The position numbers and the translations under genes were made by a program. Of a stretch of DNA of 64,000 nt, positions 1-64,000 are shown in pieces; within the stretch, counting starts at the first letter, position 1, and every line of letters starts with the position of its first letter. The stretch is from Convolutriloba macropyga (lineage: Eukaryota). The stretch is taken from contig NC_134477.1 in the NCBI RefSeq assembly GCF_964194025.1, positions 26,970,001 to 27,034,000 of the forward strand. The letters are read 5' to 3'. The notes under the pieces are model-generated. The model was not told where the DNA came from. It did not search any database and was given only the letters and a program-made list of their open reading frames with translations.

Positions 1-699
1 TGTAGATTACCTTTTTATTGCAATTTTGGTTTATGACTTATTGCTATTCTTAGTTCTCCAATATCAAAAGGGACTTGGTTTACTACAGATCACACAATAC
101 AGGATGTCTCTATATATATACTAGTTCAATCCAATATGGAAACAAATTGAAAGTTATATGTATAAGACTTGTTTTCGAAAAAACATTCAGTTTTATATTT
201 ACGTCGTTTTAACTCATAGTACTTACAAGTGGAAATAACAGAAGAAGAGGTATCAACAACTGAATTTTAGCTTGATCAATTTGTTGACATCTGACACAGT
301 AGTAACGGCTTACTGCTGGAAAAAACTCCAATTCAAGACACGGTAGTCATATACTGCTCAAGAATCGTTTTTCAAAACTCAATTAGTCTCAATTTAGTAA
401 GACAAATTTCTTTTATTTTCTGCTGACAATAGGCTTACTTTGTTTGTTGGTTTTCAACCTACTTCTACGCTGATTCTTTCGCTTTGCGTGTCAAGTCTCA
501 ACTGTTGATTGGTTGAAATTAGATATGACGACAGAGAAACGTTAATTCTCAAAGTGAAAGTGACACCATGAGTGGTTGTTAACCAAGATGAAAATCCACA
601 AAATTTTCCAACACCCTTTCAAGAAGTCTGTGTAGATTTGAAATACCGACTTAATTTATAGCTGCATTTGTTTACCTATTGATCAAGAGTTGGCCTCTT

Positions 700-2620
700 G
701 TGAATTTTGGTACCACAGGAGCGAGCTTTACTACTCGTTTCTTGTAAAATCCTTTGTTTGTTCGAACAGTCACTGGTCGAATCACACTATCAGACGCTTT
801 GATGGTCTTCGTACCTCGAGCAAGTTTATATCAATTGCGTTGGTCACTTTCTTCGAACAGCCGAACAAAATCGTCCTCTTCAAGGGTTCCGTTTGCCACG
901 AATCTTCCCCTTGCCGATTCTTCAAACTTGGTAAGCACTCTTTGCGAAACATATCCCAATTGGGATCATAGCTTTTAATCATGAATTTGACGAAAGAGCT
1001 TTTAACGTTCAACACAAATTCTTATTCAATTGGTTGATGGGGCGAGCAAACGTTTCTGTTAGCAAGCACTAAGTTCATGAGCCAATGCTTTATAGTCTTT
1101 AACATCCTAACAAAGTGGAGCAAGCGGTCTTGCGTTCAATATCTTTTCATAATACCAATCGTAGTTGAAAGAACATCCCCGGTGATTGATCTGCTCCCCA
1201 ACAACACAGACATTGCTTTTTTAGAACTTCTGACCATTCAGACCAGTCAAACGACTAATATATTCCTCCAAAGTTAGGCGCTGAGGGTGCGCTGATCTTC
1301 ACTCTGATTCGATGTTGGCTTATTTATGCTCCGAAACGATCTTTAATCTCTCGTTAAGCTACAAAAAAACTTGTCCCATTGTCGCTGATCACTGTGTCCG
1401 GATTGCAGTCTAATCATTAATTGTAAAGACTTTAAAAACTTAGTTGCCGTCTGGTAAGTCGACTAATGCCAGTGCTACCAATTCCACTCTGCGTTTTCTG
1501 CAGTAACACACTTGTTGCTGACTGACGTTGCGCGTTTGGTATGCGCAAGATCGACATATTTTGCTTCATTATGTTCCTTATATGCTCAGTGCCCTCAATG
1601 TAATAGTTCGTATGTTCAGTTCCCAAACATTGCTCAACTGCGTGATATTTCCAAGGAAAAAATATTTTGGACGGTTTGATTTTGAAGTCCAATACGCTTT
1701 TACCTATGGTTTCCTTGGCGAAAATATTTACTGCATCTTTAGGGAAGGGTGCACACTTTAGGATTTTGCTGCCTTTTTAATTTCATTTTGAGCTTGCAGA
1801 GATTTCCAATCCTCAGCAGACTGTTCTTTTGTAGAAAGTCGAAAAACATTGCCTGTTCTTTTACTCTTTCTTCAACGCTTTCCCCATTTGCTGCTGGCTT
1901 GTGTTTGCCAAATGCTCACTGTGTGTGTGACATTGTATTCACTAGCTTGTTGAAGTTACAGAAAAACTCCCACTGAAAACAACGAATTTTTTCAGCTGCT
2001 GCCATGTAGACTAATGTACGCTTGTGTTCTTCATCTGAGATAAAATAAGACATGTTCAGTTGCTCTGGCCATTCAATTTTCGGCTGCTTCAGTCAGGCCG
2101 ACCCAGCGAGCCAATCAATTCTGTTGCGTTCCTGCTTTTTTTTGCTCTAGTGCAAGCCAATATCGGCTGGGTTTTTGATACCGACCGCAAATATTCATTG
2201 TCAAGCATAAGTAGCATCCGTATCTCAGTCACTGGTTTGGCCACAAAAACTTGATGTTTATGATAGGAGCTCTGTATGCTCTACAGTACTGTAGTTGAAT
2301 CTAAGCACTGATAAATCTATTTACTTTCCTTTCCTGCTCCTTGACTATCTTTTCCTTCAATCAAACTGAGTGATTGCCGCTTACTTTAAGCGTGGTATTG
2401 AAAATTTTCCGTCAGTGCCATTCTGAGTTTTCCATTAACAAATGCTCAGCCACCTAAGTGTTCTTTGGTTCGAAAACGTAGATAGGCCACAGCACATCTT
2501 TCCTTCAGGAGCGTCATTAAACATAAGATGTTCGGATTCGTCCCCGCTGTATTGAAGTATCTCTTATTGGTATGTTCTACCATATGTTCTCTTCCATATC
2601 CAGAAATATGTTTCTTGAAG
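700..2620 (-). mobile_element. Degraded BEL/Pao pol relic (RNase H - integrase - DUF5641)
   Basis: Minus-strand translation through stops and frameshifts gives Pao motifs: CAVAYLR (RNase H, ~2480), IEWPEQ (~2060), GTEHIRNIMKQ (integrase H2C2 region, ~1580), NARPL (~1130), WDMFRKECLPSL and DSVIRPVTVRTNKGFYKKRVVKLAPV (DUF5641-like, 710-960). Confidence 0.8.
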
Positions 2621-5600
2621 TGGCTTCACTTCAGTCTCCCAACGTTGATTCACCTTTCTCCTGATGGCTTTCCGAAGTCGTTACATTTGAATACTTGACA
2701 GAACAAGCAATTTGACAGGTTTAAACATTGAAGATGACAGTGACTGAGTTTCCTCTGAAGTAGGGGTACTTTTACCTAAAATCTGGAATTTTTAACATCT
2801 GTTGGTGCTTCTGCTGACTTGAAAACTGTCGTCAGTAATAGTTCGTTTTAATCCAGTCACTGAAGAGCCCTCCGTTTTGAGGTTGCGTTAAACGTCGACT
2901 TGTTTTACGTTGATTGACTTCCAGGCCCTGGGCTTGCTTGTGCAACCACTTTGTTGTTGATTTTTTTACTTCTTCAGATCAAATCCAAGATGTGAGAAAG
3001 AGGTTGCAGCTAAATCAAGACTCAAATTATTTCAGGGATCTCTTTCGAATTGATTAAATTGAATTGGTTATGTATTGAATACTAAAGCAGGCTTTTTTCT
3101 TCGTCTAAAACTTAAAATAAATTAAATCAGTTGCTTTGGCCATTCAATTACTGGTCGGTTCAACCAGGCCGCCCCCGTGACCCGCACTCTTCTCATGATT
3201 TCCTCAATGTTGATAGCTGCAACACCAATGTCGGCTGATACCACTCATATGTTTTGAATGTGAAAAATTGGTTGAATTGAGTACCTCAGCAAATATATTA
3301 TATATATTTATCTAAAGACATATATTTGATCTGAAGACTTGCTGTTTACAATAGCAGCTGTAAATCCAAAGCAAATTCTTAGTTTAACCTGACCTTAAGT
3401 TGCAACCATGTATCTTAATAACATGCTCTTTGACTCTTTGTTCTTACAAAAGCACTGTCATGACTGCTGCCTGTAATTCCAATTGTGGCTTTGAAAGATT
3501 TCTGACCAGGTCCACTTTGAATTTTCCAATGTCAAACGCTAACATGGTTGAGTATACGTCTGATTGTGCAGGTAGATAGACCAGTTAGCGCATCTCATCT
3601 CAAGATGCGTCAGCAAATACATGGAACTATGTTTTGTTCCCTGTTGGTTTGGAATATCTCCTATTCATGCTCGTCTCAGCTACAAATGAAGTGGTTCATT
3701 TCACGTCAGAAAGTTTGCAGAACTTTATCAAGTTGGGTTTAAATAGTCGTCTCATGTGAACACTGATCGAAGCAAACGCTATAACTGTGTCATGCAATGA
3801 AGATAATAGCGACAGACAGACTTATTTTCGGAGTTCCGAGTGTGAAGACTGTTGTAGAAGAACGTTCTAGTCCGGGCATGGAAGAGTTCTCCATAAGGGC
3901 TTCAACGTCGACTTATTTAATACTGATTGACTTCAAATTTTCTGGGATTTGATATTCAACCTTGTTATTCTATACTGCATTTGCCGCAATTGGAAATATC
4001 TTGATTTTATCTCTTCTGGGATTGCTTATGTAACCGTTATTTTTTACTGCTTATTCATATCTTTAGTTCAAACGCGAGATGTGAGAAAAGGGGTTGCAGC
4101 TGATTCAATATTCAAATTATCACTCGTTCGGTTTGATTAAATCGCCCATGTTGAAGAAGTTTTGTTTTGCTTCTGCTATACCTCTTGTCGCTATCATATC
4201 TCAATCTCTTGAGCGCATAGTTCGCTTAAGTTGGTGAACTTTTAGCTCCATATTCATATCTCTGATGTTTTATTTCTTTGACGCCATAGAAATTTCAAGA
4301 AACCGCTATCGTGGTTGGGAACTGTCAATTTGCTGAAAAGTTGATTTGCTATCGGCGGTCAGGGCCATTAGTCTTCGGCGAATTCTGGATACAGTTCCGA
4401 TCAACCCTTGTAGATCACGAACTTCTAATGCACTGTCGTTCTGGCATACGTCTTTCAGTTGAGATGCTGTAGTACAAACACGTCGCCTTGCCAGGTTTGT
4501 TCGTCTTGAGCAGCAGATGGTGTGGCACGTCAAATTATTTCCAGAACGGGCCTCTCTCTTCCAACTCGTTGAGTATCTTTACAAATACCTTTTCAGCATC
4601 TGTGTCTTATCATTCTTGCTGCAAATTCTTTAGGTTTGGGTTTTTTTTAGAATCTATGCTCAAAAAATTCAAGTTGACCAAGGTTGAGCGGTAGTTGTTC
4701 AGCGGGTTTAGCTTTGGTTCAAAACACTACATTTCCACTTCGTTCAATTCGCCCTTAAACTCAGTGTTAATCTCTAGCTTCTTTTGTGCCTGCGTTTCCG
4801 TCTAGGACTGACTGATGAAAAGTTGATAATCTTTATTATCTTTTTGTCATCAAATGAGCACTGACTTCAAATCCTACTTCTGTGAGAACGGCCCAGATTT
4901 CATGTCCTGTCCATATCTTGTAGTTCAATAAGCATTGTAACTCATTAGCAATTTGATCGCGAATGATGCCAATTTTCATTAAATTAAGGAGTTTGGTTGG
5001 CAGTTTGTTTCTGCTTGGTGTAGTAATTTTTTCATTGGGATTGTTGGGAGTTTCAGTTCTCTGAGTGTCTTTACGATTTGCGTTTCAGCATCTGTATCCT
5101 ATTATTGTTGATGAAAGTCCTCTGGTTGTGGATTCCTTTAGAATCTCTTTATAGACCCATTTTTCTCTAAGCTATGGTTCTTTCAATTTTTTTCGTTAAG
5201 TCTGCGGATGTAAAGACTGACGAGTGACATTACGTTGTGGCCGAGGTGCCGAAGAACCCTCCGTATTGGCATTGGGCTCAACGTCCACATACTTTATGTT
5301 GATCGACTTCATGTCTTCTGGGATTTTTATGCAACCGTTTTGTTGCTGCTTATTAAAATTTTTAGTTCTTTTGTTCCTTGGTTCAAAACGTAGATAGGCC
5401 AAAGCACATCTTCTCTTCAGATGTGTTATCAAAGAAATGATCTCAAGTTTTGTTCACCGCTGTTTTGAAGTATCTCCTATTGATATCGTGTCCCATATGC
5501 TCTCTTACATATCTGGTATTCTGCTTCTTCAACGGACTCCACTTCGTTTTCCCAACGATGATTCACCTTTGTTCAAATGGGTTTCCGGAGTCATAACGTT

Positions 5601-7000
5601 TGGATACTTAACGCAACAGGCAATTTGACTGATTCAAACAATGAGGATGACAGTGACTGAACTTTCCTCTGAAATATGTGTACTTTTTTCTGTAATATAT
5701 ATTTTTTATCCCTTTTGTTGGTCCATGTGCCAATTTGAAAACTGTTGTCAGTAATAGTTCGTTTTATTCGAGGCCTTGACGAGCCCTACGTATTCTGGGA
5801 TCGCTTTCAAATTGAGTAAACCATCCATGTTGAAGTTGTTTTATATTGCTTTTGCTACAATTGGAAACATCTCGTTGTTGTCAAGTTAAATCTCACTCAA
5901 TTGAGAGCACACTTCGCAAAAGTCGGAGAAGTCTCGGCTCCAAATACATGAGTCAGATATTGAAACATTGGAACAAATTCATTATTTCTCTCACGACATA
6001 AAAACTACTATACTGTTCGGGAGATTGAAAATAGAAAAATATTGCAATTGCATATTGCTGAGAAAATTGGAGGACTACTGATCCTTCGAGAAATTTTTGT
6101 ACCGTTCTAACCAAGCCGCGTAGCAGAAATATGGGTACTTTCTTCTGTCATTTTCTTCCATATCTGGTATTCTGCCTCTTCAACTGGCTCCATTTCGTTT
6201 TCCCAACGATGTTTCACCTTTGTCCAGATGGGTTTCCGAAGTCATTACGTTTGAACACTTAACAGAACAGGCAATTGGACTGGTTCAAACACTGAAGATG
6301 ACAGTGACCGACGTTTCCTCTGAAATATGGGTACTTTTTTCTGTCATGTGTAAATTTTAACTTCTTTGTTGGTCCATCTGCCAACTTGAGAAGTGTTGTC
6401 AGTAGTTCATTTTAGTCGAGGCTTTGACGAGCCCTCCGTATTGAGGTTGGGCTCAACGTCGACTTGTGATATGTTGATTGACTTCAAGTCCCTGGACTTG
6501 CGTGTCTAACGTTTTGTTGTTGGTTTTTCACTTCTTTAGATGTGAGAGAAGAGGTTGCAGCTAATTCAAGACTCAAATTACTTCTTCTGGATCTCTTTCA
6601 ACTTGAATAAATCATCCATCTTAAAGTTGTTTGGTATTGCTTTTGCTACAATTGCAAACATCTCGTTGTTGTCAAATCCTACTCAATTGAGAGCTAACTT
6701 CGTAAAAGTCAGAGAAATCTGAGCTCCAAAAACGTGAGTCAGATATTGAAATATTTGAACAAGTTCATTATTTGTCTGACGACATAAAAACTACTAAACT
6801 GTTCGGATATTGAAATTGCCGAAAGATTGAAATTGCATATTGCTGAGAAGATTGCAGGACTATTGGTCCTTCGAGAAATTTGTGTACCGTTCTAACCAAG
6901 CCGCGTAGTAGATCGCGACCTCGTAGTACTTTGTCGTTCTGGCATAAAATTTCATGTATGGTTCTCTAGAATTTTTGCTGGAATAGTTAAATCTGACCCA
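2460..7000 (-). repeat. Mosaic of locally duplicated, diverged BEL/Pao-derived blocks
   Basis: Alignable blocks: 2461-3065, 5375-6125 and 6150-6950 (5510-5790 matches 6160-6440; 5805-6123 matches 6590-6908). Partial copies at ~4070-4300 and 4590-4700 versus 5085-5180. Confidence 0.75.
3125..3800 (-). mobile_element. Second BEL/Pao RNase H fragment
   Basis: Minus-strand FHVFADAS, LSKPQLELQAAVMTV and AWLNRPVIEWPKQ motifs; 3131-3170 is paralogous to 2059-2100. Confidence 0.75.
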
Positions 7001-8558
7001 AGGCTGAGCTGTGGTTGCTCGGCAAGTTTCTTTTTATAGTCAGGTCAATATGGGTGCAATATGCAGGTCAAATTTGCTCTGAACCCCTCTGAACGTTATT
7101 CAACACAACAATTTTTGTGCTTAGGCTGGAACTTTTGACGCTGCAATTGTTTAGGACCTCTTTTTCGAGTAGGCATTAAATATAACTCCAAAAAATGTGA
7201 TAAAATTATCTAAAAATGAGCTGCAGCGCAAATTTTTATTGAAATTGTGCAGCTAATTTTAATTTGCGCACTACCTTCCTGCACAGTGCAGAAAAATTCA
7301 AATAATTTATTTATAGTGTAGAAAAATTTTGAAAAGTGTAGAAACTGATTCAATGAAATGAAATTTTTCGCCGTATTTTGTTTTTGTTGAACAGAAGAAC
7401 AGAAATTCCACGAGTTTTGAATTGCCTAAATAAATCATTGTTTAATGGAGGACACCGAACCCCTTTTTATTCCAGACATTGAATTGATTTCATTTCGGTT
7501 TAACCAAAATGCGCATTGACAGAAAAGAGAGCAAAGAGACGCTCTTATGGTTTTCTGCGCACGCATCCAAACTCCCCAAAAGAGTAAAAATTTCTCTGAT
7601 TAAAAAATTGGATCAGGTATCAGAAAAGGGCCAAGTAAGTATCACAAGCAACATATATATAATTTTTTAAATTCTCGGAAAAACTGAATTATTTCTTTTT
7701 ATCCAAAATTAGTTTTTTTCTGCAAAATTTATGCACAACTGAAGTGACTTACGCTATGGCATATCATTGGAAAAGTTTCAATTATTTTAACAAATTATTA
7801 TGAATTAAATTGAACCAAATTATTAGGTTTTTCTTCACTTTGAGGAAACAAGTTACCTCAAACAATTTCAATTGAACTGTTTACAAATTATTGTTAATGA
7901 CAATTTGCCGGATCTCTTCCATCCTCTCTGAATATGACCATTAAAAATGCTTGACTTTTGAGGCAAACAAAAGGTCTACATAAAGTGTCAACTTCTTTTT
8001 AACGTCTTTAAAAAGAAGTTAAGAGCTCGGTTCCTAAGGTGCGTAATTGATATTCCTGTTCTTTTTTTTCAGTTGGATGCATTTTTGAGAAATTACTCGG
8101 GCAGAAGTTGTCTTGTAATAGGTTTTTTAAAATTATTTTTTGCAGTTTGATCAAAGTCCATAGTGAATATGAGCTGCCGATAGTTACTGTTCAAAAAACA
8201 ACAGAGCAAATATAAATAGTCAATTTTTGGCACAAAAAAACATCAACTAATAGCACACAGGTAAAATAAGCAAGTTCAATTGGAATGATAGCGTGGGAGA
8301 GAACAAAAATACCCAGTTGCAGATGTCCCGGAAGCGAACTATCAGAAAAATGAGCATTCTTTTAACTGTAGAAATCAATCAATTTTTCACCCTCATAACT
8401 TCAACCATTTTTTAAATTTCAAGTGCTGAGATATTCGCTGAACAGATGCACAAGATATTTCACTAAAAATATTGCTTGAAAGCTTAAAAGTTTTTAAACA
8501 ATATTCCTGCCAGTGGGATTTTTGACTCTATGAACAAGAATTAAAATCGACCAGGAAC

Positions 8559-8924
8559 TCATTCGGCTGATGACGCATTCTCGCGATGCGCTGATTCCCA
8601 AGTAAATGGCAACAAAAGTTTCCCTGGACTTTTCCTCTCAGAAGCTGTTCTGGTCAAGTCGTGTCGGATCCGACTTCGTTCTCGTTTTGTTGGTGATACT
8701 GACTCGTCAGTAACATTCATTCGTCTGCCAGTCGGCTTCCCACGAAGTATAAGTTGGGTGATAACGAAAAAGCAACCAGATATTAATGCTACTGTAAGAA
8801 TAAATATGCCGAAGAACATCATCCAAGCAAACAAAATGCTGTATAGGACCAATTCGTGTTTTTCCGATATCATTTTGGCTGCAAGAACTTCTCTAGTTTC
8901 AAATGCTGTGAAAGTAAACTGCAT
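8559..8924 (-). CDS. Candidate small single-pass membrane protein (121 aa)
   Basis: ORF has one long hydrophobic stretch (LVLYSILFAWMMFFGIFILTVALISGCFFVI) followed by an Arg/Lys/Ser-rich tail. A minus-strand acceptor-like site (ttttttgttcccag) lies ~17 nt upstream of the ATG. No homolog recognised. Confidence 0.35.
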   Translation of the reverse strand: MQFTFTAFETREVLAAKMISEKHELVLYSILFAWMMFFGIFILTVALISGCFFVITQLILRGKPTGRRMNVTDESVSPTKRERSRIRHDLTRTASERKSPGKLLLPFTWESAHRENASSAE

Positions 8925-11900
8925 TTAGGTAACAGTAGGTTCTGGGAACAAAAAATAAATTAATTTGATAATATCGAATCAGCAGGTTGTAACTGCAAAT
9001 TTTGGGGGAATTTCAGGTAAATTTATCTAGAGTTGCAAGTAATGTAATACGCTTGTAGGTTAGAGTCCGGGTGAGTTGCTTTAAAGGACAATTTGTTTGC
9101 AAATTCTTGGTAAAATAACCAGCATTTTATAATCAATTTATCTGCAATTTGCAAGAGTGTGATCATAAGGAGTCGGTAAAAATTATATCTGGCCAAAACT
9201 AATTTAGTGATAATTAATTATTACTACTTACAGTCAAGTTTTTGTTGCCACGATAACAATCCTTAACAAAATATGCCTACTTTATTCCAAAGAAATCGGA
9301 AGCATTATTTCTTGAAAACTTAGTAATAAGTTAAAATTGTCAGGAAATTTTACTCAGTGTAAAATCAAGAGACGTAGTGATAGATCTTTTTTCTATTTTT
9401 TTTTCAATTTTCAAAAATTTTCTAATGTCGGCAGCAAATTCACTTAATAGTAAATTGGGCGCAGAATTAGTCAAAGTTAGTAATTAGGGTCGAATAACTT
9501 ATGAAGGTTATCGGGGTTATTACCACATAACTGTCAAAGCGAATAATGTTGTTTTTTAATCTGGAGCAGTGTGACAAATGATTGCTTTCAAGGTTATGTG
9601 GGTTAAGAAATCACACAGCTTTAAGAAAACTGATGTCCTGTGGGCGGATTAGAGTGCTCCAAAAGAAGGAATTATAAGGTGGAAAGCTATAAAACTTATC
9701 ACTTTCTGCCTAGCTAAGGAAATCACAAATGTGGCAAAAATAACATAATAAAAACAAAATTCCGATGTAAGCTTGCTGAACAAAAACAAATCTGTCCATC
9801 AGTTTTGGAACATTTATTAACAAAGAAAAAACATCGGGTAAAAATTTTATCTGTTTTTTTTTTAATTTAAATAAATTAAAAAGCGCTTGTTTTATTTCTT
9901 TTTGATTATAAACAACGGTGATAATTGAACCCTAACCTAAAAATATAGTCGGTTGGGATATTAAAAACGCATAAAATGAAGGTCAAGCACAACTTAGCAT
10001 GGATATGGTATAAATTGATTTTTGCATGTTTATGAATAATATATGATAATAACGTGCGTTAACACATGCATTTTTAGGGCTAACTTATTATGATGGTATT
10101 GTAGAATATTGGTGGTGGTATCAATATGCGCGTCTGCAATGAGCCTATTTGAAAATAGAAGGTTAAAAAGAACATTTCGCATAAGAGAGGGGTGGGTGGC
10201 GTATAAGTATAAGTGAATAACTGAGAATATATGTGAAAAGTTAATTTGGTCACGTGTAAGCTGTGCTTGGCACACCACACTAGGAGGTCTAATTCAATTT
10301 GGAATGATATCAACATGTCTAGCCATGGCAGTGCATCAAATGATTTCCGCTTTAGTGCACTTCTATCCCGCTATTCATCACACATTTTTTAAAATCCAAT
10401 TTATCTGTCTTATCTTTCTTCTTTTCTTACAAAATGCTCCTGTTAGTTACAACGCTAACGGGTTAACGCCTGCACAGTTTGGAGGTAAAACACGCAAAAA
10501 ATTGAAATAGCTCAAAAGAAATGCACAAAAATGTTGAGACAATATTCACGCTAATCTGGCCTTTTGAACAATACTTTTCATATCTTGCAGACCTTCAGTC
10601 TCGCGTCTTTCCTCTTTCAAAAGAAAAGTTGACAAAATAGCATTTATAAAAGAAGAAAGAACAAAATTGTAGGCCAATTACTTATTATGCAACCAATATC
10701 AGTCATGACAATATAACAAATTGATGCAACTTTGGAACTTGTGTCGAAAATACTTCAGTAAAATAGGGATTGTGTTAGTAGTATATCTTTTTAGTAACAG
10801 TTAAAAGCTAGAAACAACTTCAACTAATTTTCAAAGCCATGATTTACATGTAATAATGTTTAACATCGTATTAATTGTGAATTTAACCAAGCTTGAATGA
10901 ATACCACCACCCCGGTATTTCCCGCTTAATTAGTTAGATTGTTTTTCAATAATTCTCCACCTGATGAATACAATTTGTACTCAAATTTTGCCTCTCTTTT
11001 ATGATTCCTCAAAAATTTGCGGAGATCCTTGAGTAGAAAAAGAGGGTTTATTTGAGAGTGAATTTTAGAGAAAAAATGAAACACTTCGTACGTTTTTTTA
11101 AGCTGGGCCACTTTGTAGAAGAAGCTATATTCGGATCTTTTTGATGTTCGAAACTTGACGATAGGAACGGTATATCAATTGGTCTGTTTGTATGATAACC
11201 AGTTATTATTGACCAGTGACTTGATGCTGGCAAAGAAGTGAAATCCAATAAAAAAACTTTGATCGAAAATAACAAATCAAGGTTATTTAGAAGTACGAAA
11301 GAGGTAGGAAACCATAATGGAACATTTTTCGATGAACGCCGTATCATGCAAACTCCATGTGCAGATGATCGCGTCTAATCAAGACATTTGTAGTCTTTCT
11401 GGACGCTGCAATGAAGACAAAACAGCACTCGAAAAAACCGACGAATAAAAGATTGTGCCCAAAGGGTCCTAACTACGTTTTGCAGTTTTTACTGCTAAGC
11501 TCTAGAAAATTTGTTCCGTCGTGGTTTTTGCATTGATTTATTTCTTTGATTTGCAGCAATAAGAACATAGCTGTTAGATTGCCAGAAAGTCGCCGCAATG
11601 GCTTTGTAGATCTGCAGAAAAGATGGCGAAAGAAACAGACCAAAAAAGAAACTTTTTAAAATGCTGAGCTGTTGTATTTTAAGGATGTTTAATTACTGCT
11701 GATTCTATTAGCTGCCCTAAAATACCCTTCAGTTAGAGCGGTACACACTCATTTGACCTTATCTGTTTGAATTAAAGTAAAGAAAAGTCAATTGCAGAGT
11801 GAAAAAGTCATTTTTGAGAGTGAGGTAAGTCAAGTGTGACCAAACATTTGATCACGCGATTTAACAAAAAAACACTCTCTATAAAGAGTGAAAAAAGATG

Positions 11901-14900
11901 TCACACACGCAATTCAGTTGAAAATGTATGAACAAATGAAAACAAAGCAGATTTGAAGTGGTGACTGTGACGTCAAATGGTCGTAACAGAAATCCTGTTG
12001 ACGAAATAAAAAACATAGCCGGACAAGTCCTGACATACAATTCAACGAGTTTTCAATGAATAAAGAAAGAATACTAGACCTAAAATGGACAAAGATTAGA
12101 TAAGGAAAATCACTTAGCAAAAAATCAGATAAAAAATAAAAAAAACCAGTAAAAAATCAATGTCAAAATGCCGCATATAAACAAAAAACCACTAGCAAGA
12201 AAGCAAACTTTTGTTCAAACATCATTTTCTCGCTCAACTTTAAAGTTAGGGCGAGAGAAATTCACGCCACAAAATCCACCTGTTTCGGCGCGACCAAAAC
12301 CATCACTCCTGTTTGACTTCAAAACTCATGAAAATATGTGAACGGATCTTAAAACATAGGAAGAGTTCCGGATAGGACTCGAAGATGTCCTTGGCAAAAA
12401 GCAAGCTGCCGAATAAGTGGTTTCTGATGGCACGTGAACAAAAAATTTGCCCACTTAGCGAAAATTTTTTCACACCTACATTTCTTGGTCTGTTTTAAAA
12501 GAAGGCATGAACAAAAAAATCACTCTCTTTTCTCCGCTCTTCAAAATTGTTCACTATGAATCATTATTTTCAAACTTTATTCATTCCCGGAATTTTTGGT
12601 TTTCTTTCTCGCTCACTTATAAAAAACAGAAAGCCTGAAAACCTTTTCGAATCTTAAAAAATGACAGCCCTCCGATACAATTCAGTTTCTTTGAATTGTA
12701 AAAAGCCAAGAGAAGGCCAATAATAGCTTTCGCTTAGCGGCTAAAAAAAGGCAACGTGTCTGAGACAAAAATACAAAGGAAGAATTGAGCCTATATGATC
12801 TTTTAAAGGTTCCCCGTACGTGGAGAAAGTTTTGTAAAGAATTTGAGTTCTTGCTTTCAAAATCACTTTTATCAAACTTTGGTTGCTCTGCTTAAATTGC
12901 TCTGCTTAAATACGTTAATATTTTGCTAAAATTTGTCTGATTTAAGCATTGTTCAAACAGTACTTGCGTAATGTGCATATAGACAAGACTATTCTGGGAA
13001 GAATAATTGATTGAATAGAGAAAAAAGGAACATCAAAAATTGGTGCATGGGATCCACCACTATTGATTGCTCAAAAATCTGTCTAATAATGTCTGAATAG
13101 TTTAGAGCTTTAAAATTTCAGTTTGTTGATTATGATGCCAGACAGCTGAGAAAATGGTAGTCAAAACCAGTTAGGGAGTTCAGCAGTAGAACAATGTTAA
13201 AGTTATCTATGTCATGTGGTTTGGCAGTATCCAAAAAAAACATTTGCCGGCGTTGAATTGCAACTATCATAAAAGTTGCGTGGTTTTATAAAACCAGATA
13301 TAGAAACATCACTCATTTGAAAAAAGCATCGACCGGGAATTGCTTTTAGCATGTGGAAAAAAGGTCAGGCAACAAAAAAAACACAAAGTTTATCTCAAGT
13401 TTTCGGCAAAACCTATCCATGTTTTGTGAATAATTTTTTTTTCCTAGATTGTATGGGTATTTACGAAGAATACTTGGTGTAAGTTCTTGGAATAATGCTT
13501 CAAGTTTTGCAAGTTCTATCATAATGGTGCTTGTCTGACCAAAATGTAGCAAGTTTCATTGGAATGTCAGTGACTAACTCTCTATTAAAAATTTTAAAAG
13601 TTTGCGCGAGCTAAAAGGCTTAAAAGAAGCAAAAGTTACTCACTTTTTCACAAGAAGTAAATTTGCCATTCAAAAGCCGAACTCCCATAAAAATAAGCGT
13701 CATTTGGCCGTTAATCCATGCGCTAAAATATATCTAATGGCTAGAAACACAATTAACAACATGAGCTAGTAAGCAACTCCAAATAAGAACAGACCATAAA
13801 TTCTGACTCTTCTTTTTAACTATTGTATCAAACAACTTTAATTATATCTCAAATCACAATCCAACCGCGATGTCATTAATCTTTGAGCCATACGTGTTTA
13901 AAGGTGCTAAAAACTGCTATAATGAGTAAAGTCAAAGTAGAACATGTAATAAAAAGAATAAAAATGTTATAACCATAAAACGTAAATGGTGAAAATATAG
14001 TGTGGTAGTGAAAAACGAAACTAGTAACGTAATACGCAGACAATTAACAAACTGTCTTTTCCTGTTTAAAGAAAAACTACACTAATAATGTTGTACAAAC
14101 CACAATTTTATAGCTCAAGAGAGGAAAACTTTTTTGTACCTTTAGCTTGAGCAAGTTTATAAAAGCCATGTAGTCTTTATCATTTTGTACACAAATTATG
14201 CTTTATATCCGGCACGCATACTGGTCTGCAAAGCGAACAATAAAAAACGACTATCTTTTCAAAAACTTTGTTTCTTCATTATCTATTTACATCGCAATAG
14301 ACTGATACTGACCAAACAAACTGAAAAAAAAAATGCGCAGATAAAAATTCAAGGCGAATTTAAAACTTTGAACAAAAATTGTGAAATCAGAAGCTTTCTT
14401 AATTTCTAAAGTTTACTGGGGTATTTGTGTTCTTCTTTCCGAGAATTAGCGGTTCATTCGGCTGTTCGAACCTCAATTACGTAATATACGTCAAGTTAAG
14501 GCAATGGCAATCAAAAACGGAAAATGAAAAAGACTTTTTTCTGTCTTTTTTAGTCTAGTTTTCCGTTTTCCCGTTGTCCATATAATGAGATTGAAGCGGG
14601 GTTTAGTGTAAAAAGGTGCTAAGCAAGGGAGGATTTGTGTAGGGGCCTTTTAGACTTCAATTTTGTAAATGAAATTGAAGGATTAAATCCTTTTTGTATT
14701 AAAGGGTCACTCGTTTCCTGTTTTATGTTAGACTTCTTATTTTAACAACATCATTTAGTCAAAAATTAAGTTTTCAACTAACATTACAAAACAGTGAAAA
14801 ATAATAATAGTAACTAAATAATCAGTAAATTTAGTCTGTGTTACAAGCAACTTGAACAAATAATATCGCCGGATATAAATTACAGTTTAACTTAGAAAAA

Positions 14901-16341
14901 GCACTTAGTTTATAACCGTTTGGTTTAAAACGATAATATTCAAAACCATTTGTACTACATTAAGTTCACTACGGTTAAAAATACCAAACTGAGAGCCGAG
15001 CTGATGTCGTGGAGGTACGAGTTGTATAATACAGACAAAAATATTATGACCAAATGTTCCAGACAATTTTTTTTAGCATGTTGCGAAAACGTGCAGGCTT
15101 GTTCAAAATAAATTTAACTATAGTCTGATTTGACTGGGCTGGCAGTTCAAATTTTGACGACCTGTTCAAAAGCCCAAACACTCCAAAATCGGGCCTATGG
15201 ATGAAAAAACCAGATAGCCCAATATTGGGCCATTATCGTTAAAAAAGCTAGACTGTTCATGTTTGCGCATTTCAAAAGCACCGAAAATTCCAACCTATGC
15301 GAGCAGGATTACTCCAGAAGATATCATTATGCGAGCAGGATTTGACTCGCCAGAATTGTTTTCTTTTTTCCCACGGTATATAGCTGATTTTGTTGGTTTT
15401 TTGTTATGGTATTAGTGATTTGTAATGATTACTCGCACCTTTTAACAGGCTAATAACAAAAAATAATGATAAAAATGATAAATTGTTGATTTTCTTTTTC
15501 AAAGTACGTAAAACGTTTTTATTGGGTTTAGAAGTGTGTACAATAAAACCAAAACAGAAAAAGAGTAAATATTTACGTTTGTTGCATCTCTTTTCCAATG
15601 CCATTTTTGAGAATAAACGAAACATTAAGCACTATTTGTTTTAAAGACTGGAGATTGCTTCTCATATATAACTTTTCGTAATTAAAAAGCTTTTTGTTGT
15701 AGATTTTTTTCAGGGGTTAAGATTTCTGATCTTTAGTAAAATATTCTTAACAAATCTTGATTGCCAACATTATCAATCTCCAAGAAGTTGAAGCACAAGC
15801 CATTCTTCTAGCTTATGATCAAACTTTTATTCATAAAGACAGATAAAGCTACAAAAAACCAGAACAAAAATTGACGTTTTTTGATCTTAAACTCAAACTG
15901 AATTTCCTAATTAGCAAATTAAGACAACAAAAAATTGTTTACGCTGAAAACCAATTTAATTTAATTTACTTCAATCCTGTTAATGGAAAGGCAACTCTTT
16001 TGACGGTAAAAATAGTCCCATCCAATAATTTTAAATTAAAAATAATTAATGTTTTCATGCCAATGAAGCTGTCGTGCTAGAAAGAATAAACATTTTCATC
16101 TTAAAATGATAACGAAACTTAATTTTCTTTTTAAAAAATAAATGAATCCAATTCAGTGTTTGATTTCAAGATCACCCAAATATGTCTGAACACAATCATT
16201 TTATGTAAGCGAAATTTCGGTATTGGACAATGGGTTGAACACAAGCCGTGAAACAATTCATCGCAGAAATTTTTATAAGAGTATATCTTGGCGAGCAAAA
16301 CCCTCAACCGAAGTTTAATAATTTTTGCTCAATATCTTAGC

Positions 16342-16497
16342 NNNNNNNNNNNNNNNNNNNNNNNNNNNNNNNNNNNNNNNNNNNNNNNNNNNNNNNNNNN
16401 NNNNNNNNNNNNNNNNNNNNNNNNNNNNNNNNNNNNNNNNNNNNNNNNNNNNNNNNNNNNNNNNNNNNNNNNNNNNNNNNNNNNNNNNNNNNNNNNN
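16342..16497. other. Assembly gap (156 N)
   Basis: Run of N characters. Confidence 0.99.
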
Positions 16498-17214
16498 TTG
16501 TGTACATGTCATTTTGTCTATCGTCGATTTAGATATCGCTTTAACTCTCTCATTCGATTTGTCTTTTTCATTTTCTATGCTAATCTTTTCTAAGCTATTC
16601 TTTTTAAACATGTTATTAATTAGAAGAGCATCATGGGTTCCTCTGAAAACTAATATCATTTTAGGAGTTGTTGTGACTTAAACTGAATATTAGGCCATTT
16701 TTTAGTTCATCGTCATTTGATCTCGCAAGATTTTGGCACTTGGGATGTTACAAAGATGTGTCAAAAGTGACTGTAAATTTTTGCATGCAGAAAATCCATG
16801 ACTATTTCATAGCTGTTCAAGCAGTAAAATGTTGTGCAAAATTTAGACTCGAGCAATTCTAGTAAGCATTAAAAGGAGAGGTTTATCAAAAAAGATTCCT
16901 GTTATTTGCATACGTGCACTTTTTGTGGCTATTCAGTTCCAAATTCTAACAAATTTTTGTAAAATTGTCCATAGACAAAGAGCACAAAATTCAAAAGCAG
17001 TTCATTTGTAGCAACATATAACTCGCCATAAATATTTACAAACAAAATAATCGTATCTTGGCAATAATTCAGCCAGCTAGCCTCAAATTTCCCGCGATCG
17101 GTAAATAAACAACAAAAAAACTGCGCATTTTAATTTATTTAGAATAAATTTGAGTAATTCATTTCATCCGTTATCAAAGCTAAGCAAATTGTAATGTTTA
17201 TTTGTTTTTGTTGT

Positions 17215-18116
17215 CCCTAGTTGAGAAGACCGAACAAAAACGACACAAGAAATGTTCGGTATGTTCGGTTTTCTACGTAAGAAATGGTCGGCGTGTTCGG
17301 TTTGTTCGGTATGATCGGTTTCAAATGAAAAAAATTGTCGGTATGTTTGGTCTAGAAGGTAAGAAAGCTTCGGTATGTTCGGTTTTGCGAGATTCGGTAT
17401 GTTCGGTTCGGAATGTAAGAAAGATTCGGTATGTTCGGTATTTAAACATAAGAAATCGTCGTTATGTTCGGCTTTGGACACGAAAAATTGTCGGATTTTT
17501 CCATTGGGAAAATTGATATTTCTGTTTATAATGTAGTCAAACGTTACGATAGCGTTCTTTTTGCAGGAATTTCAAACGTACGTTTCAAAGAAAAAGTCTG
17601 GAAAAGTGTGCAAAACTCCTGAAAATTTTTCTTTAGCTCGTTGGCCAAACTAGTTATGCAATTATAAAGTTCTTGATTATATTTGAATTTTAGAATGTAA
17701 CATACTTGTTGAAAATTGATGAAAATTTTGTTAAATAATTCACTCTCACTGGGATTGGACATACTTTCTTGTAGTTTACAAGTAAGTTCTTTGACGGTTG
17801 GTTACGTGTGAAAAAGAACGTGCCGACCGAAATTTCTTCCATGTTTATTCGTGGTAGGAAAACTCAAAATATGATAGTTCTTAATGTTTCTCTCAACGAT
17901 ACCGAATCTCTCTTACGTTAAAAAACGACGATACCGAATCTCTCTTACCTTTAAAAACGACAATACCGAATCTCTCTTACGTTAAAAAACGACGATACCG
18001 AATCTCTCTTACGTTAAAAAACGACAATACCGAACCTTTCTTATATTAAATACCGAACAAAAACGACAATACCAACAATTTCTTACGTTTAAAAACCAAA
18101 GATTTCTCAACTAGGG
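17215..18116. mobile_element. Non-autonomous foldback/MITE-like DNA transposon (CMC/EnSpm-like architecture)
   Basis: 13-bp TIRs CCCTAGTTGAGAA (17215-17227) / TTCTCAACTAGGG (18104-18116), 2-bp flanking duplication GT. Left arm is an array of TTCGGTATG motifs; right arm is a 32-bp ATACCGAA-containing array in the opposite orientation. Confidence 0.8.
17896..18060. repeat. 32-bp tandem subterminal repeat (~5 copies)
   Basis: ACGATACCGAATCTCTCTTACGTTAAAAAACG-like units start at 17896, 17928, 17960 and onward. Confidence 0.9.
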
Positions 18117-18681
18117 GTGCCATTTTGGTCGAAATTAAGTAAATGCAACCCTGCAACAATAGTAGGAAAGCAATCAGCATTGTTTTAATTCAATTTAAGC
18201 AATTTTTGATCTCAAAGAAAATTGATCGCTGAACAGTTTTCAAATTACGTGAACATATTTCTGTGAACAAAGCAAGAACAAAATTAAAAAGGCTACAGGC
18301 ATAATAAGGGCCAATAGGGAGAGGGGAGTAATTAAGGGGAGAAATGTGAGTGTTTGAAGTTAAGAAGCCTGAATGCAGTTAAAATGTCAGAAAGTAATGG
18401 CTCTTTTCCTTTCGTTTTTCCGGTGGTAAACAATTCGCGGTCTGTGCACTGTTAAATCAGGCCGAGCTTATCACAAAAACAAACAACCGCTGTTTTCAAC
18501 TGCACTGTGACCGATTATTCATTCAAATTGTACGCTTTTTGAAAATAATTTTGATAAAAATTTCCTTTTAATGAAACCCATTTTTGGGACCAAATTTGAG
18601 ACCAATATTAAAGCAGTGAGAATAAAGCTTTTGAAAAATAGGGTGCTTCTAAAAATTTAGAAGCACTCTATTACATGATAA

Positions 18682-21600
18682 ATGTATTTACATTATATAT
18701 TTACTTTAATACGCGTATTATACATTTTTGATATTCAAATAATGTAAATAAGAAATTACCTGTATATGAGGCCAAGTTAGCTTTACAATTCGTGCGACAC
18801 AATTTGGGCGATCCGTAATCGATTTAAAATAATTTATAGGGACTTTATAAAAGGAGCAAATACTTCAAAGAAAGCTGTCAAACTAGTCAAAGTCTGTTTA
18901 ACAGAAGGACGCAAAGATCCCTTGGTGTAATGATTGATAACAATAATAAGTAAAACTTAGCTGGATGGATCCAGAACTAGACCCGGCCGGTGAAAAATTT
19001 GAGTTATCATATCTTGGTTATTATTCTAATTTTCATTTCAAAAGGTTGATTTAGAATAACTGGTTGAGAGATTTCGGTGATGTATTATTCTTAGAAAAAG
19101 ATAAGAAATAAATTGTGTAGCTGAACTTCTTTTGCCGGAAGTAATGAGCAAGAAACTGAATATTTTTTAGAGCTGCCAAGATAAAACTCACTAGAGGGAA
19201 TTCTTAAAATTTTTTCTCAAAACTGAAAACAACGGAAGTTTTACATTTGCTGTTTTGTTGTTTTTAACCCTCGGAGGAGTGATAACCGATACGTGAACAG
19301 TGACCATAGCAACGCCATTGGTTACGTATACAGGATAAGAAAATACTTTTTTGCTTTGAGATAGGAATAAGAAAAAAAAACGAAAAAAAAAATCAAGAAA
19401 AAGTAAGAAAGAATAATAAAGAATGAGAAATTTGACAATTGAAGCCTCGCATACAACAAATCATGCCTGGCAACAAATCATGCCTGTCATTTAAATAAAT
19501 GACATTTTTGATGTCAACAAAGCTTCATGTTCCTCAAAACTTCTGCTTTGAGTCTTGCTTATTCTTGCTTGAAAATTCACAGGCCACTTAAAGAACTGTT
19601 CCATCAATAACCAATTGCTGTCTAAGATGCCTTTTTCCTAGCTGCAGCTGTTAATGCTGACTTAGATATGGCAGAAAAATGGAATAAAATTTTTCAATCC
19701 TGTTCAACCCTATTGTCTTAAATACTGCAAGTCATATTGATATCAATTCAAGTTTGCAGCCTGTGGGTACTCAATCAGTCTCTGTTATATCAGTTCGTGG
19801 GTGATCCACTACCATGCTGATTGCAAGAGGAGCGAGATAATAGTCACATATGAAACTCAAGTAAAGCTTATAATTTTTTCCCCACCCTTTAGAAGGGTAT
19901 TCTTAGTTAAAGAACGTGTCACCCAAAGAGCGAGGATAACTAATATCAATGAGTTTTTGATCAAAGGTTCTGCTGGCTATTTTGATGCCTCATAACGAAA
20001 TAAAGATGAAAACTTTAGTAAGTGACCTAAAGTGACCTATCAGCAGACCATCCCGGACCAAATCAACTGATGCTTAGCCCGCAATGTGCGTTTATTAATT
20101 AACCGGACGAGGGAATTTGAAAATTTACCGAATTGCTTATTATTGTTCATTGCAAGAAATGAGTTCTAATAACCAGAGTTGAAACTTTTTTTCATTGCTT
20201 TGTTAGTTTTAGGTCCCTCGAAGTGAATTCTCATCAAATGTTGTGCAAGCAATGGTTTCCATATTTGAACGTTTGTGCTTTCAGTTTTGTCTCAATCTAC
20301 CTGTACACTATTATTTTACGTTTGCAACAACTTATAATCAGACAAACGCATGTTCAAAAATTGAAAAAATGACCTATAAGGTTTCATACAGCATTTATCA
20401 GTTTTTCAGTTGTTTTTATGACAAATGAGACTTTGCAAATGTGAGCACATACTTTTTCTGTTCAAATTAGCCTCTGCAGATTTGCTTGTAAATATAACGT
20501 TTGGTTATGGGGATGGTTATCTGGTAGATTTCAATCAGGATCTTATAAAAAGGTGCATCGTCTTAAGCAATTATCTTTCAAAATCATACAAGATAAGCAA
20601 TTGTTGTGCAAGATTTTTACAATATAAGCATTTGTCATGCACATTTCTTGCAAGATTAACATTTGTCTTACAATGGTTTTGCATAGCAACGATTCATCTT
20701 GCAGATGTGAATAGTGCAAAAACAAATTTGGAGATCATCGACATATGAGGAAGAAGAATACTGTTATTTTTTTCAATGGTATTTAACTTGAAAGTCAAAA
20801 AATTAATTTAAAGAAAAAGACTTTAATACCTACTAATGATTGAAAAACAAAAACGGATATAGGTGTTCTTGGTTGTGTTTCGCCAGATGTATTTACATTA
20901 TATATTTACTTTAATACGCATATTATACTTTTGATATTCAAATAATGTAAATATGAAATTACCTGTATGTGAGGCCAAGTTTGATTTACAATTCGTGCGA
21001 CATAATTTGGGGGATCCGTAATCGATTTAAAATAATTTATAGGGACTTTAAAAAAGGAGCAAATACTTCAAAGAAAGCTGTCAAACTAGTCAAAGTCTGT
21101 TTAACAGAAGGACGCAAAGATCCCTTGGTGTAATGATTGATAACAATAATAAGTAAAACTTAGCTGGATGGATCCAGAACTGGACCGGGCCGGTGAAAAA
21201 TTTGTGTTATCATATCTTGATTATTATTTAAATTTTCATTCCAAAAGGTTGATTTAGATTAACTGGTTGAGAGATTTCGGTGATGTTTTATTCTTAGAAA
21301 AAGATAAGAAATAAATTGTGTAGCTGAACTTCTTTTGTCGGAAGTAATGAGTAAGAAACTGAATATTTTTTAGGGCTGCCAAGCTAAATGATTTTTTAAA
21401 ACTCACTAGAGGGAATTCTTAAATTTTTTTCTCAAAGCTGAAAACAACGGAAGTTTTACATTTGCTGTTTTGTTGTTTTTTAACCCTCGGAGGAGTGATA
21501 ACCGATACGTGCACAGTGATCATAGCAAAGCCATTGGTTACGTATTCAGGATAAGAAAATAGTTTTTTGTTTTGAGATAGAAATAAGAAAAAAAAACGAA

Positions 21601-23070
21601 AAAAAATCACAAAAAAGAAAGAAAGAATAATAAAGAATCAGAAAATTGACAATTGAAGCCTCGCATACAACAAATCATGTCTGGCAACAAATCATGCCTG
21701 TCATTTAAATAAATGACATTTTTGATGTCAACAAAGCTTCATGTTCCTCAAAACTTCTGCTTTGAGTCTTACTTATTCTTGCTTGAAAATTTACAGGCCC
21801 CTGTAAAGATGCCTTTTTCCTAGCTGCAGCTGTTAATGCTGAATTAGATATGGCAGAAAAATGGAATAAAATTTTTCAATCCTGTTCAACCCTATTGTCT
21901 TAAATACTGCAAGTCATATTGATATCAATTCAAGTTTGCAGCCTGTGGGTACTCAATCAGTCTCTGTTATATCAGTTCGTGTGTGATCCACTACCATGCT
22001 GATTGCAAGAGGAGCGAGATAATAGTCACATATGAAACTCAAGTAAAGCTTATAATTTTTTCCCCACCCTTTAGAAGGGTATTCTTAGTTAAAGAACGTG
22101 TCACCCAAAGAGCGAGGATAACTAATATCAATGAGTTTTTGATCAAAGGTTCTGCTGGCTATTTTGATGCCTCATAACGAAATAAAGATGAAAACTTTAG
22201 TAAGTGACCTAAAGTGACCTATCAGCAGACCATCCCGGACCAAATCAACTGACGCTTAGCCCGCAATGTGCGTTTATTAATTAACCGGACGAGGGAATTT
22301 GAAAATTTACCGAATTGCTTATTATTGTTCATTGCAAGAAATGGGTTCTAATAACCAGAGTTGAAACTTTTTTTCATTGCTTTGTTAGTTTTAGGTCCCT
22401 CGAAGTGAATTCTCATCAAATGTTGTGCAAGCAATGGTTTCCATATTTGAACGTTTGTGCTTTCAGTTTTGTCTCAATCTACCTGTACACTATTATTTTA
22501 CGTTTGCAACAACTTATAATCAGACAAACGCATGTTCAAAAATTGAAAAAATGACCTATAAGGTTTCATACAGCATTTATCAGTTTTTCAGTTGTTTTTA
22601 TGACAAATGAGACTTTGCAAATGTGAGCACATACTTTTTCTGTTCAAATTAGCCTCTGCAGATTTGCTTGTAAATATAACGTTTGGTTATGGGGATGGTT
22701 ATCTGGTAGATTTCAATCAGGATCTTATAAAAAGGTGCATCGTCTTAAGCAATTATCTTTCAAAATCATACAAGATAAGCAATTGTTGTGCAAGATTTTT
22801 ACAATATAAGCATTTGTCATGCACATTTCTTGCAAGATTAACATTTGTCTTACAATGGTTTTGCATAGCAACGATTCATCTTGCAGATGTGAATAGTGCA
22901 AAAACAAATTTGGAGATCATCGACATATGAGGAAGAAGAATACTGTTATTTTTTTCAATGGTATTTAACTTGAAAGTCAAAAAATTAATTTAAAGAAAAA
23001 GACTTTAATACCTACTAATGATTGAAAAATAAAAACGGATATAGGGGTTCTTGGTTGTGTTTCGCCAGAT
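18682..23070 (+). repeat. ~2.2-kb tandem duplication (18682-20888 / 20887-23070)
   Basis: Both copies begin ATGTATTTACATTATATATT and end GTGTTTCGCCAGAT, with a 2-bp AT overlap at the junction. Identical ORF translations are offset by 2182 bp. Confidence 0.95.
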
Positions 23071-26000
23071 TGAATGAAATCAGAACACATGCAATTAATA
23101 ACAATTAATTCAACAACTTGTTATCCAATATAGAATCATAAAAAAGGAGAAAAAATATATTGATGATGATTTCATGATTTTGGTCGGAAGTCGCAATTTT
23201 TGATATTAACCGAAGTCAAATTTAACCATTGTGTAGTCAAAAATTACAGTTGCTACATTGAAAACTATTCCAAAATCAGTACAATCATAACAAAATTACA
23301 CAAATTCTCCAAAATTTTCTCCAGTTTTCAATGCTTTAAATGAAAAATAATGCGTACAAACCAACAATTGAGAGTTTAGCTCAACCGAACCAAATTGCAA
23401 GAATCGTACAAGAAAGCCATTCATCTTGCAAGATCTTACAAGATAACAATCTTTTACGCTCTTTTTAACAAAGTTTATAGGATAAAAATCTTGTACAGTA
23501 TTCTTGAAACTGATTAAGATGGCCATTTTCTCTTGCCCAGGGAACAAAAACACATGACTCAAGAAACTTAAGTAAAACTCATAAATTGATCAACAACTCT
23601 TGAATATATTTCTGTCCATCCAGATAACTTTTCATGATATTTTTGGCAATATGCTAATACACCAGTTTGAGGATTAGGACTAAAAATTGACGTGGTTGTC
23701 GACAACAATTTGAAAACATAACAAAAAAGCGATAAATAAAGAATTTGTTTAAAACTCTATATTGCTAAAAATACGGCGTAATGGCGTAGAGTCCACTTTG
23801 TATGCATCAAAGAATACAAATCAAACAAATCATAAATGATCAATATAACAGCGTTTTTTCTAAGAAACTGGTTCCTGTCAGTACATCAAACTTTGTCTCC
23901 GCGTACACTTTTATCCATGCTAAGTTGAAAATCTCAACGATAAGATTTTGAAATTCATACAAAGCAGTTATTAGAATTTAAAACTTGATTGCTTTTACTT
24001 ATAGGACAAATTTTAGTTTCAGAAACACAAAAACCAGAAGTGGATATTGATCGTCTGTAAAATGCAAACCGAGACAATAGAAACAAAAATGCCAAATTTT
24101 CAAAAAAAAAAAAAACAATTTTAATCTGTGACACTGAAGCAATAATATGCATCGTTTGAAATTGTTTTTTGCCTGAAACTAAGCCATGTACGCGAGACTT
24201 TGTCATGTTCTATTTTTTTCCGTGAAAAAGGATTACAACATTAAAGGATAATATTTCGATCAAACTTAATATAAAACAAATATAGTGTTACAGGTAAACC
24301 AAAGATCAGAAAATACGACATGAATTTGCTGTTAAATTTGATGATCTAGCTATAAATTTGTTGTTCTTTGGGTGCTTCAATGTGTATTTTTGATTTCTTC
24401 GTCTGATATGCACAATTATTTGTGGCGGAAGCTATTTATAACGATGAAGATTTCTTCTTTAACAATAGCATTCAAAAACAGAGTTTGATAAAAACTATTT
24501 GGATTTCTTTAAAAGTTTTTCATCTAAGATTGTCAGCTTTGGTGTTTATGAATTTCTTTTATTTGAAACGATATGCAAATCTGTTTAAGTTTAACTTAAG
24601 TTTAAAAAATCACATCATGTAATCAAGTCAAATTTAATTTGGGTACCTACCAGCTTTATTGAGTTTGAAGTGCAATGCATTTGTTTTAAAAAATCTATTG
24701 GCGTGTCAATCAATCCATTTGCTGCAAACTGAATTTCTCAAAAAAGATCTGGTAATTTTGTTTTCTCAAATTTTTTTAGGCTTTCAAAATTTCCTCTTCT
24801 TTGGACTGGAAAATTCTAGAGGAAGTCACCTAAGTCATGATTGTTTGTGCGCCTTCAAAAAGATGTAAACCAAATCGGAAATACTCTACAACATCCGTTT
24901 TCCAATTAGCAAATAACAACAAAAAAAACAATTATCAAATAACAACAAAACGTCTTTCGTTCATTGTCCGTTTGTCGACCAATCCAATGCGACTGCAAAT
25001 GGCAAATTACTAAACGTTGAAACAGCACAGTTAAAACGTTACAAATGATATACTACAGTTTTCAGGTTTCGCTAGATATTTATAGGTAAACCTTTGATAC
25101 TTCGGTATTTTGGTCAAACTTAAGAAGACATCTAGTGGCCTTGGACAGTAAACAGAGCTCTTGTAAGGATATTAAAAAAATGGATTGATATGTTGCACCC
25201 TCTAATATAATTTGTGTACCTCCGGTTTATTTATTGGGTTCAAAAATTGTTTAAAAAATGTATGGCGCGGATTATAGCTCGCCTATGACGAGATGTTTAG
25301 CTCGTCTGTGAAGCAGAACGTGGCTCGCCTATATTCCAGAATGGGTGCTTCTATAGGGCTGACTTTGGCTCGACCTAAAGTGCGTTAATGTTGCTCGACA
25401 TTAAGTACCTGATGGTTTTATTCTGCTCGTCAATAACAAATTCTCCTCGTCTGTGAATATTTTGAATATTTTGAACGCACCGTACCCCATGTGTTCGTTC
25501 AAAATTGATCTGCAATCATAAACGAGGAGAAGCTAAATCCTCGTATTGGGTAATGACGATCTAAGAGCATAAAATTTAAAAAAGAACATTCACATTGTTA
25601 CAGAGCTTAAATCTTAAATTTCAGATGTTAATTGTTTTCTGAAAAATTAGGTTTCAAAGAACATCAGAAAACGTTGATTTCGCGGAATGCACAATATGAC
25701 TAAAGCCTTTTTTACATAATCAAAAATGAACACTTTTATCAAGTTTTTTTTAACCGCAAAACTGAAGCTTATCCAAAACATCTAACTCCCTATATCATAC
25801 ATAATTGAGGTTATTTTGTAACAAGCAGAAATAGTTAAGTTGCCACATCGTAACGACAAATGACGAAGTTAAAATTAACTAAAATGATAAAATATGAAGA
25901 CTAGAATTGAGAGCTACTTATGCTTCATTGCAATTAAATAATGCGTGTAAATAAATGTCGACTGGTAACAGATTGTTTGCCTTTGTCTTGGTAATTTAGG

Positions 26001-26280
26001 TTTTTAATCCTGAAGTCTGTCAATCGAAGTCAGCCAATTGAGAAAAAAGAGAAAACTGTTAAACTGGGACAAAATAAGGGTGACAGAACCTATTAATATT
26101 AACGGAGCTATAACGCTGACCAATTTCAAAAGCATGTAAAAACATATATGACGCAAAACACGAAAAAATAGATTAATTACTTGAGAGTAAATCTATTTCT
26201 TTTGCGATAAATTAATTAAATATGTACCAAAATATTGCCTAATAACATTTAACTTGCGAGATGTTATCAAAAAATAAACG

Positions 26281-27134
26281 CCCGGGTCGAGGTGTCACCG
26301 CCATTCAACGCAAAATTATGTAAGATAAGCCGTTAATGCGGAAATTTTTGTAAGATAAGCAGTGAATGCGGTGAAATTACATAAATCAGGCGGTGAATGC
26401 GGTGAAAAATACTTTATCTCCTGGTAGCGCTGAAATTACATAATTTCACCGCTGAATTTAGCGGTGAAATTACATAAATTTACCGCTTCGAAGAAAAGTG
26501 TCGCAATTATGTAAGATAAACGGTGAATGCGGTGAAATTACATAAATTCACCGCTCAACTTAAAGGTGAACTTACATAAATTCACCGTTTAGAAAAAATT
26601 GTTAAAGATGTTTGAGATCAGCAAAGAATGCGGTGAAATTAATGGTGAGTGTGGGAGGAATTGTTAGATTTGCCTTCCCACTAAAACTAAGCGGTGAATT
26701 TATGCAATTTCACCGATAGAGTAAGCGGCGAACTTAAAAAAATTCACCACATTTCACCGCTAAAATATGTAATTTCACCGCTGATATTTGCAAATCTTAC
26801 AAAAATTCACCGAGCCTGTTTTGCAGAAAGTACAGTGAATTCGATTTATATTCAAAAAATAATAGAATTTAGTGAGAGATGGCGCAGTGGAAGAAGAAGT
26901 GGATGACATGCAGGAGGTGAGAGGTTCGGACCCTTGTAAGGGCGGTGAAATTACACATTTTAGCGGTGAATTGTGGTGATTTTTTGTAAGATCACCGCTT
27001 AGTCTAGCGGTGAACTTACATAATTTTACCGCATTCACCGCATTTCACCGCAAAATTATGTACGAAATTTGCGGTGAAAAACTAACTTTTCACCGCTTAT
27101 CTTACATATTTTTGCATTTTTATCTCGACCCGGG
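26281..27134. mobile_element. Non-autonomous foldback/MITE-like DNA transposon with GCGGTGAA/TTCACCGC subrepeats
   Basis: TIRs CCCGGGTCGAG (26281-26291) / CTCGACCCGGG (27124-27134), flanked by CG on both sides (a 2-bp TSD or a TIR extension, since CG is palindromic). Many GCGGTGAA/TTCACCGC motifs in both orientations. Confidence 0.8.
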
Positions 27135-27442
27135 CGTACAGAAATGATACGAATTAATCGTAAACTTCGCTTTAAAAGTGTGACTCACATAACATCGCTC
27201 TGATTTCATGACTTTCGATGAGAACAACAAAAAAGAACTTGCAGATACAAAATTTGACATTATTAATCACACGAGAGAAAATTTTATGACTTCACACGAG
27301 AGAATTTTAGAGTGATAGCAAAAGAGTCAGCCTTTTACATGGAATACAAGTTTTGAAAAATTATAATTAAAACATTCAAATGTGGAATTGGAAAAAAAGC
27401 AACCGGGCAATTAGTAGATTTTAGAGGGTAATATTCACTGCA

Positions 27443-27850
27443 TACTTACTTACGTACTATTTACTACTTACTACTTACTACTTACTACTTATTACTACTT
27501 ACTACTTACTGCTTACTACGTACTACTTACTATTTACTACCTACTATATAATACATACTACTTCTTACTCAGTAATTACTCTTTGCTACTTTCTACTGAC
27601 CACATAATACTTACTACTTTCTATTTACACCTTACTGCATACTACAAACTACATACGACCTAAATACTACAACCTAAATACTACATATGACTTAATATTT
27701 ACATAATTAACATGTTTACTCATTAATACTAGATAATTTTTACCTTCTGCTTGCTAATTACAACATACAATATAAAACCTAGTGAATAATGCTTACTAAT
27801 TACTACTACCTACGTACCACTTAATACTTACACAATACTACCTACTAAAT
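27443..27850. repeat. (TACTTAC)n 7-bp microsatellite decaying rightwards
   Basis: Near-perfect CTTACTA runs at ~27460-27545, then degenerate TACTA-rich sequence. Confidence 0.85.
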
Positions 27851-28149
27851 TTTTTTAAAACTCAATTTTTTGGTTAAAAAGCTATTTTTTGTGATGCATA
27901 TCATTGTTATATATAAAAACATATCAATGTATACCTCATAATATACTCACAACTTCACGTGTAATAGAATTTGTTTTTATGAACTCACAAGTTGTACAAT
28001 AAAACAACAAAATTTAAAAATGTTGAATGATGGAATATAACAAAAAAAAATCAGTCGAAAAAGCATGGACTTATAACAGTACGAGTAAAACATAATAGGC
28101 GTAGAACATATCAGTATTTACTCCTAAATGTCCAATAATCATAGAACGC

Positions 28150-29760
28150 AGCCAGTCTCATTTAAATATTCACAGTAATAACCTCTAACAGACAGCCACC
28201 GTCCTCCAAACAACCAGACACCTCAGTATCCCTAAACTATCACCTCCAGTGTCCTTCCAACGGATCTAGCCTTCAGTGCATTAGAAGCACGGACATCCAA
28301 AATTCCGCCACTGAGCTCCAGTATTTTGACCCAAACTGACCACCAGAGTGCTTCAGCCAACCGCACGTTTCAGTAACCATCAAAAATCATATCCAATATT
28401 CCGTCATCTGAACCAAATTAAAGTACATCAATAGTACTGAGATGTAACAGGCAGCCACCGCGCTCCAGTACTGACGGCAACGGCCACGGCTTTGCTCCAG
28501 ACAACCAGCCAACTGAGTAGCACCTAGAAATCAACTCTATTGTATCGACAATGGCCCCAGCCCCAAGTAAATCAGCAGTACAAACCTCCAACAGCCTGCT
28601 TCGATGATCTGGCCAACTGAACGCCTCAGCATCCTGTAGAACTAATATCTTTTGTTTCGCCAAAAGAACTATAGCCTCCAGTAAATCAGCATTATTGATC
28701 TCCAACGTGATCCGGTACTTACGGCAAACAGCCCGTCACCGTGCTCCTCCGGCTAACTGGACACATCAGTAGCCCTCAGAAACCACGTCTACTGTACTGC
28801 CATAGGGAACCCCAATACATCAGCAGTACTGTCCTCCAACAGCTCACAATCCTGCTGCGCCTCACGGGTCGCCCAGAAGTTCTTAACAATCATCTCCAGT
28901 GGGCCGCATACTGAACCAGCGACCCATACATCTACAGTATTGAACCCCAACAGTCCACAACTGTGTTCCAGCACCAACCTCAACTGTCAGCACCATGCTA
29001 CAGTCAACGGGTCAACTCATTAGCCCTCAACAGTCTTCTCCAGTGTTCTGCCAACTAAACCAGCCTCCAGTACGTCAGCAGTACGGACATCCATCAGTCA
29101 AAAACAGTGCTCCAGTGCTGACCTTAAGAACCCCGCAACAGTGTTCTTGCGAACGGGCTCCTGACTAGCGCTAAAAAATCAGCTCTGAATTTCAGCAACC
29201 AAGATTTCAAGACCAGATTCGAGTACATCATCTGTAATGACCTCCAAATGCTCGCCAATTTGCTCCAGTTCCGACCGTAAACAGCCCGAGACCGTACTGC
29301 AGTCAACGAGACACCTCAGTAGCCCTTAATAATTATCTCCATTGTTCACGCAAACAGAACCAGTCTCCAGTACATCTTTAGTACGGACCAATAACAGCCT
29401 TCACAATGATCCAGTGTTGACCACAAACCGTGTTGCAGCCAACAGGCACCTCAAAAGCACTCAGTAATCACCTTTAGTGTTCCACCAACGAAGCGAAACA
29501 AGCCAAGGTTCAGTACATGAGCAGTGCTGACCTGAAACCGCCAAGCATTGTGTTTTCGTCAAACTGAAAACACAGTAGACCTTCGAAATCATCTCTCTGG
29601 TTCTTCAAAGCCAACCACTAACCAAAACATCACCAGAACTGGCCTCCAAAAGACATCCACAGTGCTGTAAATAACCGACACCCAGTAGCCCCAGTAACCA
29701 CCTACTGTGTTCCATCAACAAAAGCGGCCTCCATTATCGGCAGTTATGCGCTCTAGCAGA
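28150..29760. repeat. Degenerate C/A-rich tandem array (~100-150-bp units)
   Basis: Recurring ACACCTCAGTAGCCC...CTCCAGT...ACGGACATCCA...CCAGTG-TGACC blocks near 28219, 28761, 29014, 29310 and 29678; strong C-over-G skew. Confidence 0.7.
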
Positions 29761-29899
29761 GTGCTAACGAACTCAAGTTTCCAGACTTCACAGCAACATT
29801 ATCTTTTCAATGCCAGTCTTCATATTAGTGAACTCCTTTCACATTCCTTTATTCCTAAACTTGAACCAATTGACTGTTTTGCTGGCCTATAAAGTTAAA

Positions 29900-30370
29900 A
29901 ATATTTGACCTCTGAAATCCAAACCACCTTATTCCTGGAATGTTAAACCAATTGATATCTAAAATATTATAGATTTTGACCTCTAATAGGTAAAATCACT
30001 TGATCTCTAATAGCTCAAACCACTCGACTTCTAATAGTTCAAATTATCATTTGGTTCCGAAAGGTCAAACAACTTGACCTCTATTACGTCAACTCACTTG
30101 AATTCTAAAGGGTCAAACCACTTGACCTCTGAGAAGTTAAATAATTTGATGATCCTGATCTTAAAGAACTCGTCAAACCCTTTGATCTCTTAAGTACAAA
30201 TCACTTGACGTATAATAGATGAAAATAATTGATTTTCAAAAGCGCTTAAACCATTTGTTTTCTAAGAAGTCAAGCCATTCAACGTTTTCAAATTGGTTGA
30301 CCTTGTGAATTCAAATCAAGTTACCTCAGTAGGTTGAAAGTTCCCTGCATTTGACCATCAACTGACCTCC
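29900..30370. repeat. Degenerate ~24-bp tandem repeat (GGTCAAACCACTTGACCTCTAATA)
   Basis: TCAAACCACTTGACCTCT-like cores recur at roughly 24-bp period. Confidence 0.75.
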
Positions 30371-33300
30371 AAAAATTCAAAATATCCGCAGTCTGTCTCT
30401 AAAGAGTAAAAATAATACCAAAACAGGAGTTTCATATGCCTCCTGAACGCTAACGCTAGAAAGTTGCCGCAGTTACCCTTAAAATTTTTTCTCAAGTGCA
30501 AAAAATTTATTGTTTAAATTGAGCTCAAAATGTATAAACTTGTTTTTAATTAGTCTCATCATGAACAAAACTCAGATCTAATTTGCTACTTCCTCAATAT
30601 TCAAGGAGAGTGAAAGGTACAAAATCATCAAAAATTGGAGAAGTAAAATTGCTTCAAAGATATTTGAACCATTTAAAATCTCTCAATCATGAGGTAGAAT
30701 ATCAAATACAGTCAGAAATGGAAGTCAAATTGTGTCCGCCACACATGAAGAGTTCGAAAAGAAAATAATACATTGGTATCATTTAGTTAGCATGACGAAA
30801 TGAGAATGCCTTGGTGCTTAAGAACTTCTTCAAGACGCAGCATGCGAAGCTCAAAATAGAAGCTGACCAAGTTGTGATGAAACGTGAGCTATTCTGTAGA
30901 GCTGTTTTGAACTGTCCAAACAGTTTTGCTTCGACCCCGTTTGTTCAAACTTCTGTTTTTTATCGATGCGAGTTTTAGGAAGTTGTTTGAAGCCACGAGG
31001 CAGAAAACTCCGACAGCAAATGAATGATTTAGCATACTGGCTATCAAGATGTTAGGTCCCTACCATTCAAACACAATTGTATTCGTACTTCAAACTTCTT
31101 CCGACATTTTATAAACAACGAAAATGAACACCACTTTTTCCAGGGAATTAACAATAGCTTGTGTTCAAACCAGGCAAACCGGAGTTCCTCACCATCAATT
31201 TCAACTATACATGGGCTATTTACAAGAGAAATAAGCACTTTGCGGAACGCAGCCCAAACAAATATTGACATCACACAATCTTTTTTCTGTGTTTGGATGT
31301 CTGGTCGCTTCAATGTTCGATGAATGATTTGAAGTTGATATGTTCTTGGGCTATGTTCGGCAAAGTGTCCATTGTTCTGGTGAAAAGGAACAATTGTACT
31401 TGCAATTAATTATGAGACATTACCGTTTGCCTGGTTTGAACAATTTCAACAGTCAATTTCATGAAATGGAGCTGAATTGGTTTTCTTTGTTATAAAACTG
31501 TCGCAAGAAGGGCGAAGGGACTTCCATTATCAATGTTGTAGTTTTTATGTTATTTACATTCCAGGAAAAGGTTGAAGTGCGTACGATTGTAGGAACTGTG
31601 CCACTGAAAAACGAAGCATGACATTTGGAAGCAACATTTTGGTAAAATGTTTTAATTGCCTTTTGCGTTTTATGAAACAAACATTTGACTCGCTATTAGT
31701 TTTATTGTATAAAAAAATGATGAATGAATCTTGCTGAGGTACTAAATGTTGATTTCTGCGTTGCAGTGGTTTTAAGGAGATCCTGATAATCAAAACTAGG
31801 GACTTGATTGGAGTGTTTTGACATATGCCCATGGCTAACTGCACTTGTTTTTGAAATGTTGGGACATTAGTTGTTGATTATTGATCTGCAAAATCCTTCA
31901 CTTGAAGTTGCTTCTTCCGGCAACAAAAATGAATTCCGATCTTTTTCGGGGAGTTCACGAAAAAAATTGTTCAAATCTGTCAAACAGTAATTTCGCACCG
32001 TCAAATGCAACTACCTAAGTAACTATTTACCAGAGCAAACATCATTTTGCCGAAAACAGGCCTCAACACATATTGATATCGATACGTCCATCAAGAAGTG
32101 CAGCTACCAGACATCCAGATCCAGAAATTTGACCGAAATCCGATCAAGTGGATCGAAGGTGGCAAAAGGTTTTCGCCAAAAAATCACAAAAACAGGAACA
32201 TAACCGACATTGAAAAAGATAGTCGCCTGCAATGTTTTTAATTTGAGAGGCAGTCAAAAGAAATCACTCCTTTTATTTTCAATCCACATTTCTAATGTTC
32301 AACAAAAACCCACAAAATGTTGGTAACACTTTAAAGATTAAAATCAGAAGCTTCGCAGAAGCCATCTATGGTCAGGCTGTCTTGACTCCCTCTTCATCTG
32401 TCTAGAGCAAAATTTGCGGCCCAATGATTCAACGCCAATTTCAAAGCTGAATCGGGTATCTGCTCCGAATAGCGCGGAAAAAAGACAAAATAGAGCTGAT
32501 TGGAATGTAGTTAATACGCTGCCGACAAAGATTTGACCAATCAAGGGATCATAGAAATTTTTGATTGGATGAATCGGCAAAACCGAGCATTTGAGGAGCA
32601 TAGCTTTCAGCACCCTTCCACTAAAACTAACAAATACAATAGAATTCTCGCAAACATCAGTTTGAAGTCACAACGTTTCTAAAACCAAAGCATTTTTTTC
32701 AAAATCAAACGAAATTGAAATGAAACCGGGAGTAGCAACAGATGAGAGCCGTCCAAAAAAATTTTGAATTTCAAACGCAAACACATGAATGATACAGTTA
32801 AACCATTCAATGCAAAGAAATCCACTGACAATGGAACCAAATTGTTGTGATATATTGATCAAGATAAAAATCCTTTCAGCAGATGTCAACAACTTACTCC
32901 TGATGCTAAGATGCTACCAAAAGGAATTTGGAAGCCAAGAAACATTCCCTTATGCTACATTTGCGTAGGTGGTTACCACACAATACGTCAAGTTTTTCTA
33001 AAGAACGTGCAGAGAAAGGCATCACAGGCCAATTTTTAGCGAGTTCCTAAATTTTACTGAATTTGATTTGCCAAAATATGAACTATTACAAAAAGACAGA
33101 AAAACTCGTCGACTCCTGGTCTTCCCTCAGACACGAGGAAGTTTTTGAGTTCCTACCGTTTATTTTGTTTGGTGAAATCGTGAAAAAAAGAGGCTGCTAA
33201 GCAATGCTAGATCATGGAAGTATTATTTCCTACTTCTTAAAAGTATCGGCAAATTCATGCAACACTCTTTATTCTCTAACGATAATTCTTTAAGGAGTAA

Positions 33301-33766
33301 CTGGAGCCCCATTTGTTCTGAGCAACCTTTTAAGTAGCACAATAACACGGAAAATTTTCTCAACTGAGTAAAACGATTAAATGTCGCGTAGCTATATTTC
33401 TCTACTCTCCTACACCTGGCGGACAATATAGAAAAAACGTCTCAGCTACATTATTAATTATCTCTGGAGGAATGGAAAGAGAACCGAAATTGAAGACACT
33501 GCAGATACAGCAGCAGAGACCAATACTGTCAAACTTCAATAGCCCTTACCAGTCTGGAAGCAAGATATCAACCCAGAGAACACCTACCTCTTAGGCAAAG
33601 CACAATCTAACAGCTTGCAACGACACCTCAGTAAGGAGGTCACCTTAAAATTGCAATAAAGCCATTATGTGATCATGCTTACAAAGGAATTTGGAGAGGG
33701 CTTAGATGAAATTAGTTGTTTTCCATATTTTTTTCAAAATGGCCGTCTAACTTGCTACCTACATAA

Positions 33767-33906
33767 CCGAAAAATCTTGCTACGTACATAACCATCAGTC
33801 ACCAGTACAAACAAACTAGAATAATTTGGGCACGTGCCGAAAAATCTTGCTACCTACATAACCATCAGTCACCAGTACAAACAAACTAGAATAATTTGGG
33901 CACGTG
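33767..33906 (+). repeat. Nested 70-bp tandem duplication (repeated at 35566-35705)
   Basis: CCGAAAAATCTTGCTAC...TTTGGGCACGTG occurs twice (33767, 33837) with one substitution. Confidence 0.9.
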
Positions 33907-34249
33907 GTGAAGGCCACTTTTTCTGAATTATAAAAATAGATTAAACAAAAAGTGTACTCTCAGGGTCCGAACTAATAAAAAATCTACCCAGAAGTTATCC
34001 AGGTTTCCGCAATGAAATATTGGCTATAGGGGTTGATAGAGAAATTTCAGTATGCCTCCTGCAAAATTATTCTTTTTATACGCTTTCTTTGGCCATCGAA
34101 AAAGTTCAAATGAAAAATCTTAACGACAGCATCGGTCTTAAAATCTTAACGACATTCGAAAATCGCCGAGCAATTTCAAGGTCACGTTTCAACCTCAAAA
34201 ATTTATTTTTCAATTCCGCTGAAAGTCTAAAGTTTTCACCAGCCTAGGA

Positions 34250-34920
34250 TCTTGACAACAAAAAAAAACATGCGTCACTTGTTAAGAGTAATGTGGAAAA
34301 CCAGAGTTAACAAAGTATTTGTTCAAAAGCTCGCCAATGTACAAAAAAATCATGACCAGTAAAAACTTCGAGATTCTTGTCGCTGATTACCTGTTCGACT
34401 GAACCTCTAGAATTCATAACCTCAATAGTAATAACACTAAGTAACATTTTGCCATACATCTAGAAGGATTGCCTTGCGCGGCCGGATATACCTCCTGATG
34501 AACAACAGAAATCGACAAACTCTTGGACCGTGCAGTTTCTTCATTACCACCGATCAAAATGCCACGCCATCTCTTTAACCATCTACTTCATAATCTTCAG
34601 ATGCATTGCTTCTGCGATGCAACCCAGCTAGCTTAGGTCACAGTTTTGCTTGTCAGAGCTCAAACTGACAAGCTTATAGCAAATTGGTTGCTGATATTTG
34701 GAGCCAAAATTGCGCCTTTGACAAAAATTAGTTTTCTCATACCGGAAATACACACCGCAATGCTTAGTTGCATACTAACACAAATTGATCTGAAGCAGCA
34801 TAAAGTTATTGTTATCGAAGGATAATTCCTGAGTGATAGCAGAGCTGTTCTGGCGTGGATAAAAGCCAAAGACAAGCCAGTAACTTCTGTTGCCACCCGC
34901 TTTCAGGAAATCTGCAACTA
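34250..34920 (+). mobile_element. BEL/Pao pol fragments inside the duplicated unit (second copy 36050-36720)
   Basis: LSDSRAVLAWIKAKDKPVTSVATRFQEI resembles the Pao RNase H SDS...FVANR motif (~34830-34912); an AIHLE integrase-like motif lies at ~34451. Confidence 0.55.
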
Positions 34921-37639
34921 AACATCAATAAAGAATTTAAATTAAACTCGTATTAAACTTATATGCGACGAACTTGGAAACGACTTTGGGAAGGGCTAGT
35001 TGAAATTAGCTGCTTATTTATGTTTTCTCAATCCCGCCGCCTGAAGAACCTACCTCACCATCAGTTAACAACACAAACAAATGGGAAAATTTTGGGCAAG
35101 TAGCAAATGCCGTTTTTTCTGCTTTTGAAAACTAGAAAATAAACAAAACAAAATGAACTGAGGGCCTGACATAAAATTAGATTTCTCTCCAGATTCTGCA
35201 AAAAAATTGGCTTTAGGGATTCTTATAGAAACCTTGATATGCCTCTTGAAAAATGATCAGTCTTTTTTTGGGCATCGAAAAGCTCAATTCAGCATCTCCA
35301 GTGAAGCCGTCTTATTTCTGGAGCCAGGTAAACTTCAATAGCCCTTACCAGTCTGGAAGCAAGATATCAAACCAGAGAACACCTACCTCTTAGGCAAAGC
35401 ACAATCTAACAGCTTGCAACGACACCTCAGTAAGGAGGTCACCTTAAAATTGCAATAAAGCTATTATGTGATCATGCTTACAAAGGAATTTGGAGAGGGC
35501 TTAGATGAAATTAGTTGTTTTCCATATTTTTTTCAAAATGGCCGTCTAACTTGCTACCTACATAACCGAAAAATCTTGCTACGTACATAACCATCAGTCA
35601 CCAGTACAAACAAACTAGAATAATTTGGGCACGTGCCGAAAAATCTTGCTACCTACATAACCATCAGTCACCAGTACAAACAAACTAGAATAATTTGGGC
35701 ACGTGGTGAAGGCCACTTTTTCTGAATTATAAAAATAGATTAAACAAAAAGTGTACTCTCAGGGTCCGAACTAATAAAAAATCTACCCAGAAGTTATCCA
35801 GGTTTCCGCAATGAAATATTGGCTATAGGGGTTGATAGAGAAATTTCAGTATGCCTCCTGCAAAATTATTCTTTTTATACGCTTTCTTTGGCCATCGAAA
35901 AAGTTCAAATGAAAAATCTTAACGACAGCATCGGTCTTAAAATCTTAACGACATTCGAAAATCGCCGAGCAATTTCAAGGTCACGTTTCAACCTCAAAAA
36001 TTTATTTTTCAATTCCGCTGAAAGTCTAAAGTTTTCACCAGCCTAGGATCTTGACAACAAAAAAAAACATGCGTCACTTGTTAAGAGTAATGTGGAAAAC
36101 CAGAGTTAACAAAGTATTTGTTCAAAAGCTCGCCAATGTACAAAAAAATCATGACCAGTAAAAACTTCGAGATTCTTGTCGCTGATTACCTGTTCGACTG
36201 AACCTCTAGAATTCATAACCTCAATAGTAATAACACTAAGTAACATTTTGCCATACATCTAGAAGGATTGCCTTGCGCGGCCGGATATACCTCCTGATGA
36301 ACAACAGAAATCGACAAACTCTTGGACCGTGCAGTTTCTTCATTACCACCGATCAAAATGCCACGCCATCTCTTTAACCATCTACTTCATAATCTTCAGA
36401 TGCATTGCTTCTGCGATGCAACCCAGCTAGCTTAGGTCACAGTTTTGCTTGTCAGAGCTCAAACTGACAAGCTTATAGCAAATTGGTTGCTGATATTTGG
36501 AGCCAAAATTGCGCCTTTGACAAAAATTATTTTTCTCATACCGGAAATACACACCGCAATGCTTAGTTGCATACTAACACAAATTGATCTGAAGCAGCAT
36601 AAAGTTATTGTTATCGAAGGATAATTCCTGAGTGATAGCAGAGCTGTTCTGGCGTGGATAAAAGCCAAAGACAAGCCAGTAACTTCTGTTGCCACCCGCT
36701 TTCAGGAAATCTGCATTTAAACATCAATAAAGAATTTAAATTAAACTCGTATTAAACTTATATGCGACGAACTTGGAAACGACTTTGGGAAGGGCTAGTT
36801 GAAATTAGCTGCTTATTTATGTTTTCTCAATCCCGCCGCCTGAAGAACCTACCTCAACATCAGTTAACAACACAAACAAATGGGAAAATTTTGGGCAAGT
36901 AGCAAATGCCGTTTTTTCTGCTTTTGAAAACTAGAAATTAAACAAAACAAAATGAACTGAGGGCCTGACATAAAATTAGATTTCTCTCCAGATTCTGCAA
37001 AAAAATTGGCTTTAGGGATTCTTATAGAAACCTTGATATGCCTCTTGAAAAATGATCAGTCTTTTTTTGGGCATCGAAAAGCTCAATTCAGCATCTCCAG
37101 TGAAGCCGTCTTATTTCTGGAGCCAGGTAAACTTTTTCCACTGCCATATTTGACCTTCAATAGATATCTAAGCTTTTTGCTGACAATGTTTGGAGAAAAA
37201 AATTTTCTTAAAAACTTATCAAAAAATTCTGTCAATTCGTTTGCTGATGACACACTAGCTCAGAACAACAAAAAAGAATTTGACAGACACTTGCAAGGAT
37301 AGGTTTCATTCTTATGTCGAATTCCGATCAAAGTCTAAAATTAATGAAAATCGAGGATCGTGACAATAACAACTAAGAACTTCACATCTTAGTTGTAAAT
37401 TGAAAAACCGGAGATGGTACGAAACTTCATCAAACGCTTTCCAAAGTACAAAGATCACTTGAGCAAAAAAACAAATCAAACATTTGTGTCGCTCATCGCC
37501 TTTTTAATGCCAAATTCTAGGGTTTCAAGCCTTCCTATAGAGCTTTGCCTTTAATTATTTCGACTGTTGGCGCTTTAGAGCACAATAACTACAGCCATCG
37601 ATGTAAAACCTGTCAGATATTTGATCATAGGAACCACCG

Positions 37640-38480
37640 TCAGCAGTCAAACATTCAACAGTGATCGTCAGCAATGATGGCGTGGGCTACCCTGAACCAT
37701 TCACGGTTGTTCAAGTAGAAGTGAAGATTTCTCGTTTGGTAACAGGACTAATTCGAATAGAAGTTCTCGAATTATTCAGTGCAGATAAAATTTTGAGAGC
37801 AATCCAACGCTGCACTTCTCGATGGGGTCAAGCCTGCATGATTTAGTCGGAGAATGTTCAAAGTTTCCCAGGAGCAATCTAAAAGATAAGACAAAGGCCA
37901 TTGACGATGGAACATACCTTTGTCACGGATCAGCTACTTAGCCAATAATTTGAGTAGAAATTTGACCTTCCTCATTTTGGTTGTGTTTGGGAGAGGATCA
38001 TTTGAGTGCGTGAAGCAAGCTCCTCTTCTGAAACGCGACTCATTTTTCCTGACGTCAGATCTTTTTAACCACTCTGTAACCATATTTCTGTAACCATTTT
38101 TAACGATGCCGACTGTCTTATTAACATGCAACTACTCACCCACTTGAGAGGAAACAACGAAGACAACAATAACCTAATGCCAAACACCTTCCTGCTCCGC
38201 AGACCCTTCTGAATTGGCCCTGGAGCCGTATTAAACGAGACACTTAAATTGAATTTTTTGTCCTGGGCGCACGTGCAGCAAAGAATCCAGCAAAATTGGA
38301 AGACACTGCAGAACGGAATTATACCTTCGCTGAACAAACAACCAAAGAGTACATCTTGGGAGCGCCATTGGAACTGAATTAAATCAATGAAATTGCCTGC
38401 TGCTTGAGGAGGTCTGCCCACGAGGAATCTGGCCTCTGGCACAAATCACTCGGACTTTCACTGGCACCGATAATGTTGCT
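37640..38480 (+). mobile_element. Degraded BEL/Pao integrase core and DUF5641
   Basis: GVGYPEPF...LVTGLIRIEVLELFSADKILRAIQRCTSRWGQ (Pao GVDYxGPF...RAIHLE...RRFISRRG), PHFGCVWERII, LMPNTFLLRRP and PRGIWPLAQITRTFTGTDNVA. Confidence 0.8.
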
Positions 38481-40784
38481 AGCGGTCATTTTATGTTGAG
38501 TCCATGTTTGTTATTAACCCAGCCCGGCGGCTAAAGAACTGCTCGGAACTGAGAATTGTCTTTGTGGTTCTGAAGCAAAAATAATAACAAAGAACGTTTT
38601 GTCTAATTCCGGATAAAACCAACGGTTCTTTTGCAATGGTTGTCTTGCAAAAATTAAAAAGATGGAAATTTTTCTCCAATTTCAAGGGAGCCAAATATGG
38701 TTTTGCATTATTTTTTTTGGAAAGTGATTTGAGTGTAGTTTGCACCTCTTTAAAGATACTCAGATCACTTAGAAAGGCACGCAAGACCTTTCAAAGATCG
38801 CTAAAACGGTCGCGTGATTCTTGAGAAATCGAACATCTTGTAAAAAGTGTTGTGTAAATTCAAGTTCCGACCTGGACTTGCGATGGGTAAAGTAAGGGTG
38901 GCTAAATTGAGTTTTTTCCCAAATCCACTGCCAAGTTAAGGTTAAGTTTCATTGGCCCCGAAGATGTTAACGCTAAAGGTAAACTTATACGTTCATTTTG
39001 ATTTTACCGAAATCATTTTTAATTTGTTTTTCCCAAAATTGTCAACAGGAAGCTAAAGATGATGTGAAATGCTGAAAAAATAGGAAATAATGATCTTACT
39101 AAATGTAAAATTTGGGAAACAAAACATGTGCTAACAAACTAATTGAAACTCATTTAACAGATCCGCAACATAACGAAGAGTATGACCAGATCCAAGCGTT
39201 ATCAGTTGTGTCTTGTTTTTATTCTAATTTTTTGTTAAGAAACCTTCAGCTCACTTCAAGCTCCATTTCTAAAAGAAAGAGAAAGTTCTCAATTTTTACT
39301 AAGTTTTTTTTTTATAAAAATCAATTATTTCACAATCGTGCTAATCAAAACGTCAGTTCTCGTTCCTTGATGTTCTTCTATCTCAACAAACTGAAAAAAT
39401 CTTTGTCTAAATTCCAAACTCATTAAAGTTTTCTCCACAAAACGTTTGAGAAAAACAGAGGATTACCACAGAAACGATATGTTCCTAGAAACTATGAGTT
39501 GTTCCTGGAAACTATGAGTTGATTTGGCAAAAAAGCTGGATTGCAACTCTGTTTCAACTGTTTTAGCTATGTCTGACAGAAACGAAAAATACAAATCTTT
39601 TTTCTTTAAGTCACATGCGTCCCTATAAATTCCACTTTCAAGGATAAAAACTTTTTTTTTCGTTTCTCTTCTGATTTTTTGCTTTGTAGTTGCTTTGATC
39701 AATAGTGTTCTCTTTTTAACAACAAATTTTTTTCGATAACTTCCAATCAATACCATTAAATGTTTGCATGAGTATTCTTAAACACCCTTGCATGGTCCAC
39801 CTCAACATATAAAACGTTCTGGCATTTCAGTTGTTTTGTACCACTTATCAGACTTGCAATCAGACGTTTTAAAGGTTGGCTGATTTATCCATATTAAGAT
39901 TTTAGATATCACAAAAATTTAAATGATTTTCAACTCTTTATAGAAACGATTTTCAACTCGAATGTTTTGTCTTTGTCAAAGAGATTGTGGTACTGCCCCA
40001 TGACTACTACCTTCACTTTAACTCTCAACTGGTAGATAATTTTATATAGACCACAGTGCAATAACCAACCTCCGGTGTTGAGGTATTTTGTTTTTCACTT
40101 GTAAGAAATCGTCGGTTGTTAATCGTTTTCATTGACAAAAACAAAAAGAGCGCTAGCGTGTTAGTCGTCGTTTTATTCGTTTTTTGCCGTTGTTTTTATG
40201 CAAGAAATGATCGTTTAATCATCGTCTTTTTTTATTTTTCCTCGTTATGTTTTTGCAGGAAAATATATTTTTTGTCGCTTTTTTTCAATTAGATCGTGGT
40301 TTTTCGCGATTTCTTAAAAGTAGCTCGTCGTTTTTTTACAAATGGATCGTCGTTTTTTCGTCGTGTCTAACATGTACAATATCATATATAAATTGACAAT
40401 AAAATAGTCGAAAAAGTCTCATGATGATAAAAAAAACCACATTATATTGTTATAACCTTGTCATATATTGCATGCTTAAATAATTCTCCCTTTTGTGACT
40501 TGTACTTTTAACTGATCTATTATGAAAATTATAATCGTCTTCTAGCTCATAGGTGACTAATTAAGCGTTAACAAACAATCTTTGAGACTGTGACCTATCA
40601 AATTTGCTTTATTTCTACTTAATCAATCTTTTCTTAGGCAGTACCTATTTCAGTTTGTGTTCCAGTATTTAAAACGCTTAAACAATCCAATTTCTATCAA
40701 CGCAAAGATTTTTACAGTCGCATCTATGCAAACCGGCCACTAAACAAGTTACTTCCAGTCTAAATTCGTTGAACAGTGATTATT

Positions 40785-43700
40785 GTAGCTCTTTATCGCA
40801 ATGCTGCCCGCTGACACGCCAGATGTCCTTTAGCAACAGTCTGACACTAAGGTTGAATGGGATTGAACCACAAGACCAATGAATACATTGGACTCTAGGC
40901 TCAGTACCAATCGTTGTGTTAAAGACTTAGTTACTCTCATTTCAATCCACACACATGCGAAGATTCCTCCTTAGATGACGGTATCCTTTTTTGGTTCGTA
41001 AACTGCGGTAACTAATCAATTTGATAAGCCAGATTTGATTTATTGCTTAAAAACCTAATAAGCTTGAACCCACCTAGATGAAGAAGATCCACAATTCCTT
41101 CGATCTTTTGAGAGCCCTCTCAGGGGACTCCACAGAATCTAGATGATCGTCTATGTAAAAATAGGACGGCTTTAGTTGCTTCCGGGTTTTGATCTATGTT
41201 GTCTCGGGCGGTGCGTTGCAATGCATAATTAGCGCAAGTGGATGAGTCTTTAGACCTAAAAATATGGCGCGTATTTTGATACACAACATTTGTTGTGGCG
41301 TCCTCCCACAACAAAAAAGGGCAGTAATGGCTGGTCGCAGTCAGGGATACCAACCTGCTGAAACATACCCTCGAAATCTGCGGACACGGCAAATTGATAT
41401 TGACGAAACTTGAGTAGTACATGGATTAAGTTCTGGAACAAGTCGGGGCTATTGAGCAAAAATTTTTCCAAAGAGGTTCCGTAGAACTTTGCTGCGAATT
41501 TATTACCCTATTCACTTTCCCAGGTTTGATTGGGTTGATTATGTGATAATGTGGTAGATACCATTCTTCATCTGACCATTGCTCTACCACGTGAACGTCA
41601 GGAACTGTTATTAGATAACATTTTTCAAGGTCCTCACTTTTGTTTTTTCTTAACTATTTTTTAGTGTTGTGTCCTTTGAGAGCCGCTTCTTGAGAGGGTT
41701 AGCTTGCATCAGTGACTAAAAGTAGTTATTGGGGAGCTGAATGTTGTCATCAGCCAACAACACACCAACATCCTGTCTTTGACTTTTACGAAACGTTGTT
41801 GTTTCAAGTATTTCATGAGCCCGAGTATCGGCTGAAGATCGTGGGTCAACCTGCTTGGACGCGCCGTAAAATTCCATACCATACCATGGCTTAACTTGAA
41901 AATCAGGATCATAATCCGAATAAATACTGAAACACGTCGAGGTTAAACTTAACCTTAACGGGAGTGGGCTACTTAGAACCCAATCTATGGGCAATTGAAA
42001 GGCGAACGGTGAGCATTTTTTGTCGGCTGAAAAGCACTCTGATGGGTGATTGCATGGTAGACATCCTGTCCAAGTATCATTTTAATTTCTCCATAGCTAT
42101 CTCTTACTGGATCTAGGACAGCAAGATGTGGGTAAGTTTCTTGCATGGACTTAAAGTCAATGATGTCGGACCCTACGTTTAATGTTTCCCTCGCATAGCG
42201 ACGCACAGTAACATCTTCGAAGTCTTAATCTAATTAAGGTGTTATAGTGAATTGGACCACTTTGGTGTCAATTAGTTCTATATTTATACACTTGAGGGTC
42301 AATTTTATTGCGGTAACTTGTAAAATGAGTCTAGCTGCGAGACTATCGGGCATCCAAGAGTTACTGCAAGCGGTATCACAAAAAACCAACGTTGCGATAT
42401 TGGTTTCCTGAAAAATTATTTATTGGCAAATCTGTCAACTGAAAGAGGATTTGAAATCCGTGACGGAAGACAAAGTGGTCAATTCTCTTAATTGCTGTTG
42501 ACTGGAAGATGGTTAACTACTACCTATACCTGACTTCAAAGTATTGATGTTGTTAGTTGAGGATTCAGCCGGAAAAACCCTTTCAACTCCGTGGAACAAG
42601 GTGTTATAGGAGCTGCTGCAGCCATCTTGTCTACATTTACGGGACTTGAGTTCTTTCAGAACATGTGTTTATCACTCAAACAAGAGAAACAGAGCTTTCC
42701 CTCGGCTATAACCTTTGCTCGCTGAGTGGATGTCTTTTCTTTAAATACAGGACATTCCAATAACCAGTCTTGAAAGACCAGAGGAGTAGGTTTCTCCCAA
42801 TGCTTTTTTGACAAAAAGAGTGACCATGACTCTTTCATTATTGGTGGTAGTTTGTGTACGGCAGTGTTGAGAAATGAAGTACTTTTTGAATCGGAGTCAT
42901 ATGAGAGCAATTTAAAGATCCCGACAAAACTTGAAAGGCACCCCAAATAATTATTGATGTCATTGCTATTGTGCATCATCTATGGTGAAAAGCTGTTTAT
43001 TTTATCCGAATGGGCACTGACAACCGCCTGTGATTGGATAGAAATTTACGTTCTAAGGTTTTCAGTGCGTCTTTGAACATTGCGCCGCAGAAGGCGTTAG
43101 CTGTTTTAGCTTTTCCAACAGCGAATGTCTTAAAGTATGTCAATTTTACATCATCATTTAAAGACAGAGTAATTTGCGCTTTTGAATTGACAATATCCAT
43201 TGTGCCACTGTATGGGATTTCGACTGTATTATAACAACTTCCATTCGGGTAGCGGGTCATTCCTCCTGCTGATAAGGGCTAAGGTTTGCGTTCTCCGCTG
43301 CTGGCACCAGAGGCGTGGAATGAGGGGGACCACCGCAGCACAACGGCATTGGAGCGGTATTCCCGTATATTGAAGGTATAACGAGCTTGACAAAAGATGG
43401 CGCGATGTTAGTTGTTGTACTGAAGGGGTTAACGGGGATACTACAGGTTGTTGCGTGGTTACTATTAGCAGTTTTTTTGGGATTTCAGAAGGCGGGGTTA
43501 GCATTGCTTGGTGGTATTGTCAGTTGAACATTGCTGAGAACGGCTGCATTTTTTGTCACAAGACTGGCGTTTGGGGGGCTGTTCTGAGAAAAACGCCACA
43601 AGTTTAAATCAAGGTTACAATAAAGGGACCGGTTTGGTGCGGTGGGAAACGGCTACAGGGGGCTACATGGGAATATAAAGGGTTTTGCTGGTGGATTGTT

Positions 43701-44600
43701 ACAGGTTTGGATTGCAGGGAGAATTATCGGAAGTTGGCACTGAACTAATTGACTTCGCGGGATTAGGGGGCGGCTTGTTCAAGTGTGGCTTTGAAGATGG
43801 AGATCAGATGTGCGGGTGGTGGGCACTAGGGAGTTGTGCTGCGTTTAGATTGTTACTTTGAGGTGGATTCTGTTGTTTTGTTAAAATGAGAGTTGAGCAG
43901 ATGCAACTAACCAGGCCTACTAGAACTTTTCTGTCTCAAGTGTACAGCGGATTGATTTTTTATTTGATTTGCCTTTGGGTTTGTTGAAAAATCAGATACA
44001 CATTTTTACCGATGAGTGCGATGGTGCCATAACAGTTGTCGGGGGCCGGAGAGGTAACTGAAGGGGTGGGAGTGAAGCATTTCGTACGTTGGCTGGCACT
44101 TGTTTCACTGGGTTCAGAACACCACAACATGAGGGATTATATGCATGGTCGGTCCTTCCATCACTGGCAAACTCTTGCAGTTGAGCATGGAGGTATTCCA
44201 AATAAAACGGCCTTTTCTAAACAATAGAATTTACAAATCTTGGCCGTGCGTACTGAGATAGCGTTTCAAGATGATTTAAATTACCGCCAACAATACCTGA
44301 GTTTTCTGTAGGATTACTATTGGCAGTATATTGAATGGGATGGTCGGCGGTTACTGAGCCAGGACGAGGAAAGTTTAACTCACTTGCGGCAGTCAAGGAA
44401 TTACTGTATGTAACCGAATATACCAATTCCTATACAAGTTCCCAGCCTCTATCTGATCCTTTAGGTAAATTTAGTTCTTGTGAATAACAACAAGGAACGA
44501 TGAGCCATCAGTTTGGCCTCATATAATTTAACTGCGGCAACACGTTGGGGATGATCTTCCTACAACTTTTGAAATATCAGCTGCTACATTTTTATTTCAA
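40785..44600 (-). mobile_element. Degraded BEL/Pao element, gag - protease - RT
   Basis: Minus strand: DDVKLTYFKTFAVGKAK, DALKTLERKF and VHKLPP (Pao gag); CFSCLSDKHMF knuckle; VFCDTAC protease (~42370); WYLPHY, NSPDLFQNL...FAVSADFEGMFQQV, SSTCANYAL and FYIDD RT motifs; LLLKDIWRVSGQH at ~40800. Many stops and frameshifts. Confidence 0.9.
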
Positions 44601-46381
44601 GCTCCTTTTTGCGCTATACCCAATCTTAAACCAACCAGCATACTAATACTATTAAACAAATTACAGCAAAAGTAAAATGAACTACAATATTGTATTTGTA
44701 GTCTATGACAGCTAGAGAGGTCAAAAAAAATCTATCCGTAACTCCAGAACAGACCTAAGCCTCATCCTAGAATGCAAAAAGACCAAGTCAACTAACAATA
44801 ATACAGTTACACGCAAACATACAGCAGCAAAAACCAAAATAATACAACAGGAGAGCCAGTAAATAAGTAAGGTGGCTAAATTAAATACAATCCACCCGTA
44901 ACTCAAGATTCAACTATGTCCCAACCTAGAAAACTATAAGACCAAAACAACCAACGATCATACTAGCATAATAATCATACTGCAATTAAAACAAACTTCA
45001 TCACATATGACAACATACTACCTCGAAGCAAAAATTGAATCGAAGAAATACGACGTTGAATGCAAAAAAATTGGAACGCTGGGATACGAAAATGAGAAAC
45101 GAAGTTATGGGAGAGCGAATTTAAAGAAGAATAATCGGAACAGGGAGATTTGAAAATTTAATGGACAAAATTTACAAGTACGGTACGAAATTCAATCGAG
45201 ATTGAGAAAAAGAAAATGGCAATGCGACTTCGTTTTTGAATTTGTGTGGTTGTGATTTTTTTTTAAAATCTTTGTTTCGTAAACTTTGTTTCACTCAATT
45301 GACGAATTTTATCTTGGAAAAGTCAATTTTTGACAAATTTGACAAAAGAATTATATTTCGTTCAATTAATTTTCTATTTGTGGTCATTTTTTTGCTAATT
45401 CTTGAATACGGATCGGTAATCCAGTAAACTGTGTGATTTCATGTCTGAACTTAGGGTTTATCAATATTCGATACTGATTTTCTTTTTTGATTTGCATCAA
45501 AGTTGACCAGGAGTTTTCAAAATTAAACATTTTAGCATAATTTTCTCTCAATTTGCTCTATATCAGAGGCCATTCTTTGTTATACAAACCGACTCGATCT
45601 ATTTTTTTTTCAAATTCTCAAAATCGATGGTTGTTCGTCTCAAAAATTATTGTTTTGAAGGTTAATGACCAGTTTCCCATTTAATTTTGGGCACTTTGAT
45701 TTTTTAAAGCTGTGATGCCAAAAATTTATTTTTTTTGCGATGTCAAATTCTGTTTAAGCTGGGTTCTTTGCCGTCTAAAGGCGAATTACAAAATCAAAAT
45801 AGAACAAATGAGTTCACAAGATTCAATATTTCATGCTTACAGTTTTTGAAGTCGCTTTGAACTCTAGTCGTTGAATTGTTTGATCTCGTTTCATCTTTGA
45901 CTTTTTGACGGTGTAACACACCCTTCCATTTGGGGTCATTTCTGAGACTGGGATGTTGGAGTCGTTGTTCTGCAATCGGGGACGCATCGGTGATGTCCTT
46001 CTTAAGGCGATGAACACCTGTCACGGTACTAAAATCCGCAAAGTATCCGGAGTTCTCCTCGGCCGACTTGAAACTCCTGGGCATTTGGTAATCATCAGTT
46101 GCTTCATCAATGTTCCAATTTTCGCGCGGTTTCAACAACTGTCTGCCAACCCTCTCAGTTGGCTGCTCATAGGTATACTGTTATTAATACCGACCCGCCG
46201 CGTCGTTTAACTTCATTCATCGGACCGAAAACGTATCATCCTGCTCACGAAATGTGGTCTCAATTGATCTCACGTTTGCAACTGTTTTGCTTGCTTTAAA
46301 TATTGATCTTCTTCGTCCCAATGTGGCAGGACTAATTGGACAATAAAATACAAACAAAACTCTGATCTATTTTATACTCAT

Positions 46382-46810
46382 TGTTGAATTAAACTAAAGG
46401 TTACTCAAGGAGCGGCACAAAATAGGTGTCAAACAACTTGTATAGCTTCAACTTATTGCTCCTAACGATATAAAGCAACGTATTTTCAAGCAAAGATCAA
46501 TGAGTCAACGTATACGCATTGGTAATGTTCAAAGCAACAAGTTCTTTTTTAGACAGCAATTTTTGATGCTCATTTGGCCGGTATTTTGTCTGATAACGAA
46601 TCAGTTCAATGCGCGTCACCATTTTCTACCGATGAATCCAAAACACCGAAAAATATAGAGCCGAATCTTGTCTTATTGGATAGGTTTTATGAATATGGTT
46701 ATTTGAAATTATGTGAAACGTAAATTGGAACGGTTTCTGTACGCATTTTAGATGCTTGAATCTGATTGGCTGATAATTAGTTCTCGCTTACATCTGTTGA
46801 CTTAGTAACA
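46382..46810 (-). mobile_element. Putative BEL-type LTR (solo or 5' LTR)
   Basis: Plus-strand ends TGTTGA...CTTAGTAACA. Shares TTAGAC-GCAA...GATGCTC...TTTGTCTGAT, AAAGCAACGTA and TCTGATTGGCT with the LTR at 61948-62518. No clean TSD or PBS found. Confidence 0.5.
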
Positions 46811-47483
46811 GCTCTGATTTGGAATTGTTGTAACAGTGATAGTGACCATACATGGGTCGATATCTGTTAGAAACAACAAAATGATTAAGATGATTACCTC
46901 TTTTTTCTTGTGTTTCAGCAAACCTGTGAAACAATTATGCCTCTGCGACATTTTTGGTAGTGCTCACTTGTTAGGTCATCATGTTAACAACAACGACTAA
47001 GATATCTTACAAATTAGTCAACAAAAATTTATACTGGGAAATTTTGTACAGTTGAAAAGAATTGGGTCATTATTGAAATTTGCGAGGGTTCTTTGTTTGT
47101 TGGTGGTTCTGTGAGCTATTAAGTTTTTCGTTAATTCAAAAATCTTTCCAAAATATGGGTGAGAAAATTTACTTTAAATTTTTCTCCTGTCATTCCTGAA
47201 TAGATCCAAAACTGTGACATAGTTAACAAAAGCACTTAGTTAAAATTCGCAAAACTTTTCTCAACAGAAACGCTTTGAATGATGACCTACGTTTCCAGAT
47301 CAATTCACAGGCCGAACTCATAATTCAAAACGGTACAAAATTACGTCTTCATATTTTAGCGTCTATGAAAATTTTTGTTATATAACTTTCAAAGATTGAG
47401 AATCTTACACAATGCACTTTTTGAAGAAGGCCTAAGAAGGACTAGAAACATATAGATTAAATTATATACAAACAATAATATAA

Positions 47484-47920
47484 TATAACATCCCCTTCCT
47501 TAGGCAACCTTCGGGCAAATATTTCATCAGTTAACCTTGAGTTTATCTTTAAACTTATCTGTTTTAATTTACGTATTAGAATAGCTAAATCGTTCATGAT
47601 TGGTAGGAGTGTAAAATCTTGTGAGAGCTTGATAACTGCGTTGGCCTAATTGTTTCCAACTTTCGCTTAACGATATTATAATCTGTAAATCCAGAATCAA
47701 GCAAACTTCTTGAGAACTCTAAATTTGTGTCATCGACTTTGAACCTAAATTAATACATTTTTGTGAAGCGAAATTTTGTTAAATTCTCAGATCGGAAAAT
47801 ATCAATAGGTAAGATCAGTTCCACAGTAATAAAATTACACAACTTAAACTAAAAAAAACAACCCAATTGAGAACCCCGCTTTTAACGCGTTGTTTTCATA
47901 TAATAATCCGGGTTGTTACA
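47484..47920 (+). repeat. 5' LTR of the Gypsy element
   Basis: T(A)TAACATCCC...GGGTTGTTACA; direct repeat of 56487-56922 with about 16 substitutions and 2 indels by eye. Confidence 0.95.
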
Positions 47921-47921
47921 T

Positions 47922-47939
47922 TGTTGACAGGTTCGGGAT
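47922..47939 (+). promoter_or_regulatory. Degenerate primer-binding site (possibly tRNA-Leu)
   Basis: TGTTGACAGGTTCGGGAT sits 1 nt after the LTR and matches 13/18 of TGGTGTCAGGAGTGGGAT, the recalled complement of a tRNA-Leu 3' end. Confidence 0.4.
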
Positions 47940-48398
47940 ATTTTTCTCTCGTTCGAAATCCTGCCTATTGCGTTTTTCAAAAATTAGGGATTTTTAAGCC
48001 TGGCAAATGACGGTTGCCTGAGTAAACTAAGAAAAACATAATATTCTCTTTTTCTTGTGGACATTTATTGCATAAAGTCTGATTTCTGTGGCCTCTCTAG
48101 CGTTGTCCCATTTATCGAAAAATAGACGCTCCCTGCTTCTGCAGCTTTTGCAATCCCAGTGTTTGTAGTGCCCACTCGTAATAAGTCTAAGGGGCCTAGT
48201 GGGGGAGGCTTCGGCGGTTGCTACGGTGATCTCAACGATATATAGCCTACGAGGAGAGACCTCAAGTCCTAGGTAAAATCTAAAGTCCAGTAAGGTTTAA
48301 AGTCAGCATTTCCTGACTATAAGTTTTGGGCAACCGTTCTTTGTCTCGCTTGTCCGTAGAAATTTTATGTAGGAACTTTATGCCAGAACATTTTTGTT

Positions 48399-49422
48399 AT
48401 GAGGTTTGATGCCGATGCGGCGCTAGAAGCAAAACTACTTCTACCAGAGCCTTTCAATGGTACCAGTGATATTCAAGCTTATATAACACAATTCGAACTT
48501 CTAAGTTCGCTCCAAAATTGGCATAAAAAAGCATTCAATACTGATGGCACTCCACAAGTAGATGATGCTGGTTAGCAAGTCTGCATTGATAAAAGGCACA
48601 CGGTTTTTTTTGCGATTACGAGGCAGTGCCATAGAATTTTATCAGTCGTTAGACGACGCTACTAAAAATGACCATACAGAACTTACGAAACATTTTTTGC
48701 GTCAATATCAGGAACCACCAGAGTTTGTTCGCTCTTCGCATGCTAAGCGGTTGCAAGGTAAATCCGGAAAAGTCAGTGAGTTTTTAGCAGAGCTCAAAAT
48801 TTTAGCGAACAAAGCTTACCCACAGGATACGCAGCCAATAAGAGACCACATTGCGCTCCAATCTTTCATTGAAGGCTTGCACAATGTTCTTGTTCGGGTT
48901 GAACTCCGTAAAAACAAGCCCGCCGCCATCAACTTAGCTCTCGAGTCTGCTCTACATTTCAACGCCATTTACCGTCTTGACGCTCGAACAAACGAAACCC
49001 CTAGTTCCTCGACTGCTTTAAATACTATCGAGGCCCTATCACATAAAGTAGACAAACTAATGGCGGGACAACTGAATTATCAGTCGCGTTCTCAACCATT
49101 TAACAGAAAATCGAACCGCAAAGGCAGCTCAACGCATAAATTGTCTCCGTTATCCAAACGCACATCTCCTAATTACTCTTGAAGTCCCTCGTTAAATAGT
49201 GAGCAACAACGGTCCTCTTCTCCTCGACAAGCGTTCACACATAAATCTCGAAGTTGTTCAGTAAGCAACGACAGAAAAGTTAGATTCGCTGGACCGACCA
49301 TCTGTATTGGTTGCAACAAAAAAGGTCATACCAAAAACGTTTGCAAAAACTGCTGGAACTGTGGTTCCTCTCAACATCAACGCGGAAACTGTCCAGAATC
49401 TCAATCATACTCTAAACGATAG
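48399..49422 (+). pseudogene. gag: gag pseudogene with two CCHC zinc knuckles
   Basis: MRFDADAALEAKLLLPEPFNG...YITQFE..W; capsid-like RLQGKSGKVSEFLAELKILANKAYP...QSFIEGL; CIGCNKKGHTKNVC and CWNCGSSQHQRGNC at 49303-49392. Internal stops and a frameshift. Confidence 0.9.
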
Positions 49423-49499
49423 CTCTTCTTATTGCTTTGAAATTTTCTTGAGAGTGTTTGTTCTCCACTTTTAATAACCCATGGCCTACAATGAACGTA

Positions 49500-52400
49500 T
49501 ATTTGGCATACAGTCGCTTCTTTCCAAAGTACTAATCCCTTGTTGCCCGCCTTGATTCATTCGGGTGCGGCAATTAGTGTAATACGCACTGATGTTTTTG
49601 GAAAGCTCGGCAATTCTAGCCAATCGTTTAAACTGGAAGCATCTGATATCCAGGCATCTGCTATTAACGGCACAACGCTCAGGTTTAAGGGTATGTGCTT
49701 GCTTCCATGCCGTTGGTTTAAAAGTGGACCAATTTTTTTCTTTCAAGTTTTACATTTGTACAGATTTAAGCGCTCCCTGTGTTGTCGGTTTCGACCTTTT
49801 ACACAAGGAAAAATGTGCAGTTGATTTTTGTCAAGGATTCTGGATGTGGGCAACGCAGTGCTGGAATGTGTGAGCCCACTAGCTCAATGGTACGAGAGAA
49901 ATTCGCAAACAGCACAAATTGCGCTTTGCTCTGTATCTGATCGTTTTCTAATACCAGCCCGTAGTGAAGCCCATGTTAAATGTAGGCTAAAATCTGATCA
50001 TGCGCATAAGTTTTTAAGCAGTACGCGTACTTCGTCGACGCGGCTGTCGGTTTGGTAGAGCCCTACGTGGGTTTCACCAGTTTTAACTCTGTACTAATTG
50101 CTTCATCTCTTATTGCATTGGATGGAAATGAAATTCACTTGAGAGTATTGAACCCTACTTGCAACTCCGTGACCGTATTTCCATCTCAAACAATGGCGCA
50201 AGTTTCGCATTTCAATGAGAATGAGCTGCAAGCTGTAGGTTTTAATGCTGTCAACGTTTCATCAGCCAACAAACTGATGAAAACATTTGAATCTTTGTTC
50301 TGTGCACTTTCTGAAGAACAGCAGAAAGACGTGCTTAAGCTGCTCAAACTGTACAAAGATGTGTTTTCCCGTGACAAATGGGACTTATGTTCAAGAGATT
50401 TACATAAACTGCGAATTCAGTTGAAGGAAAACGCTCAACCTTGTCGCGTCCCCTACAGGGTTATGAATCCTTCAAAGCGGAGGGATCTGAAAGAAAAGAT
50501 TACCAAACTTAGAGAAATGGATCTTATTGCTCCCACTCATTCCGAATGGGTGGCTCCAACGGTGTTAGTTCCGAAGAGTTACGGTTCGTGTCGATTGGTA
50601 ATTGACTATCGCAAACTGAATGCGCAAACCGTCAAAACATCCTGGCCTCTGCAACGTATTTCAGACATCCTGAACAACCTTGAGGAAAGCATTTTCTTCT
50701 CCAGTAGTGATCTTTGCAGTGGTTTTCATCAAATGGAAATTGAAGAGGAAGACCAACATTTAACTTCCTTTAAAACGGCATTCGCATTGTATCAATGGAA
50801 AAAGATGCCCATGGGCCTTTGCAGTGCACCTGGAGCGTTTCAAAGGTGAATGGAAATTGTCCTCTCAGGACTGATCTTTGAAATTGTTTTGGTATACCTT
50901 GATGACATCATAGCTTTTGGTCGTTCTTTTGAGGAGCATAATAACCGTCTTCAATTAGTGTTCAGACGCATTGGGGACGCAAATTTTAAAATTTCTCGCG
51001 CTAAATGTTCCTTGTTCCAAACAAAACTCGTTTTTTTGGTCATGTGTTTTCTGCTGAGGGTATACAAACTGATCCTGCAAAGATTGAAGCCGTCGAAAAA
51101 GTAACCTATACCCCAAACAATCCGTCAGTTAAGACCATTTATGGGAGTTGTTGGGTTTTATCGCAAATTTGTTTTGAAATTTGGCACTTTTGCCTATCTT
51201 CTTTATCGATCAATGAATAAAACAACGAAATTCCAGTGGACCCCGGAATGCCAACAAGCTTTTGAAAAATTAAAGGGAGCGCTTGTTTCCGCCCCAATTT
51301 AAGGTTTTCCAAATGAGAGCGATCAATTTGTCCTCTGCACTGACGCATCGATCACGGGTATAGGAGCTGTTCTCTCACAGAAACAGAAAACAAGGGAAAA
51401 AGTAATTGCCTATGCTAACAAGACACTGCAAAAAGGTCAGCGAAACTACTCCGCTACGAAACGTGAACTGTACGCTGTTGTGTTTTTCAGCTCATATTTC
51501 AAGGAGTTTCTTTTGGACAAACGTTCCAAATCAAAACAGACCATCGCGCGTTGGTTTGGCATTACTCATTCAAGGATCCGGATGCAATAGTGGCACGTTG
51601 GCTAGAGAAATTGAGTATGTTCAATTTTGAAATCGTACATCGTCCGGGAAAAACAATTGCAAATGCTGATGCCCCTTTCCAGATTAACTCCATTGAAGTT
51701 GTCTGCTACATCAGTAACTCCAAGCCGCCTTTCGTCACCTTTCTTTGCACAAATTCAAGATAAAGACAAAGCAATATCAACAGTTAAAGCCCGGTGTCGT
51801 TCTGGAGAAAAACCATCGAGAGCAACGATGTTTGGTCGATCATGCATTTTGCAATGTTACTGGCAGCAATTTGAGTCGTTACAAATTATTGACGGCGTTC
51901 TCTATCGTCTATTTCAAAAGGCTTAAGTATCAACTCAGTTTCAACAGTGTTGTGTCACAATAAATCAAGTGAAGGATATCCTTCTGCAATTGCATGATTC
52001 GCCTGCTTCAGGTCATCTGGGTAACAAGAAAACTCTGGACAGAGTTTGCCAGTGTTTCTACTGGCCAGGACTAAACAAATGATGTTGATTCCTGGTTCTC
52101 AGGGTGCGGAACTTGTCAGAAGCGAAAAAACTCAAAACAGTCACATCAACCGGAGATGCAAATTTGTTCGTTTCAAAAACCCTTTCTCTGTGTATCCGTT
52201 GATATCCTTGGACCGTTACCAGAGAGGCGGTTAAACGAAAAGCTATACAAAGACATCCTAATGATTGGAGATCATTTCACTCGCTGGTTCGAGGCAACGC
52301 CGCTTCAAAATATTGAGGCTGAGACAATCTAAAGCGCCTTTTTAGACAGCTGGGTCACCAGGTTTGGTGTTCCTGAGTATATTCACAGTGACGACGGATC

Positions 52401-53327
52401 ACAGTTTACATCAAAACTCTTCGCAGACATGTGCAATAGGCTGCTTTTGACGCCTTCCAGATCTACTCCTTACCACCCACAAGGAAAAGCCAAGGTCGAG
52501 CGCATTAATCGCACCTTGGAAGATGGCCTAGCAAAGTATTGAGAAGAGCGGCACCTAGTTTGGTCTGTTCATTTGCAATCTTTCATGGTGGCGTACCGGT
52601 CGGCAGTCCACGAATCAAACGGTCAATCGATTGTTTTTCGAGAGAAATGCGCATGCCCGTCGATATCTAATGTCCGACGTTGCCACCCCACATGTTGGTC
52701 ACAGAGATTACGTTTTCCAGCGCTTAGTAGAAGCTTCTTCAATATTTGAGTCAGTAATTGAGAAAGATTGCTGGGAAATGCGGCGACAAAAAGCCATTTT
52801 CGACAAAAGCGTAGTCCTTCATATAAGGAGGGCGATCTGGTGCTTATACATTCACCAATTTTTACTCAAGGACAGACCCCGAAGCTTAAAAGTTTCTGTT
52901 CAGGGCCCCATTGCATTACAAAGGTGATAAAGTAAATCAAATTGTTCTGAGTGATGTAAAAATTCACAAGCAGCAGATCGCCCACTGCGATCGTATTAAA
53001 CCTTATGCGACTCCTGATCAGCGACTCCGCAAAAAGCGCGCGAACCATCAAAATATTAAAAAGACGCACCAACCAGTCCCGGTAGATGATAATGATCTTG
53101 TATTCCTTGATCTGACGGACTCCGACGTCCCGACCCAACATGCTGCACAGGCTCCAAGAGAACCTGCTAGCTCTTCCATTACGTCGCCATCAAATTTTTC
53201 ACCAAATCAAAATAGTTGTAGTTCGCCGATAATTCCTCAAAGATCACATAGAGCTGCCGCTGTTCACGCACGCCATCCAGAGTTTTTTCGATTGGCATAT
53301 TTTGATTCAGAGAGTGATATTGAATAA
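49500..53327 (+). pseudogene. pol: pol pseudogene (protease, RT, RNase H, integrase)
   Basis: ALIHSGAAISVI (protease, catalytic Asp appears as His); RLVIDYRKLN, DLCSGFHQ, MPMGLCSAPGAFQR and YLDD; CTDASITGIGAVLSQ and NYSATKREL; HDSPASGHLG...YWPG; DHFTRW, IHSDDGSQF and YHPQGKAKVER; GP(H) motif near 52900. Multiple stops and frameshifts. Confidence 0.95.
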
Positions 53328-55200
53328 TGTGTTTAGACGCGTCGGTTGACACAATTTTTTTGTGGTTGAGCTTGTTAACAACTGGGTCTTCTACTTTAGT
53401 GGGGTATAATATCGAACAAGTCCTCACCACAAAAATCTTCTCGCTTCTTCCGAGTGAACAGTGCACTCCTGTTAAACTGAGCACGAAGAACATTTCTTCC
53501 GGTGGCTTCATACTCCACGCGCCTGAGGTTGACATTCAAATGAGTTTTTGCATGTTTCAAGCTTCCTACGCTGTAACTGGCCTAGCTCATTCGGCCCGAT
53601 TTGACGACTCCGTTTACCTGAAGAAATAATCGCGTTTGGTTCCCACATATTATGCATTAGAAACATGGGTTTGTAGGGCCAATTGGAGCGGTCGCAGTTT
53701 CAAGCTCCCAATTTTTGATGATGAAAAATTCAAAATGACAGAAGAAGATCTTTTTTTTGAAGGACAGTCATATAAACCAGGCAAATTCAAGGTTTTTGAC
53801 TACTCCTACTCTTTCCTACGTGGTGGAAAAAAAGGTGGAATTTGCTCCGCTTGGCCTGTTGACTGAGTAACACCAGGGGGATCCAAAATTGATGCCTCGG
53901 GTGTCATCAGTGCAAAACTGACTATCGGAAAAGTTGTTGCTACACTAGACAAAACCAGTAATCCCTGGTCTTTAGTCATGACTACCCTAACGAAAGATTA
54001 ACGAGCAGTTTTCCGGGATCTGACTTCCAGCATGATTCAATCACTTACTTACCGCATTTCTACGGTCAATGTGAGATCAAATCAATTTTCGAGTTCTCAC
54101 CTGATCAACTAGGGCTTCACATCTCGTCGGCTGACTCCATGTACTTGAGTGGAAAAACAGCCTCAACGGATAATTCTCGTGTGTTTTACATAGAGCTCCT
54201 TAACACAACTGTAACCGTCTGCTCGTATAAAGTTCGTCAGACAACCTACTCTGTTGTTCATTTTGTAATAGCACCGATAACTGAGCACATTCCCGAAATT
54301 GATTATAACACCGATACCATAACAAACCTCGTATCTGGCACAAAAATTGAGTTTGTTCACGTCAATGCGCATCTTTCGCCTCAACGTATTGTCCAACGAT
54401 AATCCAAATCTTTTTCTAGGATCAGGGTCAATAGTCCGCAAACATGCAGAAAAAGTGGGTGCTGTTTTATTTGTGCATAAATGCATACAAGTTGAAGCCG
54501 GAATTGCAGACTTTCCGTACTGCACAGAGGAGGTTCCTGTTTTACTGGGTAACGAAACTCAAATTCGCTTCATGAACCCTATTACACAGGTTGTTTACCC
54601 AAACTATACGCTAACTGCTTGCGATCCCATAGCGGCATATATGTATTGCACTTTGGAAGGCATTTGGATGCACTACGGGGATGACTACCCAATCGCACGT
54701 CCTACTGAGTCTCTGAGTGTTTTCAGTCACTTAGATTTCAGTGAAAAATTACCCTCTACACACCGCTAGCCTCTTTTCATACCAAAATTTGAGACAAAGC
54801 GCTAAATCTCGAATACTGAAATACTCACCACGTACCATTTTGGGAAGAGAGGTTTACCTTGGTCCCAATAGTCAATATTCCCATCCAGGTTTCATACACT
54901 TCAACCCTAGTATTTCCGGCGAGTTGGAAGGTTTTGTGGCGTGGAAGTAATTGATTGATTCGCTTTCGGTTGCAAGTGGTGGCTGGTATTACGCCGAAAG
55001 GTGTACTGCAATTACTTTGACAGTTTTTGCACTACTTCTGTTGATCATATATGTCTCGAAGCTCATTTTTGCTCTATGATTGCTTTCTCATGGCGTGCCG
55101 TTTTGGACTGTTTTCAAGCTTCTCAACCCAATTGCGCCTTTCACACAAATGCTCCAGAATCATCTTTGGAGCTTTAATACATCCGCGCCTGCAAATCATA
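53327..55200 (+). pseudogene. env: env pseudogene resembling chuvirus/Monjiviricetes-type fusion glycoprotein
   Basis: Signal-peptide-like N-terminus, then VGYN...FSLL----C; CSYKVRQT; TKIEFVH; GAVLFVHKCIQVE...CTEEVPV...FMNPITQVV...CDPIAAYMY...GIW; C-terminal hydrophobic segment (CTAITLTVFALLLLIIYVSKLIFAL, ~55000-55075); several N-X-S/T sites. 3' end approximate. Confidence 0.75.
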
Positions 55201-55450
55201 ACGAGGATCATTTTTGAGTGAGACCATTGAACCTGTTGATAATCGGACGCTTGTGGTTGATTTAATTTATCCGTCGAATAATCTAGCATATACGTGCTAT
55301 ACAACAAAAATTTAAGGCAAAGAAATGGTTCTCTCTTTCCGCGAAAAAATTCTATTAAACGAATACTTGACAAAAAAAATTTTGACTTTGTTGCATCTTT
55401 CAACCCTCATGAAAAACAAGCTTGAAATTTTTAATAACTGCGTGTTTCAG

Positions 55451-56450
55451 ATATCAAATGGCAACGATGATGTTAGTGTTTCGCCTGCATCTCCAGGCCC
55501 TGAAATCCTCCTCGACCCCGACCTTCTCTCTGGTGCTTCTTCGCCAGTTCTCACCCTCAATGACAATCCTATGGAATCTAATCTCAATAAGGGAGTCACT
55601 GGCAACTGGGCCAGTGATCAGTCCTTGGAGTTCAGGGAGAGTCTCGCAAATGGCGGACAGAAATCTGAGCCTCCCTCCTCTGCTTTTTCGGACGAGATGA
55701 CGGTTTTTTTGCCCGAAGTCTGCTGCAAAAATTCCTGTTGTTCAGCCTATATCTTAATCCACCGCCCCTACGGTCTCGTCCAGTAGTCCTCAAGAGGACC
55801 GATCTCAAAGACAAACCATGGGTCCTCCTCGGAATGCTCCTATTCGAGTGAACGGAATGGCCTACTCGCGGAGCCTGAACGCTGTGTTCCGGGTCGTCGA
55901 GTTCTATCGCAATGGTAGAATTCGACTTCAAGACCCGTACAATGCACGACGCAGACCGCTTTTGTACCCGATTGACCTCGTTGCGGTTCCCTTGGACAAC
56001 GTTGCGGAGCACCGCGATCTTCGGGATCAAATCCAACGTTTACGTCGTTCTCGAGATGCACATGAACGTGATCTCTACGACGCCACTGAGTAACTAGATA
56101 AATCAAAAATTCGCGTGTCCAAGTTGAATCAAATGTTGGAGGACTCCCGCACTGCCAACAGTTTGCTGTCCGCGGAGGTTGTCAATCTCGAAAAAAGGCA
56201 ACCGAAGCGCCCGAAGGCTCCTAGAGTCCAGAATGCAGGAGTCAACACGGACTCTGGGTCTTTGCACGAGCAGTGCTCCACCACTTGCCGTCATCTAAGA
56301 GCCCTCCAACGAGATGTTCGTTCCCTGCGGTGCGAAGTCCTTCGCGGAGCTCACAGTTCAGCCAACAAAACCAAAAAACTTAAGAGAAAACCCCGCTCGC
56401 GTTCTTCGAGCTCTTCCACGTCCTCTTTCTCTGGCTCTGCGACAGAGTAG
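55451..56450 (+). pseudogene. Orphan fourth ORF of the Gypsy element (~330 codons, interrupted)
   Basis: ORFs 55818-56093 and 56115-56450 share a frame, split by one TAA. The upstream acidic Ser/Pro-rich part is in another frame (inferred frameshift near 55700). The region is GC-richer than its flanks and has coiled-coil-like and basic segments. Confidence 0.6.
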
Positions 56451-56475
56451 ATGGAGATGATGACATGTCCTTCCT

Positions 56476-56486
56476 AAGCGGGTTGA
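56476..56486 (+). promoter_or_regulatory. Degenerate polypurine tract
   Basis: AAGCGGGTTGA directly before the TG of the 3' LTR. Confidence 0.5.
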
Positions 56487-56922
56487 TGTAGCACCCCCCT
56501 TCCCTAGGCAACCTTCGGGCAAATATTTCATCAGTTGACCTTGAGTTTATCTTTAAGCTTATCTGTTTTATTTTACTTATTAGAATAGCTAATTCGTTCA
56601 TGATTGGTAGGAGTGTAAAATCTTGTGAGAGCTTGATAACTGCGTTGGCCTAATTGTTTCCAACTTTCGCTTAACGATATTATAATCTGTAAATCCAGAA
56701 TCAAGCAAACTTCTTGAGAACTCTAAATTTGTGTCATCGACTTTGAACCTAAATTAATACATTTTTGTGAAGCGAAATTTTGTTAAATTCTCAGATCGGA
56801 AAATATCAATAGGTGAGATCAGTTCCACAGTAATAAAATTACAAAACTTAAACTAAAAAACAACCCAATTGCGAATCCCGTTTTTAACGCAGTGTTTTCA
56901 TATAATAATCCGGGTTGTTACA
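56487..56922 (+). repeat. 3' LTR of the Gypsy element
   Basis: TGTAGCACCCC...GGGTTGTTACA, followed by the TSD ATAA. Confidence 0.95.
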
Positions 56923-57579
56923 ATAATAACAATATAATAATATAATAAGAATGATAACTATAATAATCAGTAAAACCAATCTGGAAAAACCCAATTAAAT
57001 CCGCCAGTACATAAAACCAAGCTTGTCTACACCATACATTGCTCTGCTGAAAACAAAGAAGAGCTTTTGCAATTGAAGTTAAAAGGTTCTTGTAAAATGG
57101 AACAACCCATTTTTGTTTTAAAGGGCTTTTATACAACCAAAACAGTTGTTTAAAATCTTGAGTACATATTTTCTCTTCTATTAAACTGGAAAAAAAAATC
57201 AGCTGAAAGTTAATGTGTTATGGCGATGAATTGCTAATGTTCTCAACTAAAATCGTTACTGCAGCTCAGGGTTGAAAGTTTCATTGCGAAACCAGCAAAA
57301 ATCCACTTCAAATGAGTCCAACTTTTTCGTAACTGTTGCTCCCAAACTGAGATGGTTCAAATCGAAAAATGCCGTCTAATGATTATACTGTCCTGATAAA
57401 GCCAAACAACAGCCAGCCTTTTGCGTCGTTTTTCTCAAGAGCAAGAAAAATTGATTTTCTCGTGGGCTGTAATGAAGAAGTGCAAGACCTTTTTGGAGTT
57501 TGACAACCTCATGCGGTCTCGGGAAAGAGCCCAGACTCTTTAAATGCCTCCTGTTTGTTTGTATCGATAAGTAGTCACC

Positions 57580-57710
57580 CTAGAACATCCATATATGGAA
57601 AAGTAGTCAGAAATCCAATTTATGGAAAGATTGTAGTCTTAGAACTTCCATTTGGGAAAAAAAGTATTAGTTATAGAACTATCAATTATGACAAAGTTGT
57701 AGTTTTACCA
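57580..57710. repeat. Degenerate ~30-33-bp tandem repeat (~4 copies)
   Basis: TAGAAC-TCCA--TATGGAAA---GTAGT-like units. Confidence 0.5.
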
Positions 57711-58277
57711 ATATTTTATAACTTTTTGATTTACGGAGTCAATATGCTCCATAATATGAAAGTTCTGTGATAACAAAAATTTGTCAAACCGGGTATGTCC
57801 ACGATTTTTCAGTGCATATTTATCTTAAAATCCGAATAATGCGCTAAAATTGTGTACGAAAATTTGTGAATGGGCTGACAAGCGCATAGACACATTCCTC
57901 AAAACTCAGTCGCTCTTACGACCATTTGTTTTTTATGAACATCAGTAAAATCCAGGTTAGGCTTGTTTTGGTTGAAATTGAGCTATCAATTTCTGCCGCT
58001 GAATCATGTCGTTGTTTCTCATGTCACTTGGTTAGTAATTAGTCATAAGTAACACCTGTCAGGAAATGTCAATCATCTGCTTGCCTTAAACAATAAAAGG
58101 CTGTGCCTTATTCCTTTTTGAATTCGAATATATCTTGGAAAACTCAATTCTTTTTTTAACTGTAGTTTTTAATGTTCAGTTTGTTTTAATCGCATTATAC
58201 GATATTTCCACTTCGAATTATTCTTGTTGAATTGTAAAGACGATATTTGAACTCGAGTTATTTTTTTCATTTTGCAG

Positions 58278-58445
58278 ACAGATTAAACAGCATAAGGCGA
58301 CACTCATTTCCGCTTCGCTTATCACTATTACGTCATATTTCGCTCAGAATACTGCGTGACAGTCAGTTCAGGCGCTCAACTGGCCAGCTGCCTTTTTGGC
58401 ATAATCCGTTTATCTATACGTTCCTAGCCATTCTGGTATTCATAG
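58278..58445 (+). CDS. Candidate internal exon (168 bp) of a host membrane-protein gene
   Basis: Acceptor ttttcattttgcag, donor AG|GTAC; one open frame ending FIYTFLAILVFI. Confidence 0.35.
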
Positions 58446-59985
58446 GTACTTTTTTCTGAGGTGGGGGAATAAATAATTTTAACAAAGCTAAAATTAAACA
58501 GCGGTTGTTCAGAAAGCAGGAAAGAAACAACTGCAACAAAAAGTCTTCAAATTTTTTCTCAGTTGTAACTATTTTTTATTGATGACGTTCCAAATAATGT
58601 CTTAAATGTTGCCTTTTCTGTTTGGATGAAAACGATTTTGATTTTAGTCAGCCCAAGTCGCAGCTTTTCCAGAAAGTCCTCTATGTCGTCTAATTTTTGG
58701 TTCACTCAAAAAAATTTCGGCTAAGTGTATAATTGACAAACTTATCAGTCTGAAAATATGTAGCTGAAGGCAGTGATTTGATTATTTTTAGTCTGGCGTT
58801 CAGATTTTTTCCTCTTTCACTAGCATTCCCTTGAAAATATTTCCTATCCCTTTTTTATCTTAATACAAACAATAGCCTGTTGATGAATCATTCTTCCCCC
58901 TCTCTCATTGACTAATATATAAGTGACTTTCGCTGGTTAAATTTTATAAATGCACTTATTTGTAGAAAGACATCATTTAAACTGATATATTACATTAAAA
59001 ACTTATATAAAAACCAAAAAAAAACTCAAAAACAGTTGCTGCCAAGAAAACTTGAAAGGAAAATTTGCAACCATAAAATTAAACAATGTTTCTTTCATTT
59101 GCCGCATGGAAAATTCGACTTTGAAGCTGGTTACATTTTCCACTTTAAATATTTATTCTACAAGAGTCCTTCTAATAAGCCAGCGGGAAATCACACAGTC
59201 AGATTTAGCTAGACACCAAATAACAGGATAAGATTTGCTACGCCGTAAGTAAACTTACATTAATGTTATATTAAACGTTAGCAAAGGAAACAGTTATATT
59301 TTAGGGTGCGCTATTGCCTAGTACTTTCATAAAATTCTGCGTTTTAACTAGTGTACAAAAACAGAAAATAGTTATTTTAGGATTTTTTCTTAAATAAGGA
59401 CCTACCAAAGGTAGTGAGTGATTCGAACCCATTTTGTTGGTGGTATTTGTAAAACTGGGCATATTTTCTTTCTGATAGTTTATTTGATATTTGTTCGAAA
59501 TTCTTGGCGACGAAAGAAGTTGATATATCGCCATGAATTTGTCCTGAGTTTTGTGAAATAACTCAGTGAAAGCATTTAGTCTGTTATTGCGAGTTATTTC
59601 ACACGCTTCCAATTCGCATTTTCAGGTGTGTTGATTGATCAAGCATTTCCTGGCTGGCACCTGAAAAACACGTGAACTGTTTTGGTTTATATTTTGACTA
59701 GCAAGAAATATTTTAACCAATCTTTGCCAGTTCTAAAAGAGACTGTCTCTTTTTGCCGAAAAATCATTAAACCGAAGAGCCATTATCACCTCCAGTCTAA
59801 ATTTAATACCACAAATTCAAGAAAATCGACGCCAATTTAGCGGTCTCTATATTTTTTAACTCGATTGTGAATAATTTTGAATTTTGTGAACGTGTTAAGC
59901 TATAACAGTCAAAATATTTTCTTTACTACTTTTCGGCTGAGCAAATGTTAGGAATACTTGACACCGCCTGATAATAATTGAGCAG

Positions 59986-60200
59986 AGTTACCTAAATGCG
60001 TCTTACCACCTGGCGTTGGACATTATTGCTATTTTGGTGATTACTCTTGTTATATTCCAAACACATAGAGAGGGAAAAGAAATAGTTAATCTAGTGCCTC
60101 GGAATTATTCCACTAAGTTTATATATTACAACGAACCTGGTTCCAAAAGTCTCACATTTGGCGGAATTCTCTCAAATTGGGCTTATATTACGCAACAGTG
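59986..60200 (+). CDS. Candidate internal exon (215 bp) with a hydrophobic segment
   Basis: Open frame SYLNASYHLALDIIAILVITLVIF...NWAYITQQ; strong donor TG|GTAAGT; weak acceptor. Confidence 0.4.
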
Positions 60201-60409
60201 GTAAGTTTGCATAGATTTGGTCAATTTTTAGAGCGTTTGAATTTTTTCTTGCTTGCATCTCTTTACTTGTTGCTTTTATTTTACATCGTGGTTTAACTCC
60301 TCTAGCCTAGTATACGCCGAGCAAGTAGAGTTTGTGGTCAAACTACATCAACTGGTCATCATTCTGCATGGTCAAACTACAACTTACCCGGGTTGCTCAT
60401 CGTAGAAAA

Positions 60410-60509
60410 TTCTTAGTAGTCATACAAGGATCGTACTAGGAAATACGTTATGATTTGTATTGACATCATATGACTACTCATCATATGATCCTTGTATGAC
60501 TACTCAGAA
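60410..60509. repeat. Inverted repeat / small palindromic element relic
   Basis: AGTAGTCATACAAGGATC (60415-60432) and its exact reverse complement (60487-60504), extendable to ~26 bp with 2 mismatches. Confidence 0.75.
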
Positions 60510-60996
60510 GTGGCACTTGTGTTTCGTAGCACAAATTTTCGGGATGCTTCTTGCACGCAAGCAAGCAGAAAACAAACATTAAACCAAACTTCGTTGTCAA
60601 ATGAAGAAAAATGATCTTGTGTCACTTTCACTACCCGGATTCTAGTCCCGTATCATATCAGTCCTGAAACATTGTAATCCAATTGTATAGCGTCGGCCCA
60701 GTACTGTATCAGTATATTCTAATAGTATATTGCTACCTCATTATGTGCAGTCTGTTCGCATAGATACTTTTTCTGAAAATAGACTGAGCATCCTTGGTTT
60801 TGATTCCCATGATGTTTATAGCAAAATCATGAAAAAATATGAAAATTTCGAAAAAATGTTTTTGAGCATGATGATGACAAAAGCTGTTAAAATGTTGCAA
60901 AACATATTAACCTTAGAAAAAATCCGCCAAAACCAAATACTACGCTAGCGTTCACAGACTATTTTAAGAACTACTGGATGAACTATTCTCTACCAG

Positions 60997-61054
60997 GTGT
61001 ATCTTTGGTGGCCTCTTAGCAGCCATTGATTTTGTCTGCCCGCCCATTTTATGA
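60997..61054 (+). CDS. Candidate terminal coding exon
   Basis: Acceptor tattctctaccag; phase-compatible with the previous exon, giving W-CIFGGLLAAIDFVCPPIL-stop. Confidence 0.3.
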
Positions 61055-61947
61055 TAAGCTCCGCAATAATCGTTATGAATCAATATTTTGCTCTCACTAC
61101 AACAGTTCATGCATAGAAATTGTTTCACGCTGTTCTCTGGTTAGGAGCGTTAGGGTAAAAGTAGTGATGTTCATCTTTTCAAACTGAGGTATAAGTATGA
61201 ATATTAAAATAGCGTCCTTCTGTTCCTTGTACAAGTTCAACGTTGGTAAGTTCGGGACATTACCTCGTGTGAGCAATGCTGCGGGTTCATTTATTGATTT
61301 TTACCATGAAGTATTGAAGGTATTGTTCTGATTATAAATGGTTATTACTGGTTATCAGATGGTGGATAAGGTAGTTAGTCTTTTGTTATATCTAAAGTGG
61401 TTATCACTCATTTGGAATGCTAACGCCCTCTTTCTTCAGCTCTGTTATATTGGTTGGGAAAGTTGACTCGTTTATATCCTTTGCATTTCACATTGAAAGT
61501 GGTTAATAGCAAAATCACTAAATTAGAGTAACCCAAAAGAAGTAAAACAGGTTTGCTCAAAGGTTAGTAATTTACAAATTCGTAATGATTGAAAGTCTTT
61601 TTTTACCCACCCATATGTTGAGAGTATCAGCTCCATGACTCGACATTGTGATTCAACCACTTTTTTGTACCTCACACATTTATCTATAGGAATTTTCAAA
61701 TAGCAGCTTTTTAAAGATAAATAGGCTGGTTAGCGCTCAATTAAGCTGGTTGATCTGCGCTCATTCAAGATGCTTGATCTGCGCTCAATTTAGCCGGTTC
61801 ACCTTCAAAGATGTTTTGAATGCTTTTTTCTTTTCTACGACTGAGTATTTTCGCAAACAACTGAATTTTCAAAAACAAGTTAAAGTTTCTTTTTGTTGCA
61901 ATTTCATTTCCTTGCTTCGTTATCTTGTCGAAGAGGGATGGAAAACG

Positions 61948-62518
61948 TGTTGACAGCAATCACTGCCGTGTTGGTCTTGAGTCAATAAAGTAGAAAAACG
62001 AACGAGTGAGAGTTATGAGAAAAGAAAATAAATAACAAAAACTGCCTGCGTGCCACAAGAATTGCAGATTGAAAACTTTAAAAGTCTGAAAGCCACTTGA
62101 GGGCACAAGACAAATATTGAAGGTGTAGTTGATAAAACAATCTACCGTTCAAAGTTTCCATTCATCGTAAAGAAACGTGTTATTATAACAAAGCAACGTA
62201 TAACTGAGAACAAACAATCCAACAACGTATAAGCATTACAAAGGCCAGAGTGACCAGCGAGACTTAGACGGCAAGGTTTTGTTGATGCTCTTTTAACGGT
62301 TTTTGTCTGATGTTATTGACGTCAAAAGGGGTTCATAATCGGTCAGCAATTCTTTAAATAAACTAAAAATAAAAAGGTGGTTATTAAAGTGGTTATATTT
62401 ACTGAAAATTAGCTTAAACGAACTTTGTCTGGCTTCAACACATAAAAAGGAACAATTTGTGGGCGTAAATAAATACTCGATTCTGATTGGCTAATATTCT
62501 TTCATTTACTTAGTAACA
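61948..62518 (-). repeat. Putative 3' LTR of a BEL/Pao element
   Basis: On the minus strand, purine-rich GGGTCGGAGGA precedes TGTTAC (62518), with a likely end at TCAACA (61948). The partner LTR lies outside the window, so the left boundary is tentative. Confidence 0.55.
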
Positions 62519-64000
62519 TCCTCCGACCCGGAAGATGTCGAAAAAATTGGTACAAGTTTTACAAGTGGGCGGACGAATGGACCGGTCGAAGTACGTAAAA
62601 CGGTGGAGAGCGCGACGCCGTTGGAGCCGTAACTGAGTTCCGCCATGCAACCGGTAGAGTAGTAACCACTAGGGTTGGTTTACTCAACTACACAAACCAA
62701 GTCACCGGTCTTACAGTGTTGCTCGGCAGGTGTCTGCCACTTAGAACGTCGGTTCAGCGTCGGTACGTACTCTCTGATCCAGCGGGACCAAATAGCGTTA
62801 GCGTACGATTGCGCACGGGCGTAACGTTTACGATAGTCAAAATCTTTATTGCCGACAAGAGACCGGATACTGGTAGAGTAATCTCCTAAAAGAAAGTAGT
62901 TGAGTGTTATAGCGTTCAAATTGCCCGGATCAGCGCATGCGGGTGTTACAGGACGCGAATTGAGAGCACGCTTCACGAGACAGAAGGTAGTATGCTGCTC
63001 CTCATCCGTGAAGTGATGCGTCCTAAAAATAGTATAGTACAATACGCGCTTGAAGCTCGTACCAACCTCTCCCAGATACCACACTGATATGTTGCTGGAT
63101 TGAACTTCAACTTTATTCTTTTGTGAGCGAGCTTAGCTGCAATGTTGACAACGTTCCACTTTTCAACACTTTCCCGGAGTTTTTTCTCCGTTCCAATGAA
63201 GTTAGTTTTACTGGCCGACCAAATCCGAGTAGTAACACAGGTGAAGAGGAAACCCAACCTCTTCTCAGTAGTACGGCGGACAGCAACAGAAAACGGCCCA
63301 AAGTAGTCAACGCCGGCATTCGTGAAGGGAGGTGACCGGTAAGCAAGTCTGTCGTTAGGTAATTCAGACATGATTGGTTGCATAGCTGGAGCTTGCAATT
63401 TTCGTCATCTCAGGCAGTGTGCTTTGATGGAACGCAAAGATGATCTTAGTTTAACTTATTTTTGTTCAGGAAGATCCCTTCTTTCGGCTTCACTGGATTC
63501 TCTTGCACCAAGTACTGGAGATGACGCTGGGTTTCGTAAAACTCAGCAGGCTCAATACTGCTACCATCATCGAGGTTACGGTAGCCGGCATGCTTTTGCA
63601 GAAGTCGGAAAACGTATGCGGCATTATGCAGGTACTTTTGATATGAACAAAGTTTGTCAAATGGGAAAACGACAGAACACAGAACGGGAGTTGTCTATTT
63701 TTTAGCAGCTGTAGCCAAAGATACAGTGTCTTCTATAAAGACTGCTTTGTTGACAACAAGTTTGATGTTGTTTATTGTGCATTTGTTCGGTACGAACGGG
63801 AAATGTGAATTACTTAAGAAATGCGGATCTTTGACCCAACTGCTTAGTTGCAAAGCTTCAACAAACAATCTACGCGCTCCAATGTCAGTTGGGTTATCAT
63901 CTTTTGCGACTTGTCTGCATTCGTTAACGTTTGTATACTCCAAAATTTCGCAAACACGGATTGCAACAAATATTGGTTGATTTTTATTAGAGTTATTTCA
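62519..64000 (-). mobile_element. BEL/Pao pol 3' part (RNase H end, integrase, DUF5641), truncated by the window edge
   Basis: DNPTDIGAR; PPFTNAGVDYFGPF...FLFTCVTTR; GIWERLVR; LNSRPVT; WSRWIREYVPTLNRRSKW...GDLVCVVE. Confidence 0.92.

Follow-up and report, generated by a model that had tools for sequence, protein, structure and literature searches.

How a glycoprotein gene resembling those of chuviruses came to lie behind the integrase of a Ty3/Gypsy retrotransposon, and what it does there, is the question raised by a locus of the acoel Convolutriloba macropyga. The window analysed here is a stretch of 64,000 nucleotides (contig NC_134477.1, positions 26,970,001 to 27,034,000), and window coordinates count from its first letter. 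An earlier note, made from these letters alone, had read the gene as a chuvirus-type fusion glycoprotein serving as env, independently captured from a negative-strand RNA virus. The first part of this reading is borne out by our analysis, the second is not. In the window lies an older, defunct copy of a Ty3/Gypsy element with four genes (gag, pol, env, and an additional one, ORF4) of the kind called "HSV/gB-type errantivirus". Taken as a whole, the data are probably best explained by a four-gene gB-type errantivirus with spliced env and ORF4 RNAs, infectious transfer, and an env gene of old standing.

Anatomy of the element in the window

The element lies on the plus strand between a 5′ LTR (47484..47920) and a 3′ LTR (56487..56922), which pair with 96.5% identity over 429 aligned bases. 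The 4-mer ATAA flanks it as target site duplication (TSD) on the left (47480..47483) and on the right (56923..56926). The flank is AT-rich, and a 4-bp TSD is the rule in the family (28 of the 33 testable copies of the young sister family described below). Paired LTRs and a TSD enclosing a glycoprotein gene that follows the integrase, as claimed in the earlier note, are thus confirmed.

The 5′ LTR has a splice-donor-like site near 47809 and is followed by a primer-binding site (PBS) for tRNA-Leu (47922..47939), which is mismatched at 4 of its 18 positions, the common form in this family. All four genes are broken. The gag region (48411..49422) has a Retrotrans_gag match, and a zinc knuckle is found in the gag of a young relative. 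In the pol region (49481..53327), reverse transcriptase (RT), RNase H, and integrase follow each other in Gypsy order; a protease-like region was recognized by a motif read by eye, without a Pfam match. The env region (53327..55315), with an acceptor-like site at about 53328–53336, encodes a glycoprotein which we assign below to the class III gB/chuvirus type on the basis of profile and model comparisons. Between env and the 3′ LTR lies ORF4 (about 55451..56450), with an acceptor-like site just upstream; this gene was absent from the earlier account of the element. A short purine-rich tract directly before the 3′ LTR (56476..56486) is probably a degenerate polypurine tract, to judge from its position.

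When aligned to a natural relative, the window env falls into five stretches separated by four frame changes (near 53985, 54397, 54770, and 55210), with five in-frame stops and about 24 codons missing near 54397. The signal-peptide-to-TM layout described for this gene is present in the young relative, but the single ORF attributed to the window copy dissolves into these fragments, and the gene ends at 55315 rather than at 55200. The glycoprotein motifs listed in the earlier note are legible in the window translations.

The assignment to Ty3/Gypsy (Metaviridae) also holds. Pfam places the gag, RT, RNase H, and integrase pieces of the window in Gypsy order, and the pol of the young family shows the series RVT_1, RT_RNaseH, Integrase_H2C2, rve. 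Among PDB sequences, the best match of pol is Ty3-G Gag-Pol (E 2.5e-110) with 373 bits, against 133 bits for the next Gag-Pol entry, and a BEL-type domain was not found in pol by Pfam. The RT is thus closest to Ty3/Gypsy and not to BEL/Pao, copia, or Retroviridae, in an element with the pol order, paired LTRs, TSD, and tRNA PBS of Metaviridae.

Other parts of the window have features of their own. Raised GC and a strong GC skew of opposite sign mark the regions 28000–30000 and 43000–44000, which are possibly other repeats. Broken ORFs on the minus strand at 62680–63404 have motifs resembling a BEL/Pao integrase, which we take to belong to a separate old element.

A young sister family, its fourth gene, and its primer-binding site

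The host genome (1.18 Gb) contains a young sister family with about 74% DNA identity to the window copy. A genome search for intact copies, as suggested in the earlier note, returned at least 37 env matches that are full-length and ≥99% identical, of which 35 have no stop; the count is a lower bound, with 65 of 1677 candidates scored. The layout of the young family is gag, pol, env, and ORF4 with 338, 1289, 684, and 330 residues. Of the copies behind 52 LTR–PBS junctions, 40 were analysed. They include every copy of the tRNA-copy type (15; see below), the single variant, and, from the 35 mismatched copies other than that of the window, a further 24. Fourteen of the 40 have all four ORFs open. 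An open env is present in 30, the complete set of near-full-length copies; the glycoprotein gene is therefore not a peculiarity of the window copy. The other 10 copies are devoid of most or all of env, nine by internal deletion and one without an internal match. The existence of such insertions shows that env is not needed in cis for insertion.

The LTR pairs of the young family are mostly 99–100% identical. The number of independent insertions is smaller than the number of copies, since L141 to L143, with a common TSD and common private variants, represent a single duplicated insertion, and L161 and L162 form a tandem pair. The young family has recently multiplied via tRNA-Leu-primed reverse transcription and integration with 4-bp TSDs.

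We considered whether the internally deleted copies are retrocopies of spliced RNA and rejected this, as their junctions differ from copy to copy and two follow tRNA read-through copying. A database protein of 1030 residues (P0013), in which RT is joined to the C-terminal part of this env, probably stems from an internally deleted copy. Related loci were not found in viral contigs, and a single contig of 2.2 kb (L166), too small to reveal its surroundings, was found among metagenome contigs.

More distant relatives were assigned to subfamilies. Subfamily B has the same four-gene order and is 73% identical to subfamily A in RT and 66% in env; for the damaged subfamily C, these values are 61% and 44%. 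The window copy is 78% (RT) and 83% (env) identical to subfamily A. The right ends of the LTRs differ, being the canonical CA in the window copy (47915–47920), TA in the young family (L021), and GA in subfamily B (L073).

ORF4 is a conserved gene. The window version is 67–69% identical to that of the young family over the main part, relatives in other assemblies share 41–42%, and the protein of subfamily B shares 26% with the same order of parts. NCBI lists an identical ORF4 protein for Convolutriloba macropyga. In the structure model, a disordered N-terminus is followed by a small beta domain (about residues 133–181, pLDDT 55–70), a coiled coil (187–250, pLDDT >90), a short helix, and a basic, serine-rich tail. 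Pfam returned coiled-coil matches only, all below the cut-offs, PDB sequences likewise coiled coils only (E ≥ 0.015), and the ESM Atlas no usable match. Matches to the long helix dominated the search by fold (best Z 7.0, none with Z ≥ 8), which hardly probed the beta domain, and homologue searches retrieved only members of the same element group; these null results are not proof of a new fold. Extra ORFs are known from LTR elements in general (PMC5408684, in the part that treats them). Our guess is that ORF4 might be an oligomeric accessory protein that binds RNA or Gag.

The PBS occurs in two states. Among the 52 junctions, 36 (the window included) have the form with four mismatches in 18 positions; in another 15 the PBS is perfectly complementary to the 3′ end of the host tRNA-Leu, and the remaining one is a variant. 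A fit of the mismatched form to another tRNA was rejected, because it had no match to a tRNA gene at ≤1 mismatch, compared to 169 matches for the tRNA-Leu 3′ end. Among the shared variants of the 30 near-full-length copies, small as their informative number is, none of 26 is exclusive to the tRNA-copy type and five link both types, from which we conclude that the perfect PBS arose repeatedly. This pattern fits primer copying of the retrovirus type. Although synonymous sites are close to saturation between them, the window copy and the young family have the mismatched form in common, which suggests that it is under selection. A U5–PBS hairpin as the cause of its retention was discarded, since folding is no better than that of shuffled sequences (z 0.10–0.34).

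Some further observations concern the PBS and its tRNA. In two deleted copies (L130, L135), copying of the primer tRNA did not stop after the customary 18 bases but ran on into the T-arm, and was followed by a jump to the 3′ part of the element. Subfamily B (L073, L075, L077, L083) has an imperfect tRNA-Leu PBS of another form, with 13 matching bases followed by mismatches. The tRNA-Leu 3′-end motif also occurs in long tandem arrays (C11:45168000-45219000 and C1:80691000-80726000), and tRNA-Leu genes were confirmed in the C1 array by ARAGORN.

Class, expression, and origin of the envelope glycoprotein

When stops are replaced by X, frame 1 of the window env region matches PF24664 (Monjiviricetes_fusion) over residues 374–454 with E 4.2e-08 and 32 bits, the curated cut-off being 27 bits. 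It is the sole family at E ≤ 0.1 for this region, and frames 2 and 3 have no match. The env of the young family (P0004) reaches E 4.7e-20 and 71.5 bits, restricted to residues 294–528, while typical relatives score 180–315 bits. P0004 has a hydrophobic N-terminus, one TM segment near 582–612, 13 cysteines, and six N-glycosylation sequons; a furin-type RxxR site was not found. Baculo_F was not matched in the Pfam search of the window frames or of the young relative, in agreement with the earlier note, so that neither hallmark of an F-type env is present.

The structure model of env (monomer, based on a 45-row alignment) has a mean pLDDT of 80.2 and a pTM of 0.44, and shows beta-rich domains with a long central helix. 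A Foldseek search of a viral library placed glycoproteins of chu-like, xinmo-, and qin-related viruses on top (E 6.6e-31 to 1e-25), of which the best share 14–16% identity with env. Against PDB, every one among the matches listed is a herpesvirus gB (best E 9.6e-12); the env profile has no match among PDB sequences. Global TM-scores are low (0.2–0.45) for both viral and PDB matches, which may reflect a different domain arrangement in the monomer model. The PF24664 score together with the fold matches to viral glycoproteins and to gB argues that env functions in the manner of class III fusogens such as gB and the chuvirus glycoproteins, unlike baculovirus F. In the sister family, an env that has a signal and a TM segment and is similar to both herpes gB and chuvirus G thus stands beside a Gypsy pol within one LTR pair, intact and in many copies.

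This gene has been maintained. Between the window and a young copy, pN is 0.10 and pS 0.71 for env, with dN/dS of about 0.05 (618 codons, Nei–Gojobori, in-frame stretches), compared to 0.07 for gag (338 codons), 0.10 for pol (670 of 1289 codons used), and 0.08 for ORF4 (307 codons; 0.25 against another copy), all rough values since pS is close to saturation, of which only "far below 1" is firm. Near-identical copies of subfamily B give 0.43–0.78 from few changes, as expected from decay after insertion. The dN/dS check proposed in the earlier note thus indicates purifying selection on env, and the codon comparisons show the same for ORF4, both diverging together with pol.

Signals for splicing were found at the expected places. 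In one young copy, 12 of 255 YAG sites have an ATG within one base, and three of these 12 are T-rich (≥6 T in the preceding 10 bases), namely the env start, the ORF4 start, and one in the leader. The LTR of this young copy carries the consensus donor AG/GTAAGA, 87 bases after TATAAA. A window-like copy (L002) has an ATG directly preceded by an acceptor where the window copy has suffered damage. In subfamily B, an acceptor-like site lies upstream of ORF4 but not of env, whose start overlaps the pol stop; a matching donor was not found after the TATA box of its LTR. We infer from these signals that env and ORF4 are probably expressed from spliced RNAs. Public contigs of unrecorded type from four runs contain no GT-AG joint, which speaks neither way on expression.

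We propose that env would be translated from a spliced subgenomic RNA in which the donor of the LTR is joined to the acceptor immediately ahead of the env start codon. With its N-terminal hydrophobic signal, one C-terminal TM segment, and predicted class III fold, the protein would trimerise on budding particles and fuse them with neighbouring cells, and the element could thus move from somatic cells to stem or germ cells. ORF4 would come from a second spliced RNA and might be an accessory oligomeric protein associated with RNA or membranes. The model of infection from soma to germline is taken from the Drosophila gypsy/ZAM errantiviruses, as outlined by Chary & Hayashi (eLife 2026, PMC13524379), and the infectivity of the acoel element is a prediction.

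The env could instead be a real, selected glycoprotein that makes no infectious particles, serving local cell–cell fusion or blocking the entry of related elements while the element is copied intracellularly. Copies without env have integrated with LTRs and TSDs, P0004 is devoid of an RxxR cleavage site, and the main text of PMC13524379 calls the entry mechanism of gB-type elements unknown. However, copies devoid of env can still be moved in trans, the constraint on env is as strong as that on gag and pol, its layout of signal, ectodomain, and TM segment has been kept, and the same text notes that conservation of the furin site is not universal among gB-type envs. We therefore hold this alternative to be rather unlikely and prefer infectious transfer. 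A further-reaching version of the latter would see in the element a "complex" four-gene Gypsy retrovirus that is spreading now in the acoel with a spliced gB-type fusogen and ORF4, infecting stem cells from their neighbours. Its mismatched PBS would be kept because tRNA fragments silence offspring with a perfect PBS, and its env would represent a branch of class III fusogens that is very deep and specific to Xenacoelomorpha. This combination is speculative, and we would give it only a small chance of being correct in full.

As to origin, the lineage might have captured env independently and relatively recently from a chuvirus or a related negative-strand RNA virus. Glycoproteins of chu-like viruses and xinmoviruses are the best matches in the viral library, far above herpes gB; however, that library consists of viral proteins only, so that a viral top match was forced, and identity to the best of them is only 14–16%. 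The host genome has at least two other PF24664 families, 21–22% identical to the window-type env, one of them beside a very different integrase (26%), which would allow for several acquisitions. A profile search with env collected 598 proteins at E ≤ 0.001, in which distant full-length relatives share 14–18% identity; none of the 20 distant clusters looked up has a named member. A quick phylogeny with 34 rows unites the 13 close envs in a clade with support 100, at the end of a stem as long as 4.85 substitutions per site; this tree is midpoint-rooted with long-branch warnings, offers no trustworthy sister to the clade, and has no named row outside it. Identities of RT and env fall together across the subfamilies, and the RT/env incongruence for which the earlier note proposed a test is not seen in these values. 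In the main text of PMC13524379, moreover, env genes of this type are described from many phyla, and their origin is argued to be ancient. Low identity, the lack of a resolvable donor, and the co-divergence of RT and env do not support a recent capture from a sampled virus, which we consider improbable. The independent capture of the earlier note is not upheld in this form; an older one by the lineage of the element may have occurred. The env was, as these comparisons suggest, acquired long ago and inherited with pol.

Additional env-like genes were encountered. One multi-copy PF24664 family of the host (L167, C15:43418500-43428499; frame of about 898 aa) has a Gypsy-type integrase 3.8 kb upstream and another ORF without assigned family downstream. 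A second one (L169, C10:8005000-8014999; frame of about 769 aa) has a PAN-domain ORF upstream, and pol was not found within 6 kb before its env frame. Weak Baculo_F matches (27–28 bits, barely over the cut-off) occur at C4:61113555-61113893, C2235:8574-8912, and C3:34798093-34798779; the host genome may thus also hold elements with F-type env. A protein of 2855 aa from another organism (P0132) joins a PF24664 env to protease, RT, RNase H, and integrase, with the env part upstream, and thus shows the order env–pol.

A last alternative would see in the glycoprotein gene a stray endogenous viral sequence without relation to the element, a piece of BEL/Pao that lies by chance in one Gypsy copy, or an error of assembly. 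The relevant passages of Dezordi et al. (2023, PMC10084718) describe associations of Jingchuvirales glycoproteins with Gypsy as mostly fragmentary, with no clear Gypsy capture. For the acoel element, however, this alternative has next to no probability and is refuted by the copy survey. The order gag–pol–env inside one LTR pair is repeated in dozens of scattered copies and also in subfamily B despite its divergence, coverage by public contigs is even over all four ORFs, and pol has no BEL-type Pfam domain.

Comparison with known systems

An env-carrying element from an acoel was not found among the titles retrieved by searches of the open-access literature, nor was a fourth ORF in errantiviruses. 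The host acoel can be kept in laboratory culture, and its growth and budding draw on stem cells. With a very young family of many copies in such a host, the role of a gB-type env could be studied in live tissue. Small but concrete leads on accessory genes and on control by tRNA fragments outside mammals are provided by the selected ORF4 and by the two states of the PBS.

A chuvirus-type fusogen in a Gypsy element is already in print, as the earlier note had thought possible. The main text of Chary & Hayashi (PMC13524379) reports 114 arthropod elements in which gypsy pol stands beside a Chuviridae-like glycoprotein, describes a gB-type env for elements of cnidarians, ctenophores, and tunicates, and argues that env-carrying Gypsy elements are pre-Cambrian. 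Relative to that text, the novelty lies in the host phylum, the selected ORF4, and the two-state PBS, together with the acceptor-like sites ahead of env and ORF4. Acoels belong to Xenacoelomorpha, a phylum missing from the survey as presented there, and a member from this phylum fills a gap between cnidarians and ctenophores on one side and other bilaterians on the other. The acoel element shares with the HSV/gB-type errantiviruses of PMC13524379 the layout LTR–gag–pol–env, a Gypsy pol, a Chuviridae- and gB-like env with signal and TM segment, many near-identical copies, and a tRNA primer. It differs by a conserved fourth ORF after env, of which none is described in the main text, although extra ORFs may be present in the published elements without being mentioned, and its env has only 14–18% identity to the nearest full-length relatives outside its own clade.

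The mosquito BEL/Pao elements of Dezordi et al. (2020, PMC7642597, as cited in PMC13524379) carry an env from the same glycoprotein family, whereas the host element here is Gypsy. Drosophila gypsy/ZAM errantiviruses likewise have three retroviral genes within LTRs, but their env is F-type, while that of the acoel element has neither a Baculo_F match nor a furin-type site.

For the PBS, the closest parallel is provided by ETn/MusD/IAP elements of the mouse, in the relevant sections of Cullen & Schorn (2020, PMC7472051). There too, a mismatched PBS is the most frequent form, and copies with a perfect one occur dispersed among their close relatives, which is the expectation if the tRNA is copied and inherited, and an explanation by tRNA fragments is described for these mouse ERVs; yeast Ty3, according to the same source, strictly inherits its own PBS. 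In the acoel, this mouse-like pattern is found in an invertebrate Gypsy element.

What the first reader, a model, noticed from the sequence alone, without database searches (positions are those of the whole stretch)
55451..56450. Orphan accessory ORF4 between env and the 3' LTR
Seen: about 1 kb of coding-like sequence. It has an acidic Ser/Pro-rich N-terminus, a beta-rich block (IRVNGMAYSRSLNAVFRVVEFYRNGRIRLQDP), a coiled-coil-like stretch (DLRDQIQRLRRSRDAHERDL...SKLNQMLEDSRTANSLLSAEVVNLEK), a basic tract (KTKKLKRKPRSR) and poly-Ser. Known: simple Gypsy elements end with pol or env. Inference: a gag-pol-env-X layout like a complex retrovirus, with X possibly a nuclear regulator, RNA-binding factor or anti-silencing protein. 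The beta block could be an SH3/KOW/Tudor-like barrel.
Basis: partly seen in the sequence, partly recalled or inferred. Interest (0 to 1): 0.75.

Follow-up and report, generated by a model that had tools for sequence, protein, structure and literature searches.

The report
Fourth gene in acoel retrovirus-like elements
A retrovirus-like jumping gene in a marine acoel worm carries, after its envelope gene, a fourth gene that selection has kept intact in young copies; it matched no named protein family in our searches and most likely regulates the element's own RNA, as accessory genes of complex retroviruses do.

Summary
55451-56450 is the decayed copy of a real fourth gene (ORF4) of an env-bearing Ty3/Gypsy element (LTR-gag-pol-env-ORF4-LTR). 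This copy has no start ATG, one frame break and two stops. A young sister family has the 330-codon frame open in 40 of 41 full-length copies. dN/dS is 0.11 against the window copy and 0.11-0.34 in 14 pairs, like gag, pol and env. A deeper lineage carries a same-architecture ORF at the same place in 13 of 13 env-selected loci. The fold model gives a disordered acidic N-terminus, an SH3-like barrel (KOW/Tudor-type fold), a long helix and a basic/poly-Ser tail. No Pfam family fits; there is no membrane segment. Acceptor-like AGs sit directly before env and ORF4, with a donor-like site in the LTR; splicing is not shown. Best reading (about 0.4): a regulator acting on the element's RNA, Rev/CERV-like in role though not in sequence. 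Rivals are a transactivator or anti-silencing factor, or a particle protein. Verdict: new variant of a known kind.

The parts
47484..47920 (+). 5' LTR
   Evidence: Pairs with the 3' LTR, 419 of 435 aligned bases identical; ends read; 4-base target duplication ATAA read from the flanks
47807..47813 (+). Splice-donor-like site AG|GTAAG in the LTR, 15 bases upstream of AATAAA (47828)
   Evidence: GT present in at least one LTR in 11 of the 14 loci that aligned here, of 20 examined; use as a donor not shown
48409..49422 (+). gag, broken (start approximate)
   Evidence: PF03732 on 48562-49179; codon mapping to the young copy
49481..53327 (+). pol (PR-RT-RNaseH-IN), broken; own ATG, separate from gag
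   Evidence: PF00078, PF17919, PF17917; rve on the young copy; junction read
53328..53336 (+). Splice-acceptor-like tract ending in AG directly before env
   Evidence: AG in 12 of the 12 loci that aligned here, of 20 examined
53337..55315 (+). env, chuvirus/herpes-gB-type fusion glycoprotein, broken
   Evidence: PF24664, E 4.3e-9 in the window and 4.6e-20 in the young copy; hydrophobic segment near residue 583
55437..55450 (+). Splice-acceptor-like tract ending in AG directly before ORF4
   Evidence: Window read directly; AG in 27 of 27 young loci and 11 of the 13 older loci that aligned, of 20 examined
55451..56450 (+). ORF4, decayed copy (no ATG, frame break near 55700-55714, stops 55755-55757 and 56091-56093)
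   Evidence: dN/dS 0.11 against the young family
55605..55640 (+). Conserved Trp motif (NWASD...F) in the disordered N-terminal part (limits approximate)
   Evidence: W-A-[S/D/E] in 7 of 7 representative ORF4 proteins
55830..56000 (+). SH3-like beta-barrel block (limits approximate)
   Evidence: Homologous residues about 128-183 of P0001: pLDDT about 90; VIA-align Z 6.3-7.1, rmsd 1.4-2.1 A for most rows
56010..56200 (+). Long helix, coiled-coil-like (limits approximate)
   Evidence: Helix 187-251 of P0001, pLDDT mostly above 90
56265..56450 (+). Cys/His-bearing short helix, basic tract and poly-Ser tail (limits approximate)
   Evidence: C-x-x-x-C-R-H in 4 of 5 lineage-A proteins; net charge +4 to +9 in the last 45 residues of all 7
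56487..56922 (+). 3' LTR

Best explanation
ORF4 is a real accessory gene of a clade of env-bearing Ty3/Gypsy elements (shown). It is most likely made from a spliced RNA that joins a donor in the 5' LTR to the acceptor just before its ATG, with env using a second acceptor in the same way (inferred). Such an element must also get unspliced RNA out for Gag and packaging. The most likely job of ORF4 is to bind the element's RNA through its basic SH3/KOW-like barrel and basic tail, self-associate through the long helix, and hand the RNA to host export or translation factors through the N-terminal Trp motif, possibly MIF4G proteins. Phosphorylation of the Ser-Pro and poly-Ser sites could switch this (all inferred). 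It would work like Rev or C. elegans CERV without being a homologue of either.
For: Open frame in 26 of 27 young loci and 40 of 41 full-length 99-100% matches. dN/dS 0.11-0.34 in the 14 pairs that gave a value, of 20 loci compared; neutral values (0.8-1.4) between the window and its decayed sibling. Env directly upstream in 29 of 31 loci with an ORF4 hit, of 33 examined. Acceptor-like AG before env and ORF4, and a donor-like site upstream of the poly(A) signal, the arrangement reported for foamy viruses (PMC3694450, abstract). No membrane segment in 7 of 7 proteins. Acidic N-terminus and basic tail in 7 of 7. Barrel with 8-10 K+R in about 58 residues; its nearest folds include Spt5 KOW and ribosomal eL6/eL14. 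The two lineage-B proteins carry WA[D/E]EV[D/E], fitting 4 of 5 SBM contact positions of PMC3763545; 23 and 44 of 20000 shuffles give it. Precedent: CERV (PMC10309623).
Against: No RNA evidence for splicing or expression. The donor 8-mer is only 123rd of 360 in LTR conservation. No leucine-rich export signal is shared: none in 4 of 7 proteins and scattered hits in 3. Lineage A, which includes the window, fits only W and the next small residue of the SBM. The barrel matches are tied among RNA-binding, methyl-reading and enzyme folds, all at Z under 8. The barrel of lineage B was not modelled with confidence and its block alone did not beat shuffles against lineage A (14.3 against a maximum of 15.1). 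In lineage B no AG lies next to the env ATG. An acidic N-terminus with a Trp also fits an activation domain.
Confidence: 0.42

Rival explanations
1. ORF4 is a transcriptional trans-activator or anti-silencing factor. The barrel and basic tail would bind LTR DNA, chromatin or elongating Pol II, and the acidic Trp/Leu-rich N-terminus would act as an activation domain, as for foamy-virus Tas or HIV Tat (roles recalled).
For: Position between env and the 3' LTR. Acidic disordered N-terminus (net -5 to -15 over 120 residues) and NLS-like basic tract in 7 of 7. Barrel similar to Spt5 KOW, PHF1/PHF20/UHRF1 Tudor, PWWP and BAH domains. Nuclear location is reported for some plant aORF products (PMC7264820, passages).
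Against: Only 1 aromatic residue in each lineage-B block and 4-5 in lineage A, with no conserved cage pattern seen in the alignments, so methyl-reading is doubtful. No known DNA-binding domain. The SBM-like motif of lineage B points to mRNP factors.
Confidence: 0.25
2. ORF4 is a particle-associated adaptor (matrix- or phosphoprotein-like oligomer) that links Gag capsids or RNA to Env or to transport machinery, perhaps taken up together with the chuvirus-type env.
For: It travels with env in 29 of 31 loci. The disordered N-terminus / oligomer helix / short C-terminal helix plan resembles viral phosphoproteins; weak coiled-coil hits include a 'phosphoprotein' chain at E 0.74. A pol-less derivative keeps gag, env and a weak ORF4 hit (L077).
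Against: No match to viral proteins by sequence and no telling BFVD match (best E 9.8e-4 with rmsd 26 A; otherwise generic small barrels). No membrane segment. One old deleted derivative keeps ORF4 without env (L075). NLS-like tail.
Confidence: 0.18
3. The stretch is a host-gene fragment, a nested insertion or non-coding 3' spacer that only looks like a gene.
For: The window copy is broken and decays neutrally against its sibling. RefSeq lists the identical young-family protein as an uncharacterised gene, LOC142350654.
Against: Open in 40 of 41 young copies. dN/dS far below 1 only in this frame. dS comparable to pol and env in the same pairs, so it was co-inherited. Fixed position after env in two lineages. 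The RefSeq protein is identical to the multi-copy element product.
Confidence: 0.03

Closest known systems
gB/chuvirus-type env-carrying Ty3/Gypsy elements ('ancient errantiviruses'; Chary and Hayashi, PMC13524379)
   Same: LTR-gag-pol-env order, gB/chuvirus-type Env (PF24664), many near-identical young copies.
   Different: That survey describes three ORFs. Its main text has no hit for 'acoel', 'Xenacoel', 'accessory' or 'downstream of env', and 7 supplementary files have none for five acoel names. Here a fourth selected gene follows env, and pol has its own ATG.
CERV of C. elegans Cer1 (PMC10309623)
   Same: Extra non-structural protein of a Gypsy element, made by splicing; helical oligomer part, basic NLS, Cys motif, Ser-Pro phosphorylation; needed to export unspliced RNA.
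   Different: CERV is 517 aa, shares exons with gag and has H, M and G (GTPase-like) domains. ORF4 is a separate 3' gene of about 330-410 aa with an SH3-like barrel and no G-like domain in the model. Its export role is not shown.
Foamy viruses (accessory bel genes listed in PMC2238898; LTR donor in PMC3694450)
   Same: Major donor inside the LTR upstream of the poly(A) signal; accessory genes. Their place between env and the 3' LTR and the separately expressed pol are recalled, not from a call.
   Different: Retroviridae of vertebrates with a different Env. No sequence link was found, and an internal promoter was not tested here.
Additional ORFs of LTR retrotransposons (plant aORFs PMC7264820; bdelloid ORF3s PMC5408684)
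   Same: Conserved extra genes between pol and the 3' LTR, mostly of unknown function.
   Different: In the parts read they stand after pol as a third ORF, often antisense or enzymatic. ORF4 is a sense fourth gene after a complete env.
[quoted passage not shown]
   Same: Trp-small-x-x-Val-acidic in a disordered N-terminus (lineage B).
   Different: The last acidic position is missing; lineage A keeps only Trp-Ala; binding is untested.

Membership tests
Ty3/Gypsy LTR retrotransposon | Paired LTRs with a short target-site duplication | tested here: met
   LTRs 47484-47920 and 56487-56922, 96% identical; 4-base duplication here and in L061
Ty3/Gypsy LTR retrotransposon | gag, then pol in the order PR-RT-RNaseH-IN | tested here: met
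   PF03732, PF00078, PF17919/PF17917 in the window; rve downstream in L061; the protease was read from the sequence only
Ty3/Gypsy LTR retrotransposon | RT falls within Metaviridae in a tree | not tested
   No RT tree with named references was built
gB/chuvirus-type errantivirus | Env ORF of the gB/chuvirus type after pol | tested here: met
   PF24664 over its cut-off; hydrophobic segment
gB/chuvirus-type errantivirus | Env-mediated cell-to-cell spread | not testable with these tools
   Needs experiment
Rev/Rex/CERV-type RNA export factor | Made from a spliced subgenomic RNA | tested here: inconclusive
   Conserved acceptor-like and donor-like sites; no RNA data could be laid
Rev/Rex/CERV-type RNA export factor | Basic RNA-binding / nuclear-localisation tract | tested here: met
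   Sequence level only: basic tail in 7 of 7
Rev/Rex-type RNA export factor | Conserved leucine-rich nuclear export signal | tested here: not met
   Simple pattern scan: none in 4 of 7, non-matching places in 3
Rev/Rex/CERV-type RNA export factor | Self-association | not testable with these tools
CERV | Sequence or domain homology (H, M, G domains) | tested here: inconclusive
   No CERV sequence was compared directly; none was named among the hits; the model shows no G-like domain
Rev/Rex/CERV-type RNA export factor | Required for export of unspliced RNA | not testable with these tools
   Needs experiment
SH3-like small beta-barrel | Small beta-barrel with a 3-10 turn before the last strand, superposing on SH3-like domains | tested here: met
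   Lineage A model, pLDDT about 90; R67 DHFR Z 7.1, 1.9 A, 55 residues; DSIF KOW6-7 Z 6.7, 1.7 A, 50; PHF1 Tudor Z 6.8, 2.1 A, 54. Lineage B not modelled with confidence
Tudor methyl-lysine/arginine reader | Aromatic cage | tested here: inconclusive
   Counts and alignments only: 4-5 aromatics in lineage A, 1 in lineage B; side-chain geometry not inspected
SLIP1-binding motif (SBM) | W, small, +4 V, +5 acidic, +8 E (lineage A, including the window) | tested here: not met
   Only W and the small residue in all 5; P0045 also has +4 V
SLIP1-binding motif (SBM) | W, small, +4 V, +5 acidic, +8 E (lineage B) | tested here: inconclusive
   4 of 5 positions in P0080 and P0083
SLIP1-binding motif (SBM) | Host has an SBM-binding MIF4G protein (SLIP1, CTIF, PAIP1) | tested here: inconclusive
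   PF02854 search scored 10 candidates, 8 matches; the genes read looked like eIF4G, CBP80, NOM1 and UPF2 by recalled likeness; low sensitivity

The most novel reading that the evidence does not exclude
An old clade of acoel Ty3/Gypsy elements has independently reached a complex-retrovirus design: one LTR donor, separate acceptors for env and ORF4, an unfused pol, and a Rev-like protein of a new family that recruits host MIF4G factors (SLIP1/CTIF/PAIP1 type) by mimicking the SBM, to export and translate unspliced RNA without a CRM1 signal.
Probability: 0.2. Interest if true: 0.8.

Novelty: new variant of a known kind. Interest (0 to 1): 0.58.

Why it matters
Env-bearing Gypsy elements are described as three-gene 'simple' retrovirus analogues, and among the papers found only CERV is a tested export protein of an animal Gypsy element. 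A selected fourth gene after env, shared by lineages whose gag and pol are only about 50-55% identical, means a regulatory layer like that of complex retroviruses exists outside Retroviridae. It adds an unnamed protein family (SH3-like barrel plus long helix). It makes an open question testable: how spliced LTR elements of invertebrates export unspliced RNA. The young family has about 40 near-identical copies, so its RNAs should be measurable.

Tried and rejected
Expression and splicing: no RNA holder was listed. The four runs laid on a young copy were contigs with flat depth and about twice the depth on the LTR, which looks like DNA; no joint linked the LTR to env or ORF4. This is no evidence either way. 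Family libraries: Pfam gave only sub-threshold coiled-coil hits for 6 ORF4 proteins. The PDB sequence search gave only coiled coils, best E 0.0033. The ESM Atlas gave no usable hit. Context for the distant homologues: none found in metagenome or viral contigs, so their position after env is not shown. Derivation of the barrel from the element's own integrase C-terminus: no similarity (probability 0.2). Structure of lineage B: residues 1-210 below pLDDT 50, so no fold search was run. Foldseek against the PDB had no match at E 0.001 or below; retroviral integrase CTDs were not among the listed rows, which excludes nothing. Microsatellite targeting, suggested by the TAA-rich flank of the window copy, was rejected: the 28 distinct 3' flanks of young copies are mostly ordinary AT-rich DNA. 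Earlier scan notes: none by sequence or in this genome.

Full report
Setting. The stretch lies inside an LTR element at 47484-56922. Its LTRs are 96% identical and it has a 4-base target duplication. Pfam places gag, RT, RNase H and a chuvirus/gB-type fusion glycoprotein (PF24664) in that order. All genes of this copy are broken. The identical young-family ORF4 protein is named by NCBI as an uncharacterised protein of the acoel Convolutriloba macropyga.

The observation. The quoted peptides are present in two frames. The copy has no ATG at 55451, a frame break near 55700-55714 and stops at 55755-55757 and 56091-56093.

It is a gene. A DNA search of the genome found a sister family at 67% identity. 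Of 27 such loci, 26 have an open 330-codon frame from ATG. A protein search, which scored 121 of 147 candidates, gave 41 full-length matches at 99-100%, 40 without a stop. I compared 20 natural loci codon by codon with one young copy. ORF4 aligned in 15; 14 gave dN/dS of 0.11-0.34 and one was saturated. These pairs share one reference and are not independent, and decay after insertion inflates them. For the window copy: dN 0.23, dS 2.04, ratio 0.11, against 0.06-0.09 for gag, pol and env. Controls: the shifted frames give 1.5 and 2.7, and the window against its decayed sibling L080 gives 0.8-1.4 for ORF4 and 0.85 for RT, as expected for neutral decay. ORF4 dS is comparable to that of pol and env in the same pairs, so it was inherited with the element.

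It is positionally conserved and old. Env lies directly upstream in 29 of 31 loci with an ORF4 hit, of 33 examined. A search with env revealed a second lineage with gag and pol about 50-55% identical; all 13 loci chosen by env carry a homologue of its roughly 390-aa ORF at the same place. It has the same plan: acidic N-terminus with a Trp motif, a 58-residue basic block, a long helix, a basic tract and poly-Ser. Full-length profile comparison gives probability 93-95, but coiled coils inflate this. The 58-residue block alone scores 14.3 against a shuffled maximum of 15.1, and its fold was not modelled with confidence. Homology of the two lineages' ORF4 is therefore likely, not proven. Protein collections hold further open homologues in unnamed records: P0007, P0009 and P0045 at 41-46%, P0078 at about 30%, and P0083 at 34% to lineage B. 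Cluster members lie on contigs of up to about 9 kb. Their DNA context could not be read, and the best G000 matches of P0045 and P0078 are only 42-50% and about 27-50% identical. No named family was found.

Protein anatomy. The AlphaFold model of the natural young-family protein (14-sequence alignment) has residues 1-121 disordered, a barrel at about 128-183 with pLDDT near 90, a helix at 187-251, a second helix at 279-301 and a disordered tail. The barrel is SH3-like: R67 DHFR Z 7.1, rmsd 1.9 A over 55 residues; DSIF KOW6-7 Z 6.7, 1.7 A, 50; PHF1 Tudor Z 6.8, 2.1 A, 54; also ribosomal eL6/eL14, PWWP and BAH. These rows are tied and below Z 8, so they give the fold and not the function. The block has 8-10 Lys/Arg against 4-7 Asp/Glu, and only one aromatic residue in lineage B, which fits nucleic-acid binding better than a methyl-reading cage; side-chain geometry was not inspected. 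None of 7 proteins has a membrane segment. W-A-[S/D/E] is present in 7 of 7. In lineage B it reads WA[D/E]EV[D/E], matching four of the five contact positions of the SLIP1-binding motif (PMC3763545, passages); 23 and 44 of 20000 shuffles give this. That motif docks on MIF4G proteins linked to mRNA export and translation, and a viral protein uses the same groove (bioRxiv 10.64898/2026.07.31.742013, passages; the same text says the PAIP1 contact is dispensable for bulk export). Lineage A keeps only W-A. No leucine-rich export signal is shared. A host SBM-binding protein was not identified in a low-sensitivity search.

Expression signals. A T-rich tract ending in AG lies directly before the ORF4 start in the window, in 27 of 27 young loci and in 11 of 13 older loci that aligned; the same holds before env in 12 of 12. 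In lineage B an AG lies one base before the ORF4 start in 13 of 13, but none is next to the env ATG. The LTR has AG|GTAAG upstream of AATAAA, with GT kept in 11 of 14 aligned loci. Lineage B has GTAAGT at a similar place, read from the printed LTR. Against this, the donor 8-mer is only 123rd of 360 in LTR conservation. A donor upstream of the poly(A) signal is the foamy-virus arrangement (PMC3694450, abstract). pol has its own ATG and cannot be fused to gag by one recoding event. Splicing is inferred, not shown. Oikopleura Tor elements show that internal promoters are a real alternative (PMC4402516, passages).

Mechanism. Shown: a selected, soluble fourth gene with barrel, helix and basic tail. 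Inferred: it is made from an LTR-spliced RNA, binds element RNA, oligomerises and recruits host mRNP factors so that unspliced RNA is exported or translated (0.42). The precedent is CERV of Cer1 (PMC10309623; abstract and sections 9 and 15), which differs in size, origin and domains. Rivals are a transactivator or anti-silencing factor (0.25), a particle adaptor (0.18) and a non-gene or host fragment (0.03); the rest is left for unlisted roles.

Comparison with print. gB-type env-carrying Gypsy elements are known across metazoans (PMC13524379; abstract, first part of section 5, section 14, term searches of the text and of 7 supplementary files); I found no acoel element and no gene after env there. 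Extra ORFs after pol are known in plants (PMC7264820, passages) and bdelloids (PMC5408684, abstract). The accessory genes shown in GyDB's table were all of Retroviridae in the part displayed (PMC2238898, passages). Ten searches showed no description of this family; they miss most subscription papers, Repbase/Dfam entries and bioRxiv supplements.

Verdict. The feature is real and the layout and barrel guesses were right. It is a new variant of a known kind: a four-gene env-bearing Gypsy clade with an unnamed accessory protein family whose function is untested. Interest 0.58.

Noticed in passing
window 49420-49483; L061:2147-2209; L081:1946-1999: pol has its own ATG about 50-60 bases after the gag stop. 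In the young copy four in-frame stops separate them. In lineage B a stop lies directly before the pol start in L081 and 9 of the 9 other loci that aligned. A single frameshift or read-through cannot give Gag-Pol, so pol needs splicing, re-initiation or internal entry.
   Followed up: partly
G000, young family: About 40 copies at 99-100% identity, with identical LTRs in the one copy taken whole and distinct flanks: a very recent burst.
   Followed up: partly
L081-L093: A second env-bearing lineage (gag/pol about 50-55%, env about 62% identical to the young family) with a 392-aa ORF4, a poly-Asn start and a 150-residue helix; ORF4 dN/dS 0.30-0.50 in 10 of 12 pairs and about 1 in the two closest.
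   Followed up: yes
L075, L077: Old internally deleted derivatives: one keeps a pol fragment and ORF4 without env, the other keeps gag, env and a weak ORF4 hit with no pol between gag and env.
   Followed up: no
L061 against runs X1-X4: Read contigs differ from the assembled young copy at a few places, including single-base length differences, so some frame breaks in assembled young copies may be assembly errors.
   Followed up: no
XP_075258679.1 / LOC142350654: RefSeq annotates the multi-copy ORF4 product as an uncharacterised host protein.
   Followed up: no
window 33500-36900, 18700-22100, 27430-27850, 17250-18100: Tandem duplications with about 1.8-kb and 2.2-kb periods, a CTACTTA-type array and inverted 32-base arrays elsewhere in the window.
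   Followed up: no
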